A stretch of DNA of 64,000 bases from Octopus sinensis (Eukaryota): assembly GCF_006345805.1 (NCBI RefSeq), contig NC_043000.1:56358001-56422000 (forward strand), read 5' to 3'. The first letter of the stretch is position 1; every line of letters starts with the position of its first letter. Below, piece after piece: positions 1-64,000 of this stretch. The notes beneath the pieces were generated by a model. That model did no database searches and was not told the origin of the DNA. It worked only from the letters and a program-made list of their open reading frames with translations. The translations under genes were made by a program, and so were the position numbers.

Positions 1-302
1 AGCTGGATAATATCTCTGCAACCACCCCTCACTTGTTTTCAAGCAAGGTAATATTTCCCTATGTCTGGACATGTTTTCATGGAACTGGTGCAGAGTGCAC
101 CGATTTCATCCTTTGTTCTACCAGTTCTTCATCTTTGTAGCTAAGACCTGATAGTTCTGCATTTTCTCATTTTCCTTCATCTCTATTCAGCAATCATAAA
201 AGATTACAAGGTTGAAAATTTCACACTGTTAGTTATTTTTGTACTCAATGATCATGTATGATCATCTTCCTTTTCCATGAGGAAATTCCAGAAATTATTA
301 TG

Positions 303-341
<39 letters not shown>

Positions 342-948
342 TAAGAGTGTGAGCTAGCAGAATCATTAGCACACCTGGAAAAATGCTTAGTGGAAATTTA
401 AGTCGATTTTGCCTTTCATCCTTTCAGGATCAATAAAATAAGTACCAGTGAAACAGGTGGGATCCAGTTAGAATTTTCTTCAGGTCGAGTAGCCTATCCC
501 ACTCAAAAGGTCCCTGAATAAGGGTTGTTTAAGGATGATCAACAAAACATCCATGTTTCCAGAGGTGAATTATTCAAACCCCAAAGAATCCCTCTCAACA
601 CATAGCTATGATGCTCCCCCACTACTTCTGCATGAGATCAGAGATGTACATATCATCAGCTACTAAGGAACATGCTCAACTGGTTAAGGTCAAACAACAG
701 ACAAGCAAATTTGTGGTATTGAGCAGAATATTTGTTGTCAGTGGCAAGCTGGCAGAATCGTTAGCATGCCAGGCAAAATACAAAGTGGCATTTCATCCAT
801 CTCTGAGTTCTGAGTTCAAATACTGCCACGGTTGACTTTGCATTTCATACTTCATGGTTGATAAATTAAGTATTGGTTGAACACTGAGACCAATTTAATT
901 GACCTACACCCCACTCTGAAATTGCTGGCCTTGGTCAAAATTTGAAGC

Positions 949-985
<37 letters not shown>

Positions 986-1707
986 GAAGTCGGTCAGCTG
1001 GCAGAATCATTAGCATGTCAGGCAAAAGGCTTAGTGATATTTTGTCTGCCACTACATTCTGAGCTTAAATACTACTGAGGTTGTCTTTGCCTTTCATCCT
1101 TCAGGGATCGACTAAGTACCAGTTATGCACTGGGATTGATATAATTGACTTAATCCCGTCCACCAAATTTGAAACCTCGAGCTTCCAGTAGAAAGGATTA
1201 TTATTATTATTAAGGCGGTGAGCTGGCAGAATCGTTAGCATGCCAGGTAAAAATGATTAGCTGCATTTCATTCATCATAAACATGTTCAGAGTTCAAATC
1301 CTGCTGAGGTTGACTTTGCTTTTCTTCCTTTCGGATATCGATAAATTAAGTACCAGTGAAACACTGGGGTTGATGTAATCAACTAGTCCCCTCCCCCTAG
1401 ATTTCAGGCCTTGTGCCTACTGTAGAAAGGATTATTATTATTATTTTTATTATTATATTATTATTATTATTATTATTATTATTTATTATTATTATTATTA
1501 AGACAGCAGGCCAAAAAAAAAAGAATGCTTAGCAGTATTCTTTCTGGCTTTATGCTCTGAGTTTGAGTGTCACTGAGGTCAACTTTGCCTTTCATTCTTT
1601 CAGGATCGATAACATAAGTACCAGCTGTGCACTGGGGTCGATGTAATCAATTAGCCCCACCTACCATGAAAATAAAAATAAGAAATAAGTGGAAATTTTA
1701 CCAGTGG

Positions 1708-2350
1708 GTGGCACAAAATTATAAGGCACAAAAAGAAAATGACTCTCCCCAAACACAACAGAATATGTTTCAACACAAAAACTCACATAAAGAATCTTGC
1801 AAACCAAATCCAAAAAGGAAGTATTATTATTATTATTATCAATACAGTAAACCCCTCACCATATCACAGTTCACCTATCACACACTCAGTACATTGTGGT
1901 TCACCTATTGTACACTTAGTGCATCACAGATTTTTCTGGTTAATATATGTAAATTTATATTGCAGATTCCTCAGTATGTCCTGGTTTTTGCCGCTGATAT
2001 TTTTTTAGATTTTAATTATTTCGGTGGGAAGTTTTGGAACATATTTGCAGTAGTCAAGGTGAGGGGGGGGTGAGAAAAAGGAGGCGTTGGGAGAAAGGTA
2101 GTGGATAGGGGGATGCTATGAATTTATTATGATATTATTATAGTATTGTATACAAATTATATAATATTATATTAAATATCAAATGATTCATAGTATATAT
2201 AAATTAGTAAAATATAAAATATTTATTTATGCATAAAAACAAAGATGGGGGCACAAAATTATAAGACACAAAAAGAAAATGACTCTCCCCAAACACAACA
2301 GAATATGCTTCAACACACAAACTCACATAAAGAATCTTGCAAACCAAATG
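1708..2350. repeat. Dispersed ~103-bp direct repeat, 540 bp apart
   Basis: GACTCTCCCC at 1741 and 2281. GGCACAAAATTATAAG...CTTGCAAACCAAAT occurs in both copies. Confidence 0.9.
1966..2058 (+). CDS. Weak candidate 93-nt phase 0-0 exon (IPQYVLVFAADIFLDFNYFGGKFWNIFAVVK)
   Basis: ATTTATATTGCAG acceptor, AAG|GTGAGG donor and an open frame. However, it lies between two duplicated segments that may belong to a transposon. Confidence 0.2.
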
Positions 2351-2430
2351 CATAAATTGTTGTTGTTGTTGCTGAGGGTATTATGCGGCCATGACAGGGG
2401 GCAGTGACCCAAAAAGTTTGAGAACCTCTG
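2330..2430. mobile_element. hAT-like MITE terminus
   Basis: Ends GGGGCAGTGACCCAAAAAGTTTGAGAACCTCTG. Its reverse complement CAGAGGTTCTCAAACT resembles hAT/Charlie TIRs. No partner TIR was located. Confidence 0.4.
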
Positions 2431-3056
2431 ATATAAAACAACACAAACATTTAGATTGATAAGGTTTTTCTAAGGATGAGGGCAGTACTAGTAGCACAAT
2501 CTTCTGGATTTCTTTGAGATATTGTGTTCCCCTGGATGCTTCTAACATCCCTTTTGATGATGATGATGATGATGATATTATTATTATTATTATTAAGGAG
2601 GTGAGCTGGCTAAATTGTTACCATGTTGGACAAAATGCTTAGCAGCATTTCTTCAGATTTTACATTCTGAGTTCAAACCCCACTAAGATCAACATTGCCT
2701 TTCATCCTTTTGAGCCAGATAAAATAAGTAACAGTTGAACACTGGAGTCGATCTAATCAAACAACCCCTCACACAAAATTTCAGGTTTTGTGCTTATTGT
2801 AGAATGTTTCATCATCATAATCATTATTATTAAGGTGGCAATCTGGTGGAATCATTTGTGCATTGGACAAGATACTTACTTCCAGCTCTTTATATTCTGA
2901 GTTCAAATTCTGTTGAGGTTACTTTGTTTTTCATCCTTCCAATATCAATAAAATAAGTACCATTTGAGCAATGGTGGGGAGAGTGATGCAATCGACTGAC
3001 CTCACTCCCTAAAAATGACTCACCTTGTGTCAAAATTTGAAACCAATATTATTATT

Positions 3057-3607
3057 ATTGAATGTGAGAGCAGCACAAGCCATCAAAGTAACACTGGAGT
3101 ACAAATATATGAAACCCAATATGCCCATCATGACTACCCATCTGATAAGGGTACACCAGGCACGTGTGTCTTAACTGTATGTGCATAATACAGTGACCTC
3201 ATATGAAAATAAACAGCACATGACCTTGCAGGAGGGGCCCAGTTAGGATTTTCTTCAGAGTGAGTAGCCCATCCCACTCAAAACGTCCCTGAATAAGGGT
3301 TGTTTAAGGATGATGAACAAAACACCCATGTTCCCAGGAGCAGATTATTCAAACCCCAAAGAGCTCCTCTCACCACATGGCCATGATGCTCCCCCACTAC
3401 TCCTGCTCATGATCAGAGATGCACATATTGTCAGTCACTAAGTGACATGCTCCACTAGTGAAGGTCAAACAACTAATAAGCAAATAAAACAAGCAAATCT
3501 TTGGTACTATGCAGAATATTTGCTGTAGCCCATTTTTTTATATTAACACTTCCAATCAGTTAAGATCAGAAGCCATGAGAGCCACTGCCTGGCATTGCAT
3601 CAGGACA

Positions 3608-3610
<3 letters not shown>
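3057..3610 (+). mobile_element. Unclassified ~550-bp non-coding interspersed repeat (family C) embedded in (ATT)n
   Basis: The same element occurs at 10440-10988 (-), 46565-47030 (+) and partially at 465-722. The full-length copies are bordered by ATT/AAT repeats on both sides. Confidence 0.85.
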
Positions 3611-3660
<50 letters not shown>

Positions 3661-3879
3661 TCACAATGATCAAAGAGCAGATGAAGTTAGTGTAAATAGT
3701 ACAACACTGGGCTAAATATCTTATAGTATTTAGTTTTACGACTCTAGGTTTAAGCTTGAAAGCCCTTTGGGATTGATAAAATATACTGAGATCAATTGAA
3801 TTGACTATATCTTTCCTATACAAATGTTAGCATTGTGCCTTGTGCCTGCTTAAGATACTTAATATTTAATACTTAATAT

Positions 3880-4095
3880 GCGAGCAGCAACTTTGAAAAT
3901 TTTCCAAGAGATGAGGTGTATATGGCAAACAGCTACAAGCACATCAAATGCATATTGACAAGTGAATATTGATTGATTCACATCTTGCTCGATGTCCATC
4001 CACCTTTGGCACAACCTTGCTAAACCTGCACCACCATCCTTGTGAGGAAGCACCTCCTATGTAAGGCCATAGCACTCCAGGGAGTAATGCCATCC
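3880..4095 (-). mobile_element. Possible R4/Dong-like RT-thumb remnant
   Basis: MALHRR.../LPHKDGGAGL resembles ALHP....RLYLPRK.GGRGL. It is short and decayed. Confidence 0.35.
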
Positions 4096-5194
4096 ATTGT
4101 GGGAATGAGTAATATCAAAACTGTATGCACAAAAAAAATAAATAAAATAATAATAATAATAACAAAAATGGATATATCTACTGCATACAGAACAAAAGTA
4201 TCAATAATCAATATGCTCAGATATCAAAAAACAACTGAGAAAACGGGGAATATCTGGAAGTGAGAACAGAATCTGTGAGAATGCGTGAATATATGTCTGG
4301 GTGTGTGTGAATGAACTATATCTAAAGTAAATAGTCATACCTTCTCATGTATATAAATATATGGAGTGGCTGTGTGGTAAGTAGCTTGCTTACCAACCAC
4401 ATGGTTCCAGGTTCAGTCCCACTGCATGGCATCTTGGGCAAGTATATTCTGCTATAGCCCTGGACCAAACAATATCTCGTGAGTGAATTTGTTAGACAAA
4501 AACTGTGGAAGCCCATTGTGTGTATGTGTGTGTGTGTGTATGTGTTTCTTGATTTCTTTATTAGTTTTAGTTTGAGAGCTGCGGCCATGCTGGGGCACTA
4601 CCATTAGCTTTGCTACACTTTCACAACTTGAAACCTCTTCTGATAAGTGGCATTTGGTGAATGAGAGAGTTTGATGTTGCTGCCTTCATTTGCAATTCTT
4701 GCTACAAGGTAGGTACACCCAGATCTCTTGACAGGAGGGGGTCTAGTTTTATTTTGAAGATGCCTACATCCACCCATATAATCATTGTCATCATCATTAT
4801 CATCTAACATTCATTTTTCCACGGGGAAATTGGCTGGACAGTGCTCCTATGCTCTGCTCATCATCTCCTACTCTCCATACTATCATTCTTGAGCCACGCA
4901 TATCTCTCTCTTCTTATCCCCTCCATTCATACTAACATTCCCTATCAAACCACACACCTGTTTATCACTCACAATTGTCATCTATCTTCATGCCAATATC
5001 TAACCATTTGTTACTATTCACTACTCATATATAATTCTTGCTTCTTGAGAGTTTTGTCTTGGCAATCCATGGTACAATCTTACTTTTAAACCATCCTACA
5101 ATCTTACTCCCTCCCACTCTTATATAAATGCATAGTAGCTATGGCTGTTCTCCAAGGCAAGACACCATGTCAAAGTGCCAAAGTAAGACACCTA

Positions 5195-5482
5195 TCGACA
5201 TTGTTAGATAGGTGTGAGAGGCCAGATCTGGCCAGTTTGTAAAAAGAAAAGGTAGAAAATTTGGGACCAGATATATATTTCTTTACTGCCCACAAGGGGC
5301 TAAACATAGAGGGGACAAACAAGGACAGACGAAGAGATTGAGTTGATTATATCACCCCCCAGTGCGAAACTGGTACTTTATTTATCGACCCCAAAAGGAT
5401 GAAAGGCAAAGTTGACCTCGGCGGAATTTGAACTCAGAACGTAACGACCAGATTTAGCCAGTTTAAATGCTAAAGGGTTAAA
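5195..5482. mobile_element. Right part of the same piggyBac-type MITE interrupted by a SINE
   Basis: Ends AAATGCTAAAGGGTTAA. A minus-strand SINE (5275-5445) is flanked by GACCAGAT direct repeats at 5265 and 5446. Confidence 0.65.
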
Positions 5483-5825
5483 TGATGATGATGACAACAA
5501 CGACGATGACAAAGATGATGATGATATATGAGTGAGTGAACAAACAAAAGAAAGTGGCACTCAACACATTTTGTATGAGTTACATATATTTGCTAGTATT
5601 TAGTAACTCAGTTTGATTCAGCTTCATTTGACATAGAAGTCTTTTGACACATGGGATGTAGCCATTTCACCTGATTGTGTGGTAAGAAGCTTTCTTCCCA
5701 ACCACATGGTTCTAGGTTCAGTCCCACAGTATGACACCTTGGGGAAGTGTCTTCTACTATAAGCCTTGGGCTGACCAAAGTCTTGTGAGTGGATTTGGTA
5801 GACAGAAACTGAAAGAAGCCTGTTG

Positions 5826-5859
<34 letters not shown>

Positions 5860-6048
5860 TTTGAGTCAGTGTATCTGTGTTTGTCATCAAGCAATGGCGG
5901 CCATTGCCTGACAATTGCTGCTGGTGTGTTTATGCCCCTGTAACTTAGCAGTTTGGCAAAACAGACTGATAGAATAAGTACTAGACTTAGAAAGAATAAG
6001 TCCTGGCCGCAACGAAATGACTGAAACAAGTATTAAAAAAATACATAG

Positions 6049-6080
<32 letters not shown>

Positions 6081-7067
6081 CTTTGTGTCTGTGTTTGCCC
6101 TCCCTCCACTGGCAACTGGAATTGGTTTGTTTACATCCTTACAACGTAGCCGGATCAGCAAAATAAACCAAACACAATAAGTATTAGGCTTTAGACAAAA
6201 AAAATCTGTTCAATTAAAACATTCAAGGTGCTGTTCCAGCATGGCCAAAGCCCAATGTCTGAATCAAATAGAAGATAACAGTTATATATGCACATTATGA
6301 TTACACAAGAAATATGCATGAATATGTGTGTGTTTATGTGTTATGCATGTATGTGTATATATCAGATATAGATATTCACACACACACACACACACATGCA
6401 CACACTGACCCAGACATCTGATGGGAATCTTAGTCAGTGTGTGTTATATTAAAATAAATCAGCTTTCGTTTCAATTAATGATTTGATTTTTATACAGTTT
6501 TCATTTTTGCTTCACTTATTCATTCTGTTGTTGCATAGCTGTGTATTTCTAGGATTTCTATCATTCTTCCTTTCTATCTTTCTGCCTCTCCTTCCATCTC
6601 ACTTTCCTTCACTTTCTGGTTTTCTTCTACATCTTTACTGTCTGCTTCTATATTTCATTTTATATATATATATATATATATATTTTTCATTTTATATATA
6701 TATATATATATATATATCTTTAGTTTATTTTATGATAGTTTCGAGTTGTTACTTCATGAATATTTTGTTGTTGCTGTTGTAGTTGCTACTTCTGTCGTTT
6801 GTTTATTTGTTCCTTGGTTGTGTTTACATTGCTGCTGCTGCTGTTGTAGTTGTTGTTGTTGGTGGAGGTGATGGTGGTGGTGGTGGTGGCGGTGGTGGTG
6901 GTGGTGGTGGTACTGCTGCAGTTATTTCAGTTGTTAAAATTGAAACAATTTGGTGTGAATATAATGATTCTTACTTTGGCACTTTGGCTTTTTTTTTCCC
7001 CCTTTTTTTTTTACTCTTTTGTAAATTCCAACATTATTTTCTATATCATTATTATTATCATCATCAC

Positions 7068-7121
<54 letters not shown>

Positions 7122-7337
7122 CATCATCATCATCATCAGCAACATCATTATTCTCAACATCGTCATCACTATTAAGAGTGGCAGATTAGCAAAACTGTTA
7201 GAGTGATGACAAGAATACTTTGTAGCATTTACTCTGGCGCAGAGGTCCTCCAGGGTCAAGAGAATTGAATACCAGACAAGCAATGGGTTAGATGATAATG
7301 ATTAAATCACTCCCTTCAGAACTACTATACTTGTGCC

Positions 7338-7383
<46 letters not shown>

Positions 7384-7482
7384 GAAGAGGTCACATAGAA
7401 TCGAATATCATGATGTTGTAAACTGAAGATATTGTGTCTACCAGTGTGATTTGTTATTATTACTATTATGATTATTATCATT

Positions 7483-7870
7483 AAGTAGCTTCTTTACCAA
7501 CCACATGGTTCCGGGTTCAGTCCCACTGCGTGGCACCTTGGGCAAGTGTCTTCTACTATAGCCTCAAGCAAACCAAGCCTTGTGAATGGATTTGGTAGAC
7601 AGAAACTGAAAGAAGCCCGTCGTATATATGTATATATATATATGTGTGTGTGTGTGTTTGTGTGTCTGTGTTTGTCCCCCTAGCATTGCTTGACAACCCA
7701 TGCTGGTGTGTTTATGTCCCCCGTTACTTAGCGGTTCGGCAAAAGAGACCGATAGAATAAGTACTGGGCTTACAAAAGAATAAGTCCCGGGGTCGAGTTG
7801 CTTGATTAAAGGCGGTGCTCCAGCATAGCTGCAGTCAAATGACTGAAACAAGTAAAAGAGTAAAAGAGAG
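7483..7870 (+). mobile_element. tRNA-derived SINE family A (CORE-like central domain, internal TA/TG microsatellite)
   Basis: GGTTCCGGGTTCAGTCCCACTGCGTGGCACCTTGGGCAAGTGTCTTC...CAGCATRGCYGCAGTCAAATGACTGAAACAAGTAAAAGAG. Other copies lie at about 4362, 5670, 33035 and 57490 (+) and 30205, 42560, 43200 and 44125 (-). Confidence 0.88.
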
Positions 7871-7879
7871 AGAGAGTAT

Positions 7880-8108
7880 TAAGGTAGTGAACAGGCAGAA
7901 ATATTAGCATGTCAGCCAAAATACTTAGAAGCATTATGTCTATCTTTATCTTCTGTGTTCGAATTCCATCCTCTAAGGCAACTCTGCCTTTCATCTTTTC
8001 AGGGTCAATGAACATTGGGATCAATGTAATTGACTTACCCTTACCCCTAAAATTGCTGGCCTTGTGCCAAAATTTGAAACCAATAATAATAATGATAATG
8101 ATAATAAC

Positions 8109-8162
<54 letters not shown>

Positions 8163-8356
8163 GTGGTGAGCTGGCAGAATTGGTGTCATGTTGTCCATGC
8201 TTACATTCTGAGTTCAAATTCTGCTGTGGCTAACTTTACCTTTCAACCTTCTGAGGTCCATAAAATAATTACCAGTTGAACACAGGTCGATGTAATTGAC
8301 TCATCCCCTCCCTCAAAATCACTGCCCTTGGGGCAAAATTTGAAACCATCACCATC

Positions 8357-8388
<32 letters not shown>

Positions 8389-8596
8389 TAATGTGGCAAA
8401 CTGGCAGAATCACTATCAAAATGCTACATCGAATTTTACCTGTCTTTATGTTCTGAATTCAGATTCTACCGAGGTTGACTTTGCCATTCATCCTTTTTGG
8501 GGTCTATAAAATAAGTACCAGTTGAACACTGGGGTTGATGTAATTGACTTACCCCCTCCCCTGAAATTACTGGCCTTGTGCCAAAATTCGAAACCA
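7880..8596 (+). mobile_element. Three tandem family-B SINEs
   Basis: Same motifs at about 7880, 8160 and 8391, separated by (AAT)n/(ATT)n. Confidence 0.88.
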
Positions 8597-8610
8597 TTAT
8601 TATTATCATT

Positions 8611-8648
<38 letters not shown>

Positions 8649-8877
8649 CATTGTCATAATCAACAGCATTATTGTTGCTTCTGTAAGCAAGTCATGCTTT
8701 ATAAGAGCTGTGCATTTGAAGACTTCTTAATTCTTTGCATATTTTGTTGCAGAAATAACCCCAAGAGCCAAGATGGGTCAGCACCATTTTTTTTTTTTTT
8801 TTTTTTAACACTTTAAGAGTCTGTGTCCACTGAGTCCTCTTTCTTAACAGTTTTGTTTGCAAACAATAATAAATAGA

Positions 8878-8923
<46 letters not shown>

Positions 8924-8929
8924 TAATAA

Positions 8930-9021
8930 TAATAATAATAATGATAATAATAATAATAATGATAATAATAATAATAAATAGAAAATGGTGTTTCACACCA
9001 AGAAAGTGAGAAATGTGTGTA

Positions 9022-9060
<39 letters not shown>

Positions 9061-9758
9061 CAAACAGAGAATGTGAGGGAGGGTGAGAGAGGGAGAAGGG
9101 AAGGGCGAGAGAGAGAGAGGGTACATTTGGAGAAGAGCATTCCCACCTCTTCTTTACTGAAGAAACTTTTCAACCATTCAACAACTCAACCATTACTACC
9201 ACTCCCATCAGCAACAGTGCTATTAATGTCAATGACAACAAAAAAGAGAAGAAGAAGAACAACAACAACAACGATGATGAGGATGATGATGATAGTGGAG
9301 GTGGTGAGGAGGAGGAGGAGGAGGAGGAGGAGAAGGATAAGAAGAAGAAGAAGAAGAAGAAGAAGACAATGATGATGATGATGATGATGATGATAAATGT
9401 CTCAATTGCAGTAGTTACTGGTGGAAGAATAATGAGTGGACTAGAACAAGAATATTTAACTGCAAGAGGAAGTTATCTTCCAGGAGTCTAAAAACATTTG
9501 GTTGCAGCTCCATCAAAAACAAGCTGTGGAAAAGTGTACTTATTTTATCAACCCCCAAAAGGATGAAAGGCAAAGTCAACCTTGGCAGAATTTGGACTCA
9601 GAACATGAACACAAACAAAACACCACTAAGCACTTCACCCGGTGTGCTAACAATACAGCCAGCTCACCACCTTAATAATGATAATAATAATAATAATGAT
9701 AATAATAATAATAAATAGAAAATGGTGTTTCACACCAAGAAAGTGAGAAATGTGTGTA

Positions 9759-9793
<35 letters not shown>

Positions 9794-10398
9794 CAAACAG
9801 AGAATGTGAGGGAGGGTGAGAGAGGGAGAAGGGAAGGGCGAGAGAGAGAGAGGGTACATTTGGAGAAGAGCATTCCCACCTCTTCTTTACTGAAGAAACT
9901 TTTCAACCATTCAACAACTCAACCATTACTACCACTCCCATCAGCAACAGTGCTATTAATGTCAATGACAACAAAAAAGAGAAGAAGAAGAACAACAACA
10001 ACGATGATGAGGATGATGATGATAGTGGAGGTGGTGAGGAGGAGGAGGAGGAGGAGGAGAAGGATAAGAAGAAGAAGAAGAAGAAGACAATGATGATGAT
10101 GATGATGATGATAAATGTCTCAATTGCAGTAGTTACTGGTGGAAGAATAATGAGTGGACTAGAACAAGAATATTTAACTGCAAGAGGAAGTTATCTTCCA
10201 GGAGTCTAAAAACATTTGGTTGCAGCTCCATCAAAAACAAGCTGTGGAAAAGTGTACTTATTTTATCAACCCCCAAAAGGATGAAAGGCAAAGTCAACCT
10301 TGGCAGAATTTGGACTCAGAACATGAACACAAACAAAACACCACTAAGCACTTCACCCGGTGTGCTAACAATACAGCCAGCTCACCACCTTAATAATG

Positions 10399-10410
<12 letters not shown>
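8930..10410. repeat. Tandem duplication, period ~737 bp
   Basis: GAAAATGGTG at 8981 and 9718. Copies differ mainly in microsatellite length. Junctions are in (AAT)n. Confidence 0.95.
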
Positions 10411-10437
<27 letters not shown>

Positions 10438-10439
10438 TT

Positions 10440-10988
10440 AAATGCCCTGATGCAATACCAGGCAGTGGCTCTCATGGCTTCTGATCTTAACTGATTGGAA
10501 GTGTTACCATGTACATTGTTTTGTCTTGGTATAAAATATGGGCTACAGAAAATATTCTTCTCAATACACAGATTTGCTTGTCGGTTGTTTGACCTTAATT
10601 AGTTGAGCATGTCCCTTGGTGGCTGATGATATATGCATCTCTGATCATTGATCATGAGCAAAAGTAGTCGGGGAGCATCATAACCATGTGCTGAGAGGAA
10701 TTCTTTGGGGTTTGGTTAATTCACCTCTGGAAACATGGGTGTTTTGTTCAGCATCCTTAAACAACCCTTATTCAAGGACCTTTTGAGTGGGTGGGCTACT
10801 CAACCTGAAGAAAGTTCTAACTGGGCCCCACATGCAAGGTCATGCATTGTTTATCTTGATATGAGATCACCATGTCACGCACATGTGGCTGATGTACCCT
10901 TATCAGATGGATAGTCATGATGGGTACATTGGGCTTCATATAATTGTACCCCAGTGTCACTTTCATGGCATATGCTGCTCTCTCACTC
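10440..10988 (-). mobile_element. Family C repeat, full length
   Basis: Reverse complement of 3057-3610, with (AAT)n on both flanks. Confidence 0.85.
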
Positions 10989-10999
10989 AATAATAATAA

Positions 11000-11750
11000 T
11001 AATAATTCTTTCTTCTATAAGAAGGAGGTCTGAAATTTATGGGGAGAAGTTAGCTGATTACAATGACACTGGTGCTCAACCGGTATTTATTTCATTGACC
11101 CTGAAAGATGAAAATACAAGTCAGCCACAGTGGAATTTGAACTCAGAACATAAAGCCAGAAGAAATAGTGCCAAGCATTTTGCCTGGGGTGCTAATGATT
11201 CTACCAGGTTCCCACCTTAGTAGTAATAGTAGTAGTAATAGTAAAAATAATAATAATGCTTTCTACTATAAGTACAAGACCTGAAATGTAGAGAGGAGGG
11301 GGTTAAACAATTGTAACAACTCAATGCTTGACTGGTACTTAATTTATGGACCTTCAAAAGGATGAAAAGCAAAGTTGACCTCAATGGGATTTGAACTCGG
11401 ATTGTAAAGATTGGCAAAATGCATTTTGTCTGGTATGCTAACGATTCTACCTGTAGTAGTGGTAGTAGCAGCAGCAGCAGCAGCAACGATGTTGATGAGG
11501 AATTCTTTTGTTCTCTCTTGATACCTATTTCTTTACTACCCACAAGGGGCTAAACATAGAGAGGACAAACAAGGGCAGACAAATGGATTAAGTCGATTAT
11601 ATCGACCCCAGTCTGTAACTGGTACTTAATTTATCAACCCTGAAAGGATGAAAGGTAAAGTCGACCTCGGCGGAATTTGAACTCACAACGTAATGGCAGA
11701 CGAAATACCGCTAAGCGTTTCGCCCGGTGTGCTAACGTTTCTGCCAGCTC
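11000..11750 (-). mobile_element. Three minus-strand family-B SINEs
   Basis: Reverse-complement copies (AAAGGATGAAAGG.AAAGTCGACCTCGGCGGAATTTGAACTCA) at about 11000-11218, 11250-11450 and 11525-11750. Confidence 0.85.
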
Positions 11751-13228
11751 TCTCTTGATACCATACCGCTGCTCACTTTACTATTATGTTTCCATACAGC
11801 AGGCATCCCTGGGTAATTTTTCCAAATGATTATTTCAAGTTTATTTATTCCAGCTTTGATTAATATGTGTTTGCATGTTCGTAGCTATCACCACTTCAAC
11901 CCTTAACAGAACTAAGATAACAAACTAGCACAACCAACAACAACAACAACAAGAAAACCCCCACCACCTCCACCACCATCATCACAACTACCAACAACAA
12001 CAACAACAATAATAATAATAACCATGAGAACAACATCAGCAGTAACATACAACTTTAAAATTTCCCTCCGGCTTATACTTTGGGTATTAAATTTAAAATA
12101 AATGAAAGTAAACAAAGAGAAAAAAATTTAAAAAGGAAGCACTTTTAACTAAAAGCTTCCATCCTTTCTTTCCTTCTTTTATTTATTTATTTATTTAGTT
12201 ATTAACTCTTTTTATTTATTTGTTCTGTATATTTATTCATTTATTTATTTATTTATTTATTTATTTCCCCCCACAAGAAACAAACTGAAGCAACAAGAGA
12301 TAGACAGTTTAATAACAGAAAGGAAAGAAATTGCCAGAAATAGCATTTCCATTTCTGATCTGCTTTGGAAAACGGTGTTGTGTCGGCAGTGTTGGCGGCG
12401 GCGGCGGCGGCAGAGTTGTTTGAACAAGCAATTGTATATATACCAGATTTTTCTCCTGCAGAGAGAACACAATGTTCCGGACACACAAACAATGTTTTAC
12501 AGCATGAAATGATAAGATTTACAGAGGTTCATCTCAGTTTCATTATTATTGTTTTATCGTGTACACCTTGCCACCGTTTCCACACACATACACACAAATA
12601 CACTGCCACTTAATATATCCAACTTCCATATAATTAGCTGCTATTATTTGTATTCTGTGTATTTACTTGATTGATTGTTTTGTTCGTTTAGTGTCATACA
12701 CTCTGTTATCTCGGAAACTACTGAAGTTAAGAAGAATTCTGTTTCTTTTCTTTCTGCTTTTTTTTTTGTATTTTTAATCAAAGACTGCTGAGGAAAATAA
12801 ATTATCGTTCGTTCACTTACTGTGATTTTCTGAAACTGTACATTATTAGCAACTTACTTGGATATTAAACTATGGCTGAATGCAAGTGATGAGTTTGTGC
12901 ATGTATGTGTGTGTGTGTGCATGTATATACGTCTGTGTGTGTATGCATGTATGTGTGTATGCATGTATATGTATATATCTATCTGTGTGTGTATATACAC
13001 ACACACATACATGAGGAAATTCCTTACTATGTAAAACTCTGTAATTCATATATATATGTGTGTGTCTGTCTGTCTGTGTATACATATATATATGTGTGTG
13101 TGCATATATATATATATACATATATATATGTATATATGTACACACATATGTATATATATATATATTATATATATATATATATATATAATATATATATATA
13201 TACATATATATGTATATATGTACACACA

Positions 13229-13276
<48 letters not shown>

Positions 13277-13315
13277 CATACATATATGTACACACATATA
13301 TGTATATATATATGT

Positions 13316-13562
13316 GGAGGCATGTAGCTTAGTGGTTAGGGTGTCAGCACCATGATCGTAAGATTGTGGTTTCGATTCCTGGACCAGGCGACGCATTGTG
13401 TTCTTGAGCAAAACACTTCATTTCACTTTGCTCCAGTCCACTCAGCTGGCAAAAATGAGTAACGCTGTGATGGACTGGCATCCCGTCCAGCTGGGGAACA
13501 CATACACTATAGAAACTGGGAAACCAGGCCCATGAGCCTGGCTAGGCTTTAAAAGGGTGCAT
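13316..13562 (+). mobile_element. tRNA-derived SINE (family with GAGCAAAACACTTCATTTCAC..TGCTCCAGTCCACTC domain)
   Basis: A box TAGCTTAGTGGTTAG and B box GTTTCGATTCC. Relatives at about 29968-30190, 31017-31340 and 53983-54190. Confidence 0.85.
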
Positions 13563-14431
13563 TTATTAATTATTTATATATATATATATATATATAGTAA
13601 GAGGAAGGCTATAATATCCAGGCAGATACCAAATTTCTCTTAGTAAAATTCTAAGGCTGGTTCCTTCAGATGGTGCACTCTTTGGTGAACTTCCTTCAGT
13701 TCTCATCCAATATTAGTTTATTTCTTGGCTACTTAGAGTGTAAAGTACAATATTGATAAGGTGAATATATATATATATATATAGGAAATATGTGTATGTG
13801 TATGTATGAATGTAAATGTAAAACAGTTGACTTAAAAAATAGCAATATGAAAGAAACAGATACATATTAGTAGGTACATAGTACCACGTTCTTTTTTTTT
13901 TTTGGATATCAATGGCTATAATGGTTAATATGCTAAAACACAATAGAATATAACCGTTTTACCCATTTCCTTGTTCCACCCGGTGAACTAGGGCTATACT
14001 GAGCCATGATCATATTTTTGAGTAAGGAATGCCAATTAAATGAACACCAATATTTGCTTGAAGAAGTAGAAGTATCCAAAACACTAAGCAAATCAATTCA
14101 TTTGATTTTTGTTTTTTTTTCCCCCCTATCAATAAATTATTTTGGACTTATTTTTCCTCACAGTGACCATTGCTAGTTCCCTTGGAATCTGAAGCTTACC
14201 ATATTACATGTTACAATGGAAAGCCTTTCAAACTGTAAAACCAGTTTGAGACAGGAAAGAAAAACAGACCTGTAGGTGAGACTTGATAATGAGTCTATAC
14301 TTTTCTATTTGACCATGTTACCAATTGCGCCACATAGCATCTACCATTTAATGTTTACAATTTACGCAGTCTAAATCGTTTTGATTATTTTAGCTCTCTA
14401 TTTTAACAGCTACAAGATAATTAACTCTTAA

Positions 14432-14768
14432 CCTTTTAGCATTCAGATTATTCTGTCAAATGTCATTCACATTGTTTTTAATTAATCATGTATTATCTCA
14501 TAGCTTCGAAATTTCAATTATGTGATTGTATATTTTAAAAATAACATTGAAGGGTATGTGTGATAGGCTGGATCTGGTTAGTTAGAACATATAACAGGTA
14601 GCATATTTGGGATTTCGATGATGTGATTGTTCAAGATTTCAATGATGTGAATGCTTCTTTTTTAGAGTAACATTAAAGGGTAGGTGTGAGAAACCAGGTC
14701 TAGTAGGTTTGAACATAGAATAGGTAAAATATTTGGGGCCAAACATGGCCATCTTAAATGCTAAAGGG
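14432..14768. mobile_element. piggyBac-type MITE
   Basis: TTAA|CCTTTTAGCATT...AATGCTAAAGGG|TTAA: terminal inverted repeats with a TTAA target-site duplication. Confidence 0.8.
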
Positions 14769-15064
14769 TTAAAGTCTGGCATCGCAAGTATTGTTGAATC
14801 CTGAACAACATTTGACTGCATGAGAAACAAGAACTAAGTGTTCTTCTGTGCAAGAAATAAATTTAGCTTCATTTTAGGAAGAACTTTCCATCAAAAAGCT
14901 TCCTCATGACTCCATATGCATTTATTTTTTGCAACTTATTTAGTGAGTTTCTTCAGATTTTCTCCCTTCAATCTTCAAGCATCAGTGTAGATAAAATCTG
15001 AAGAGGTAAATTAGAATTTAGTAATATTATTTATTAATTATTATCGTTTATTAATGATTTTATT

Positions 15065-15290
15065 ACAGAAGGTAGTGAGCAGATAGACTCATTAGTATGC
15101 CAGACAATAGGCTTAGTGACATTTCATCTATCTTTACATTCTGAGTTCAAATTCTGCTAAAGTTGACTTTGCCTTTCATTCTTTCTGGGTCAATGAAATA
15201 AATTGAGAACTAGTTGAGAACTGGGGTCAGTGTAATCAACTAGCCCTCTCCCCATAATTTCAGGCATTGTACCAATTGTAGGAAGGATTA
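15065..15290 (+). mobile_element. Family-B SINE
   Basis: Same head and central domain as the other family-B copies. Confidence 0.8.
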
Positions 15291-15987
15291 ATGATTTAAG
15301 TGAAGACGGAATTCAGAGATTTCAGTGTCATGTGTTCACACCAACAATGTAAGTGATTCTGACTGGAATTTATATCAGGATTTATTGATTCTGGGTAGTA
15401 GCGAAGTGATCACATAGGTGATTATTGCATCAATGCATTCATTAGTGATAAGGGCATTACTAATTAAGAAGCAAGGCATATTTTCTTCAAAATTTTCTTG
15501 AAAAGGTTTTTGTCAGGATGAGCGATGAATCCATAAAATATGCAAGATACAAGGCAATGCCACCTTCATCACATTAACAGAGGAGGGGAATGCATATCAT
15601 CAGATGCTTTTTCTGATAATAGTTGTGCAGCTTCCAAGTTACACAGCCTACTGAAACACATATTCAGCTTTGAGACAGGAAATTAATGACCAGGAATCGA
15701 TATCTGGTAAATATAAGTGAGAGCACTTACATGTAATTAAGTTAAGCATATTCAATTTATGTAGGCATGTGACAGAGACAGAACAACAACTAAAAATCAA
15801 CAATAACAGGAAAAATTTCATTCACAATACAGCACCAACAATCATAACACCTTATCACTGAGGTTCATTCAAATTCATGCAATAGTTATATTTTTATGAT
15901 TTTTATACTGAAATACTGGCATTTTCATAAACTTCTGTAGTTTGTAAGATAACTGAGAGGTTTTTATAGACAAAGCACACCAGGAAT

Positions 15988-16190
15988 TTAACCCTTTTGA
16001 TACCAACATTCCTGAGACTACTCCTGGTTCTATGATATGCACTTCATCTTTTAAAGCAATCTAAATTAAAACTTTCTATAAAAATTTCATATCAATTTAT
16101 ATTCAAAACATCAGCCTAATAATGACTAAATTCTTCATTATTTCCAAAATTAATTGAAATAAAGGCAGTGTATTTCAACAGAAATATAGT
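15988..16190 (+). mobile_element. Left end of another piggyBac-type MITE
   Basis: TTAA|CCCTTTTGATACC start. No matching right end was found. Confidence 0.45.
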
Positions 16191-18171
16191 GCCAGTCATT
16201 TAGCATTAGCAGTATAGAGTACTTATGTCCAACATTGCTATATATCCACCAATAGTTCAAATTTTTATATTGAGAAATATCTCCATTAAGCAAATTATAA
16301 AGTAACTGATTTATAACATTTTAATGTAAATTTTACATTAAAATTTACATTAAAATCATAGCATTGAATTCATAATTTCAAGTTTAATCCTTACAATTCT
16401 ATTATCTTCTTTTATTTTATTTGTACAGTTTTGTTTCACTTTTCCTTTTATTTTCCTATACGTTTTCCACAATTTTTTTCTTTAATATATTAATATAGTA
16501 ATATATATAACTGGTGTTGTTTTGGTCATGATACACTAGTGTAACTAATTGAAAATACTGAGAGTCATTCATGCAAACTAAAAGTATGAGTATAAAGAGA
16601 GAAAACATAATAATAACAGAGAAAATCATAAATTTTGGTCGCAATACCTAAAAAGAATAACAATAACTTTTTTCTCAAAATTTATTTAACCACAAAGAGT
16701 TTTAAACCGATTCTTGTATAAAAATTATATTTTTCACAAACAAAATTAAATTTTTTGAGCAATCCTTTAGAATTTAAAATGTTATGAGGATATTTTTTTA
16801 ATGCATTTCACACTAATTGCTAGAGATAATAGAAAATAAGCAATATGCATTTGCTTAAAAACAATACTTGAGCAGGTTAATATAACTCAAAGTATACTAA
16901 AGCCACCCAACTTTCTTTCTCCTCTTCTGTTTCTACACACCAATTTATTCTACACTAATATAACCCCAATTTAGCCATCTTCACAAAACCTTAGATAATC
17001 CTTATTTTGCTTTATTATGTCTCCCCATGTTCCTATATATATATATATATATAATAACAAAATAATAAATAAAACATATGCATATATACATACATATATG
17101 TACGTACCTACATCTATATGTATATATATACATGCATATATGAGTACAGGACACCAAAAAAATGTCAAACACAATGAGAAACGAAAACATAGAAACAATA
17201 TATATATATGTAAACAAAACTGCTAGAATTAACTGAAATCAGAATAAACATTTTTTAAAACCAAACTTCAACTATAATACCAGCAGAGGTATTACAATTA
17301 TAAGACCACTATTCCATCAAATATAAATAGTAACACTAGTAACATTCTTACCTTCAACTGAATACCAATGCAGAATGCTTGTTTGAATCAGTTCACTTTG
17401 AAACTATTGTGAGTGATGGACCCTTGATGAAATTGCAAAAACCAAAATGCATAATTGCATACAAAGCCATGTGCAGTTGAAACATATGTAGATCAGATGT
17501 ATATGCTGTAGAAAATTTTTAAATAAAGAAATTTTTTACCATAGCTCTTTTAAAGCAGAGCTGACCTGAGGCTAAACAACAACAACACCCAATGAAAGGG
17601 ACCAATAAGTGGTTACTAAACCTGCTAGAAGCAGTAATCAAATCTCCCTCATATCACACCTTACTGTCTTGGAAAAACAAAGCTTCACTGAATCATGCAG
17701 TCCTAGATGTACAAAGTCTACATCTGCAGATAGAATAGCTTTGATCATAGGTTTGCTCATTAAAGGCAGATTTGGAGTAAAACAACAACAACAACAACAA
17801 CAAATACAAGAAAAACAAATAAGGGACAACAACCACAATCTCAGGCAAGTCTGAAAAGTCAATAAAGGAATCTTTATGTGGCTGCTTATGGGAAAGTCTA
17901 CCTGATGTCCAAACTCTACCACCTTGAAAAAGAAAGGATATGTTAGACAATATAGTCCTGGATATGCAAGATGATAGGATGGTCATACTTGAAATATGTT
18001 TGATCATAATTTTGCTTAAGAAGGGTTGAACTTCAACTAAATAACAATAATCTATTGCACAGTTTAACACCAAAATCTGGCCCTCCTTGAGTGTGCTTTT
18101 AATGAGGTTCACTCTGTTGTAGCTACAAGCATTCATGCTAGGTATCTGGTCTGAATAAAAATTTCCTTCCA

Positions 18172-18360
18172 CCAGTCTCAGAAACCCGAAAAGGATCCTT
18201 AGTGCCTCAGAAATCTCAGAAGCCCTTTATACCTCAGAAGTCTCTGAAACCCTTATGCCTCAAAAGACTTAGAAGTCACAAAACCCTTATGTCTCAGAAC
18301 TCCGAGAAGTCTCAGTAGCCCTTACACCTCAGCAGTCTCAAAAGCCCTCATGCCTCTGAC
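18172..18360. repeat. Degenerate ~24-bp tandem repeat
   Basis: Recurring GTCTCAGAARCCCTTATRCCTCAGAA-like units. Confidence 0.7.
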
Positions 18361-18954
18361 TAAACCATTAAAAATAAGAAATTACACCACACTTATAATG
18401 CACGCCAACTTACATCACACAAGCCTACCTCATATCAAACTACTCCATATTAACTTACAACACACAAGACAGAGACATACTTACCTACATTATGCTAACT
18501 TACTTCACATACATAAAACACACACTATTTACTCTCACTTTTTGCCCTACACCACACTAATTCAAATTATCCACCTAAATTTAGTCTCTAATTCCCCTAA
18601 TTTTATTTGCCTACACCACACTGAATGAAATCACATTTTCTTACTAAAGTATCTATTGTTGCCAAGGATGGCCACTATGAACACGACATTCCAAACTCTA
18701 CTAGTTCATATGTTGTTATTTTGCCCTCCATGTAAGCAATGGCTGAGCAAACCTGTGATTAAAAAGATTCCAGCTATGACAATTCCATTTTTATTCAAAC
18801 AGTATATCAAAGACTACATTATTCAATACCCACCCATCCATTTTCTCTGCTCACTATCCCTGAGAAGATTGTGGGGATAGAGTCCTCAGGCACCACTTCC
18901 ATAGGGTACTGTCAGAAGTAATGGTCACTAGACTTAACAGCTGGATTACCAAGC

Positions 18955-19080
18955 ATGACAAACAGAAACTCCGGATATTATCCAACCATCTCATTCTTCT
19001 GTCTCTCAGTTCTTTTCTGCAACACTATAATCACATATCCATAGTACCAGAGCTTTGGCCTCTTAATGCAGAAAAGTAGT
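18955..19080 (-). mobile_element. RTE-type LINE C-terminal remnant related to 38320-38461
   Basis: Shares ATCACATATCCATAGTA...CTCTYAATGCAGARAAGTAG with the 38.4-kb copy. Minus strand encodes KLWYYGYV...RMRWLDNI. Confidence 0.6.
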
Positions 19081-20330
19081 GGCACACTTGGAAAGATTCC
19101 CTGATCCCCAAGCCGCAGACTTTGTCAAGTAATGTTATTCCAGAGACCCCTCAGAGAAACCCCATTTAGACCATTTGTATTTGCAATCACACTCTTTCAG
19201 TCATTACCCAATGAGTCCTAGGTTTTTTCTAAGAAAACAGACAGCAGTTTATGAGAGGTTTAGCTAATATTTCCAGCACATTAAGCAATCAAGTAGAAAC
19301 ACCCATGTTATTGTTGCTGCCACTGTTGTTGTCACTGTTATTGCTGTTCTTCTTTATCCTTATGCCAGATTTAATCAACCAAACACATGATCGAAAGTAT
19401 TCCAGAGGTGACCATCCTATCTTTTTCCCTGGTGTGGAGGGAATACAGAACCATGTTATCAAACGTATCCCTTTTACTAAAATATACCAGTGGCACATAA
19501 AAAGCACCTAGCACACTCTGTTAAGTGGTTGGTGCTAGGAAGGGCATCCAGCCATGGAAACCATGCCACAACAGACACTTGGAGTCTCAAGAGCGCCCTG
19601 CTAGACAGTTCCATGTCAAACCATCAAACCCATGCCAGCATGGAAAGTGGATGTTAAGCAATGATGATGAGGATGATGATGATGATGATGTCTGAGATGC
19701 AAGGCATTGGTTTGAGGAAGATCTGGCTGCTATTTCTAGAGGTTTCAGAAACCATGCAGAGGCTCATACAATGATTAACTTTAGTAAATACAGTTAATGT
19801 TCTAATAACATTGGCAATTGAAAAGACACTTGTCATAGCAGACAGCCAATTCAAGAACTGAATGAGCATTAAGAAGTAACAGACAATGGTAACAATCACA
19901 TCTCGTTCTGCCAAACTAGATGATGTAAGATTTTTCAACAACTTCTAATAAAAGTACTATTACAAATGTAGTAACTAATAATAATAGCAATGCCAAAAAC
20001 AACTTCAACAAAAACGGAATTTCTCTCAAAAGCAGTTAATGATGTGATTTTTAAAGCTACAATTATTATATATATATGTGTGTGTGTGTGTGTATGTATA
20101 CACACACAGATGCACACAATGCCAAATTATAATAAATATAATATATATATTATGTTAACTTGTATGTATGTGTACATATGTGTATGTGAGTGAGAGAGAG
20201 AGTGTGTGTGTATATATATATGTATACAGATATGTGTCTGAGTGTATAAACATTACATGAACATGTGTACACACACACTTATATGCATACTTACATACAT
20301 AGGAAAAATATACACATACATATTGTAATT

Positions 20331-20365
<35 letters not shown>

Positions 20366-20389
20366 TTTCTCTTTTTTCTCTTTTTTCTG

Positions 20390-20775
20390 TTTCAGTCATT
20401 TGACTGCGGCCATGCTGGAGCACCGCCTTTAGTCGAACAAATCGACCCCGGGACTTATTCTTTGTAAGCCCAGTACTTATTCTGTCGGTCTCTTTTTGCC
20501 GAACCGCTAAGTGACGGGGACGTAAACACACCAGCATCGTTTGTCAAGCAATGATAGGGGGACAAACACAGACACACAAACACCACATACATATATATAT
20601 ATAATATATATATACGACAGGCTTCTTTCAGTTTCCATCTACCAAATCCACTCACAAGGCATTGGTCGGCCCGGGGCTATAGCAGAGACACTTGCCCAGG
20701 TGCCATGCAGTGGGACTGAACCCGAACCATGAGGTTGGTTAGCAAGCTACTTACCACACAGCCGCTCCTGCGCCT
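20390..20775 (-). mobile_element. Full-length family-A SINE
   Basis: Reverse complement of the 41043-41460 copy, with high identity. Confidence 0.9.
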
Positions 20776-20785
20776 ATATTATAAC

Positions 20786-20818
<33 letters not shown>

Positions 20819-20891
20819 TAATATATATATATATAGATATATATAATATATATATATATATAATATATATATACACACCACACATGTATGT

Positions 20892-22380
20892 AAGTTCCAG
20901 GTGTGGAAGGAGGGTTTAGAATCGAGGGGCCTTAGAGTCAACCTAGCTAAAACCAAGTACTAATAAGTAGAAAGTTAGAAAATCCAAATATCCTCAGGAA
21001 GATGGCCCTACTCGATCTGTAGAAAAGTGTAGGTAGAAACTCTATAAGATGTACCCAGTGTAAGCTATGGACACATAAGAGGTGCAGCAATGTCAAAGGT
21101 AGGCTAACTGGGAAGATAGTTTTTGTATGTGGCAGATGCTCTGGAGCATTGACCTCCGAAAATCTGCAGAAAACAACTTCCGTCACTTTCCGAGAGGAAA
21201 AACTAGAAGTAGTTGATAGCTTCCGCTATCTAGGTGACCAAGTCAGTAGTGGGGGCGGGTGCGCTGAAAGTGTAACTGCTAGAATAAGAATAGCCTGGGC
21301 AAAGTTTAGGGAGCTCTTACCTCTGCTGGTGACTAAAGGCCTCTCGCTCAGAGTAAAAGGCAGACTGTATGATGCATGTGTACGAACAGCTATGCTACAT
21401 GGCAGTGAAACATGGGCCGTGACTGCTGAGGACATGCGTAAGCTTGTGAGGAACGAAGCCAGTATGCTCCGATGGATGTGTAATGTCAGTGTACTTACTC
21501 GACAGAGCGTTAGTACCTTGAGAGAAATGTTGTACCTAAGAAGCATCAGTTGTTGTGTGCAAGAGAGACGATTGCGCTGGTATGGTCATGTGGCGAGAAT
21601 GGATGAAGATAGGTGTGTGAGAAAGTGCCAAACCCTAGCAGTTGAGGGAACCCGTGGAAGAGGTCGACCCCCGGAAAACCTGGGACGAAGTGGTGAAGCA
21701 CGACCTTCGGACGTTAGGTCTCACCATGGAAATGACTAGAGACCGAGACCTATGGAAGTATGCTGTGCGTGAGAAGACCCGGCAAGACTAGTGAAGCCAT
21801 AACCCGTGGCCCCTACCTGGGACGTAGTCAGTCCACCTGTGCATACCTTCCTTCTTGTGACACTTGGAAGACCTGTTGAGGCAAGTGAGAATCGAATCGA
21901 ATCAAATCAAATCAAATCGAACCAAATCAAAATAGATGAACATCAATGGAATTTGTATCCTTGTGGTACCAGTGCCGGTGGCACATAAGAAAACCATCCG
22001 AACGTGATCGTAGCCAGTACCGCAACGACTGGCCTCCGTGCTGAAGGCACATAACAAACACCATCCGAGCGTGGCCGTCCGCCAGCCCCATCTGGCACCT
22101 GTGTCGGTGACACATAAGAAAACACCATCCGAGTGTGGCCGTCAGCCAGCCTCGTCTGGCACCTGTGTCGGTGGCACATAAAAAAAAAACACCATCCGAG
22201 CGTGGCCGTCTGCCAGCCTCTCGGAGTGGTTGGCGTTAGGAAGGGCATCCAGCTGTAGAAACACTGCCAGATCTGACTGGCCTGGTGCAGCCTTCGGGCT
22301 TGCCAGACCCCAGTTGAACTGTCCAACCCATGCTAGCATGGAAAGCGGACGTTAAACGATGATGATGATGATGATGATGA
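20892..22380 (+). mobile_element. 5'-truncated RTE-clade LINE: RT C-terminal half with PHD-like finger insertion, 3' UTR and (GAT)n tail
   Basis: Across 1-nt frameshifts it reads KFQVWKEGLESRGLRVNLAKTK..., C-x2-C...CTQCKLWTHKRC...FVCGRC, EVVDSFRYLGD, RTAMLHGSETW, RRLRWYGHVARM, GTRGRGRP.KTW...*. The frame stops at 21790. A repeat-containing 3' UTR ends in GGACGTTAAAC(GAT)n. Confidence 0.92.
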
Positions 22381-22461
22381 TATATATACATATAAATTTA
22401 TATTTGTATATTTGTATACATGTAAGTGTACATGTGTGTGTGTGTGTGAATGTACATGTGG

Positions 22462-22496
<35 letters not shown>

Positions 22497-23099
22497 TATA
22501 TATATCTTTATAGATATGTATGTATGTACATGTATATCTAACTATATATTTACTAATCTATAAAAGTATTTCTGTAAATGAGTACTTTGATATTTTCATG
22601 TGTAAAACTATGGAAAACACATAATCATATACACACAACCACACACACACACACATGCATACAACTAGATATATATACACAACACATATCTTCAATAAAA
22701 TTTCAAAAATAAAACATTGGAAGACTTCGTGATTTAAGAAAGAAAATGTTGACTTTTGCTGAAATCAAATCTTTATTGTATTCAATTTTTTAAATAGAAT
22801 TTATACTTATTCATAATTAAAAATTAATAATCAATATTCCTAATCTGATTATCTTTTACTATTTCTAATTCTATTATTCACTGAGTTATATTGTGAGTCA
22901 CCTTTTAATTTATTTTTTGTATTTTTTTTTTTAATATTTTATTATTTTCTCCTTAATAATACAGGATGTAATTTGCACCATTCTTCCTGAAAATGATGCA
23001 AATCAAAATATTCATTGCTTTAAAAAGTTCTAAAATTCAGCTTTACCATTTATTTGTTTATTTTCTTTTGTAATGAAAAATACAGGGGTGGGGGTGTCA

Positions 23100-23230
23100 C
23101 ATTGGATAATGTAGTCCAAAGTAAACAATGTCTGTAAAAGAAAATGAAATGGTGATTGCTGGAATACCTTTGATCATAGCTTTGCTCATTTAGAGCCATC
23201 CTGGGGTTCAACAACATCAGCAACAAGAGG
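23100..23230 (+). repeat. Unclassified short interspersed repeat ending in (AAC)n (family E)
   Basis: TTGGATAATGTAGTCC...CTTTGATCATAG...GGGGYTAAACAACAAC. Relatives at about 17520-17800, 17940-18050, 30860-31005 and 41515-41640. Confidence 0.6.
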
Positions 23231-23758
23231 CAAAAAATTTACAAAAGCATCTATTTATAGAGCAAACTGTGTAGTTAGATACCAGTAATATACAAGGCCC
23301 ACTCTCGTATCATCTTCATGGATTATCATCATCGTGTCATTTTAACTTCCACTTACTCATATATGCACAGATCTGATAAAATTCATTGAGACATAACTTC
23401 TATAGAACAGTGCCAGCCCCCACTTGTTTCCTAGTAACATTTTCCTTCATCCTTCAAACAGGGAAAGCACGATGGTCAAATATTAATTCATAGAAGATTG
23501 TAAATAAATAACACTACTTGTATGATAGCAACACTTATTTACATTTAGCACATGATGTCAAGACAAGGAGACACACACACACAATACACACACATAGACA
23601 CACACACATCATATTAATAAAAAGTACAGAATATGTATTGGTACTTTGAGCTTTATAAAACAGATACAGGTTTCAGTAGAAAGCTGCAATGAATACAGCA
23701 GAGCATTTGTTTTATTCTCTAATATCTTTGCTAATTTCCTAAACATACATAGACACAG

Positions 23759-24055
23759 GTGGAGGCGCAGTGGTTAGGGCAGCGGACTCATGATCATAGG
23801 ATCACGGTTTCGATTCCCAGACTGGGCATTGTGAGTGTTTATTGAGCGAAAACACCTAAAGCTCCATGAGGCTCCAGGAGGGGGTGGTGGCGATCCTTGC
23901 TGTACTCTTTCGCCACAACTTTCTCTCACTCTTTTTTCTGTTGGCCTGCTCACTTAGCCAGTAGAATGGCGTCATTTGAAGGCTAAAACAATGCGAAGCG
24001 CATTGTGACCAGCGATGTGTAGCAACATCTGATAGCCTGGTCGGTCACAGTGATC
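23759..24055 (+). mobile_element. tRNA-derived SINE (distinct family) with a 12-bp target-site duplication
   Basis: A box GGCGCAGTGGTTAG and B box GGTTTCGATTCC. ACATAGACACAG is repeated at 23747-23758 and 24056-24067. Confidence 0.9.
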
Positions 24056-25209
24056 ACATAGACACAGATGTGGTTTTGTGGTTAAGGATTATATTTCTCA
24101 TCTATGTGATTTCAGCTTAAGTCCCACTGCATGGCACCTTCAATAAATATCTTCTGCTATAGCACCAAGAAGTCTTGTGAGAGGATTTGACAGCAACTGA
24201 AAGAAGCCTAACGAGTATGTGTGTGTTACTTTCTCCTTCTGTCAAAATCATGATAGTTGTAAACAAGTATCACTGTCAAGCAAGAGGTGTCTGTCATTTC
24301 CAATCATCCCCCCCAAAAAAAAAAACGTTTGGTAATGAGGAGATATTACCTCACTTAGAAACACTAAGGGTTGGTGACAGCAAGGACATCTAGCTGTAAT
24401 AAAAAATCCATCTCAACAAACAAAATCCATTCAACCCATGCAACCATGAAAAAGTGAATGCTAAATCAATGATGATTACAACACTATGTGTGCCCCACTT
24501 TTAGAATCATCAACATCATTTAATGTCTGCTTTCCAAGCTGGCGTGGGTTCACCATATCTCTATGTATCATAAGAGATAGCTAAAATGGTTGGCAATAAG
24601 GGAGGGATGAGCAACCACTTTTTAAATGGTGTCTTAGAGAAGCATAGTCAAGCAGCTGTCAAATGATGATGATGATCATCATCATCACCACAGATTGGAA
24701 TTACGTAGAAGTACAGTGTACATGTGTCTATGTAGATATATATATTAAATGGACTTCTACATAGTTTTTGTCAGCTACATTCCACTCAGAAAGTGGCCAA
24801 TGCAAGGACAAGGTAGTTAACACCTGCTTGCAGAGCAAATTAATGGGACTGAACATGCTACATTTTTGGAGAACACACCACGTAAATCTACAGTTCTGTA
24901 TGCTGTTTGAAACAAATGTAAAAGTAGAATATGATTTGAGACTGATTTATGAGCTATTTCTAGCAGGTTGAGATTTGGTATTAGTTTCTAACTAGACTTC
25001 CATTGCCTGTCTTCTAATTTTGTGGGAGTATTTTATATCAAATAGTTTTATTAGCAAAATAATAGCTTTATATTTATGCAAGATTTTTTTTGGTATTGCG
25101 TAATGAAATATACTACGCAAACTCATAGCTATAGAAGTTCAATTTTTTTTTTTTCAAGAAGCAATAGAGTTGCATGATCAAAGAATCACTTTTATGTTAA
25201 TATCTGTAC

Positions 25210-25277
<68 letters not shown>

Positions 25278-25542
25278 GGGGAGAGGGAGAGAGAGAAAGG
25301 AAGAGAGAGAGAGAGAGAGAGAGAGAAACACACACAATCAAACATGCAGACAGAAAAAAAAATGCATACATTGAAATAAGTAGATGGACAAATATATTAT
25401 ATATGTAAATATATTATTAAAATATATCAGGAATCAGAACAAATATATAATTTAGTCATTAGTTCAATAATATATATGATATAATATATCATCATCATCA
25501 TATAACATAATATAATACAATATATATAGCTATATATACATA

Positions 25543-25622
<80 letters not shown>

Positions 25623-25632
25623 TATATATATA

Positions 25633-26480
25633 TTGGAAGGCAGACTGTATGATGCCTGTGTGCGAACAGCTATGCTACGTGACAGTGAAACATGGACTGT
25701 GACTGCTGAAGACATGTGTAGGCTTGAAAGAAATGAAGCTAGTATGCTTCACTGAATGTGAGAAAAGCTGGGATAAAAGGCATCAGATGTGGTGCGCAAG
25801 AGAGATGACTGCATTGGTATGGTCATGTGATGCATATGGATGAGGACAGCTGTGTAAAGAAGTGTCGATCTCTAACTGTGGAGAGAACCTGTAGAAGAGG
25901 TAGACCCAGGTAGACATGGGATGAGGTGGTGAAGCATGATCTTCAAACATTGAGCCTCGTGGAAGTGATGGCAAGAGACCAAAAGCTCTGGCAATATGCT
26001 GTATGAGAGAAGACCTGTCAGGCCAAGTGAAATCGTAGTTGTGGCTCTGCCAATATCATGTAAATGGTATCTGTGTGTCATGGTCATTGCCAGTTCCATG
26101 TAAATGGTACCTGTGTATCGTAGTCATGGTTATTCACTGCAAGTGCCATGTAAATTGGCATCTTTGGAATTGTGGTCGTTGGTCATAATCATTGCTGATG
26201 CCATGCAAATGTCACTCATGAATCATCAAGGTCACTGCCGGTGCCATGTAAATGGTATCTACCCATGAATTATAGTCATGATCATGTAAATGACTCCTGT
26301 GCGAGTGGTACATAAAAGCATCCATTACACTCCTGGAGTGGTTGGCATTAGGAAGGGCATCCAGCTGCAGAAACCATGCCAAATCAGACTGGAAACTGGT
26401 GCAGCTCTCCGACTCTTCAGCTCCAGTCAATCCATCTAACCCAAGCCAGCATGGAGAGTGGATGTTACATGATGATGGTG
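25633..26480 (+). mobile_element. Older 5'-truncated copy of the same RTE family
   Basis: LEGRLYDACVRTAMLRDSETWTVTAEDMCRLERNEASMLH* is colinear with 21350-21790. It has stops and deletions and the same 3' tail (GGAAGGGCATCCAGCT...). Confidence 0.88.
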
Positions 26481-26722
26481 ATATATATATATATATAGAC
26501 ACACGCACTTTATTTTTGTAAAATTCTTGATATGAACTGCTATGTTGAAACAAATCTGTTGTCTTGGGAGGGTCATTACACCAATAATAATAATAAACAC
26601 TTGCACTGATTCAATATCACTTTTAGTTGTAAGCCAATCGATTAAATATCTAACCATCTAACTAATCAATCATTTGTTGAATGTGTTAGTTAAACAATTA
26701 ATCAGTTGTTCGTTTGTTAAAG

Positions 26723-26780
26723 TCCCTTCAATGTTGTGCATGACCTCATCAATGACACACTTCCTCTCTTCAAGAACAAG
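26723..26780 (+). CDS. Candidate 58-nt internal coding exon, unknown protein (xPFNVVHDLINDTLPLFKNK)
   Basis: Acceptor TTCGTTTGTTAAAG with several CTAAC/CTAAT branch-like motifs upstream. Strong donor AAG|GTACGC. 12 of 19 codons end in G/C against an AT-rich background. The protein is not recognised. Confidence 0.45.
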
Positions 26781-27650
26781 GTACGCACGCGCGTGTGTGT
26801 GAGTGTGTGTGCGTGCGCATGTGTGAGTTTGTGGTCTGATGTGCGTTCATTTGGTTGACACCATTCTATGAGTGAGTATGTATGTTTATATGCATGTGCA
26901 TGAATGTTCCACTGTGTGCATGTGTGTGTGCATGCAGTGTAGCCAGTGGTTTTGAATAGATAAGAATGTGTGTGTTCTAGAGTGTGTGTCTATGAATTCC
27001 CATGTATGTGTGTGTGTGTGTGAGTGCATATATGCACATGTGTCTCTGCATGTCTGTTTGTGCATGGATGCATATATGGTTGTGTTCGTGCGTGTGTGTA
27101 TGTATGTCTATGTGCATGCATGAATGTGTATGGTTGTGTATTAGAATTGTTCATAATTACATGTATTCCTTTTAATGAATTTCCTTGTATCCCTGCTGAG
27201 GCCTCATGAATTGGTGTGATTCTCATGCAAGGTAACTATTTATAATTGCCAGCGCTGTTTACAATTGAGCAAATTAAATTAATGCTCTACTTTATGATGT
27301 TGAGTACTTGCTCTTTCATTTGTTACCACTGCTAGTGTATGTGTGCATGTATGTATAAGTATGTTTGTGCATGTACACTTATACCTAATTACATAATAAC
27401 AATTATTTGCATACATCTGTATCAAATGCACACATGCACACAACACATGCATGCAAATACACACACACCACTCACTATGTATTGATCAAAATTTGTTCAG
27501 TAAAATAAAACATATATGTGGACATTGTTCCATACTTAAGCTATTGAAAGCAACCAATACAGATTAAGAATGAAAAAAAAAAAGACATTTTTTTCCTCAT
27601 TTAAACAATAAAATTTCACAAAATAAGAATGTTGTTATTTCTTCTTCTTC

Positions 27651-27681
<31 letters not shown>

Positions 27682-28277
27682 TATTTTTTTTTTTCATTAT
27701 TATTATTGTCTTTCGATTATTTCATTTTCATTTTGATTTTTAAGCACTTATGACATTCCAACAGAAAAATCGAACGTTATTCCCAGGAAACTCACCCCTT
27801 ACACACATGCACATTCATATACCCGTTAAAAAAAAATCTGTTTTCTACGAGCTTATGTCAATATTTCTTACATAAATTCTCTATTTGCCAAATATTCTAT
27901 TATTTTGTATGTTTTTTGCCATAGTTCCTTATTGTTTTTATTTTTGCATTTTATGCTTCACCAAAAATCAATTTATATATATAATTATTCTCATCTCATC
28001 TGCAGCTGTAAGTCTTCTCATTTTTTTTTTTTTTTTCCATTTTGTTAAGAAATACAAAAAGCCAATTTGAATAACAGTATACTGTGTTAGAAGCAGATCG
28101 ACAGGGAAGGGTTCAGTCTATTTTTTTCCTTACACCACAAGGGAATATAAATTACAAGAATTGGTGAATAAAATATCAAATACCTCAGAAGCCAACATAC
28201 TGAGTGCATGCATGAGTGTGCATGCATGCAAATTCATGCATTTGTATGTAGACAAACACAGGTATAATTATTCATTC

Positions 28278-28289
<12 letters not shown>

Positions 28290-28316
<27 letters not shown>

Positions 28317-28616
28317 AATATATAGTCATGCTCATACATACACACACACATATATACATATATACATGCATATATATATATACATACATATGCATACACA
28401 TATATATATACATATATACACATATATATATACATACACATATATATATACATATACACACACACATATATATACACACATATATATATACACACATACA
28501 TATATATATACACACATACATATATCTATATCTATATATATATACACACACACACATACACACAAATATATGAGGGCTTAAACTCATATACTTACTAATA
28601 TACATAAGCATACATA

Positions 28617-28654
<38 letters not shown>

Positions 28655-28958
28655 TATATAGTCATGCTCATACATACACACACACATATATACATATATA
28701 CATGCATATATATATATATACATACATATGCATACACACATATATATACATATATACACATATATATATATACATACACATATATATATACATATACACA
28801 CACACATATATATACACACACATATATATACACACATACATATATATATATACACACATACATATATCTATATCTATATATATATACACACACACACATA
28901 CACACAAATATATGAGGGCTTAAACTCATATACTTACTAATATACATAAGCATACATA

Positions 28959-28990
<32 letters not shown>
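28290..28990. repeat. Tandem duplication, period ~336-342 bp
   Basis: TATAGTCATG at 28321/28657 and TGAGGGCT at 28571/28913. Junctions are in (CA)n. Confidence 0.9.
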
Positions 28991-29002
<12 letters not shown>

Positions 29003-29659
29003 CATACATAAATACATACATATATGCACTCAGACGTGTGTGTGTGTGTGCATGCACATGCATGTGAGTGTGTGAGCTTAAACTCACATGCATGCAACAG
29101 TGTAATTCTTGTATGCATATGAAATTTTCAACGGCAGTGCATGTGACCTTAATGTTGATGTTTTTCTTTTCTTCTTGGCCACACGTACAAGTCTGTAAGA
29201 AACATATGCAAACATATCCAAACCAAAACTTCAATACAATTAGAATTTCGCACACCAAATCTATAAACCATTCATATACACAGAAGTGCTAACACACATT
29301 TATACATGAAAAGAAACACATAAAAATCTGTACAAATTTAGACACATGCATACATTCGAACACACGCCTATGTGCATACATGAAATACTTGGAGACAATT
29401 CCAAATCATACTTGCACGTGTAAAAAGTAAACACATAAGAACAGAAATGCATTTATGTTGCAGCTAAAGTAAATCTTTCTGCTCTCTCTAATTCTTGTAT
29501 AAGTACTTAGCGGCTATTCCTAGGTGGCTAGCATTAAGAAAAGCAATCCATTCTAAAGTAATTGCTCTAAAAATTCTAAGTAAATGTCCAAATATTTAGA
29601 AGTATATTTGCTCTGAGCTGCTTAAAAAGTGAAAATGAAATATTCAAAAAGAAAAGTAT

Positions 29660-29691
<32 letters not shown>

Positions 29692-30244
29692 GCAGATGTG
29701 TATCTATATGTGTGTGTGTGTGTGTATTTTTTTTATTGAAGCTGCAAAATTATCACAGAACTGTTGCTCAGAGTTTCACATTTCCATTCATCAGACAGTT
29801 GTGTGTGTGTGTGGGGGGGGGGGGGCAAATCTAAGAATAGAGATTTTGGTATTACATTTATTCCTCTATTATAATCATTTCAGCCATCCATGTTTCAGAC
29901 ATGCTATGAATATATATATATATAATGATTATGTAATATTGCAACACATTACATGTGATCCATGTGGGGATGCATGACCTAATGGTTAGGGTGCTACATT
30001 CACTATGGCAAAATCTTGGTTTCAATTCCTGGACTAGATGGCGGTAGATTGTGTTCTTAGGCAAAACACTTCATCTCATGTTGCTCTACTACCATTCAAC
30101 ACCTGATATATGGCACACCACACACCTGTTCAGGCAATGTCAACATGATGGAGGGAGTGAGCTTATGTGTGGCACAAACATCTGATCACTGTAAAGAAAT
30201 CATTTGCTGAACCGCTAAGTTATGGGGACAAACACAGACACACA

Positions 30245-30295
<51 letters not shown>

Positions 30296-30547
30296 GTATA
30301 CGGCAGGCTTTGGTTGGCCTGAGGCTATACTAGAAGACACTTGCCCAAGGTGCCACGCAGTGGGACTGAACCCAGAACCATGTGGTTGGTAAGCAAGTAA
30401 CTTACCACACAGCCACTTCTATGCCTATGTATAATATAATTATAGATTTTCTTTAGAAAAGCATAGAAAGCATGAAGTACGCAAGTCAAACCCAAGTTAC
30501 TAGACAAGAACAAGAGATACAGATATACATATACATATATATATAGA

Positions 30548-30592
<45 letters not shown>

Positions 30593-31869
30593 GGTACTAA
30601 CTATCATAACATTCTGTCACAAAGATTCATCGTAATACACACACGCACATGCATAGCTAAACTGGAATAACTGCATTTCATCAAAATATCTAGTTTTGAA
30701 ATGGATCAAAAAAGTTATAAAAGAAAGCACTAAAGAAATTCAAAACTTTGCCCTGACATACAGAGTTATTCATGTCAAGCAAATGAACCTTTATAACCTT
30801 TATGCAGTTGCTACTCAGCTTGTTTGAACTATCAGTGAAATCTGCTTCAAATCACACACTCTACTGTCTTTCAAAAAAATAAAGGGACGTATTGGATAAT
30901 GGTCGAAGGAAAACAGACTTGATGGTCCCAACTGTAATGCTTTGGATCATAAATTTGTTTGGTCATTATTGACCTGAAGTTAAATAACAACAAATAGCAA
31001 CAACTTATTCATAGTGAAGGTGCGTGGCTTAGTGGTTAGGGGCATTTGGCTCATGATCATAAGGTCGTAAGTTCAATTCCTGGCAACATGTTGTGTCCTT
31101 GAGCAAGACACTTTATTTTACATTGCTCCAGTCCACTCAGCTGGCAAAAATGAGTAGTACCTGTATTTCAAAGGGTCAGACTTGTCATACTCTGTGTCAC
31201 ACTGAATCTCCCCAAGAACTATGTTAAGGGTACATGTGTTTGTGGAGTGCTCAGCCACTTGCATGTTAATTTCACGAGCAAAGCTGTTCCGTTGATCGTA
31301 TCAGCAGGGACCCTCGTTGTCGCAACCAACAGAGTGCTCCTAATTCATATGAGAGTAAATGAATGAACTTCTACACAGTTCCTCAACCTGCTAAAAATAA
31401 CAGCCAAATATCTAAACACACCCGTATCTTAAAAGAAAAGGACAAACATGTTGGCTAATGACCATCCTTATATATACTGTCCCAAATAATAATTGGGATG
31501 GTCAGATGCCTTTACACAAAGATATGACAATACAGCTACAGAAACAAACTTATATTTGCAAAAATAGTTAAGAGATTGGTGGCAAACCATTGAGAATATA
31601 GTGATGACAGCAAGGTGGTGGAGAGGCAGGGATTGAGAAGGTAATCCAGTTATGTTATCGAAGAAGACATAAAGTGGTTATGATGAAATAAGGTACATTG
31701 GCTAAGTGTGTTTGATTCAATGAAGGCAGATCAATAAGTACAGTGAGTTGGGAGGGATGGGAAGGGGAAGAAGGTGAAGCGGAGAGAGGTCAAGACAAGA
31801 CCATTCACAGTTCACATCATTTATGTGTTGCAGTCATGTTACTACTAATCCTTTTAAGGCCACCATTAT

Positions 31870-31908
<39 letters not shown>

Positions 31909-32119
31909 CTGGTAGTAGTAGTAGGAGGACGACGACGACGGCGACTACGACTTGGACGAGGAGGAGAAGCAGGAGGTGCAGGAGCAGTAGCAGAAGAAGA
32001 AGAAGAAGAAGAAGAAGAAGAAGATGATGATGATTGTGATGATGATGTTGATGATGACGACGTTGATGATTACACTCACTGGGACTACGTAAAAGAGGCA
32101 TGAAATATCATATCAAAAA

Positions 32120-32153
<34 letters not shown>

Positions 32154-33339
32154 TGATTATGAGCAAGCACGTTAACACTGACATGATTTTTGTTTTGTTT
32201 GTTTTTGCTGGTCTGCCATATATGTGGTCGTGAAAAGAGAGAGACAGTGGAATTGGATAAAATAAAATCTTGAGAAATAAAAAGCCCCCAGACTGAGGTC
32301 TGTGAAAAGTAGCAAAGGAAAGAAATATAAAAAAAAATGTGTTAAAGCTTTAAAGGAATTATTCATGGTGAGAAAAAAAAAACTCAAATGGAAAAGATAG
32401 TGGCAAAACTTGAACCATTTTATGGAGCAAGTATTTTGTCATAGCTATAAAGAATGGTTCACATAAATGGAAAAAAATATATATATTTCTTTACTGACTA
32501 GAAATAAAATAAAAGTCTTGGCAATTCAACAGTAGCTAAGATAGACAAATAAAGAGAAGATATTAATTGAAGATTTTTGTCTTTCAAAATATATATTTGT
32601 TTTAGGTTGTTGTTGTGTGTGTGTGTGTGCAGTGAATAGCAGAAGAGTAAAGAATGGTTTATTGTGTGAATAAATATCATAGAATTCGTGTAAGAATGGT
32701 AAAATAAGTGTCTGAAAAGAAATATCAAAACTGTTTAGTAATAACTATTCTCTAAGTAGGGATTATAACTATTTAATAACAACAATTACTAGTGTCTCCG
32801 TTCACTGACCCAATATATTTTTGTTTGATTTTCTTGTTTTGGTTTTGGTTTGTTTTTATCTTTTTATTTATTTTTAAAATCAATGTCTTTCTATTGTTTC
32901 TTTGAGATTTCATTTTTCTCAACCTACTGATGCCATTTAAACAGTAGCAATGAAACCTACTATGCCTCATTGCCCACACACATTTCACTTTGGGGGAACC
33001 TCTTTGTGGTCATTTAATCTACTTTGAATTACACAGGCATGGCTGTGTGGTAATAATTTTGCATCCCAACCACACAGTTCTGGGTTCAATCCTGTTGCAT
33101 TGCGCCTTGAGTAAATGTCTTCTACTGTAGCCCCAGGCCAACCACCAAAGCCCTGAGAGTGAATTTGGTAGATAGAAACTGAAAGAAGCTAGTCATGTGT
33201 GTGCGTATAGTTAAGTGACATTCAAGTAAAAACCTTGTAGAATGCTGTGCAAAGATCATACACAGTTATTGGGTGCCTGATGTCATCATGTGTGTGTGAG
33301 ATATACATATATATGTTATGTGTATATATATATATATAT

Positions 33340-33651
33340 ATAACGTCGCCTTACTGGCACTTGTGTCAGTGGCACATGAACAAAACATTCGAGCAAAGTC
33401 GTTGCCAGTGCTGCTGAACTGACTCCTGTGCAGGTGGCACGTAAAAAACACAATTTCAAGCGTGGCCATTGCCAGTACCGCCTGACTGGTCCCATAAAAG
33501 CACCCACTACACTCTCAGAGTGGTTGGCATTAGGAAGAGTACCCAGCTGTAGAAACTCTGCCAGATCAGATTGGAGCCTGGTGCAGCCATCTGGTTCGCC
33601 AGTCCTCAGTCAAATCGTCCAACCCATGCTAGCATGGAAAGCAGACGCTAA

Positions 33652-33698
<47 letters not shown>

Positions 33699-33700
33699 AT
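33340..33700 (+). mobile_element. RTE 3'-UTR/tail-derived repeat
   Basis: GTGGTTGGCATTAGGAAG...CCAACCCATGCTAGCATGGAAAGC...(GAT)n, as at the end of the 20.9-22.4 kb RTE. Other copies at about 19480, 41655, 53218 and 54640 (+) and 37370, 47170 and 56520-57030 (-). Confidence 0.8.
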
Positions 33701-35544
33701 TGGTGTTATGTCATAAGAATGAATTTATAAACTTGAAGAATATATTTGTTTTTATTTCTGGGAACAGTGGATCTCAAAGCAAATATAACTATAAATAATA
33801 CCATGTAAATATCCATATATATATATATATATATCTTACCAGAAAGTTACAAAAGTGACTCAAAGGCAAAGAGTTTTGTGCTTACATGACTACATGGCAC
33901 TTTATGTGGATGCATAAGTGTATTCCTGTGTCTGTGCATGTACAAGTGTGTGTGAAAGAGAGAGAAGGAGAGAGAGAGAGTGAGTGAGTGAGAGAGAGTG
34001 TGTAGAAACACACCATCAGAAGGAGATTTGAAAATTTGAAAAGAGACAGATCTGAAGGTAGAGTAGACAAAAACACAAAAGTTGAAGTTTAATTGCCTGA
34101 AAAACACGCTCCAATATTTCCACTTGAGGTCTATATTTGCTTTAAAATTCCCATTCTGCTTGTATTTGTAAGAAATTTCTTTCAATTATATTTGCAAACA
34201 AAATTTGAACTCTATTTCACCTCACCAAGCTTCACTCATACGTACTGCCATTCTTTTCTTTGGAAACCATTTTAATTTGAAGAACTTCAGTGGAATAGCA
34301 GTATAAAAACGGAAATGAAGAATGGAAAACTGGACAGAGAATGAAAGACGATAAAAATTGTAATGGTTTTCAATGTGGTGGTAAAGGTTAGACAATAATA
34401 AACATTTGTTTGATAAATTCTAATATTGAAGAAACTAACAAGATATTGTACCTTTATTCAACGTACAGCGTAGACAATAATGGAATATTCTGGAGAATAA
34501 TAGAAATTATTTAACCTGCTGCTAGTTGTTGTTAGTGCTGTTGTTATTGTTGTTGTCTAGCTGCAGGTCAATCCATGTGGTGTAAGAAAAGGGATGCAGT
34601 CAATTATAAACCCCAGTACTTGACCAGTGCTTATTTTACTGACCCTGGAAGGAATGAAGGAAGGAACAAATGAAGGAACAAAGGAAGAAATGAAGGGAGG
34701 GAGGGAGGAAGGAAGGAAGGAAGGAAAAGTTCACCTAATCAGAATCTTTTTCCTTTCAGTTTGGTCTGGAGGTAGAGACTTTGCTCATGGCATTTTGTAG
34801 TAATCCAAGCATAGTGAGATTGGTGTTACTCTTGAATAACTGCAAATCAAAGACTGCAGGAAAATGAAACAAACATGCATGCTGGAAAGGAATTCCAGAA
34901 ATATGATGTTCTGGGAAGTCCTGCAAAGAGCTCCTAGTTTAGGGCACTCAGAGCATCCATAGGCAGGGGTGAACTTTATAGTTGCACACCCATACCATAT
35001 CAATGTGGGTGTTTCCTCAAGACATGGGCTTACAGATAGGGTTTGTAAGTTTGGGCAACACTGGAATCATCTAAGGGTAGGAAACTCCAACAGTAAACCA
35101 AACCCACTTCAGGTTTTGAAGATTGAGCATTGGGCTAATCATGTGATCCCAGAAAAAAAAACTTTTGATTACAGAAACTTCAAATGCTCAGAAGAATCAA
35201 CACCATGGAAAGGGCAGTGGTTCCTAACCTGGAAAGAGAATAAGGCATGATGCACTTGAATGAAGCTCAAGAGTCAACTTGCCAGTTTGGAGTTCATTCT
35301 ACTGGATAGCAAGTCACATCCCACAACTTTAGATATTTATCACCTTTCTTAAGATTCTTGCTGTTCCTAAATAAACAGGCTTTCTGTTTAACAGAGAAAT
35401 TTATGTCACAAACAAGATGTTCAGCTTTCTTGAAATTTCTGCTTATGGTACTCAACCCACCTATGACTAGTGGCCCTACCTTTACACTCTTACATTTTCA
35501 AAGCTGCTCAATCACATATCTCAACTCATTGTATTTAATCATTA

Positions 35545-35920
35545 TTATCATCAACATCATCATCATTACCATATTTCACTCCTCAGAACTCTTGATCTTA
35601 CTTGCTCTGGTTAATTCTGTGAAAGTGGACAGCATCCTGTAGTCAAAGGCCTCACAAGGTCCACAAATTATATGACTTGGCATTTATATGTTAAGTATTA
35701 TGGAAGACACTTGAGATTTAAGTACCAATAACACACTCTTAGCTGTCCCCAATAGAGCAGTTTTAGAGGGACATGCTCTGAGGGACATAGATGGACATGC
35801 TCTGCCCTCATGTCAATTCCAATTTCTCCAACATATTTCTCAAACTTGGTCATTAGTGCTCCGAGTGCCCCTGCAACCACTAGGATGACAGTTACTCTCA
35901 TCATGAAATACAAAGTCAAC
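35545..35920 (-). mobile_element. R4/Dong-like (restriction-like endonuclease) non-LTR retrotransposon 3' end
   Basis: VTVILVVAGALGALMTKFEKYVGEIGIDMRAEH..., then frameshifted KTALLGTAKSVL-like. This resembles the V.V.P.V.GALG...QK.ALLGTA.ILR C-terminus of RLE elements. A short 3' UTR ends in (GAT/AAT)n. Confidence 0.72.
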
Positions 35921-38039
35921 CTTATTGGAATTTGAACTCAGAACAATAAGAAAATGATATATGATGCTAAGAGTGAACTCAAGACAATTATGAAATTACA
36001 TGTGATGCAAAGAATGAACATATAGATCAAAGTTATTCCTGATAAACAAAACAACGAGAAAAATAAACAACAAGAAAACAAATTCTCAACATGAACAAGA
36101 GATATAAAATGAAATCATCTAAAAACAGCAAGACACAAAAAGAAAAAAGGAAAAGAAAAATTAGTAATAATAAATTAAACAAAAATAATTTTCATACTGA
36201 GAAAGATTAATCAATAAGAAATACAAAAATGGTTAAGAAAACAGGAAAAAAAAGTAGCATAGACCTCATCAGAGCCACGTGCTACCAAGAAAAACTGTAA
36301 GTACTTACACAACTTTTATTTAATCAAAATTAATCTTTCTGAGATTTTGATTGATACTGATATCATTAGCCGAGGGCAAAATTTTATTGCAATTTATAGT
36401 TTATTTGTTGCTATCATGCTGTTTTGCTTTGCTTTTTTAGCTGGTGTGTCTTTGTAATTTTTTAAAATTTTATTTTTGACTGTGAGAGAAATAATAACTA
36501 GCCAGCTTGGAAAATTCTAAATATTTCTGGATGGCTAGACACAATTAATTAACTTAATATAAATTTTCAAGATTTATCATTGTACCAGATTTACTAGTTG
36601 CATGATTCTTAAGATCTCTGGAATCGAAAAGTAAACACTAAAGCAAATATCAACAGAGTGACTGAAACAGATAGAAAAATACAAGAGACTCATTGTACCA
36701 TGCTTTATGGCAATGCGAATCCAAAGATCTATAGGATCATAAAATAATCTCAGACAAAACCTTCTTTTAGATTACAAATTATAGCTCCTATTCCGATTAG
36801 ATATAGAACAATAGCTCCTATTGTCAATAACTGGTGATGCTTCAAACACTAAATTCTCGACGGAGGAGGCTGACAAAACTGAAAAATTGAATGGGCTCTG
36901 AGGATTATTTACGTTTGAACAACATTATTGCATGTAAGCAGTTATATTCTAGCAGTTGTTGTAAACTTATAGCCATTTTAATATTTCCATTTAGCTGTTG
37001 CTGATCTGCTGTTGAGTGATAATATGTGTATGCCATTACTAGATCATCTATACAGGTTATAGACTTACCTGTCCATGCTGTTCAACTGAAGGCAGTGGTA
37101 GTGGTGTTAAACTGGGTGATGGGTTCAATTTACCAAAGGCAGAATTTCAGCTCAAAACACAAAAATTTGAAACAGATAGCATAAAGCATGTCAGCTGACT
37201 CTAACAATTCTACTGAACCACTGCTCTGAACTAATATCTTATTCATTAGTCTTGAAAGAAGGAAAGTTAAAGTAAATTTTGATTCGTTGTGCCAAAATGA
37301 CTTCTTTAAGGCATCATATCTAATGCTTTAACAAATTTGTCAAATGACCTCATTATCATCATCTGTCCTTTTAATGTCCATTTTCCATGTTGGCACGGGT
37401 CACATAGTTTAACAGAATCCAACAGGTTGGAGAATTGCATCATACTTCAATATATACTTTGGCATGGTTTTTATGACTGGACACCTTCTCTAATGCCAAT
37501 TATATTACAAAGTGTATTAGGTACTTTTTTTGTGGCACTATCACTAGTGAGGTAACCATTTGGTTTGCAAACAAATATTGTCTTTGAATGAGTAGGCCTA
37601 TGGTAGTCAGTGAGGAAGCTTTATGTTAGGTAATAAAAGATTGCTGTAAGAAGGAGAACAGGTTTTGAGTAATTTGTGTATGTAAGAATATTTCACAGTT
37701 TATATTAAACATATTCCTTAACCTTGAATAACAAACATTAATAAATATTTTACTCTGTAAATATTTTACTCTTGATAATTCAACTAACAAATTAAACTCC
37801 TCATATACCAACACAGAGAGCAATATTAGATTAGATTAGAGAAACAATAAAACCCAAATGCAGAAAATGGCAAACAGCAAACAATTTCTAAGCGAACAGC
37901 AGCTTCACTATCCAGAACCGGCAAAATCCATTCAACCACCCATCTTTTCCACCTGCTACTCTTGAAAGGATAATAGAGATAGAATACTCAGGCAACTCCT
38001 CCATAGAGTCCTATCCAAAGAAGCCATAATTATACTTAT

Positions 38040-38268
38040 TTCTTTACTAACCACAACGAGGTAAACACAGAGGGGACAAACAAGGACAGACAAATGGATT
38101 AAGTCAATTACATCGACCCCAGTGCATAACTGGTACTTAATTTATTGACCCCGAAAGGATGAAAGGCAAAGTTGACCTCGGCGGAATTTGAACTCAGAAC
38201 GTAACGGCAGATGAAATATGGTTATGCATTTCGCCTGGCGTGCTAACGATTCTGCCAGCTCACCGCCT
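38040..38268 (-). mobile_element. Near full-length family-B SINE
   Basis: Complete from the GGCGGTGAGCTGGCAGAATCGTTAGCACGCC head to the TTGTTTGTCCCCTCTGTG tail. Confidence 0.88.
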
Positions 38269-38319
38269 TATTTTATACATTTTGACTGGTTTTCAAACTG
38301 AGACTATGGATATTATGCA

Positions 38320-38461
38320 ACCATCTGGTTTTTAGTCTACTGCCAGTGTTCTCCTGTTGGTTGACTCAGCTTGAAGAATCTGTCTTGCAAGTCTTTCCTG
38401 TGACATTCTAATCACATATCCATAGTAAGGGAACCATGACCTCTCAATGCAGAGAAGTAGC
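38320..38461 (-). mobile_element. RTE-type LINE C-terminal remnant (second subfamily)
   Basis: Minus frame LLLCIERSWFPYYGYVIRMSQERLARQILQAES...TRW matches the RTE tail motif IER.QLRW.GHV.RM...RL.RQ. Confidence 0.7.
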
Positions 38462-38492
38462 AACTCAACCTGCATAACAGCTTTATAATAAA

Positions 38493-38793
38493 CTAGCAGA
38501 ATCACCCGGCGTTCTTTGGGTTTGTAAGGGAAATAACTATATAAGCATTTTTAGAGAGTTACTTCCCTTATATAATAGCAAAAAATGCATTAAAAATGGG
38601 AAAAAATGATGGTAAACTTTTTTTAAATCGTAGACTCATCGTGGACGTGCGCTAATACCCAGAAGGGCTCGATATGAATCACGACTATAAGATACCCGCT
38701 TTTGGTTAAACTGCACCGTAAAATGTGGGAGTAGTTAGGAATCTAAATCGTAGGAGACAGACACTCACACAATTTCACTTTTATATATAAAGA
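38493..38793 (-). mobile_element. Non-autonomous Helitron (short)
   Basis: Minus strand starts A^TCTTTATATATAAAAGTGAA and ends with a CCC...AACGCCGGG hairpin, then CTAG^T. Inserted between A and T. Confidence 0.8.
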
Positions 38794-39074
38794 TGAGTGA
38801 AAGTATCATCACTTCAAACTGAGTCATATTGGAAATATGGATGAAAAATCCATGGTGTTTGGCATTTCAGAGTACAAAACACTTTGTAAAATAGGAAATA
38901 AACCTGTTTGTATTGGAATAACAAAGTATGAGAAAAACTTTATTTCAGCTTTTAAGTTATTTAAATCACAGAACCAAAAGCTAACCACCGTGAATATGTT
39001 TTAAAAGAAAGACAATCCTAACAAAAAGTGAAAATTTTCCATCTGGCGTTATTGTTTACTTCACCTGAAAGAAA

Positions 39075-39395
39075 AAAAGGAAGGAAGGAAGCGAAGAAGG
39101 AAGGAAGCAAAGAAGGAAGGAAGCAAAGAAGGAAGGAAGGAAAGAAGGAAGGAAGCAAAGAAGGAAGGAAGGAAGGAAGCAAAGAAGGAAGGAAGGAAGC
39201 AAAGAAGGAAGGAAGGAAGCAAAGAAGGAAGGAAGGAAGGAAGGAAGAAAGGAAGGAAGGAAGGAAGCAAAGAAGGAAGGAAGGAAGGAAGCAAGCAAGG
39301 AAGGAAGCAAAGAAGGAAGGAAGGAAGGAAGGAAGCAAAGAAGGAAGGAAGGAAGCAAAGAAGGAAGGAAGGAAGCAAAGAAGGAAGGAAGGAAG
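39075..39395. repeat. Polypurine (GGAA)n / AAGCAAAGAAGG compound satellite
   Basis: About 320 bp of almost pure purine. The ORFs at 39018-39458 are read-through of this repeat. Confidence 0.95.
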
Positions 39396-40499
39396 GTAGT
39401 GGGTAATGCACAGGATTATGTCTGAGAAAAATACTGGATAAATGACCAGAAGCTGCAATGTTGGTGTGGGATGAATCTAATGCTCACCTTGCTCAACAAA
39501 TGAAACATATATTCAGAGATATAAAAACTTAAATTGGAATCACCATGTCATTTGACAAGTGTTGTTCAGTTCTTTGAAATTGTTTCTGAGCAAGCTATTT
39601 AAGTAAGAATAAAGACAAAATGCAGTGGATATCATGGATGTCATCTGATGAAGTGATAGAAAGAAGAAAAAAAAAGAAGAAATCTTAAAAAAAGAAATAA
39701 AAAGACCCCTTGCCTTTCTTCTGTTGCTATCTGGATTAAAGTGGTTTGGACTATTTTATCTGAACATGTGATTTCTAAAAGCTTTTTTTCTAAAAAACTG
39801 ATATTAGTAAGTAAATGAGATGGAAGGGAAGATAACCTAGTGTGGAATGATCAAAATGCACCAACAGACACCACTGCAAGTTTATATGAAAAAGATGAGA
39901 AAGTGATAGGATGAGACGGTGATGAAAAGTTAAAGCTAAATCAAGAAGAATGACTAAAGTTATTTGGAGAATCAAATGATGGATGAATAAGAATTTGGAG
40001 GTTTTTTTTTTGGTGATAAACTCATTTTATGAACAATGACCTTGTTTTTTTAAGCTGTGCTATAGACTTGGCTCAATAGCTTTTAAGCAAAAGTTATTGA
40101 ACAAAACCAGGAAACCATTCCAATTCTAGTGTTTATATTTAGTTTTTTTGTTTTGTTTTGTTTTATGTGTTTTAAAATTTGATATGATATTACATTGTTT
40201 TTTTTTTTTTTCATTTTTCAAATATATAGATAACTATGGAGGTTGTGTTATATAAGAAGATAAAATATATTTTCTAATTTTTAGTTACTAAAAAAAAGAA
40301 GGCCACATTATATTCAAGACTGCATTGCACTTTAATAAATATGGTGTAAGTGTGTGTGTGTGTGTAGACAGAAAGAAAGAAAGAACAAAAGAAAGAAAAA
40401 AGGAAGAGTGAAAGAAAGAAAGAACAAAAGAAAGAAAAAAGGAAGAGTGAAAGAAAGATGAAAAAGAAAGAATGAAAGAAAGAAGAAAAGACAAAAAGT

Positions 40500-40500
40500 G

Positions 40501-40549
<49 letters not shown>

Positions 40550-40612
40550 CATACATACATACATACATACATACATACATACATACATACATACATACAT
40601 ACATACATACAT
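40500..40612. repeat. (AGAT)n(ACAT)n compound microsatellite
   Basis: Direct reading of the sequence. Confidence 0.95.
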
Positions 40613-41042
40613 AGACATAAGTAGATAGATAAAAAGAAAAGATAAATAGACAGAGAGAAAATAGAGAGAGAGAGAGAGTGAGAGAGAAATAGAGAGAGAG
40701 ATGCAATCAAGATGCATAGAAATATTGAATAAAGTGCCAGATGCCTTAAACATTTATTCTGCTGCTATTTTACAACTAAAATCCATTGACAGAAAACAAA
40801 TATTGACTGAAAACCAATATCGGTGCAAACAAAATCTGTCCTCTTGCAGCAGAGCAACCAACTCATGCGCAACTAATGATAAAGGTATTCTTTGGCAGAC
40901 AGGCGAGTATTCATTAAGTGAAGTGGAGAAAGAACCTCTACTCATTCACTTGATTTGCTAAGGATAGTAGCTATATTTTCCTCAAATCATACTCTACACT
41001 TAAATAAAGAAAGACTACATTAGATAATGCAGGCTTACATAG

Positions 41043-41215
41043 GCGCAGGAGTGGCTGTGTGGTAAGTAGCTTGCTAACCAACCACATGATTCCGGGTTCA
41101 GTCCCACTGCGTGGCATCTTGGGCAAGTGTCTTCTGCTATAGCCCCGGGCCGACCAATGCCTTGTGAGTGGATTTGGTAGACGGAAACTTAAAGAAGCCT
41201 GTCGTATATATGTAA

Positions 41216-41249
<34 letters not shown>

Positions 41250-41460
41250 TTGTGTGTCTGTATTTGTCCCCCTAGCATTGCTTGACAACTGATGCTGGTG
41301 TGTTTACGTCTCCGTCACTTAGCGATTCGGCAAAAGAGACCGATAGAATAAGTACTGGGCTTACAAAGAATAAGTCCCGGGGTCGATTTGCTCGACTAAA
41401 GGCGGTGCTCCAGCATGGCCGCAGTCAAATGACTGAAACAAGTAAAAGAGTAAAGAGAGA
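41043..41460 (+). mobile_element. Full-length family-A SINE
   Basis: GGCGCAGGAGTGGCTGTGTGGTAAG head (A box), GGTTC..GTCCC (B box) and the 3' end AAGTAAAAGAG. Confidence 0.9.
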
Positions 41461-42882
41461 ATATCTTTTGAAAAGACAGAATGGAAACAACCAGAATGTA
41501 TTTAAGGAAAGGTATGCTCGATCAAAGCTTACCTTGGGTTAAATAACAACAATAAAATTGCTCTTGTTGTTGTTGTGCATCTGACAGTCAGCTTTGACTG
41601 AGCAAGCCTACAATCAAATATATTGTGGTCATGACTGTCTTTTTCATTTTCGCAAGTATTGCCTTGACTGGCTTCTGGGAGGGTGGCACGTAAAAAGCAC
41701 CAACCAATCATGGCCAGTGCCAGCCTCCCCTGGCACCTGTGCCGGTGGCATGTAGAAAGCACCCACTACACTCACAAAGTGGTTGGTGTTAGGAAGGGCA
41801 TCCAGCTGTAAAAACACTGCCAGATCAGACTGGAGCCTGGTGCAGCCTTCTGGCTTCCCAGACCCCGGTCGAACCATCCAACCCATGCTAGCATGGAAAA
41901 CGGACGTTAAACGATGATGATGATGATGATTGCATATCTTGAAATACATTGTTCAATGTGTCCCTTCCTTTTCAAGACATCAGCAGTGTATTTTGAGAAC
42001 TATATGGCTACTATTTCTAGCATTCACAGTGATCACATGGAGATTCCCTTTTGGCTTATGAACAATAAATTGACTTTTGATGCTTGGTTGCCAACCAGTT
42101 GCAGTGTCTCCTATGAAATCAACAGATATTCTCACTAAATGATGCAATTATTCTTCTCCACTGCAGACAGCAGTAGATGCTTCAATGACAAAACAGAATT
42201 GATGGTAAATTAGAGGTAATATGCCTTTGGCTATTATTACAGTAAATTTCTCATGACTAAAGGCTGTATGCAAAACTTGAGGGTGAATGGCTGAGTCAAC
42301 AGGACACCAGCTGCAATGAGCATATAGAGGTCAGTGTTTTATATCTTGTCTTTGACATTGAATGCGTCTGGTTCTCTAAGTGAGAAGGTATGTTTGTAAG
42401 TACACACACACATATATACATACACACACTTATATTACTGGTGTGCTAGTGGTACATGGTTTCATTGTTATAATTTGCTATAGAGCATATGTATAGATTT
42501 ATTAACTAACACCGTAAGTTCCAATGAATGTAAATTATATACTTCTTGTCATTGATCTTCTGTTTGTTTCAGTCACAGAACTGTGGCTATGCTGAGGCAC
42601 TACCTTCCATAAAATATATCTATGGATATGAATATATTGTATAGATATCTCATCTATATTTCTTGTAACAAAGTGTTGCATACACTCTCTCATGCACACA
42701 TATGTCTATACAATGGATATCTTGCAGTTTCCATCTCCCAAATCCATTCATGCACCTTTGGTCAGCCTGGGACTGTAGTAGAAGGCAAGACACTTGCCCA
42801 AGGTGCCACACAGTGGGACTAAGCCAAGGACCATATGGTTGGGAAGCAAACTTCTTAACAGACATTTAAACTTGTAAGTGTA

Positions 42883-42899
<17 letters not shown>

Positions 42900-42946
<47 letters not shown>

Positions 42947-43812
42947 TATAGTTATTCCTTATAGCTAATTTTTGTTGCAATTATACACACATACACACAC
43001 ATCACACCACATCAATCATATGGTAGGATTCCATACAGTTTCTATTTACCAAACCAAATTTCATTCACACAACAGCGGTCAGCTCAAGATTATTTCTGAG
43101 GACAATTGCTCAAAGCACCATGCAGTAGAACTGAATTCTAAATATGGTTATAAAGTAAAATTTTTAATCACTCAGTGATGCTTGCATATAAATTCTTATA
43201 CTTTTACTTGTTTCAGTCATTTGACTGTGGCCATGCTGAAGCATCACCATGAAGATATTTTAGTCAAACAAATCGACCCCAGGGTTAATATCTTAAGCCT
43301 AGTACTTATTCTACCAGTCTCTTTCACCAAACTGCTAACTACATGGATGTGAACACAACATCAGTTGTCAAGCAGTGACAAACATAGGCACAAAGACACA
43401 CACATATATATATATGGTGGGCTTCTTTCAGTTTCTTCTACTAAATCCACTCAGAAGTCTTTTGTTGGCTCAAGGTTAAAGTAGAAGATACTTACCCACA
43501 GTGCCACACAGTGGGACTGAACTTAGAACCATGTGGTTGGGAAGCAAGCTTCTTACTATACAGCCTATTAATACTGAACAGTGAGAATAACTGCTCAGCA
43601 CAGCAGTTGTGGATAACTATTCTATATTTGTGAGTTAACCAGGTTACCATTGGTTTCATGCTAAGGGGCATCACACCAATGGGAGCCTGGTTAACTCATA
43701 AATAAAGTATATATATATATATTATATATATATTATATATATAATAATAAAAATAGGGAATAATCCAAATACAGGGAAAAATCAGATTTGTGGTTTGTCT
43801 CGAATAATATTT

Positions 43813-43873
<61 letters not shown>

Positions 43874-44631
43874 TATAGTTATTCCTTATAGCTAATTTTT
43901 GTTGCAATTATACACACATACACACACATCACACACATCAATCATATGGTAGGATTCCATACAGTTTCTATTTACCAAACCAAATTCATTCACACAACGC
44001 GGTCAGCTCAAGATTATTTCTGAGGACAATTGCTCAAAGCACCATGCAGTAGAACTGAATTCTAAATATGGTTATAAAGTAAAATTTTTAATCACTCAGT
44101 GATGCTTGCATATAAATTCTTATACTTTTACTTGTTTCAGTCATTTGACTGTGGCCATGCTGAAGCATCACCATGAAGATATTTTAGTCAAACAAATCGA
44201 CCCCAGGGTTAATATCTTAAGCCTAGTACTTATTCTACCAGTCTCTTTCACCAAACTGCTAACTTACATGGATGTGAACACAACATCAGTTGTCAAGCAG
44301 TGACAAACATAGGCACAAAGACACACACATATATATATATGGTGGGCTTCTTTCAGTTTCTTCTACTAAATCCACTCAGAAGTCTTTTGTTGGCTCAAGG
44401 TTAAAGTAGAAGATACTTACCCACAGTGCCACACAGTGGGACTGAACTTAGAACCATGTGGTTGGGAAGCAAGCTTCTTACTATACAGCCTATTAATACT
44501 GAACAGTGAGAATAACTGCTCAGCACAGCAGTTGTGGATAACTATTCTATATTTGTGAGTTAACCAGGTTACCATTGGTTTCATGCTAAGGGGCATCACA
44601 CCAATGGGAGCCTGGTTAACTCATAAATAAA

Positions 44632-44670
<39 letters not shown>
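42900..44670. repeat. Tandem duplication, period ~925-929 bp
   Basis: GTTATTCCTT at 42951/43880 and GGGAGCCTGG at 43681/44606. Junctions are in (TA)n/(CA)n. Confidence 0.95.
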
Positions 44671-44672
<2 letters not shown>

Positions 44673-44679
44673 TAATCCA

Positions 44680-44885
44680 AACATGAAAACACAAAGAGAA
44701 AACACAACAACGCAAGGACGTGGAACAAGTATAGTGCTATTGGAGGCTCAGGAAAGGAAAGAAAGAAGGAGGATTTAACGTTTTGAGCGGAGCTCTTCAT
44801 CAGAAACACAGAAAAAGAAAGATCCAAGGAAGGGAAGATGAAGGGAAAAAAATCGCCAATGATACACACGTGGTCACATATTGAA
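44680..44885 (-). mobile_element. Short PLE-derived terminal fragment with a mutated minimal hammerhead
   Basis: Minus strand reads GTTT-CTGATGA-AGAGC-TCC-GCTC-AAAAC-GTT-AAA (44774-44807). GAAAC is changed to AAAAC, and stem III is the palindrome AACGTT. Flanked by (TA)n on both sides. Confidence 0.6.
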
Positions 44886-45678
44886 TATATATATATATAT
44901 ATAACCTTTACAGTAACAACAATAATTGCCAATAGAAGTGTATCTATAAATGTTGATGATCTATACAACATTCATGATGATAAAACAATGTCATTATATG
45001 ACATACCCTGACAGGAATTAAAATAAAGGTAGTAAGTTTGGATTTTTTTGTCTTTTGTTAGGTTTTTTTTTGCTTTTTTTTGTTGCTGCTAGACCTTGCT
45101 AACAGTGACTAGCAATTTTGTGAGTAACAATTTGGAATCCGAGCCACAGGGAGCTAAAGGATATTACAAGTACTACCAATATTTATCCCTAATGTGTGTC
45201 ATATTAATAAGTGAAATAATGCATGAACATAGAACAATGTATTGTTAAGCTATTGGTAAGTTATCGTCTTAGCAGGTTGTGGCTCTCACTGAGTATTAAT
45301 AAACTGAAGGTAAATCATTAAATTTTTACATTAAAAATGTTCTAATGTCAAAGATACATAACAACTTTGACCCCAAAATTCTGAAAAACAAATAAACATA
45401 AAAAACAAATATCAGTTCTTCCACATGCTAAGATATTTTGTTAGTGTCTTTGTAACATGTAGATCCAGTATGATTTTCAGCTTTTAGTTCGATAGCACAG
45501 AGACATGGTAAATTTAGCAAATTTAGCACAGATAACCAGGTTCTTTGGAGAAAATTGGCTAATGAAATGTTACCTTTCCCCTGTAGGAAGCATGATACCT
45601 TTTCAAGACTTATTTCAGGAGGAAAAACATCTTCAATGACAATGATAATAATAATAACCATCATCATCATCATCATCA

Positions 45679-45721
<43 letters not shown>

Positions 45722-45730
45722 CATTATTAT

Positions 45731-46519
45731 TTCAAGAGTCACTTGAAAAGGAAAGTGAGGGTGGAGAGGAAAGTGTCGCCTTCTAGCAAGTTTATCAAAA
45801 GGTGAGTGAATGTTGGAAGAACGGTCAATGTGAAAGAGCCAGTTCTGAGTATACACATGTGAAGAAATAAAAGAAGGGCTCTTGCTCTGTTGGTCAGGTA
45901 CCCATGGGTTTTTCCACGAGTACCTTTAAAGTACCTCCCCTTTTGGGAGTTTTATATTGTTTAATTTTGATTGTTTTTATTGCTTATATGCAGTAAAACC
46001 CTTTGTATTGTCTTGTGCTGCCTTTTATGTTGTTTCATGTCTTTTATGTTTATTTATATTAGCCCCTGTAGCCAATAAAAGAATAAATCATCATCATCAT
46101 CATCATTATATTATTATTATTATATTATTATTATTATTATCATTATTATTTCAAGAGTCACTTGAAAAGGAAAGTGAGGGTGGAGAGGAAAGTGTCGCCT
46201 TCTAGCAAGTTTATCAAAAGGTGAGTGAATGTTGGAAGAACGGTCAATGTGAAAGAGCCAGTTCTGAGTATACACATGTGAAGAAATAAAAGAAGGGCTC
46301 TTGCTCTGTTGGTCAGGTACCCATGGGTTTTTCCACGAGTACCTTTAAAGTACCTCCCCTTTTGGGAGTTTTATATTGTTTAATTTTGATTGTTTTTATT
46401 GCTTATATGCAGTAAAACCCTTTGTATTGTCTTGTGCTGCCTTTTATGTTGTTTCATGTCTTTTATGTTTATTTATATTAGCCCCTGTAGCCAATAAAAG
46501 AATAAATCATCATCATCAA

Positions 46520-46520
<1 letters not shown>
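45731..46520 (+). mobile_element. L1/Tx1-like LINE 3' end present as two tandem copies (period 419 bp)
   Basis: FKSHLKRKVRVERKVSPSSKFIKR[TGA for W]VNVGRTVNVKEPVLSIHM*, followed by a T-rich UTR, AATAAA and a (CAT)n/(ATT)n tail. TTCAAGAGTC occurs at 45731 and 46150. Confidence 0.6.
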
Positions 46521-46564
<44 letters not shown>

Positions 46565-46565
<1 letters not shown>

Positions 46566-47126
46566 GAGTGAGAGAGCAGTGCATGCCATCAAAGTGACAC
46601 CGGGGTAAAATATACGAAGCCCAGTATACCCATCATGACTACCCGTCTGATAAGGGTACACTAGGCACATGCATCACAACCATATGTGCGTGACATGGTG
46701 ATCTCATATCAAGATAAACAGCGCATGACCTTGCAGGTGGGGCCCATTTAGAATTTTCTTCTGGTCAAGTAGCCCATCCCACTCAAAAGTTCCCTGAATA
46801 AGGGTTGTTTAAGGATGTTGAACGAAACACCCATGTTTCCAAAGGTGAATTATTCAAACCCCAAAGAATCCCTCTCAACACACGGCTATGATGCTCCCCC
46901 ACTACTTCTGCTTGTGATCAGAGATGCACATATCGCCAGCCACTAAGGGACATGCTCAACTGGTTACGGTCAAACAACTGACAAGCAAATCTGTGGTATT
47001 GAGCAGAATATTTGCTGTAGCTCATCTTTGATACAACGGGCTACAGCAAATATTCTGCTCAATACCACAGATTTGCTTGTCAGTTGTTTGACATTAACCA
47101 GTTGAGCATGTCCCTTAGTGGCTGGC
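46565..47126 (+). mobile_element. Family C repeat whose 3' part is replaced by a fold-back inversion
   Basis: 46935-47021 is reverse-complemented at 47040-47126. Confidence 0.85.
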
Positions 47127-47879
47127 AATTATTATTATTATTATTATTATCATTATTATTATTATTATTATTATTTAACATCTATTTTCCATGCAGACAT
47201 AGTTTGACCAGAGCTGGCAAGCAGAAGAGCTGTACCAGGTTCCAGTTTGATTTGGCCTGGTTTCTATGGTTGGATGCCCTTCCTAATGCCAATCCCTTTA
47301 CAGAGTGTGCTGAGTGCTTTTTACTCAGCACCAACATGGGTGCATTTGCATGGTGCTGAAACAAGCACTATTATATAGCACCGGCACGTGTGCTTTTTAC
47401 ATACCACCGGCAAATAAAAATATGGCTATTTTTACTCAGTTCTTCTTCCAAATAACAAGGAGTTTATACTTTGGTTGGTTCCTATATCTGAGTTACATAG
47501 CATTTAAAAATATGAGAGAGATAAACAGCTTACATGTAAGACATTCGTTTATGATACATATCTTCAAATAATGGAGGAAATATGCATGACAGCAAACTAC
47601 AAATTCATTTTACAATGCAGACAATATTAAAAGTGGTAAGATTTCTGCAAACATGATACTTTCTTAACTTAGAGAGCTGAATGGATTTAGTGGCAGAGAT
47701 AAGTAACAAAGCATTGACCTCCATATTAGTTAACAAGTAGGTGGCATCCTGTGGAGTCATCTCTCTGCTCTCAAGTTAAGAAATTCCACGTAGATGTTGA
47801 GATACAAGAGACAGAGAGAGAGAGAGAGAGAGAGCAGGTGACCAAACTTATCTATATATGTAATAACAAACAAATGCAT

Positions 47880-47916
47880 ACATGCATATATATATACATA
47901 TATATAATATATATAC

Positions 47917-48002
<86 letters not shown>

Positions 48003-48295
48003 CGACCTCGAACACACAAGTGCAAACAAGGAGTCAGAGAAAGGGGCAGAATGCTACTTATATCTGAACACTACTACAGAAATATTCTTTTAAAAACTTT
48101 TTCTTCTAATTTTTCTAAATTTAATTATTTAATCGTTACAGTTGAAAAGGTCTCAAAATGAACTGAAACCGGTACTGAAAGATTCACTATAAAATCAATC
48201 CTTAGCATTTTCTATTTTTGACTTGTTTTTTCATATATATATAGATATATATCTATATATATAATTACTATATATATACATATATATATATATAT

Positions 48296-48354
<59 letters not shown>

Positions 48355-49167
48355 ATATATATGCATGTATGCACATATATATACATATATGTGTGTGTGT
48401 GTGTGTATGAGGCCATAATAAAAAAAAAAAGATATTTCAGTGTAGTGTTTTACAGCTAAAGGTTACATAGTTCTTGCAAGGGAAACTTTCAAATCATTGT
48501 GATAACCCGTGTCACCCTCCACACCCTGATACAACTGTAAAAGACTGCATTTTTCTCAAAGTAGCAGTGGAGAGGTGGCAGATAAAGAAGGTGTGTTATT
48601 TGATTTTCCTAGAAGACAAATAAAAATTAAAAATAAAAATAAATGAATAAATAAGAAGAAAAAACAACAAAAACAAAAATGAAATAGGCATCAACAGAAC
48701 AACACTAGGAATCATCCAGTATTGATAACATCTTAGAGAGCAGATGGTATTAATCTGAATTTCATTACTTTAAGTTCTATGCTTTATGTTAAAATATATA
48801 AAAATATGTACACACATACATATCTACCCACATTTATGTATGTGTGTGTAAGTAATTGTGTGTATGTGTGTGTGTAAGTGGGGGAGTGTTGAAATTTATA
48901 TTATATATATATATGTGTATGTCTGTGTATATATATATATTGTATATACTATATACATATTATATATATGTATGTATATATATATAATATATATGGATCT
49001 ATATGTTTATATATATGTGTGCTGTGGTGAATGTATATAATGTTGTATGTGTTACAATAAAATATAAAATATAATAACCTATAAGATATAATATATAATA
49101 ATATATATATCAATATAATATATATTATATATATATATACATATATATAGGTATATATATTATATAC

Positions 49168-49202
<35 letters not shown>

Positions 49203-49901
49203 TGTATGGTATGTATGTGTGTATATATATATATAAATATATGTACATACACATACACATATGCCAACATACACACACATGCATGCATAGAGATCCACAA
49301 ATATATACAATCATATATTCGTAAACACACACACACACACACACATACATATATATATGTATGTATAGAATAAGTGTCTGAGTTTTAGAAATATTTCTTT
49401 TTTTCTTTTTTTTCCCCCAACTTTCCCCTCTTGTTCCTTATCGTAAGGTAAAATAATGACACTGTAGATAGAACCATCTTTCTGCCATGCAATTACATTA
49501 ATATTTCTAAGCTTTTCGGCTGCATACAAGAGATGTAAGCACATAATTTACCTTCTACCGACCACTACCTCTCTTTCTCTTCTTCTTCTTATTCTCAATA
49601 CTTCCATCATTCTGTGTTCCCCCCCTACCCCCCCCCCCCTCTCTCTCTTATTCTCTCTTTTTTTGCTCCAACAATCTATCTAACATCAGTAGTTTTGCTT
49701 CTTTTCGCCACTCCAGACAAAATACATTCATACATGCAAGTTCACAATATTTTTACCATACAACCAAGCTTCAGCACTCAATCATCATTTCGAACTCTGT
49801 TGACCTGCTTTGAATTGTGTCTGTTCTTATATCTATATTTATCCATTCATATTTGTTGATTTATATACACATCTATCTATCTACCTATCTATCTATCTAT
49901 C

Positions 49902-49951
<50 letters not shown>

Positions 49952-50045
49952 ATATATATATATATGTATATTTATATATGTATATAGATATACACATACA
50001 CATATATATATCTATATATTTATTATATATATATATTAAATATAT

Positions 50046-50087
<42 letters not shown>

Positions 50088-50347
50088 CATATACTATATG
50101 TGTGTACATATATATATATGCATGTGTGCATGTATAATATATGTATATATATATATATATACATATATATACACACACACACTCAAATATGTATATGTAT
50201 GCATACAAATACACATGCATACTTACCACACATCTGTATGTGTACACATGTGTATGCATAAACATATACACAGAACACATACACATATATATAATATATA
50301 TATGTGTATGTGTGTGTGTATACGTTTATGCAAACACATGTGCACTC

Positions 50348-50402
<55 letters not shown>

Positions 50403-50470
50403 TATATATATGTGTGTTGTGTTGTGTATGATAAATGAATATATATATATATATACATGTGTACACACAT
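47880..50470. repeat. Region dominated by (TA)n, (CA)n and (ATCT)n microsatellites
   Basis: Direct reading. It is the source of the Ile/Tyr-rich ORFs. Confidence 0.9.
48001..48232 (+). mobile_element. Short PLE-derived fragment with a decayed minimal hammerhead
   Basis: CAG-TTGAAAA-GGTCTC-AAAAT-GAACT-GAAAC-CG-GTA-CTG at 48139-48177, with palindromic stem III ACCGGT and a GUA site; core positions C3 and G8 are mutated. Flanked by (TA)n. Confidence 0.5.
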
Positions 50471-52045
50471 ATATATACTCAGTATGTGTGCACATGTGTG
50501 CTAAAAATGTCAAAAGAAGGAACAAAAGAAAATAAGACCTCTACATATTTATTGGTTAAAAAAAAACAAAAAATCTAAAACTCTGAAGAGAAGCTTTAAT
50601 TCTTCTTCTTTTTCAATGAAGGGCTGAGATCGTTATTCATCATTATTCCAATAGCTTTTCTGGCCTGTCTATTCATCTGTATGTCTGTTCTTCTAACTAC
50701 CTATTTATCTAACAATCTAGTTCCATGCTGCTACCAAAACCTCTCTCTCTTTCTTTTTTTATTTCCTCACTGGCTCTTTTTACCCCTTTCACACTCTCTT
50801 ACACGTCTCTTCTCTCATTTGTCTCTCTTTTCTTTCATACTAACACACACACACACACACACGCACACACATGATAACAAAGCTTTTCATATGGAATATC
50901 AGATATGCACACACAGGTTTACTTTCACTATTACAAACACACACTGCTAACACAGCCATAGTCATTGCAAACATACCCAGACAACGAATAACATAACATA
51001 CACACGCATACAAAAACAAAGAATTCATTTTCATTTCTATGAGTGCTTTTGTTTTTGCATATATCTTGACTGCTTTTATTTTTATCAATTTTTCTTTAAT
51101 GCTTGTTTTACCATTTATATTTACCGTTTCTCTTTTTTCCTTTCTTTTCTGTTCGCATTAGACACAACATAACTTACATCAATATTATTATATATAAGAA
51201 GATCACCACCAATAAGAAAACAAAAAACTTCTACACGTCCAACACTAATCCTTAATTTTTCTTGAAAGTATGTCATCAAATTTGATGTGAATGATGATAA
51301 TTAAGTGAATGAAATATCAGATGAGTGAGTGGGAGAGTGAGTGAATACATATATAAATAAGAAAGAATTCAATCTATAACATACATGGCAAACAACACAA
51401 CATGGGATGTAAGCTCAACACACAATCAATTCCCCAATGCAGCTTTACTTTACTCCACATCTCCTAATTTATTTTCAGGTCATCTTTGAGATTAATCTTT
51501 TCCTTTCATCTTTTCGGGGTCAATTTATTGCTATTAGCCAAGCTCAGAATGAACCAAGGATGCATCACAACCTTTCTGAGAGGGATAAATATTCCAGCAT
51601 TGAGAGGAAATAGAAGAGTCAGTGTGTAACATTCAAACTGATATTCCCAGGATGGTCATCCAGATTCTCAATAGTGTCTTTACCTCACAATGTACATATA
51701 TCAGTACTATATATAGAAGTACCAGTTTAGAGCGATAGATTGATGGAATTCATAGTATAATCAGACAAGATGGTTTCGTGAAATGATGTGAAATACACAT
51801 TCATGGACAACTTCTGATTTTCCATTATCAAAATAAGAGAAAAAACTTTCATCAACAGGAACTTTCTAGGTGCAGTTCTATGGTCTATGAGGCACAAAAT
51901 TTAGTTTTATTGTGTAGTATATACACATATTTCTTTATCTGTGTGTGTGTGTGTGTGTGCGAGCATGAATGTGTGTGTGCACGTGTATATATATATGTAT
52001 GGTATGTGCATGTGTGCTTGAGGAGGTATACCTAGTAGTGAAGTA

Positions 52046-53209
52046 TCTTTATATATATAAAACTGAGAATGTGTGTCTGTCTGTCTGTGTGTTTCCCTAA
52101 AACTTGAGAACTACACAACCAATTTCATTCAAATTTTACACATGCCTTACTTAGGGTCCGGGGAATGTCATCGGCAAAAACAATTTTGAACTTTTTGCCT
52201 AGGGTGAGCCCACAGCAATATCATATCTTCTCCACTACGATTCCCTAAAACTTGAGAACTACACAACGAATTCCATTCAAATTTTACACATGCCTTACTT
52301 AGGGTCCATGTAGTTTCATGGGCAAAAAAAAAATGTTCAACTTCTTGCCTAGAGTGAGCCCATAGCAATATCATATCTTCTCCACTATTTCAGTATTACA
52401 TGTTAAAAATGAAACAAAAACATTTCTCTATTTTATGTCAGATACTTTCACTTTAACAACAAAAATAATAATAACAATTGAATTATATGTAGTAAGTAAT
52501 AATTAAAATCAAACTAAAGTATAATATAATCGTAACATAACAAAAGTAAAAATAGCAATTGGTATAAAATTGCATCAATGACTTGAACTTGAATAAGTGG
52601 TTTCACATGAATGGGAATAAATTAAAAATAAAATTAGCATGCAGAAATGGAATAGTCCAGATGGATAATAAAAAATTAAATTAAAGAAAAGACTATTGTC
52701 TATAAAGTATACAATATAGAGAAAAAAGAAGATTTGAACACATGGAGGAAAGCACCTTCAAAAAATGTCTTGGTGCGACTATGAAAGGTATCTAATCAGA
52801 GGCAGTAAATTCGCCACAATAGAAGCAAGGTTCGAGTCAACGGAGTGTGCAAGGGAGTACTTGACTCGAACTTGCAAAGTGGAAATACTTTATTTTTACC
52901 TTTATATCTGGGACGTAGGATGTCCCGAAAAAAATTTGTAATGCCCCCCGAAGTAGAGGTAGGCTGGATTGTAGCCACACTTCTATACAAGAGGGAGGAC
53001 AAGATACAATTGATCGAAATTACAAGAGACGAGCTAACAATTCCAGTCTGTTATATATTTTGAGTATTCTTATCACTAGCGATATCAAGATATAACTTTG
53101 TATTTTGTATTTTATGTGTAGATGTATATATATAGATGTACATGTAATATATACACATATATACATGCACTAGCACTATGACCCAGCAACGACGGGTCTT
53201 TAATGCTAG
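52046..53209 (+). mobile_element. Non-autonomous Helitron
   Basis: 5' end A^TCTTTATATATATAAAACTGAG...(TGTC)n. 3' hairpin GACCC-AGCAACGAC-GGGTC (53180-53198) then CTAG^T (53206-53209). Internal 148-bp tandem duplication at 52093/52241. Confidence 0.8.
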
Positions 53210-54204
53210 TATATATATATCTGGTGCAGCCTTCGGGCTCCCCAGACCCCAGTTGAACCGTCCAACCCATGCTAGCATGGAAAACGGACGCTAAATGATG
53301 ATGATGATGATGATGATGATATATATATAATATAATAACAAAGATGGCTATATGCAAAATAAAATCAATAAGTAAAAAATTTAACTGTCACTAATTGTGA
53401 CTGAGGATACCAGGTAGCACCTATGTTGCTAGAAATAAGAGTTAAAGAATTCTTAGAGCAATAAGAAAGCACATTTTCATATACTGACAGGGGAGATAAC
53501 CACCCCATATTGAGCGAGATCACTATACTAGTCTAGTTTCATTTGAAAATTACAAACTCATCAGTAGAAACTACATATACATACATATATATATATGTAG
53601 GCAACTGTGCCCTTTACCAAATTTTCTTCCACCTCAAGACACCTATCCCCACCAGCCATCACTTCCAACCAGCAGTTCTGCCTTGATATCTCTGTCCTTA
53701 CTACCCAGAACCACTTCACTTACTATCCATCCTTCATCCATTAATAATGTTATCCATCCTTCATCACTACCTACACTCTCATTGATCACCTACCCCAACT
53801 GTGTCACTAAATTGTCTTTTTTCTTCCCCTTCCCCCACCACCACCATATATCACACCCACCTCAAATACACTGTGCCAACCTCCCTCTTCTCCATCCACT
53901 CTTGCAATCAACACAGCAGCATGTCATTTCACTTTGGTTCTCCTCCTGTTTACCGTATCATCATTTTTACACTGCTGCTCCAAACTATAGTTTAGTGGTT
54001 AGGGTGTTGGACACATGATCATATGATTGTGGTTTCAGTTCCTGGACTGAGTAATGCGTTGTGTTCTTGAGCAAAACACTTCATTTCACATTGCTCCAGT
54101 CCACTCCGCTTGCAAAAATGAATAATCCTGTGATAGACCAGCATCCCGTCCAGGTGGAAACTGGGAAACAGGCCCATGTGAGTTGGCATAAGTTGAGAGG
54201 GAAA

Positions 54205-54395
54205 CTACCCCACTCAATCCTTGACCTCTACCCCACTCAATCCTTGACCTCTACCCCACTCAATCCTTGACCTCTACCCCACTCAATCCTTGACCACTAC
54301 CGCACTCAATCCTTGACCACTACCCCACTCAATCCTTGACCACTACCCCACTCAATCTTTGACCTCTACCCCACTCAATCCTTCACCTCTACCCA
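54205..54395. repeat. 23-bp minisatellite, 8 copies plus a partial
   Basis: Unit CTACCCCACTCAATCCTTGACCW starting at 54205, 54228 and onward. Confidence 0.95.
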
Positions 54396-55026
54396 GCTCA
54401 TTTCTACCTACATCATATCTTGATCATCCACCCTGATACTCATCACCATTATTATACATTATTTTCTTTTATGCTTTCTGGCTTCAGCCAATCAACCCAT
54501 TCTGTCTTTTATAATATGGAACCTCTCCTGCGCTACCCTTGTTTTTCTCCAATATTTTACCTTTCTCTATTCTTCATTATCCTAGTATAAAGTTACTCCT
54601 CACTCCTCAGGATTCATCATGCTGCAAGTTGCCTGGTTACCTCATGAGTGTTGGTACTATGAAAAAAATGCACTCAGTACATGATGATGTAAAGTGATCA
54701 GCTTTATAAAGGGCATCCAGTTGTATATATGAACCCAGTACAGACAATGAAGTACAGTGCAGTCTTTGGGCTTATTAGATCCTGTCAAATGTCTAACCCA
54801 TGCTAGCATGGAACATAGACTTTAAATGATGATGATGATAATGATGATGATGATGGTGGTGGTAGTGGAGGTGGTGGTGATGGTGGTGGTGGTGTTGGTG
54901 GTGGTGATGATCATGTGTGTGTACATGCACACCATAAAAATGATTAACTACATATCTATATTTATATACATATATATGTATGTCTATATAATATATTACA
55001 GATATATATAAATATATATATGTATA

Positions 55027-55068
<42 letters not shown>

Positions 55069-55528
55069 GCACACTACACAATATGGCTATGCATGCATAC
55101 ATCAGTGTATGTAAATGACCAGCTCTCTCTTTCTTACCCTCCATCTGCATACAGATATGTGTGTGTTCACACATATATACATACATAATTATGCACATAT
55201 TACACAATATAATGCATGTGTGCACAAATATGTATGTGAATATATAAATATATATATATATATGCATACATATTTGTATATATATGTGTGTGTGTGTATA
55301 TATATATATATATAAAGAGGGACAAACAGCAGATAGGCACACACACATGGATGCATATGAAATAAAATGCATGGGCATATGTGTACTTCTGCGCATTAGG
55401 CAGTGGCATTCATGCATGACTGTGTTTATATTATATGCTGTAGATTACAAACAGCTGAATAATTCTGCAATTCCAAGGGACTGTTTCTGCTTTTTTCTTT
55501 TTTCTTTTTTTTTTTTGGTTTTTGTTTT

Positions 55529-55572
<44 letters not shown>

Positions 55573-55929
55573 TCCAAGAACGTCTGCATAGAACATTGAA
55601 AGGAACACTGAATATAAACACTCGTTGATGTTTCGCAGGTCACTGGGCTTTAAATATCTTGTAATCCAGAACTCCAGCAACATTTATTGCTGATATATAA
55701 CAACTTTTGACTGAGTAACCGTTTTGTCTGTTTGTATGTATTGCATCTGTATGTGTGTTTATGTGCATGAACGTATTTGTATGTGTGCTTGTGTTTGTGC
55801 ATGTGTGTGTGAATGTATTTCCAAGTGTACTTTTGTTTGTGTATGTATTCAAGCAAGTATGTGTATCTATTCTATATTGATTGATGTGTATTGAAGGCCA
55901 TAGACAACTTTCAACCCAAGCTCATCAAA

Positions 55930-56520
55930 CTGTTATGTATATGCTTTGTATGTGGATGTATTTATGAATGTGTATGTGTATGAGCATGCAGTTGTGCATA
56001 TGTATGTATACGTGTATATGCATGTGTATGTGCATATGCATGAATCTGCATATGTATGTATTTATGTATGTGTATGCATTTGTGTACATGCATGTATTTG
56101 TGTATATGTATGTTTTTGTGCATGTGTATGTATTTGTGCATATGTATGTGTATGTGTATATATTTGTGTGTGTGTGTGTATTTGTGCATGTGTATGTGTA
56201 TGTGTAAGGGTATGTATTTGTGTGTGTATGCATTTGTGTATGTGTAAGTAATTGTGTATGTGTATGTTTTTGTGCATGTGTATGCATTTGTGTATATGTA
56301 TATATTTGTGTGTTTGTGTATGGGTATGTATTAGTGCATGTGTATGTATTTGTGTATGTATATGTATTTGTGTATGTCTATGTATTCGTGTATATGTACG
56401 CATTTGAGTATGTGTATACATTTGTGTGGGTGTATATATTTGTGCATGTGTATGTATTTGTGTATACGTGTGTATTTGTGTATGTGCATGTATTTGTTTA
56501 TATGTATGCAGTTTTGTATT
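55930..56520. repeat. Degenerate TGTGTATGTGCATGTATT-type minisatellite
   Basis: Units of 6/12/18-nt period. They produce the His/Thr-rich pseudo-ORFs. Confidence 0.85.
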
Positions 56521-57030
56521 ACCATCATCATCATCATCATTGTTTAATGTCTGCTTTCCATGCTGGCATGGGTTGGACAGTTTGACTGAAGATTGGCAAT
56601 CAGGAGGCTGCACTAGGCTCCAATCTGATCTGGCAAGTTTTCTACAGCTGAATGCCCTTTGTAATGCCAACCACTTCAAGAGTGCTTTTTACATGCAACT
56701 GGCATGGGGGCCAGTCAGGTAGCACTGGCATCAACCACACTTGAATGGTGCTTTTTATGTGCTACCGGCATGGGTGACAGTCAGACGGTACTGGCATCAG
56801 CCACAACTACAATTTCACTTGACTCAACAAGTCTTCTCAACCACAGCATATTGCCCGACATTTGAAGGGTACTTTTAAATGGGCCAGTTTTGTGATGCTG
56901 GCATTGGCCATGGTTACGATCTCATTTGGCTTGCTGGGTCTTCTCAAGCACAGCATATCTCCAAAAGTCTCAGTTGCTTGTCATTGCCTCTGTGAGGCCC
57001 AACATTTGAAGCTCATGCTTCACCAAGAAA

Positions 57031-57460
57031 TACTGTTAATCAAAATGCTCTGTGGCTAATTCTAAGAAAAATAGGTTGCTCAGAAAAATTTGTGAACATG
57101 ATCAGGGCTCTGCATCAAGATATGAAGGCTTGAGTTAATTTTGGTGGTAGGCTCTCTGAATCTTTTGGAGTAAAGCAAGGAGACTTTGATGCACCCACCC
57201 TCTTTGCACACACACACACACACACACACAAAACCTCCACCAACTATTCTACATATATCTGTGCACAACTTTCAATGCCATGTCTGCTATAAGGTCTGCA
57301 ATTCTAAAGGAGGCCTCAGAAGATATTTTAAGATCCACAAAGATCAGAACTTAACTGCAGCTCTTGGTGGTTTAAATCGGATATGCAATCTATGTGGGTG
57401 TCTTTTCAATACACTGTCTAGTTTAAAAAAACCCACATCAGACACCATGATGAATCTAAG
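57031..57460 (+). mobile_element. Internally deleted RTE-type LINE: RT motif fragment joined to C-terminal C2H2 zinc-finger remnant
   Basis: TVNQNALWLILRKIGCSEKFVNMIRALHQDMKA*VNFGGRLSESFGVKQGDFDAPTLF is an RT region. After a (CA)n break come FQCHVCYKVCNSKGGLRRYFKIH and ICNLCGCLFNTLSSLK(frameshift)HIRHH. Confidence 0.8.
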
Positions 57461-57705
57461 GTGTAGGTACAGGAGGTGATCAGACACTGCATAAGGCATA
57501 GACAACCACCATATATATGTGTATGTGTGTCTCCCAACCACCACTTGACAGTCAGTGTCGGTGTGTCCATGTAACTTAGCGGTTCAGCAAAAGAGACCAA
57601 GTTTAAAAAATAAGTACTGGGGGCTGGTTCTGTCAACTAAATATTCAAGACAGTGCCCCAGCATGGCCGCAGTCCAACGAATGAAAGAAGTAAAAGATAG
57701 ATAAA

Positions 57706-57755
<50 letters not shown>

Positions 57756-57760
57756 TATAT

Positions 57761-57792
<32 letters not shown>

Positions 57793-58510
57793 GATATATA
57801 TATATATAATGGCGGTGCCCCAGCATGGCCACAGCTCATTAGCTGAAACTGGAAAAATCAAAATCATATATATATATATATATATCTATATATATATATA
57901 TATAAGAATGAATTTTTATATATAATGAACGTGAAATACAGGAAGGGACGAACACGGAACACAGACAAATCATTCGAAGCCTTCAATCTTCAGTCAGATA
58001 CCGAATCATCATAGCAAAGTTAGCTGTTCAATTCTGATATTGCTCCAACTCGGCCAGCCCCAGAAAAAAAAAACTAAGCTGTAAGCATTAGATTTCTTGG
58101 TAGAAGACAGGAATGTGAACGCACAAGACGGATGTGAATAACAGAGCGAAAACGAAATTGAAAACAGTATAATGAATAAACAAAATATATATAACGGTGG
58201 TTATCATACGACTTTAGACCAAATGAGACAAAACAACAACAACATAGCAGCTATATATATATATATAAAATTAATTAAGGGTAGAAATTGATATTTATCA
58301 ATTAAGACCAGTGGTCTAGCATATTAAAAAAGAATCCGAAGATTAAAATATTTATATATACCAATTAAGGACTGAACACGAAAAGTGGACAGTCAACATG
58401 CTAGATATAGACGTCAAATCGCCATTCACCACAAAAGATTATGTTCTCAGATCAAATCAACACAAAACCATAGCAATAAACAAGTGAAAAATATACGAAA
58501 TAAAATAATT

Positions 58511-58578
58511 ACCCATGTACTAAATTAGTTTCAGCTGTTATTTTCCGCAAGGAAAACTGCAGCCATCATCAGCATGGT
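58511..58578 (-). ncRNA. Type I hammerhead ribozyme (minus-strand copy)
   Basis: Reverse complement reads ACCATG-CTGATGA-TGGCTG-CAG-TTTTCC-TTGC-GGAAAA-TAA-CAGCT-GAAAC-TAATTTA-GTA^CATGGGT. Core, stems I/II/III and a GUA cleavage triplet are all present. Confidence 0.8.
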
Positions 58579-58871
58579 CCGTTATAAATGTAATTTGCTG
58601 GACTAGATGCAAACACGATACCGAAATATCGCGTGCATGGAGTTCAGCCTATTACATTTGAATATATCTTTCAAATGCCTTTACTTTGGCGCGTTGAAAC
58701 CCGAGAAAACTAGCCTGCAGCTAATAATTAGCAGCAGTCTAGTTTTCTCGGGTTCCAACGCGCCAAAGTAGAGGCATTTGAAAGATATATTCACATGTAA
58801 TAGGCTGAACTCCATGCACGCGATATTTCGGTATCGTGTTTGCATCTAGTCCAGCAATTACATTATAACGG

Positions 58872-58938
58872 ACCATGCTGATGATGGCTGCAGTTTTCCT
58901 TACGGAAATAACAGCTGAAACTAATTTAGTACATGGGT
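58872..58938 (+). ncRNA. Type I hammerhead ribozyme, copy 1
   Basis: CTGATGA 58878-58884 and GAAAC 58917-58921. Stem II is GGCTG/CAGCT. Stem III is ACTA/TAGT. GUA cleavage falls after 58931. Stem I is CCATG/CATGG. Confidence 0.8.
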
Positions 58939-59376
58939 AATTATTTTATTTCGTATATTTTTCACTTGTTTATTGCTATGGTTTTGTGTTGAGTTTGATC
59001 TGAGAACAATAATCTTTTGTGGTGAATGGCGATTTGACGTCTATATCTAGCATGTTGACTGTCCACTTTTCGTGTTCAGTCCTTAATTGGTAATATAAAT
59101 ATTTTAATCTTCGGATTCTTTTTTAATATGCTAGACCACTGGTCTTAATTGATAAATATCAATTTCTACCCTTAATTAATTTTATATAAATAAATATGTT
59201 CTCTAACCGATAATTAACTGCTGCTAATTATTAGCTGCAGTCTAGTTTTCTCGGGTTCCAACGCACCAAAGTAGAGGCATTTGAAAGATATATTCAAATG
59301 TAATAGGCTGAACTCCATGCACGCGATATTTCGGTATCGTGTTTGCATCTAGTCCAGCAAATTACATTTATAACGG

Positions 59377-59443
59377 ACCATGCTGATGATGGCTGCAGTT
59401 TTCCTTGCGGAAAATAACAGCTGAAACTAATTAGTACATGGGT
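59377..59443 (+). ncRNA. Type I hammerhead ribozyme, copy 2
   Basis: CTGATGA 59383-59389 and GAAAC 59423-59427. Stem III is the perfect palindrome ACTAATTAGT. Predicted cleavage after 59436. Confidence 0.8.
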
Positions 59444-59882
59444 AATTATTTTATTTCGTATATTTTTCACTTGTTTATTGCTATGGTTTTGTGTTGAGTT
59501 TGATCTGAGAACATAATCTTTTGTGGTGAATGGCGATTTGACGTCTATATCTAGCATGTTGACTGTCCACTTTTCATGTTCAGTCCTTAATTGGTATATA
59601 TAAATATTTTAATCTTCGGATTCTTTTTTAATATGCTAGACCACTGGTCTTAATTGATAAATATCAATTTCTACCCTTAATTAATTTTATATAAATAAAT
59701 ATGTTCTCTAACCGATAAATTAACTGCTGCTAATTATTAGCTGCAGTCTAGTTTTCTCGGGTTCCAACGTGCCAAAGTAGAGGCATTTGAAAGATATATT
59801 CAAATGTAATAGGCTGAACTCCATGCATGCGATATTTCGGTATCGTGTTTGCATCTAGTCCAGCAAATTACATTTATAACGG

Positions 59883-59950
59883 ACCATGCTGATGATGGCT
59901 GCAGTTTTCCTTGCGGAAAATAACAGCTGAAACTAATTTAGTACATGGGT
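59883..59950 (+). ncRNA. Type I hammerhead ribozyme, copy 3
   Basis: CTGATGA 59889-59895, GAAAC 59929-59933 and GTA 59941-59943, with the same stems as the other copies. Confidence 0.8.
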
Positions 59951-60101
59951 AATTATTTTATTTCGTATATTTTTCACTTGTTTATTGCTATGGTTTTGTG
60001 TTGAGTTTGATCAGAGAACATAATCTTTTGTGGTGAATGGCGATTTGACGTCTATATCTAGCATGTTGACTGTCCACTTTTCGTGTTCAGTCCTTAATTG
60101 G

Positions 60102-60155
<54 letters not shown>

Positions 60156-60159
<4 letters not shown>

Positions 60160-60860
60160 AAGAATGGAGTCAAACGTAGGTGTTATTCAAATCTTTATAC
60201 TTCCGGCATATGTTTCGAAGATATTATTCCAGAGGGAATAAAATGATGCAAAACAATACGATCATCTCACCAGGGGAAAAAAAGAGAAACAAAAAGACCA
60301 TTTTAAACAAATGTGATTATCATATATATGAGGAAGGGGAATGCTAGCAAGTTATTTTAAAAAAAAAACGTTAATACATCAAAGGTAATTTAGAGAAAGA
60401 GGAGAAAGAAAGATATTAACAGAAAATTAAGAATGGAGAAATATAGTGTGATAGATGAATGGGAATAAAGCTTAAAAGTGTGGAAATAGATAGATGTAGT
60501 GGAAATGAAATGTAAGAAGACAGTTAAAGGTCAAATTTTAGAGATTGGTAGAAATTACTTATAGGAACTAAAGGTATGTTTTTGCCAACGTTTACAACGA
60601 TAAACACATTCTTTAAACGTCTTTGCGAGAGTGTTCTCAGAGAAAAGGATGAGAACTTGTTCTTCGTTAAAGAGCAGACAAAAAGATTAACATTTGTCAA
60701 ATAGGAAGGATCTAGATAGAATATTCCATTTCAAATCAAATTGTTTATTATGTTCCTTTAGAGACCGAATTAATTTATTAAGCCAAACGCAACAATACTG
60801 GTTCCTTGTTAAATGATTTATACAAGAGATAAGTAGATTTATTAAAAATATCTGTACACA
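60156..60860 (-). mobile_element. Penelope-like element 3' fragment: GIY-YIG endonuclease C-terminus remnant, 3' UTR and decayed minimal hammerhead
   Basis: Minus frame gives LNKLIRSLKEHNKQFDLKWNILSRSFLFDKC*SFCLLFNEEQVLILFSENTLAKTFKECVYRCKRWQKHTFSSYK* (ends 60555). This matches my recollection of the PLE endonuclease tail (LSKYIW.LK...W.I...C.LC..EK..I...LNKR.E...CRH..K). Downstream, CTGGTGA...GAAACATATGCC lies at 60201-60280. Confidence 0.7.
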
Positions 60861-61299
60861 CACACAAAGCACACACATATATAGGTACATAGGTAAGAGA
60901 ATATGCTCATGTGTGGGTCTGTGAGTAGCAAGAGGGTTGATATAACAATGGTTTAGATGATAGAGGGCAGATCATTAAATATTAAAGAACATTGCATTAC
61001 GAAGGAGAAAAAAATATAGCATTCGTGATAATGACTGTTTGTGTGTTTTGTCTAGATATGTGCATATACGTCCATACATACACGAAGGCTTGCATACAAC
61101 ACACACAAACACACAAACCAAAATACACCGTGCCAGTTTCTGTAAATACTTGTAGATGATATTTATGAAAGTTTCAACATCATATGGTCATGTCTTCATA
61201 AACGACTTTGTGACTTTGTGCCAATGTGTACATACACAAACATATATATTCATATACACACACATACAAACATACATATATGTGTAGTATGCATGTATG

Positions 61300-61385
<86 letters not shown>

Positions 61386-61386
<1 letters not shown>

Positions 61387-62098
61387 TTTAAGAATGGAGT
61401 CAAACGTAGGTGTTATTCAAATCTTTATACTTCCGGCATATGTTTCGAAGATATTATTCCAGAGGGAATAAAATGATGCAAAACAATACGATCATCTCAC
61501 CAGGGGAAAAAAAAGAGAACCAAAAAGACCATTTTAAACAAATGTGATTATCATATATATGAGGAAGGGGAATGCTAGCAAGTTATTTTTAAAAAAAAAC
61601 GTTAATAGATTTAACATCAAAGGTAATTTAGAGAAAGAGGAGAAAGAAAGATATTAACAGAAAATTAAGAATGGAGAAATATAGTGTGATAGATGAATGG
61701 GAATAAAGCTTAAAAGTGTGGAAATAGATAGATGTAGTGGAAATGAAATGTAAGAAGACAGTTAAAGGTCAAATTTTAGAGATTGGTAGAAATTACTTAT
61801 AGGAACTAAAGGTATGTTTTTGCCAACGTTTACAACGATAAACACATTCTTTAAACGTCTTTGCGAGAGTGTTCTCAGAGAAAAGGATGAGAACTTGTTC
61901 TTCGTTAAAGAGCAGACAAAAAGATTAACATTTGTCAAATAGGAAGGATCTAGATAGAATATTCCATTTCAAATCAAATTGTTTATTATGTTCCTTTAGA
62001 GACCGAATTAATTTATTAAGCCAAACGCAACAATACTGGTTCCTTGTTAAATGATTTATACAAGAGATAAGTAGATTTATTAAAAATATCTGTACACA
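61386..62098 (-). mobile_element. Second copy of the Penelope GIY-YIG 3' fragment
   Basis: Near-identical to 60156-60860 with a period of 1230-1237 bp. ORF remnant ends at 61793. Hammerhead remnant at 61431-61510. Confidence 0.7.
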
Positions 62099-62560
62099 CA
62101 CACAAAGCACACACATATATAGGTACATAGGTAAGAGAATATGCTCATGTGTGGGTCTGTGAGTAGCAAGAGGGTTGATATAACAATGGTTTAGATGATA
62201 GAGGGCGGATCATTAAATATTAAAGAACATTGCATTACGAAGGAGAAAAAAATATAGCATTCGTGATAATGACTGTTGTGTGTTTTGTCTAGATATGTGC
62301 ATATACGTCCATACATACACGAAGGCTTGCATACAACACACACAAACACACAAACCAAAATACACCGTGCCAGTTTCTGTAAATACTTGTAGATGATATT
62401 TATGAAAGTTTCAACATCATATGGTCATGTCTTCATAAACGACTTTGTGACTTTGTGCCAATGTGTACATACACAAACATATATATTCATATACACACAC
62501 ATACAAACATACATATATGTGTAGTATGCATGTATGTATATATATATATATTATATATAT

Positions 62561-62639
<79 letters not shown>

Positions 62640-62651
<12 letters not shown>

Positions 62652-62809
62652 ATGTATACATACATACACATATATGTATAATATATACACACAAACTTAT
62701 ACCTATATAATTTTTGAATAAAGGTGCATAAAGTATTTGATTGTATTCATATATAAAATGACATATGTATATATCTATATATGCATAACTGTACTGAGAT
62801 ATATATGTA

Positions 62810-62860
<51 letters not shown>

Positions 62861-63006
62861 ATATATATATGTAATATATGTATATATATACACACACAAA
62901 TATATCATATGTACATATATATCATCTATATACATATATTTATATATATGTATGTATGTATACATATATATATATACACACATATATATATATATATATA
63001 TGTATA

Positions 63007-63037
<31 letters not shown>

Positions 63038-63270
63038 TGCATATATATATATATATACACACACACATACATGCGCACATATACATACATATGAGTGAGT
63101 ATGTGTGTGTGTGTGTGTGTATGTATACATACATACACATATATGTATAATATATACACACAAACTTATACCTATATAATTTTTGAATAAAGGTGCATAA
63201 AGTATTTGATTGTATTCATATATAAAATGACATATGTATATATCTATATATGCATAACTGTACTGAGATA

Positions 63271-63351
<81 letters not shown>

Positions 63352-63590
63352 TATATATATATACACACACAAATATATCATATGTACATATATATCATCT
63401 ATATACATATATTTATATATATGTATGTATGTATACATATATATATATACACACATATATATATATATATATATATGTATATATTATATATACATATATA
63501 CACACACATATGCATATATATATATATACACACACACATACATGCGCACATATACATACATATGAGTGAGTGTGTGTGTGTGTGTGTGTG
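62640..63590. repeat. Tandem duplication, period ~470 bp
   Basis: ACCTATATAA at 62701/63170. Junctions are in (TG)n. Confidence 0.9.
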
Positions 63591-63805
63591 TGGAAACATG
63601 ACTGTTCCCTATTTACACACACAAGCATACACACATGAGTATATATATATATGTGTGTGTGTGTTTTGTTGGATTCTTTCATTTTTGACATTTTTATCTT
63701 TTTATCACATCAGAAAATATTGCTTCCAGTTTCAAAATCAGACATCTAACCAACATCTGAAAGCAAATAAATGTGATCTCCTACACACAGACATATATAT
63801 ATATA

Positions 63806-63861
<56 letters not shown>

Positions 63862-64000
63862 ATATATATAAAATATTGAATATATATGTACTTATATGTT
63901 TGTATCTGTGTGTATATATATTATATATACATACGCTTCTGTTTATCTATATATATATATGCACACATACACGCTTGTATGTGTGTGTGTACAATATATG

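What the first reader, a model, noticed from the sequence alone, without database searches (positions are those of the whole stretch)
58262..60105. Array of four intact hammerhead ribozymes in a ~505-bp repeat: a candidate retrozyme-like / Penelope pLTR system able to make circular RNA
Seen: a ~505-bp non-coding unit repeated three times on + and once on -. Each copy has the hammerhead core (CUGAUGA, GAAAC, GUA cleavage) and pairable stems I-III. Predicted + strand cleavage sites at 58931, 59436 and 59943 would release monomers of 505 and 507 nt. Known: type I hammerheads mark Penelope-like pseudo-LTRs and metazoan non-LTR retrozymes. Their self-cleaved monomers carry 5'-OH and 2',3'-cyclic phosphate ends that RtcB-type ligases can circularise. 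Inference: a young non-autonomous ribozyme element, probably mobilised by a Penelope RT, possibly yielding a ~506-nt circRNA. The unit begins with ATAAATAAATATGTTCTCTAA (INKYVL*), which could be the last codons of a PLE ORF. One oddity is an extra U between A9 and stem II.
Basis: partly seen in the sequence, partly recalled or inferred. Interest (0 to 1): 0.88.

Follow-up and report, generated by a model that had tools for sequence, protein, structure and literature searches.

The report
Octopus hammerhead-ribozyme tandem repeat (retrozyme-like)
An octopus genome segment holds four young copies of a 505-bp non-coding repeat, each carrying a Penelope-type hammerhead self-cleaving RNA motif; it is a new example of a known kind of mobile element (animal retrozymes), with cleavage and circular RNA still untested.

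Summary
About 58258-60110 there is one inverted copy and 2.8 direct copies of a ~505-bp unit, 97-99% identical. All four carry the hammerhead core, and cleavage after 58931, 59436 and 59943 would release 505- and 507-nt monomers. No Rfam hammerhead model matches, even on 91 nt at E<=10. A descriptor scan hits only these four sites; 6 of 4000 shuffled windows do as well. Two motifs cofold into a double hammerhead with a 10-bp helix III. The unit is 33% GC and non-coding, and folds as a circle far better than shuffles (z -4.9, -6.6). All 21 variable sites are private to one copy. The inverted copy meets the direct array head-to-head at the unit's own hairpin, and both ends lie in (TA)n, as in PLE insertions. 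No PLE coding sequence is in the window, the "INKYVL*" idea fails, and no other copy could be retrieved. Verdict: a PLE-derived non-autonomous retrozyme-type element in an octopus, a new member of a known kind. Cleavage, transcription and circularisation are untested.

The parts
58252..58267 (.). Left (TA)8 microsatellite; the array end merges into it
   Evidence: Pure (TA)>=5 runs cover only 3.9% of the window.
58253..58726 (-). Copy A: inverted unit, head-to-head with the direct array. It covers unit columns 17-483.
   Evidence: Inverted repeats I1-I10; alignment A1; 4 private changes outside the end columns that merge into (TA)n.
58513..58577 (-). Hammerhead motif of copy A (C3 at 58572, H17 at 58518)
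58704..58749 (.). Palindromic junction centred at 58726/58727, built on the unit's own hairpin (CUGCUGCUAAU-U-AUUAGCUGCAG in complete units)
   Evidence: (I4). Sub-threshold miRNA-hairpin hits here are a by-product of the palindrome.
58727..59212 (+). Copy B: direct unit, 5'-truncated at the hairpin
   Evidence: 8 private changes
58873..58936 (+). Hammerhead motif of copy B; predicted cleavage after A58931
   Evidence: Its private changes lie in the distal loop and stem of helix II only.
59213..59718 (+). Copy C: the only complete unit (506 bp)
59378..59441 (+). Hammerhead motif of copy C. Helix I 59378-82 / 59437-41; C3-A9 59383-89; bulged U 59390; helix II 59391-95 / 59418-22 with distal hairpin 59396-59417; G12-A14 59423-25; helix III 59426-35 (ACUAAUUAGU, a perfect palindrome); A17 at 59436.
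59719..60114 (+). Copy D: direct unit, 3'-truncated where the unit's internal TATATA meets the right (TA)n
59884..59948 (+). Hammerhead motif of copy D; predicted cleavage after A59943
58932..59436 (+). Predicted excised monomer 1 (505 nt)
   Evidence: Circular MFE -135.6 kcal/mol, z -6.6 against 100 dinucleotide shuffles.
59437..59943 (+). Predicted excised monomer 2 (507 nt)
   Evidence: Circular MFE -128.8 kcal/mol, z -4.9; the minus polarity gives -111.0.
60102..60125 (.). Right (TA)12 microsatellite, followed by (GA)16

Best explanation
This is a non-autonomous, non-coding retroelement of the animal (non-LTR) retrozyme type. It descends from the hammerhead-bearing terminal repeat of a Penelope-like element and sits in an octopus genome. 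Shown: a ~505-bp AT-rich unit carries one type I hammerhead motif of the PLE flavour per copy. Shown: the four copies differ only by private mutations, are joined head-to-head and head-to-tail, and end in (TA)n on both sides. Inferred mechanism: read-through transcription of the direct copies gives an oligomeric RNA. Helix III is too weak (3-4 bp) for a single motif, whose core is instead sequestered by CUGAU/AUUAG pairing. Two neighbouring motifs therefore pair through their palindromic helix III into a double hammerhead. That structure cuts after GUA at 58931, 59436 and 59943, releasing 505- and 507-nt monomers with 5'-OH and 2',3'-cyclic phosphate ends. An RtcB-type tRNA ligase would close them into compact circular RNAs in which the monomeric ribozyme stays inactive. 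A PLE reverse transcriptase supplied in trans would copy a circular or multimeric template and insert a multimeric cDNA into a (TA)n site. A strand or template switch at the RNA's own hairpin would produce the inverted copy. On this reading the locus is the product of one such event, roughly a few million years old.
For: Core and helices are present in all four copies, and nowhere else in 128 kb. The chance rate at the observed quality is 0.0015 per window. Independent features are each uncommon: a helix II distal hairpin of -6.1 kcal/mol or better occurs in 0.6-1.7% of 22-mers, a self-complementary loop III in ~7.5%, and other long-period tandem repeats cover 8.8% of the window. The PLE-type signature (bulged base 5' of helix II, large helix II, 4-5-bp helix I, small palindromic helix III, dimeric action) is published (PMC4209133). 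The homodimer cofold MFE is exactly the double hammerhead: -48.6 against 2 x -21.4 kcal/mol for copy C, and -46.3 against -38.0 for the consensus type. For the real neighbours B+C and C+D it lies within 0.2 kcal/mol of the MFE and 4.4 kcal/mol below the separate monomers. The unit is 33% GC with at most 36 stop-free codons on the ribozyme strand. The circular monomers are highly structured, z -4.9 and -6.6. All 21 variable columns are singletons, which points to simultaneous origin. PLE insertions typically show partial tandems, an inverted 5'-truncated head-to-head copy and a microsatellite target, (TA)n for Naiads (PMC8557442). PLEs exist in octopus genomes, with 31 Penelope-like families in one table of the O. 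vulgaris annotation (PMC13282606). The window is from an octopus. Retrozyme properties, RtcB circularisation and PLE origin are published (PMC7229834; preprint 10.64898/2026.07.22.740005).
Against: No Rfam hammerhead model matches, even on 91 nt at E<=10. Helix II closes with G10.1-U11.1 instead of the near-invariant G-C (that conservation is from my own knowledge), so catalysis may be weak. PLE min-hammerheads already cleave poorly in vitro (PMC4209133). The four copies are too similar to give any covariation, and the ribozyme holds a proportionate share of the changes (3 of 21), so there is no sign of selection. No second locus, transcript or relative could be retrieved. No PLE coding remnant lies in the window. 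(TA)n is common in this genome and the unit has its own internal TATATA at both array ends, so the target-site argument is weak. Extrapolated to a ~2.8 Gb genome, the bare descriptor would give tens of chance hits, so the case rests on the added features, which I chose after seeing the motif.
Confidence: 0.7

Rival explanations
1. An evolutionary relic. It is a genuine PLE- or retrozyme-derived hammerhead repeat, but this family or locus is catalytically dead or silent, so no cleavage or circular RNA occurs. The array is a fossil insertion.
For: The G10.1-U11.1 wobble and bulged U weaken the base of helix II. PLE min-hammerheads show only low in vitro activity (PMC4209133). The ribozyme shows no excess conservation over the rest of the unit. 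No transcripts or other copies were found. PLE expansion in O. vulgaris is dated as old, ~56 My (PMC13282606).
Against: The copies are young, with 0.6-1.6% private change each. All 11 core positions are intact in all four copies. The double-hammerhead fold is energetically favoured. The axolotl HHR_Amex2 motif has a U-U mismatch at the base of helix II and still cleaves as a dimer (PMC7229834).
Confidence: 0.3
2. An ordinary local tandem and inverted duplication (satellite-like DNA) that contains a hammerhead look-alike by chance. It has no ribozyme ancestry.
For: No Rfam hammerhead match. Apart from this array, 8.8% of the window is long-period tandem repeat, so such arrays are common here. 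The descriptor's chance rate, scaled to a whole genome, is tens of hits. There is no comparative support.
Against: The chance rate is 0.0015 per window before counting the helix II hairpin (0.6-1.7%), the palindromic loop III (~7.5%) and the tandem context (8.8%). The product is well below one per genome. The departures from the canonical motif are exactly those published for PLE hammerheads. The monomer is far more structured than shuffles. The head-to-head plus tandem architecture in (TA)n is PLE-like.
Confidence: 0.1
3. Remnant of a full Penelope-like element: these are pLTR copies whose RT/GIY-YIG ORF was deleted or lies elsewhere, and not a dedicated non-autonomous family.
For: The hammerhead is of the PLE type and the insertion architecture is PLE-like. 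The 2026 preprint finds retrozymes and pLTRs to be sister sequences.
Against: Units follow each other seamlessly every 505-507 bp, leaving no room for an ORF. There is no RT/EN similarity by Pfam or tblastn in 64 kb.
Confidence: 0.1
4. Assembly artefact: the palindrome (fold-back chimeric reads) or the copy number of the tandem array does not exist in the animal.
For: A near-perfect palindromic junction at 58726/58727 and (TA)n at both ends are typical places for misassembly. The PLE literature notes that such structures trouble assemblies (PMC8557442).
Against: Arm A differs from arm B by 8 substitutions and 6 indel columns, and from C and D by 7 substitutions each. A fold-back artefact would give mirror-identical arms. 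Each copy has its own private variants, and the junction uses a hairpin that is native to the unit.
Confidence: 0.05

Closest known systems
Metazoan non-LTR retrozymes (Cervera & de la Pena 2020, PMC7229834; newt/axolotl satellite 2, mussel and coral repeats)
   Same: Head-to-tail repeats of a few hundred bp, one type I hammerhead per unit, GC below 50%, no ORF/LTR/PBS/PPT, and a compact predicted circular RNA. As in the axolotl, a weak helix III implies dimeric cleavage, and the base of helix II is imperfect like HHR_Amex2.
   Different: The unit is 505-507 bp, above the 170-400 nt reported in 2020 though within the 51-972 bp of the 2026 preprint. The ribozyme is not the canonical type with a 4-bp helix II and loop1-loop2 contacts; it is the PLE flavour with a 12-bp interrupted helix II. 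Only 2.8 direct copies are present, plus an inverted one. Expression and circularity are unknown, and no cephalopod example turned up in the papers searched.
Hammerheads of Penelope-like elements (min-HHR and D. virilis-type variants; Cervera & de la Pena 2014, PMC4209133)
   Same: Unpaired base at the 5' end of helix II, enlarged helix II, 4-5-bp helix I without a defined loop 1, small palindromic helix III, predicted dimeric action, and motifs also found in opposite strands a few hundred bp apart.
   Different: It is not in a pLTR flanking an RT/GIY-YIG ORF, and there is no PLE coding sequence within 64 kb. Helix III is present (3-4 bp) and not absent. Helix II is longer than the 6-8 bp described and closes with G-U.
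PLE insertion architecture (Craig et al. 2021, PMC8557442)
   Same: Partial tandem copies, an inverted 5'-truncated copy head-to-head with the upstream copy, insertion in a microsatellite ((TA)n for Naiads), and target-site duplications that cannot be discerned.
   Different: The inserted unit is 0.5 kb and non-coding, against 2.5-4.4 kb coding elements. No 30-40-bp 'tail' was recognised. Naiads, the (TA)n-preferring clade reported in Octopus, lack canonical hammerheads.
Plant LTR retrozymes and hammerhead viroid-like circular RNAs
   Same: The same logic: hammerhead self-cleavage of an oligomeric transcript, then ligase-mediated circularisation into a compact non-coding circular RNA.
   Different: Those carry type III hammerheads. 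Plant retrozymes also have LTRs, a PBS, a PPT and 4-bp target-site duplications. Here the motif is type I on one polarity only, with no ribozyme on the other strand.

Membership tests
Hammerhead ribozyme, type I | Conserved core: C3 U4 G5 A6 N7 G8 A9, G12 A13 A14, A15.1-U16.1, H17 (not G) | tested here: met
   CUGAUGA ... GAAAC ... GUA|C is identical in all four copies.
Hammerhead ribozyme, type I | Three helices around the core, with helices II and III closed by loops and helix I open | tested here: met
   Helix I 5 bp (CCAUG/CAUGG), helix II 5 bp + 2x2 internal loop + 7 bp + UUGC, helix III 3-4 bp. Helices I and II appear in the unconstrained MFE.
Hammerhead ribozyme, type I | G10.1-C11.1 pair directly following A9 | tested here: not met
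   One unpaired U follows A9, and the closing pair is a G-U wobble. The unpaired base is a known PLE-type variant; the wobble is not documented in the papers I read.
Hammerhead ribozyme, type I | Match to the curated covariance models (Rfam Hammerhead_1, _3, _II, HH9, HH10) | tested here: not met
   No hit at gathering score, at E<=10 on 2151 nt or at E<=10 on 91 nt. The likely cause is the 22-nt helix II extension plus the bulge.
Hammerhead ribozyme, type I | Site-specific self-cleavage | not testable with these tools
   Needs in vitro transcription of monomer and dimer constructs.
PLE-type hammerhead (Cervera & de la Pena 2014) | [quoted passage not shown] | tested here: met
   U at 58885, 59390 and 59896 (+) and at 58565 (-); criterion from PMC4209133.
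PLE-type hammerhead (Cervera & de la Pena 2014) | Enlarged helix II (6-8 bp) and short helix I (4-5 bp) with no defined loop 1 | tested here: met
   Helix II has 12 bp in two segments and helix I has 5 bp.
PLE-type hammerhead (Cervera & de la Pena 2014) | Absent or small palindromic helix III that allows an active dimer | tested here: met
   ACUAAUUAGU is a perfect palindrome, and the dimer MFE is the double hammerhead.
PLE-type hammerhead (Cervera & de la Pena 2014) | Located in the pLTRs flanking an RT + GIY-YIG ORF | tested here: not met
   No RT/EN by Pfam or by tblastn with the Poseidon_Ac protein (best E 2.3). Units are contiguous.
Metazoan non-LTR retrozyme (Cervera & de la Pena 2020) | [quoted passage not shown] | tested here: met
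   Spacing is 503-507 bp over 2.8 direct copies, all with the motif. That exceeds the 150-450 bp of 2020 but falls within the 51-972 bp of the 2026 preprint.
Metazoan non-LTR retrozyme (Cervera & de la Pena 2020) | GC below 50%, non-coding, no LTR/PBS/PPT | tested here: met
   GC 33%. At most 36 stop-free codons on the + strand and 104 on the - strand, with no Pfam family. PBS and PPT were not searched specifically.
Metazoan non-LTR retrozyme (Cervera & de la Pena 2020) | Monomer predicted to fold into a stable, highly self-paired circle | tested here: met
   Circular MFE -128.8 and -135.6 kcal/mol, z -4.9 and -6.6, 63-65% of bases paired. The fold is branched, not rod-like.
Metazoan non-LTR retrozyme (Cervera & de la Pena 2020) | Dispersed multi-copy family in the genome | not testable with these tools
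   No octopus genome is in the searchable DNA collections. There is no other copy in the window. Exact-ORF look-ups, a protein search and a metagenome pattern scan found nothing relevant.
Metazoan non-LTR retrozyme (Cervera & de la Pena 2020) | Expressed as linear and circular RNA of unit length | not testable with these tools
   Needs RNA-seq, northern blots or RNase R.
Metazoan non-LTR retrozyme (Cervera & de la Pena 2020) | Co-occurrence with autonomous PLEs in the same genome | not tested
   Literature only: Penelope-like families are annotated in O. vulgaris and expanded in octopuses (PMC13282606, PMC8967140). None lies in this window.
PLE-style insertion (Craig et al. 2021) | Partial tandem plus an inverted 5'-truncated copy head-to-head | tested here: met
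   Copy A (-) meets copy B (+) at 58726/58727, and both are truncated at the same hairpin.
PLE-style insertion (Craig et al. 2021) | Microsatellite target and 30-40-bp tail | tested here: inconclusive
   Both ends lie in pure (TA)n, which covers 3.9% of the window. The unit's own TATATA sits at both ends, and no tail or target-site duplication can be recognised.

The most novel reading that the evidence does not exclude
The locus is a fossil of a single retrotransposition event. A PLE-type reverse transcriptase copied a circular or oligomeric 505-nt hammerhead RNA for about three rounds, then switched strands at the RNA's own hairpin to make the head-to-head inverted copy, all within a (TA)n target. 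That would be direct genomic evidence for the so far hypothetical rolling-circle mobilisation of animal retrozymes. The ribozyme itself would represent a helix-II-extended PLE-type hammerhead subclass that all Rfam hammerhead models miss. It would also be the first retrozyme family described in cephalopods. Read-through across the 470-bp inverted arms would give long dsRNA, a possible substrate for RNA editing or small-RNA silencing.
Probability: 0.3. Interest if true: 0.55.

Novelty: new member of a known kind. Interest (0 to 1): 0.4.

Why it matters
If active, this adds cephalopods to the animals that make small circular RNAs through self-cleaving ribozymes. The element is also intermediate in form: its tandem layout is retrozyme-like but its hammerhead is of the Penelope type. 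[quoted passage not shown] The singleton-only variant pattern, with the inversion point at the unit's own hairpin, gives a concrete and testable picture of how such multimeric insertions form. It also shows a practical blind spot: the curated Rfam hammerhead models miss this class entirely, so covariance-model scans will undercount PLE-type hammerheads.

Tried and rejected
1. Rfam at three stringencies found no hammerhead. The only sizeable hits were miRNA-precursor models on the palindromic junction at 58676-58776, below gathering score. I read them as a by-product of a perfect hairpin.

2. A metagenome DNA pattern scan for the core plus the base of helix II gave one match, L001. It lies in a 62% GC bacterial coding region with no similarity to the unit, so I rejected it as chance.

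3. Four exact-product look-ups with ORFs from the window (three short ORFs of the unit and the LINE-tail ORF) found nothing. A large protein search with the unit's 104-aa stop-free frame also found nothing.

4. Pfam on stop-free segments of the flanks, the unit and the rest of the window gave only a sub-threshold PHD finger in a LINE tail 37 kb away. Two attempts to submit raw frames failed because they contain stops.

5. tblastn of a Poseidon PLE protein, taken from the supplement of PMC11167929, against the window gave noise only.

6. I hoped the 1.24-kb duplicated right flank would provide a paralogous empty site. The duplication starts at the (TA)n itself and does not include the left flank, so it gives no empty site.

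7. The supplement of PMC8557442 with octopus PLE consensus sequences is not held.

8. I ran no further search on a lizard PLE query. Its 120 listed hits would be mostly vertebrate, and octopus PLEs would probably not appear.

Full report
**1. What is there**

The region about 58258-60110 holds four copies of one ~505-bp unit.
- Copy A (58253-58726) lies on the minus strand.
- Copies B (58727-59212), C (59213-59718) and D (59719-60114) follow head-to-tail on the plus strand, 503-507 bp apart.
- C is the only complete unit. A and B both start at the same internal point and meet head-to-head at 58726/58727. D stops early.
- Pairwise identity is 96.8-98.2%. No other copy exists in the 64-kb window.
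- The closest named relatives of a LINE fragment at 21023-21736 are Octopus bimaculoides and O. vulgaris proteins at 72-95% identity, so the window is octopus DNA.

**2. The hammerhead motif**

Every copy reads 5'-CCAUG CUGAUGA U GGCUG[22 nt]CAGCU GAA ACUAAU(U)UAGU A | CAUGG-3'.

In standard numbering, all invariant positions are present:
- C3-A9
- G12-A14
- the A15.1-U16.1 pair
- H17 = A

The helices are:
- **Helix I:** 5 bp and open, which makes this a type I motif.
- **Helix II:** 5 bp, a 2x2 internal loop, 7 bp and a UUGC loop.
- **Helix III:** 3-4 bp.

Cleavage would fall after 58931, 59436 and 59943 on the plus strand, and after 58518 on the minus-strand copy.

**3. Is it more than chance?**

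No Rfam hammerhead model reports it: not at gathering score, not at E<=10 on 2.1 kb, and not at E<=10 on the 91-nt motif alone. This is a real negative and is listed as such in the membership test.

My own descriptor finds only these four sites in both strands of the window. In 4000 dinucleotide-preserving shuffles it fires 0.028 times per window, and 6 times in all at the observed helix lengths. That is 0.0015 per window. Scaled to a genome of about 2.8 Gb it still means tens of chance hits, so the motif alone does not settle the matter.

Features outside the descriptor are each uncommon:
- A 22-nt helix II extension folding at -6.1 kcal/mol or better occurs in 0.6-1.7% of 22-mers.
- A self-complementary loop III occurs in about 7.5%.
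- Other long-period tandem repeats cover 8.8% of the window.

The product is far below one chance occurrence per genome. The caveat is that I chose these features after seeing the motif, although each is a published trait of such ribozymes.

**4. The 'oddity' is a signature**

Cervera and de la Pena (2014, PMC4209133) describe the hammerheads of Penelope-like elements as having:
- a larger than usual helix II;
[quoted passage not shown] - a small palindromic helix III;
- action as dimers.

The octopus motif has all of these. The remaining departure is that helix II closes with G10.1-U11.1 instead of G-C. The axolotl HHR_Amex2 motif, with a U-U mismatch at the same place, still cleaves efficiently as a dimer (PMC7229834). 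So this weakens the case for activity without excluding it.

**5. Dimeric geometry**

Folded alone, the motif forms helices I and II, but its core CUGAU pairs with AUUAG of helix III, an inactive fold. The same sequestration appears in the predicted circular fold of monomer 58932-59436.

Two motifs cofolded give, as the unconstrained minimum, the textbook double hammerhead. It has an intermolecular 10-bp helix III, helix I formed in trans and open cores.
- For copy C the dimer is -48.6 kcal/mol against 2 x -21.4 for separate monomers.
- For the consensus type it is -46.3 against -38.0.
- For the real neighbours B+C and C+D it lies within 0.2 kcal/mol of the minimum and 4.4 kcal/mol below the separately folded monomers.

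This is the mode established for newt and axolotl repeats and proposed for PLE hammerheads.

**6. The unit as a whole**

- It is 33% GC.
- It has at most 36 stop-free codons on the ribozyme strand, and no Pfam family on either strand.
- As a circle the monomers fold to -135.6 and -128.8 kcal/mol, z -6.6 and -4.9 against shuffles, with 63-65% of bases paired. The opposite polarity is less stable at -111.0.
- These are the properties listed for animal non-LTR retrozymes (PMC7229834).
- The length exceeds the 170-400 nt of that paper but lies inside the 51-972 bp range of a 2026 preprint.

**7. History of the locus**

All 21 variable alignment columns are private to one copy, and none is shared by two. 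The four copies, the inverted one included, therefore diverged from one sequence at essentially the same time.

Three changes fall in the ribozyme: two in the distal part of helix II and one in loop III. None touches the core or a base pair next to it. That share is proportionate, so it shows neither selection nor decay.

The inversion point coincides with a hairpin native to the unit. Both outer ends run into pure (TA)n, which covers 3.9% of the window.

Craig et al. (2021, PMC8557442) describe PLE insertions as partial tandems with an inverted 5'-truncated copy head-to-head upstream. They also report a microsatellite target bias, (TA)n for the Naiad clade, which occurs in Octopus.

The fit is good, but the (TA)n point is weak. 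The unit has its own TATATA at both ends, and no target-site duplication or tail can be seen.

Each copy carries 0.6-1.6% private change. With the published octopus calibration of JC 0.09 for about 25 My, that suggests an age of a few million years. This is a rough inference.

**8. What is not there**

- No RT or GIY-YIG remnant was found by Pfam in the flanks, the unit or the rest of the window.
- tblastn with a Poseidon PLE protein also found none; the best E was 2.3.
- So this is not a pLTR next to its ORF. Any reverse transcriptase must act in trans.
- PLEs are annotated in octopus genomes, but I could not fetch one for comparison.

**9. Most likely mechanism and its status**

Shown here:
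- the motif and the repeat structure;
- the predicted folds;
- the singleton-only variant pattern;
- the PLE-like architecture.

Inferred, and not testable with these tools:
- transcription;
- double-hammerhead cleavage to 505- and 507-nt RNAs with 5'-OH and 2',3'-cyclic phosphate ends;
- RtcB-type circularisation;
- reverse transcription by a PLE enzyme in trans;
- one-step insertion of a multimeric cDNA with a strand switch at the hairpin.

I put 0.7 on 'PLE-derived retrozyme-type element'. The chance that these particular copies cleave efficiently is clearly lower.

Rivals, which are not all mutually exclusive with the main reading:
- inactive relic (0.3);
- chance look-alike in an ordinary duplication (0.1);
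- remnant of a full PLE (0.1);
- assembly artefact (0.05), which the 7-8 substitutions between the inverted arm and each direct copy argue against.

**10. Novelty and score**

Hammerhead tandem repeats are widespread in animals, and their link to PLEs is published, so this is a new member of a known kind. I found no report of a cephalopod example.

Three points are mildly new:
- the mix of retrozyme layout with a PLE-type, helix-II-extended ribozyme;
- its invisibility to Rfam;
- the apparent one-step origin of the array.

Interest: 0.4.

Noticed in passing
window 60105-62580: A separate 1.24-kb tandem duplication (two copies, 95-100% identical). Each copy begins with (TA)n(GA)n TTTAAGAATGG, and the hammerhead array sits immediately upstream of the first copy. 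TRF missed it because the period exceeds 500.
   Followed up: partly
window 21023-21736 (+): The 3' part of a LINE ORF with a PHD-finger-like motif (Pfam PHD E 8.6e-4, below the curated cut-off). Its closest named relatives are Octopus bimaculoides and O. vulgaris proteins, which identifies the genome as octopus.
   Followed up: partly
window 4579, 7815, 20404, 41405, 42581, 57653, 57815: A dispersed SINE-like core (GTGCCCCAGCATGGCCGCAG, up to 3 mismatches) on both strands. Two copies bracket the (TA)n at 57709-57808, just left of the array.
   Followed up: no
window 971-1445, 28302-29002, 45666-46565, 62533-63591: Four other long-period tandem repeats (234, 342, 419 and 469 bp, about 2 copies each). 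None has a hammerhead descriptor hit. Together with the 1.24-kb duplication they make 8.8% of the window.
   Followed up: partly
window 58676-58776: The palindromic junction of the array scores as a plant or nematode miRNA precursor (MIR2950 57.5 bits against gathering 76; mir-237 40.3 against 80). This is a by-product of a near-perfect hairpin. Read-through transcription would, however, give about 470 bp of dsRNA.
   Followed up: partly
L001 3104-3144 (contig LFEF01011298.1): The only metagenome match to the core plus helix II pattern lies at the junction of two bacterial coding regions (62% GC). It is unrelated to the unit and counts as a chance match.
   Followed up: yes
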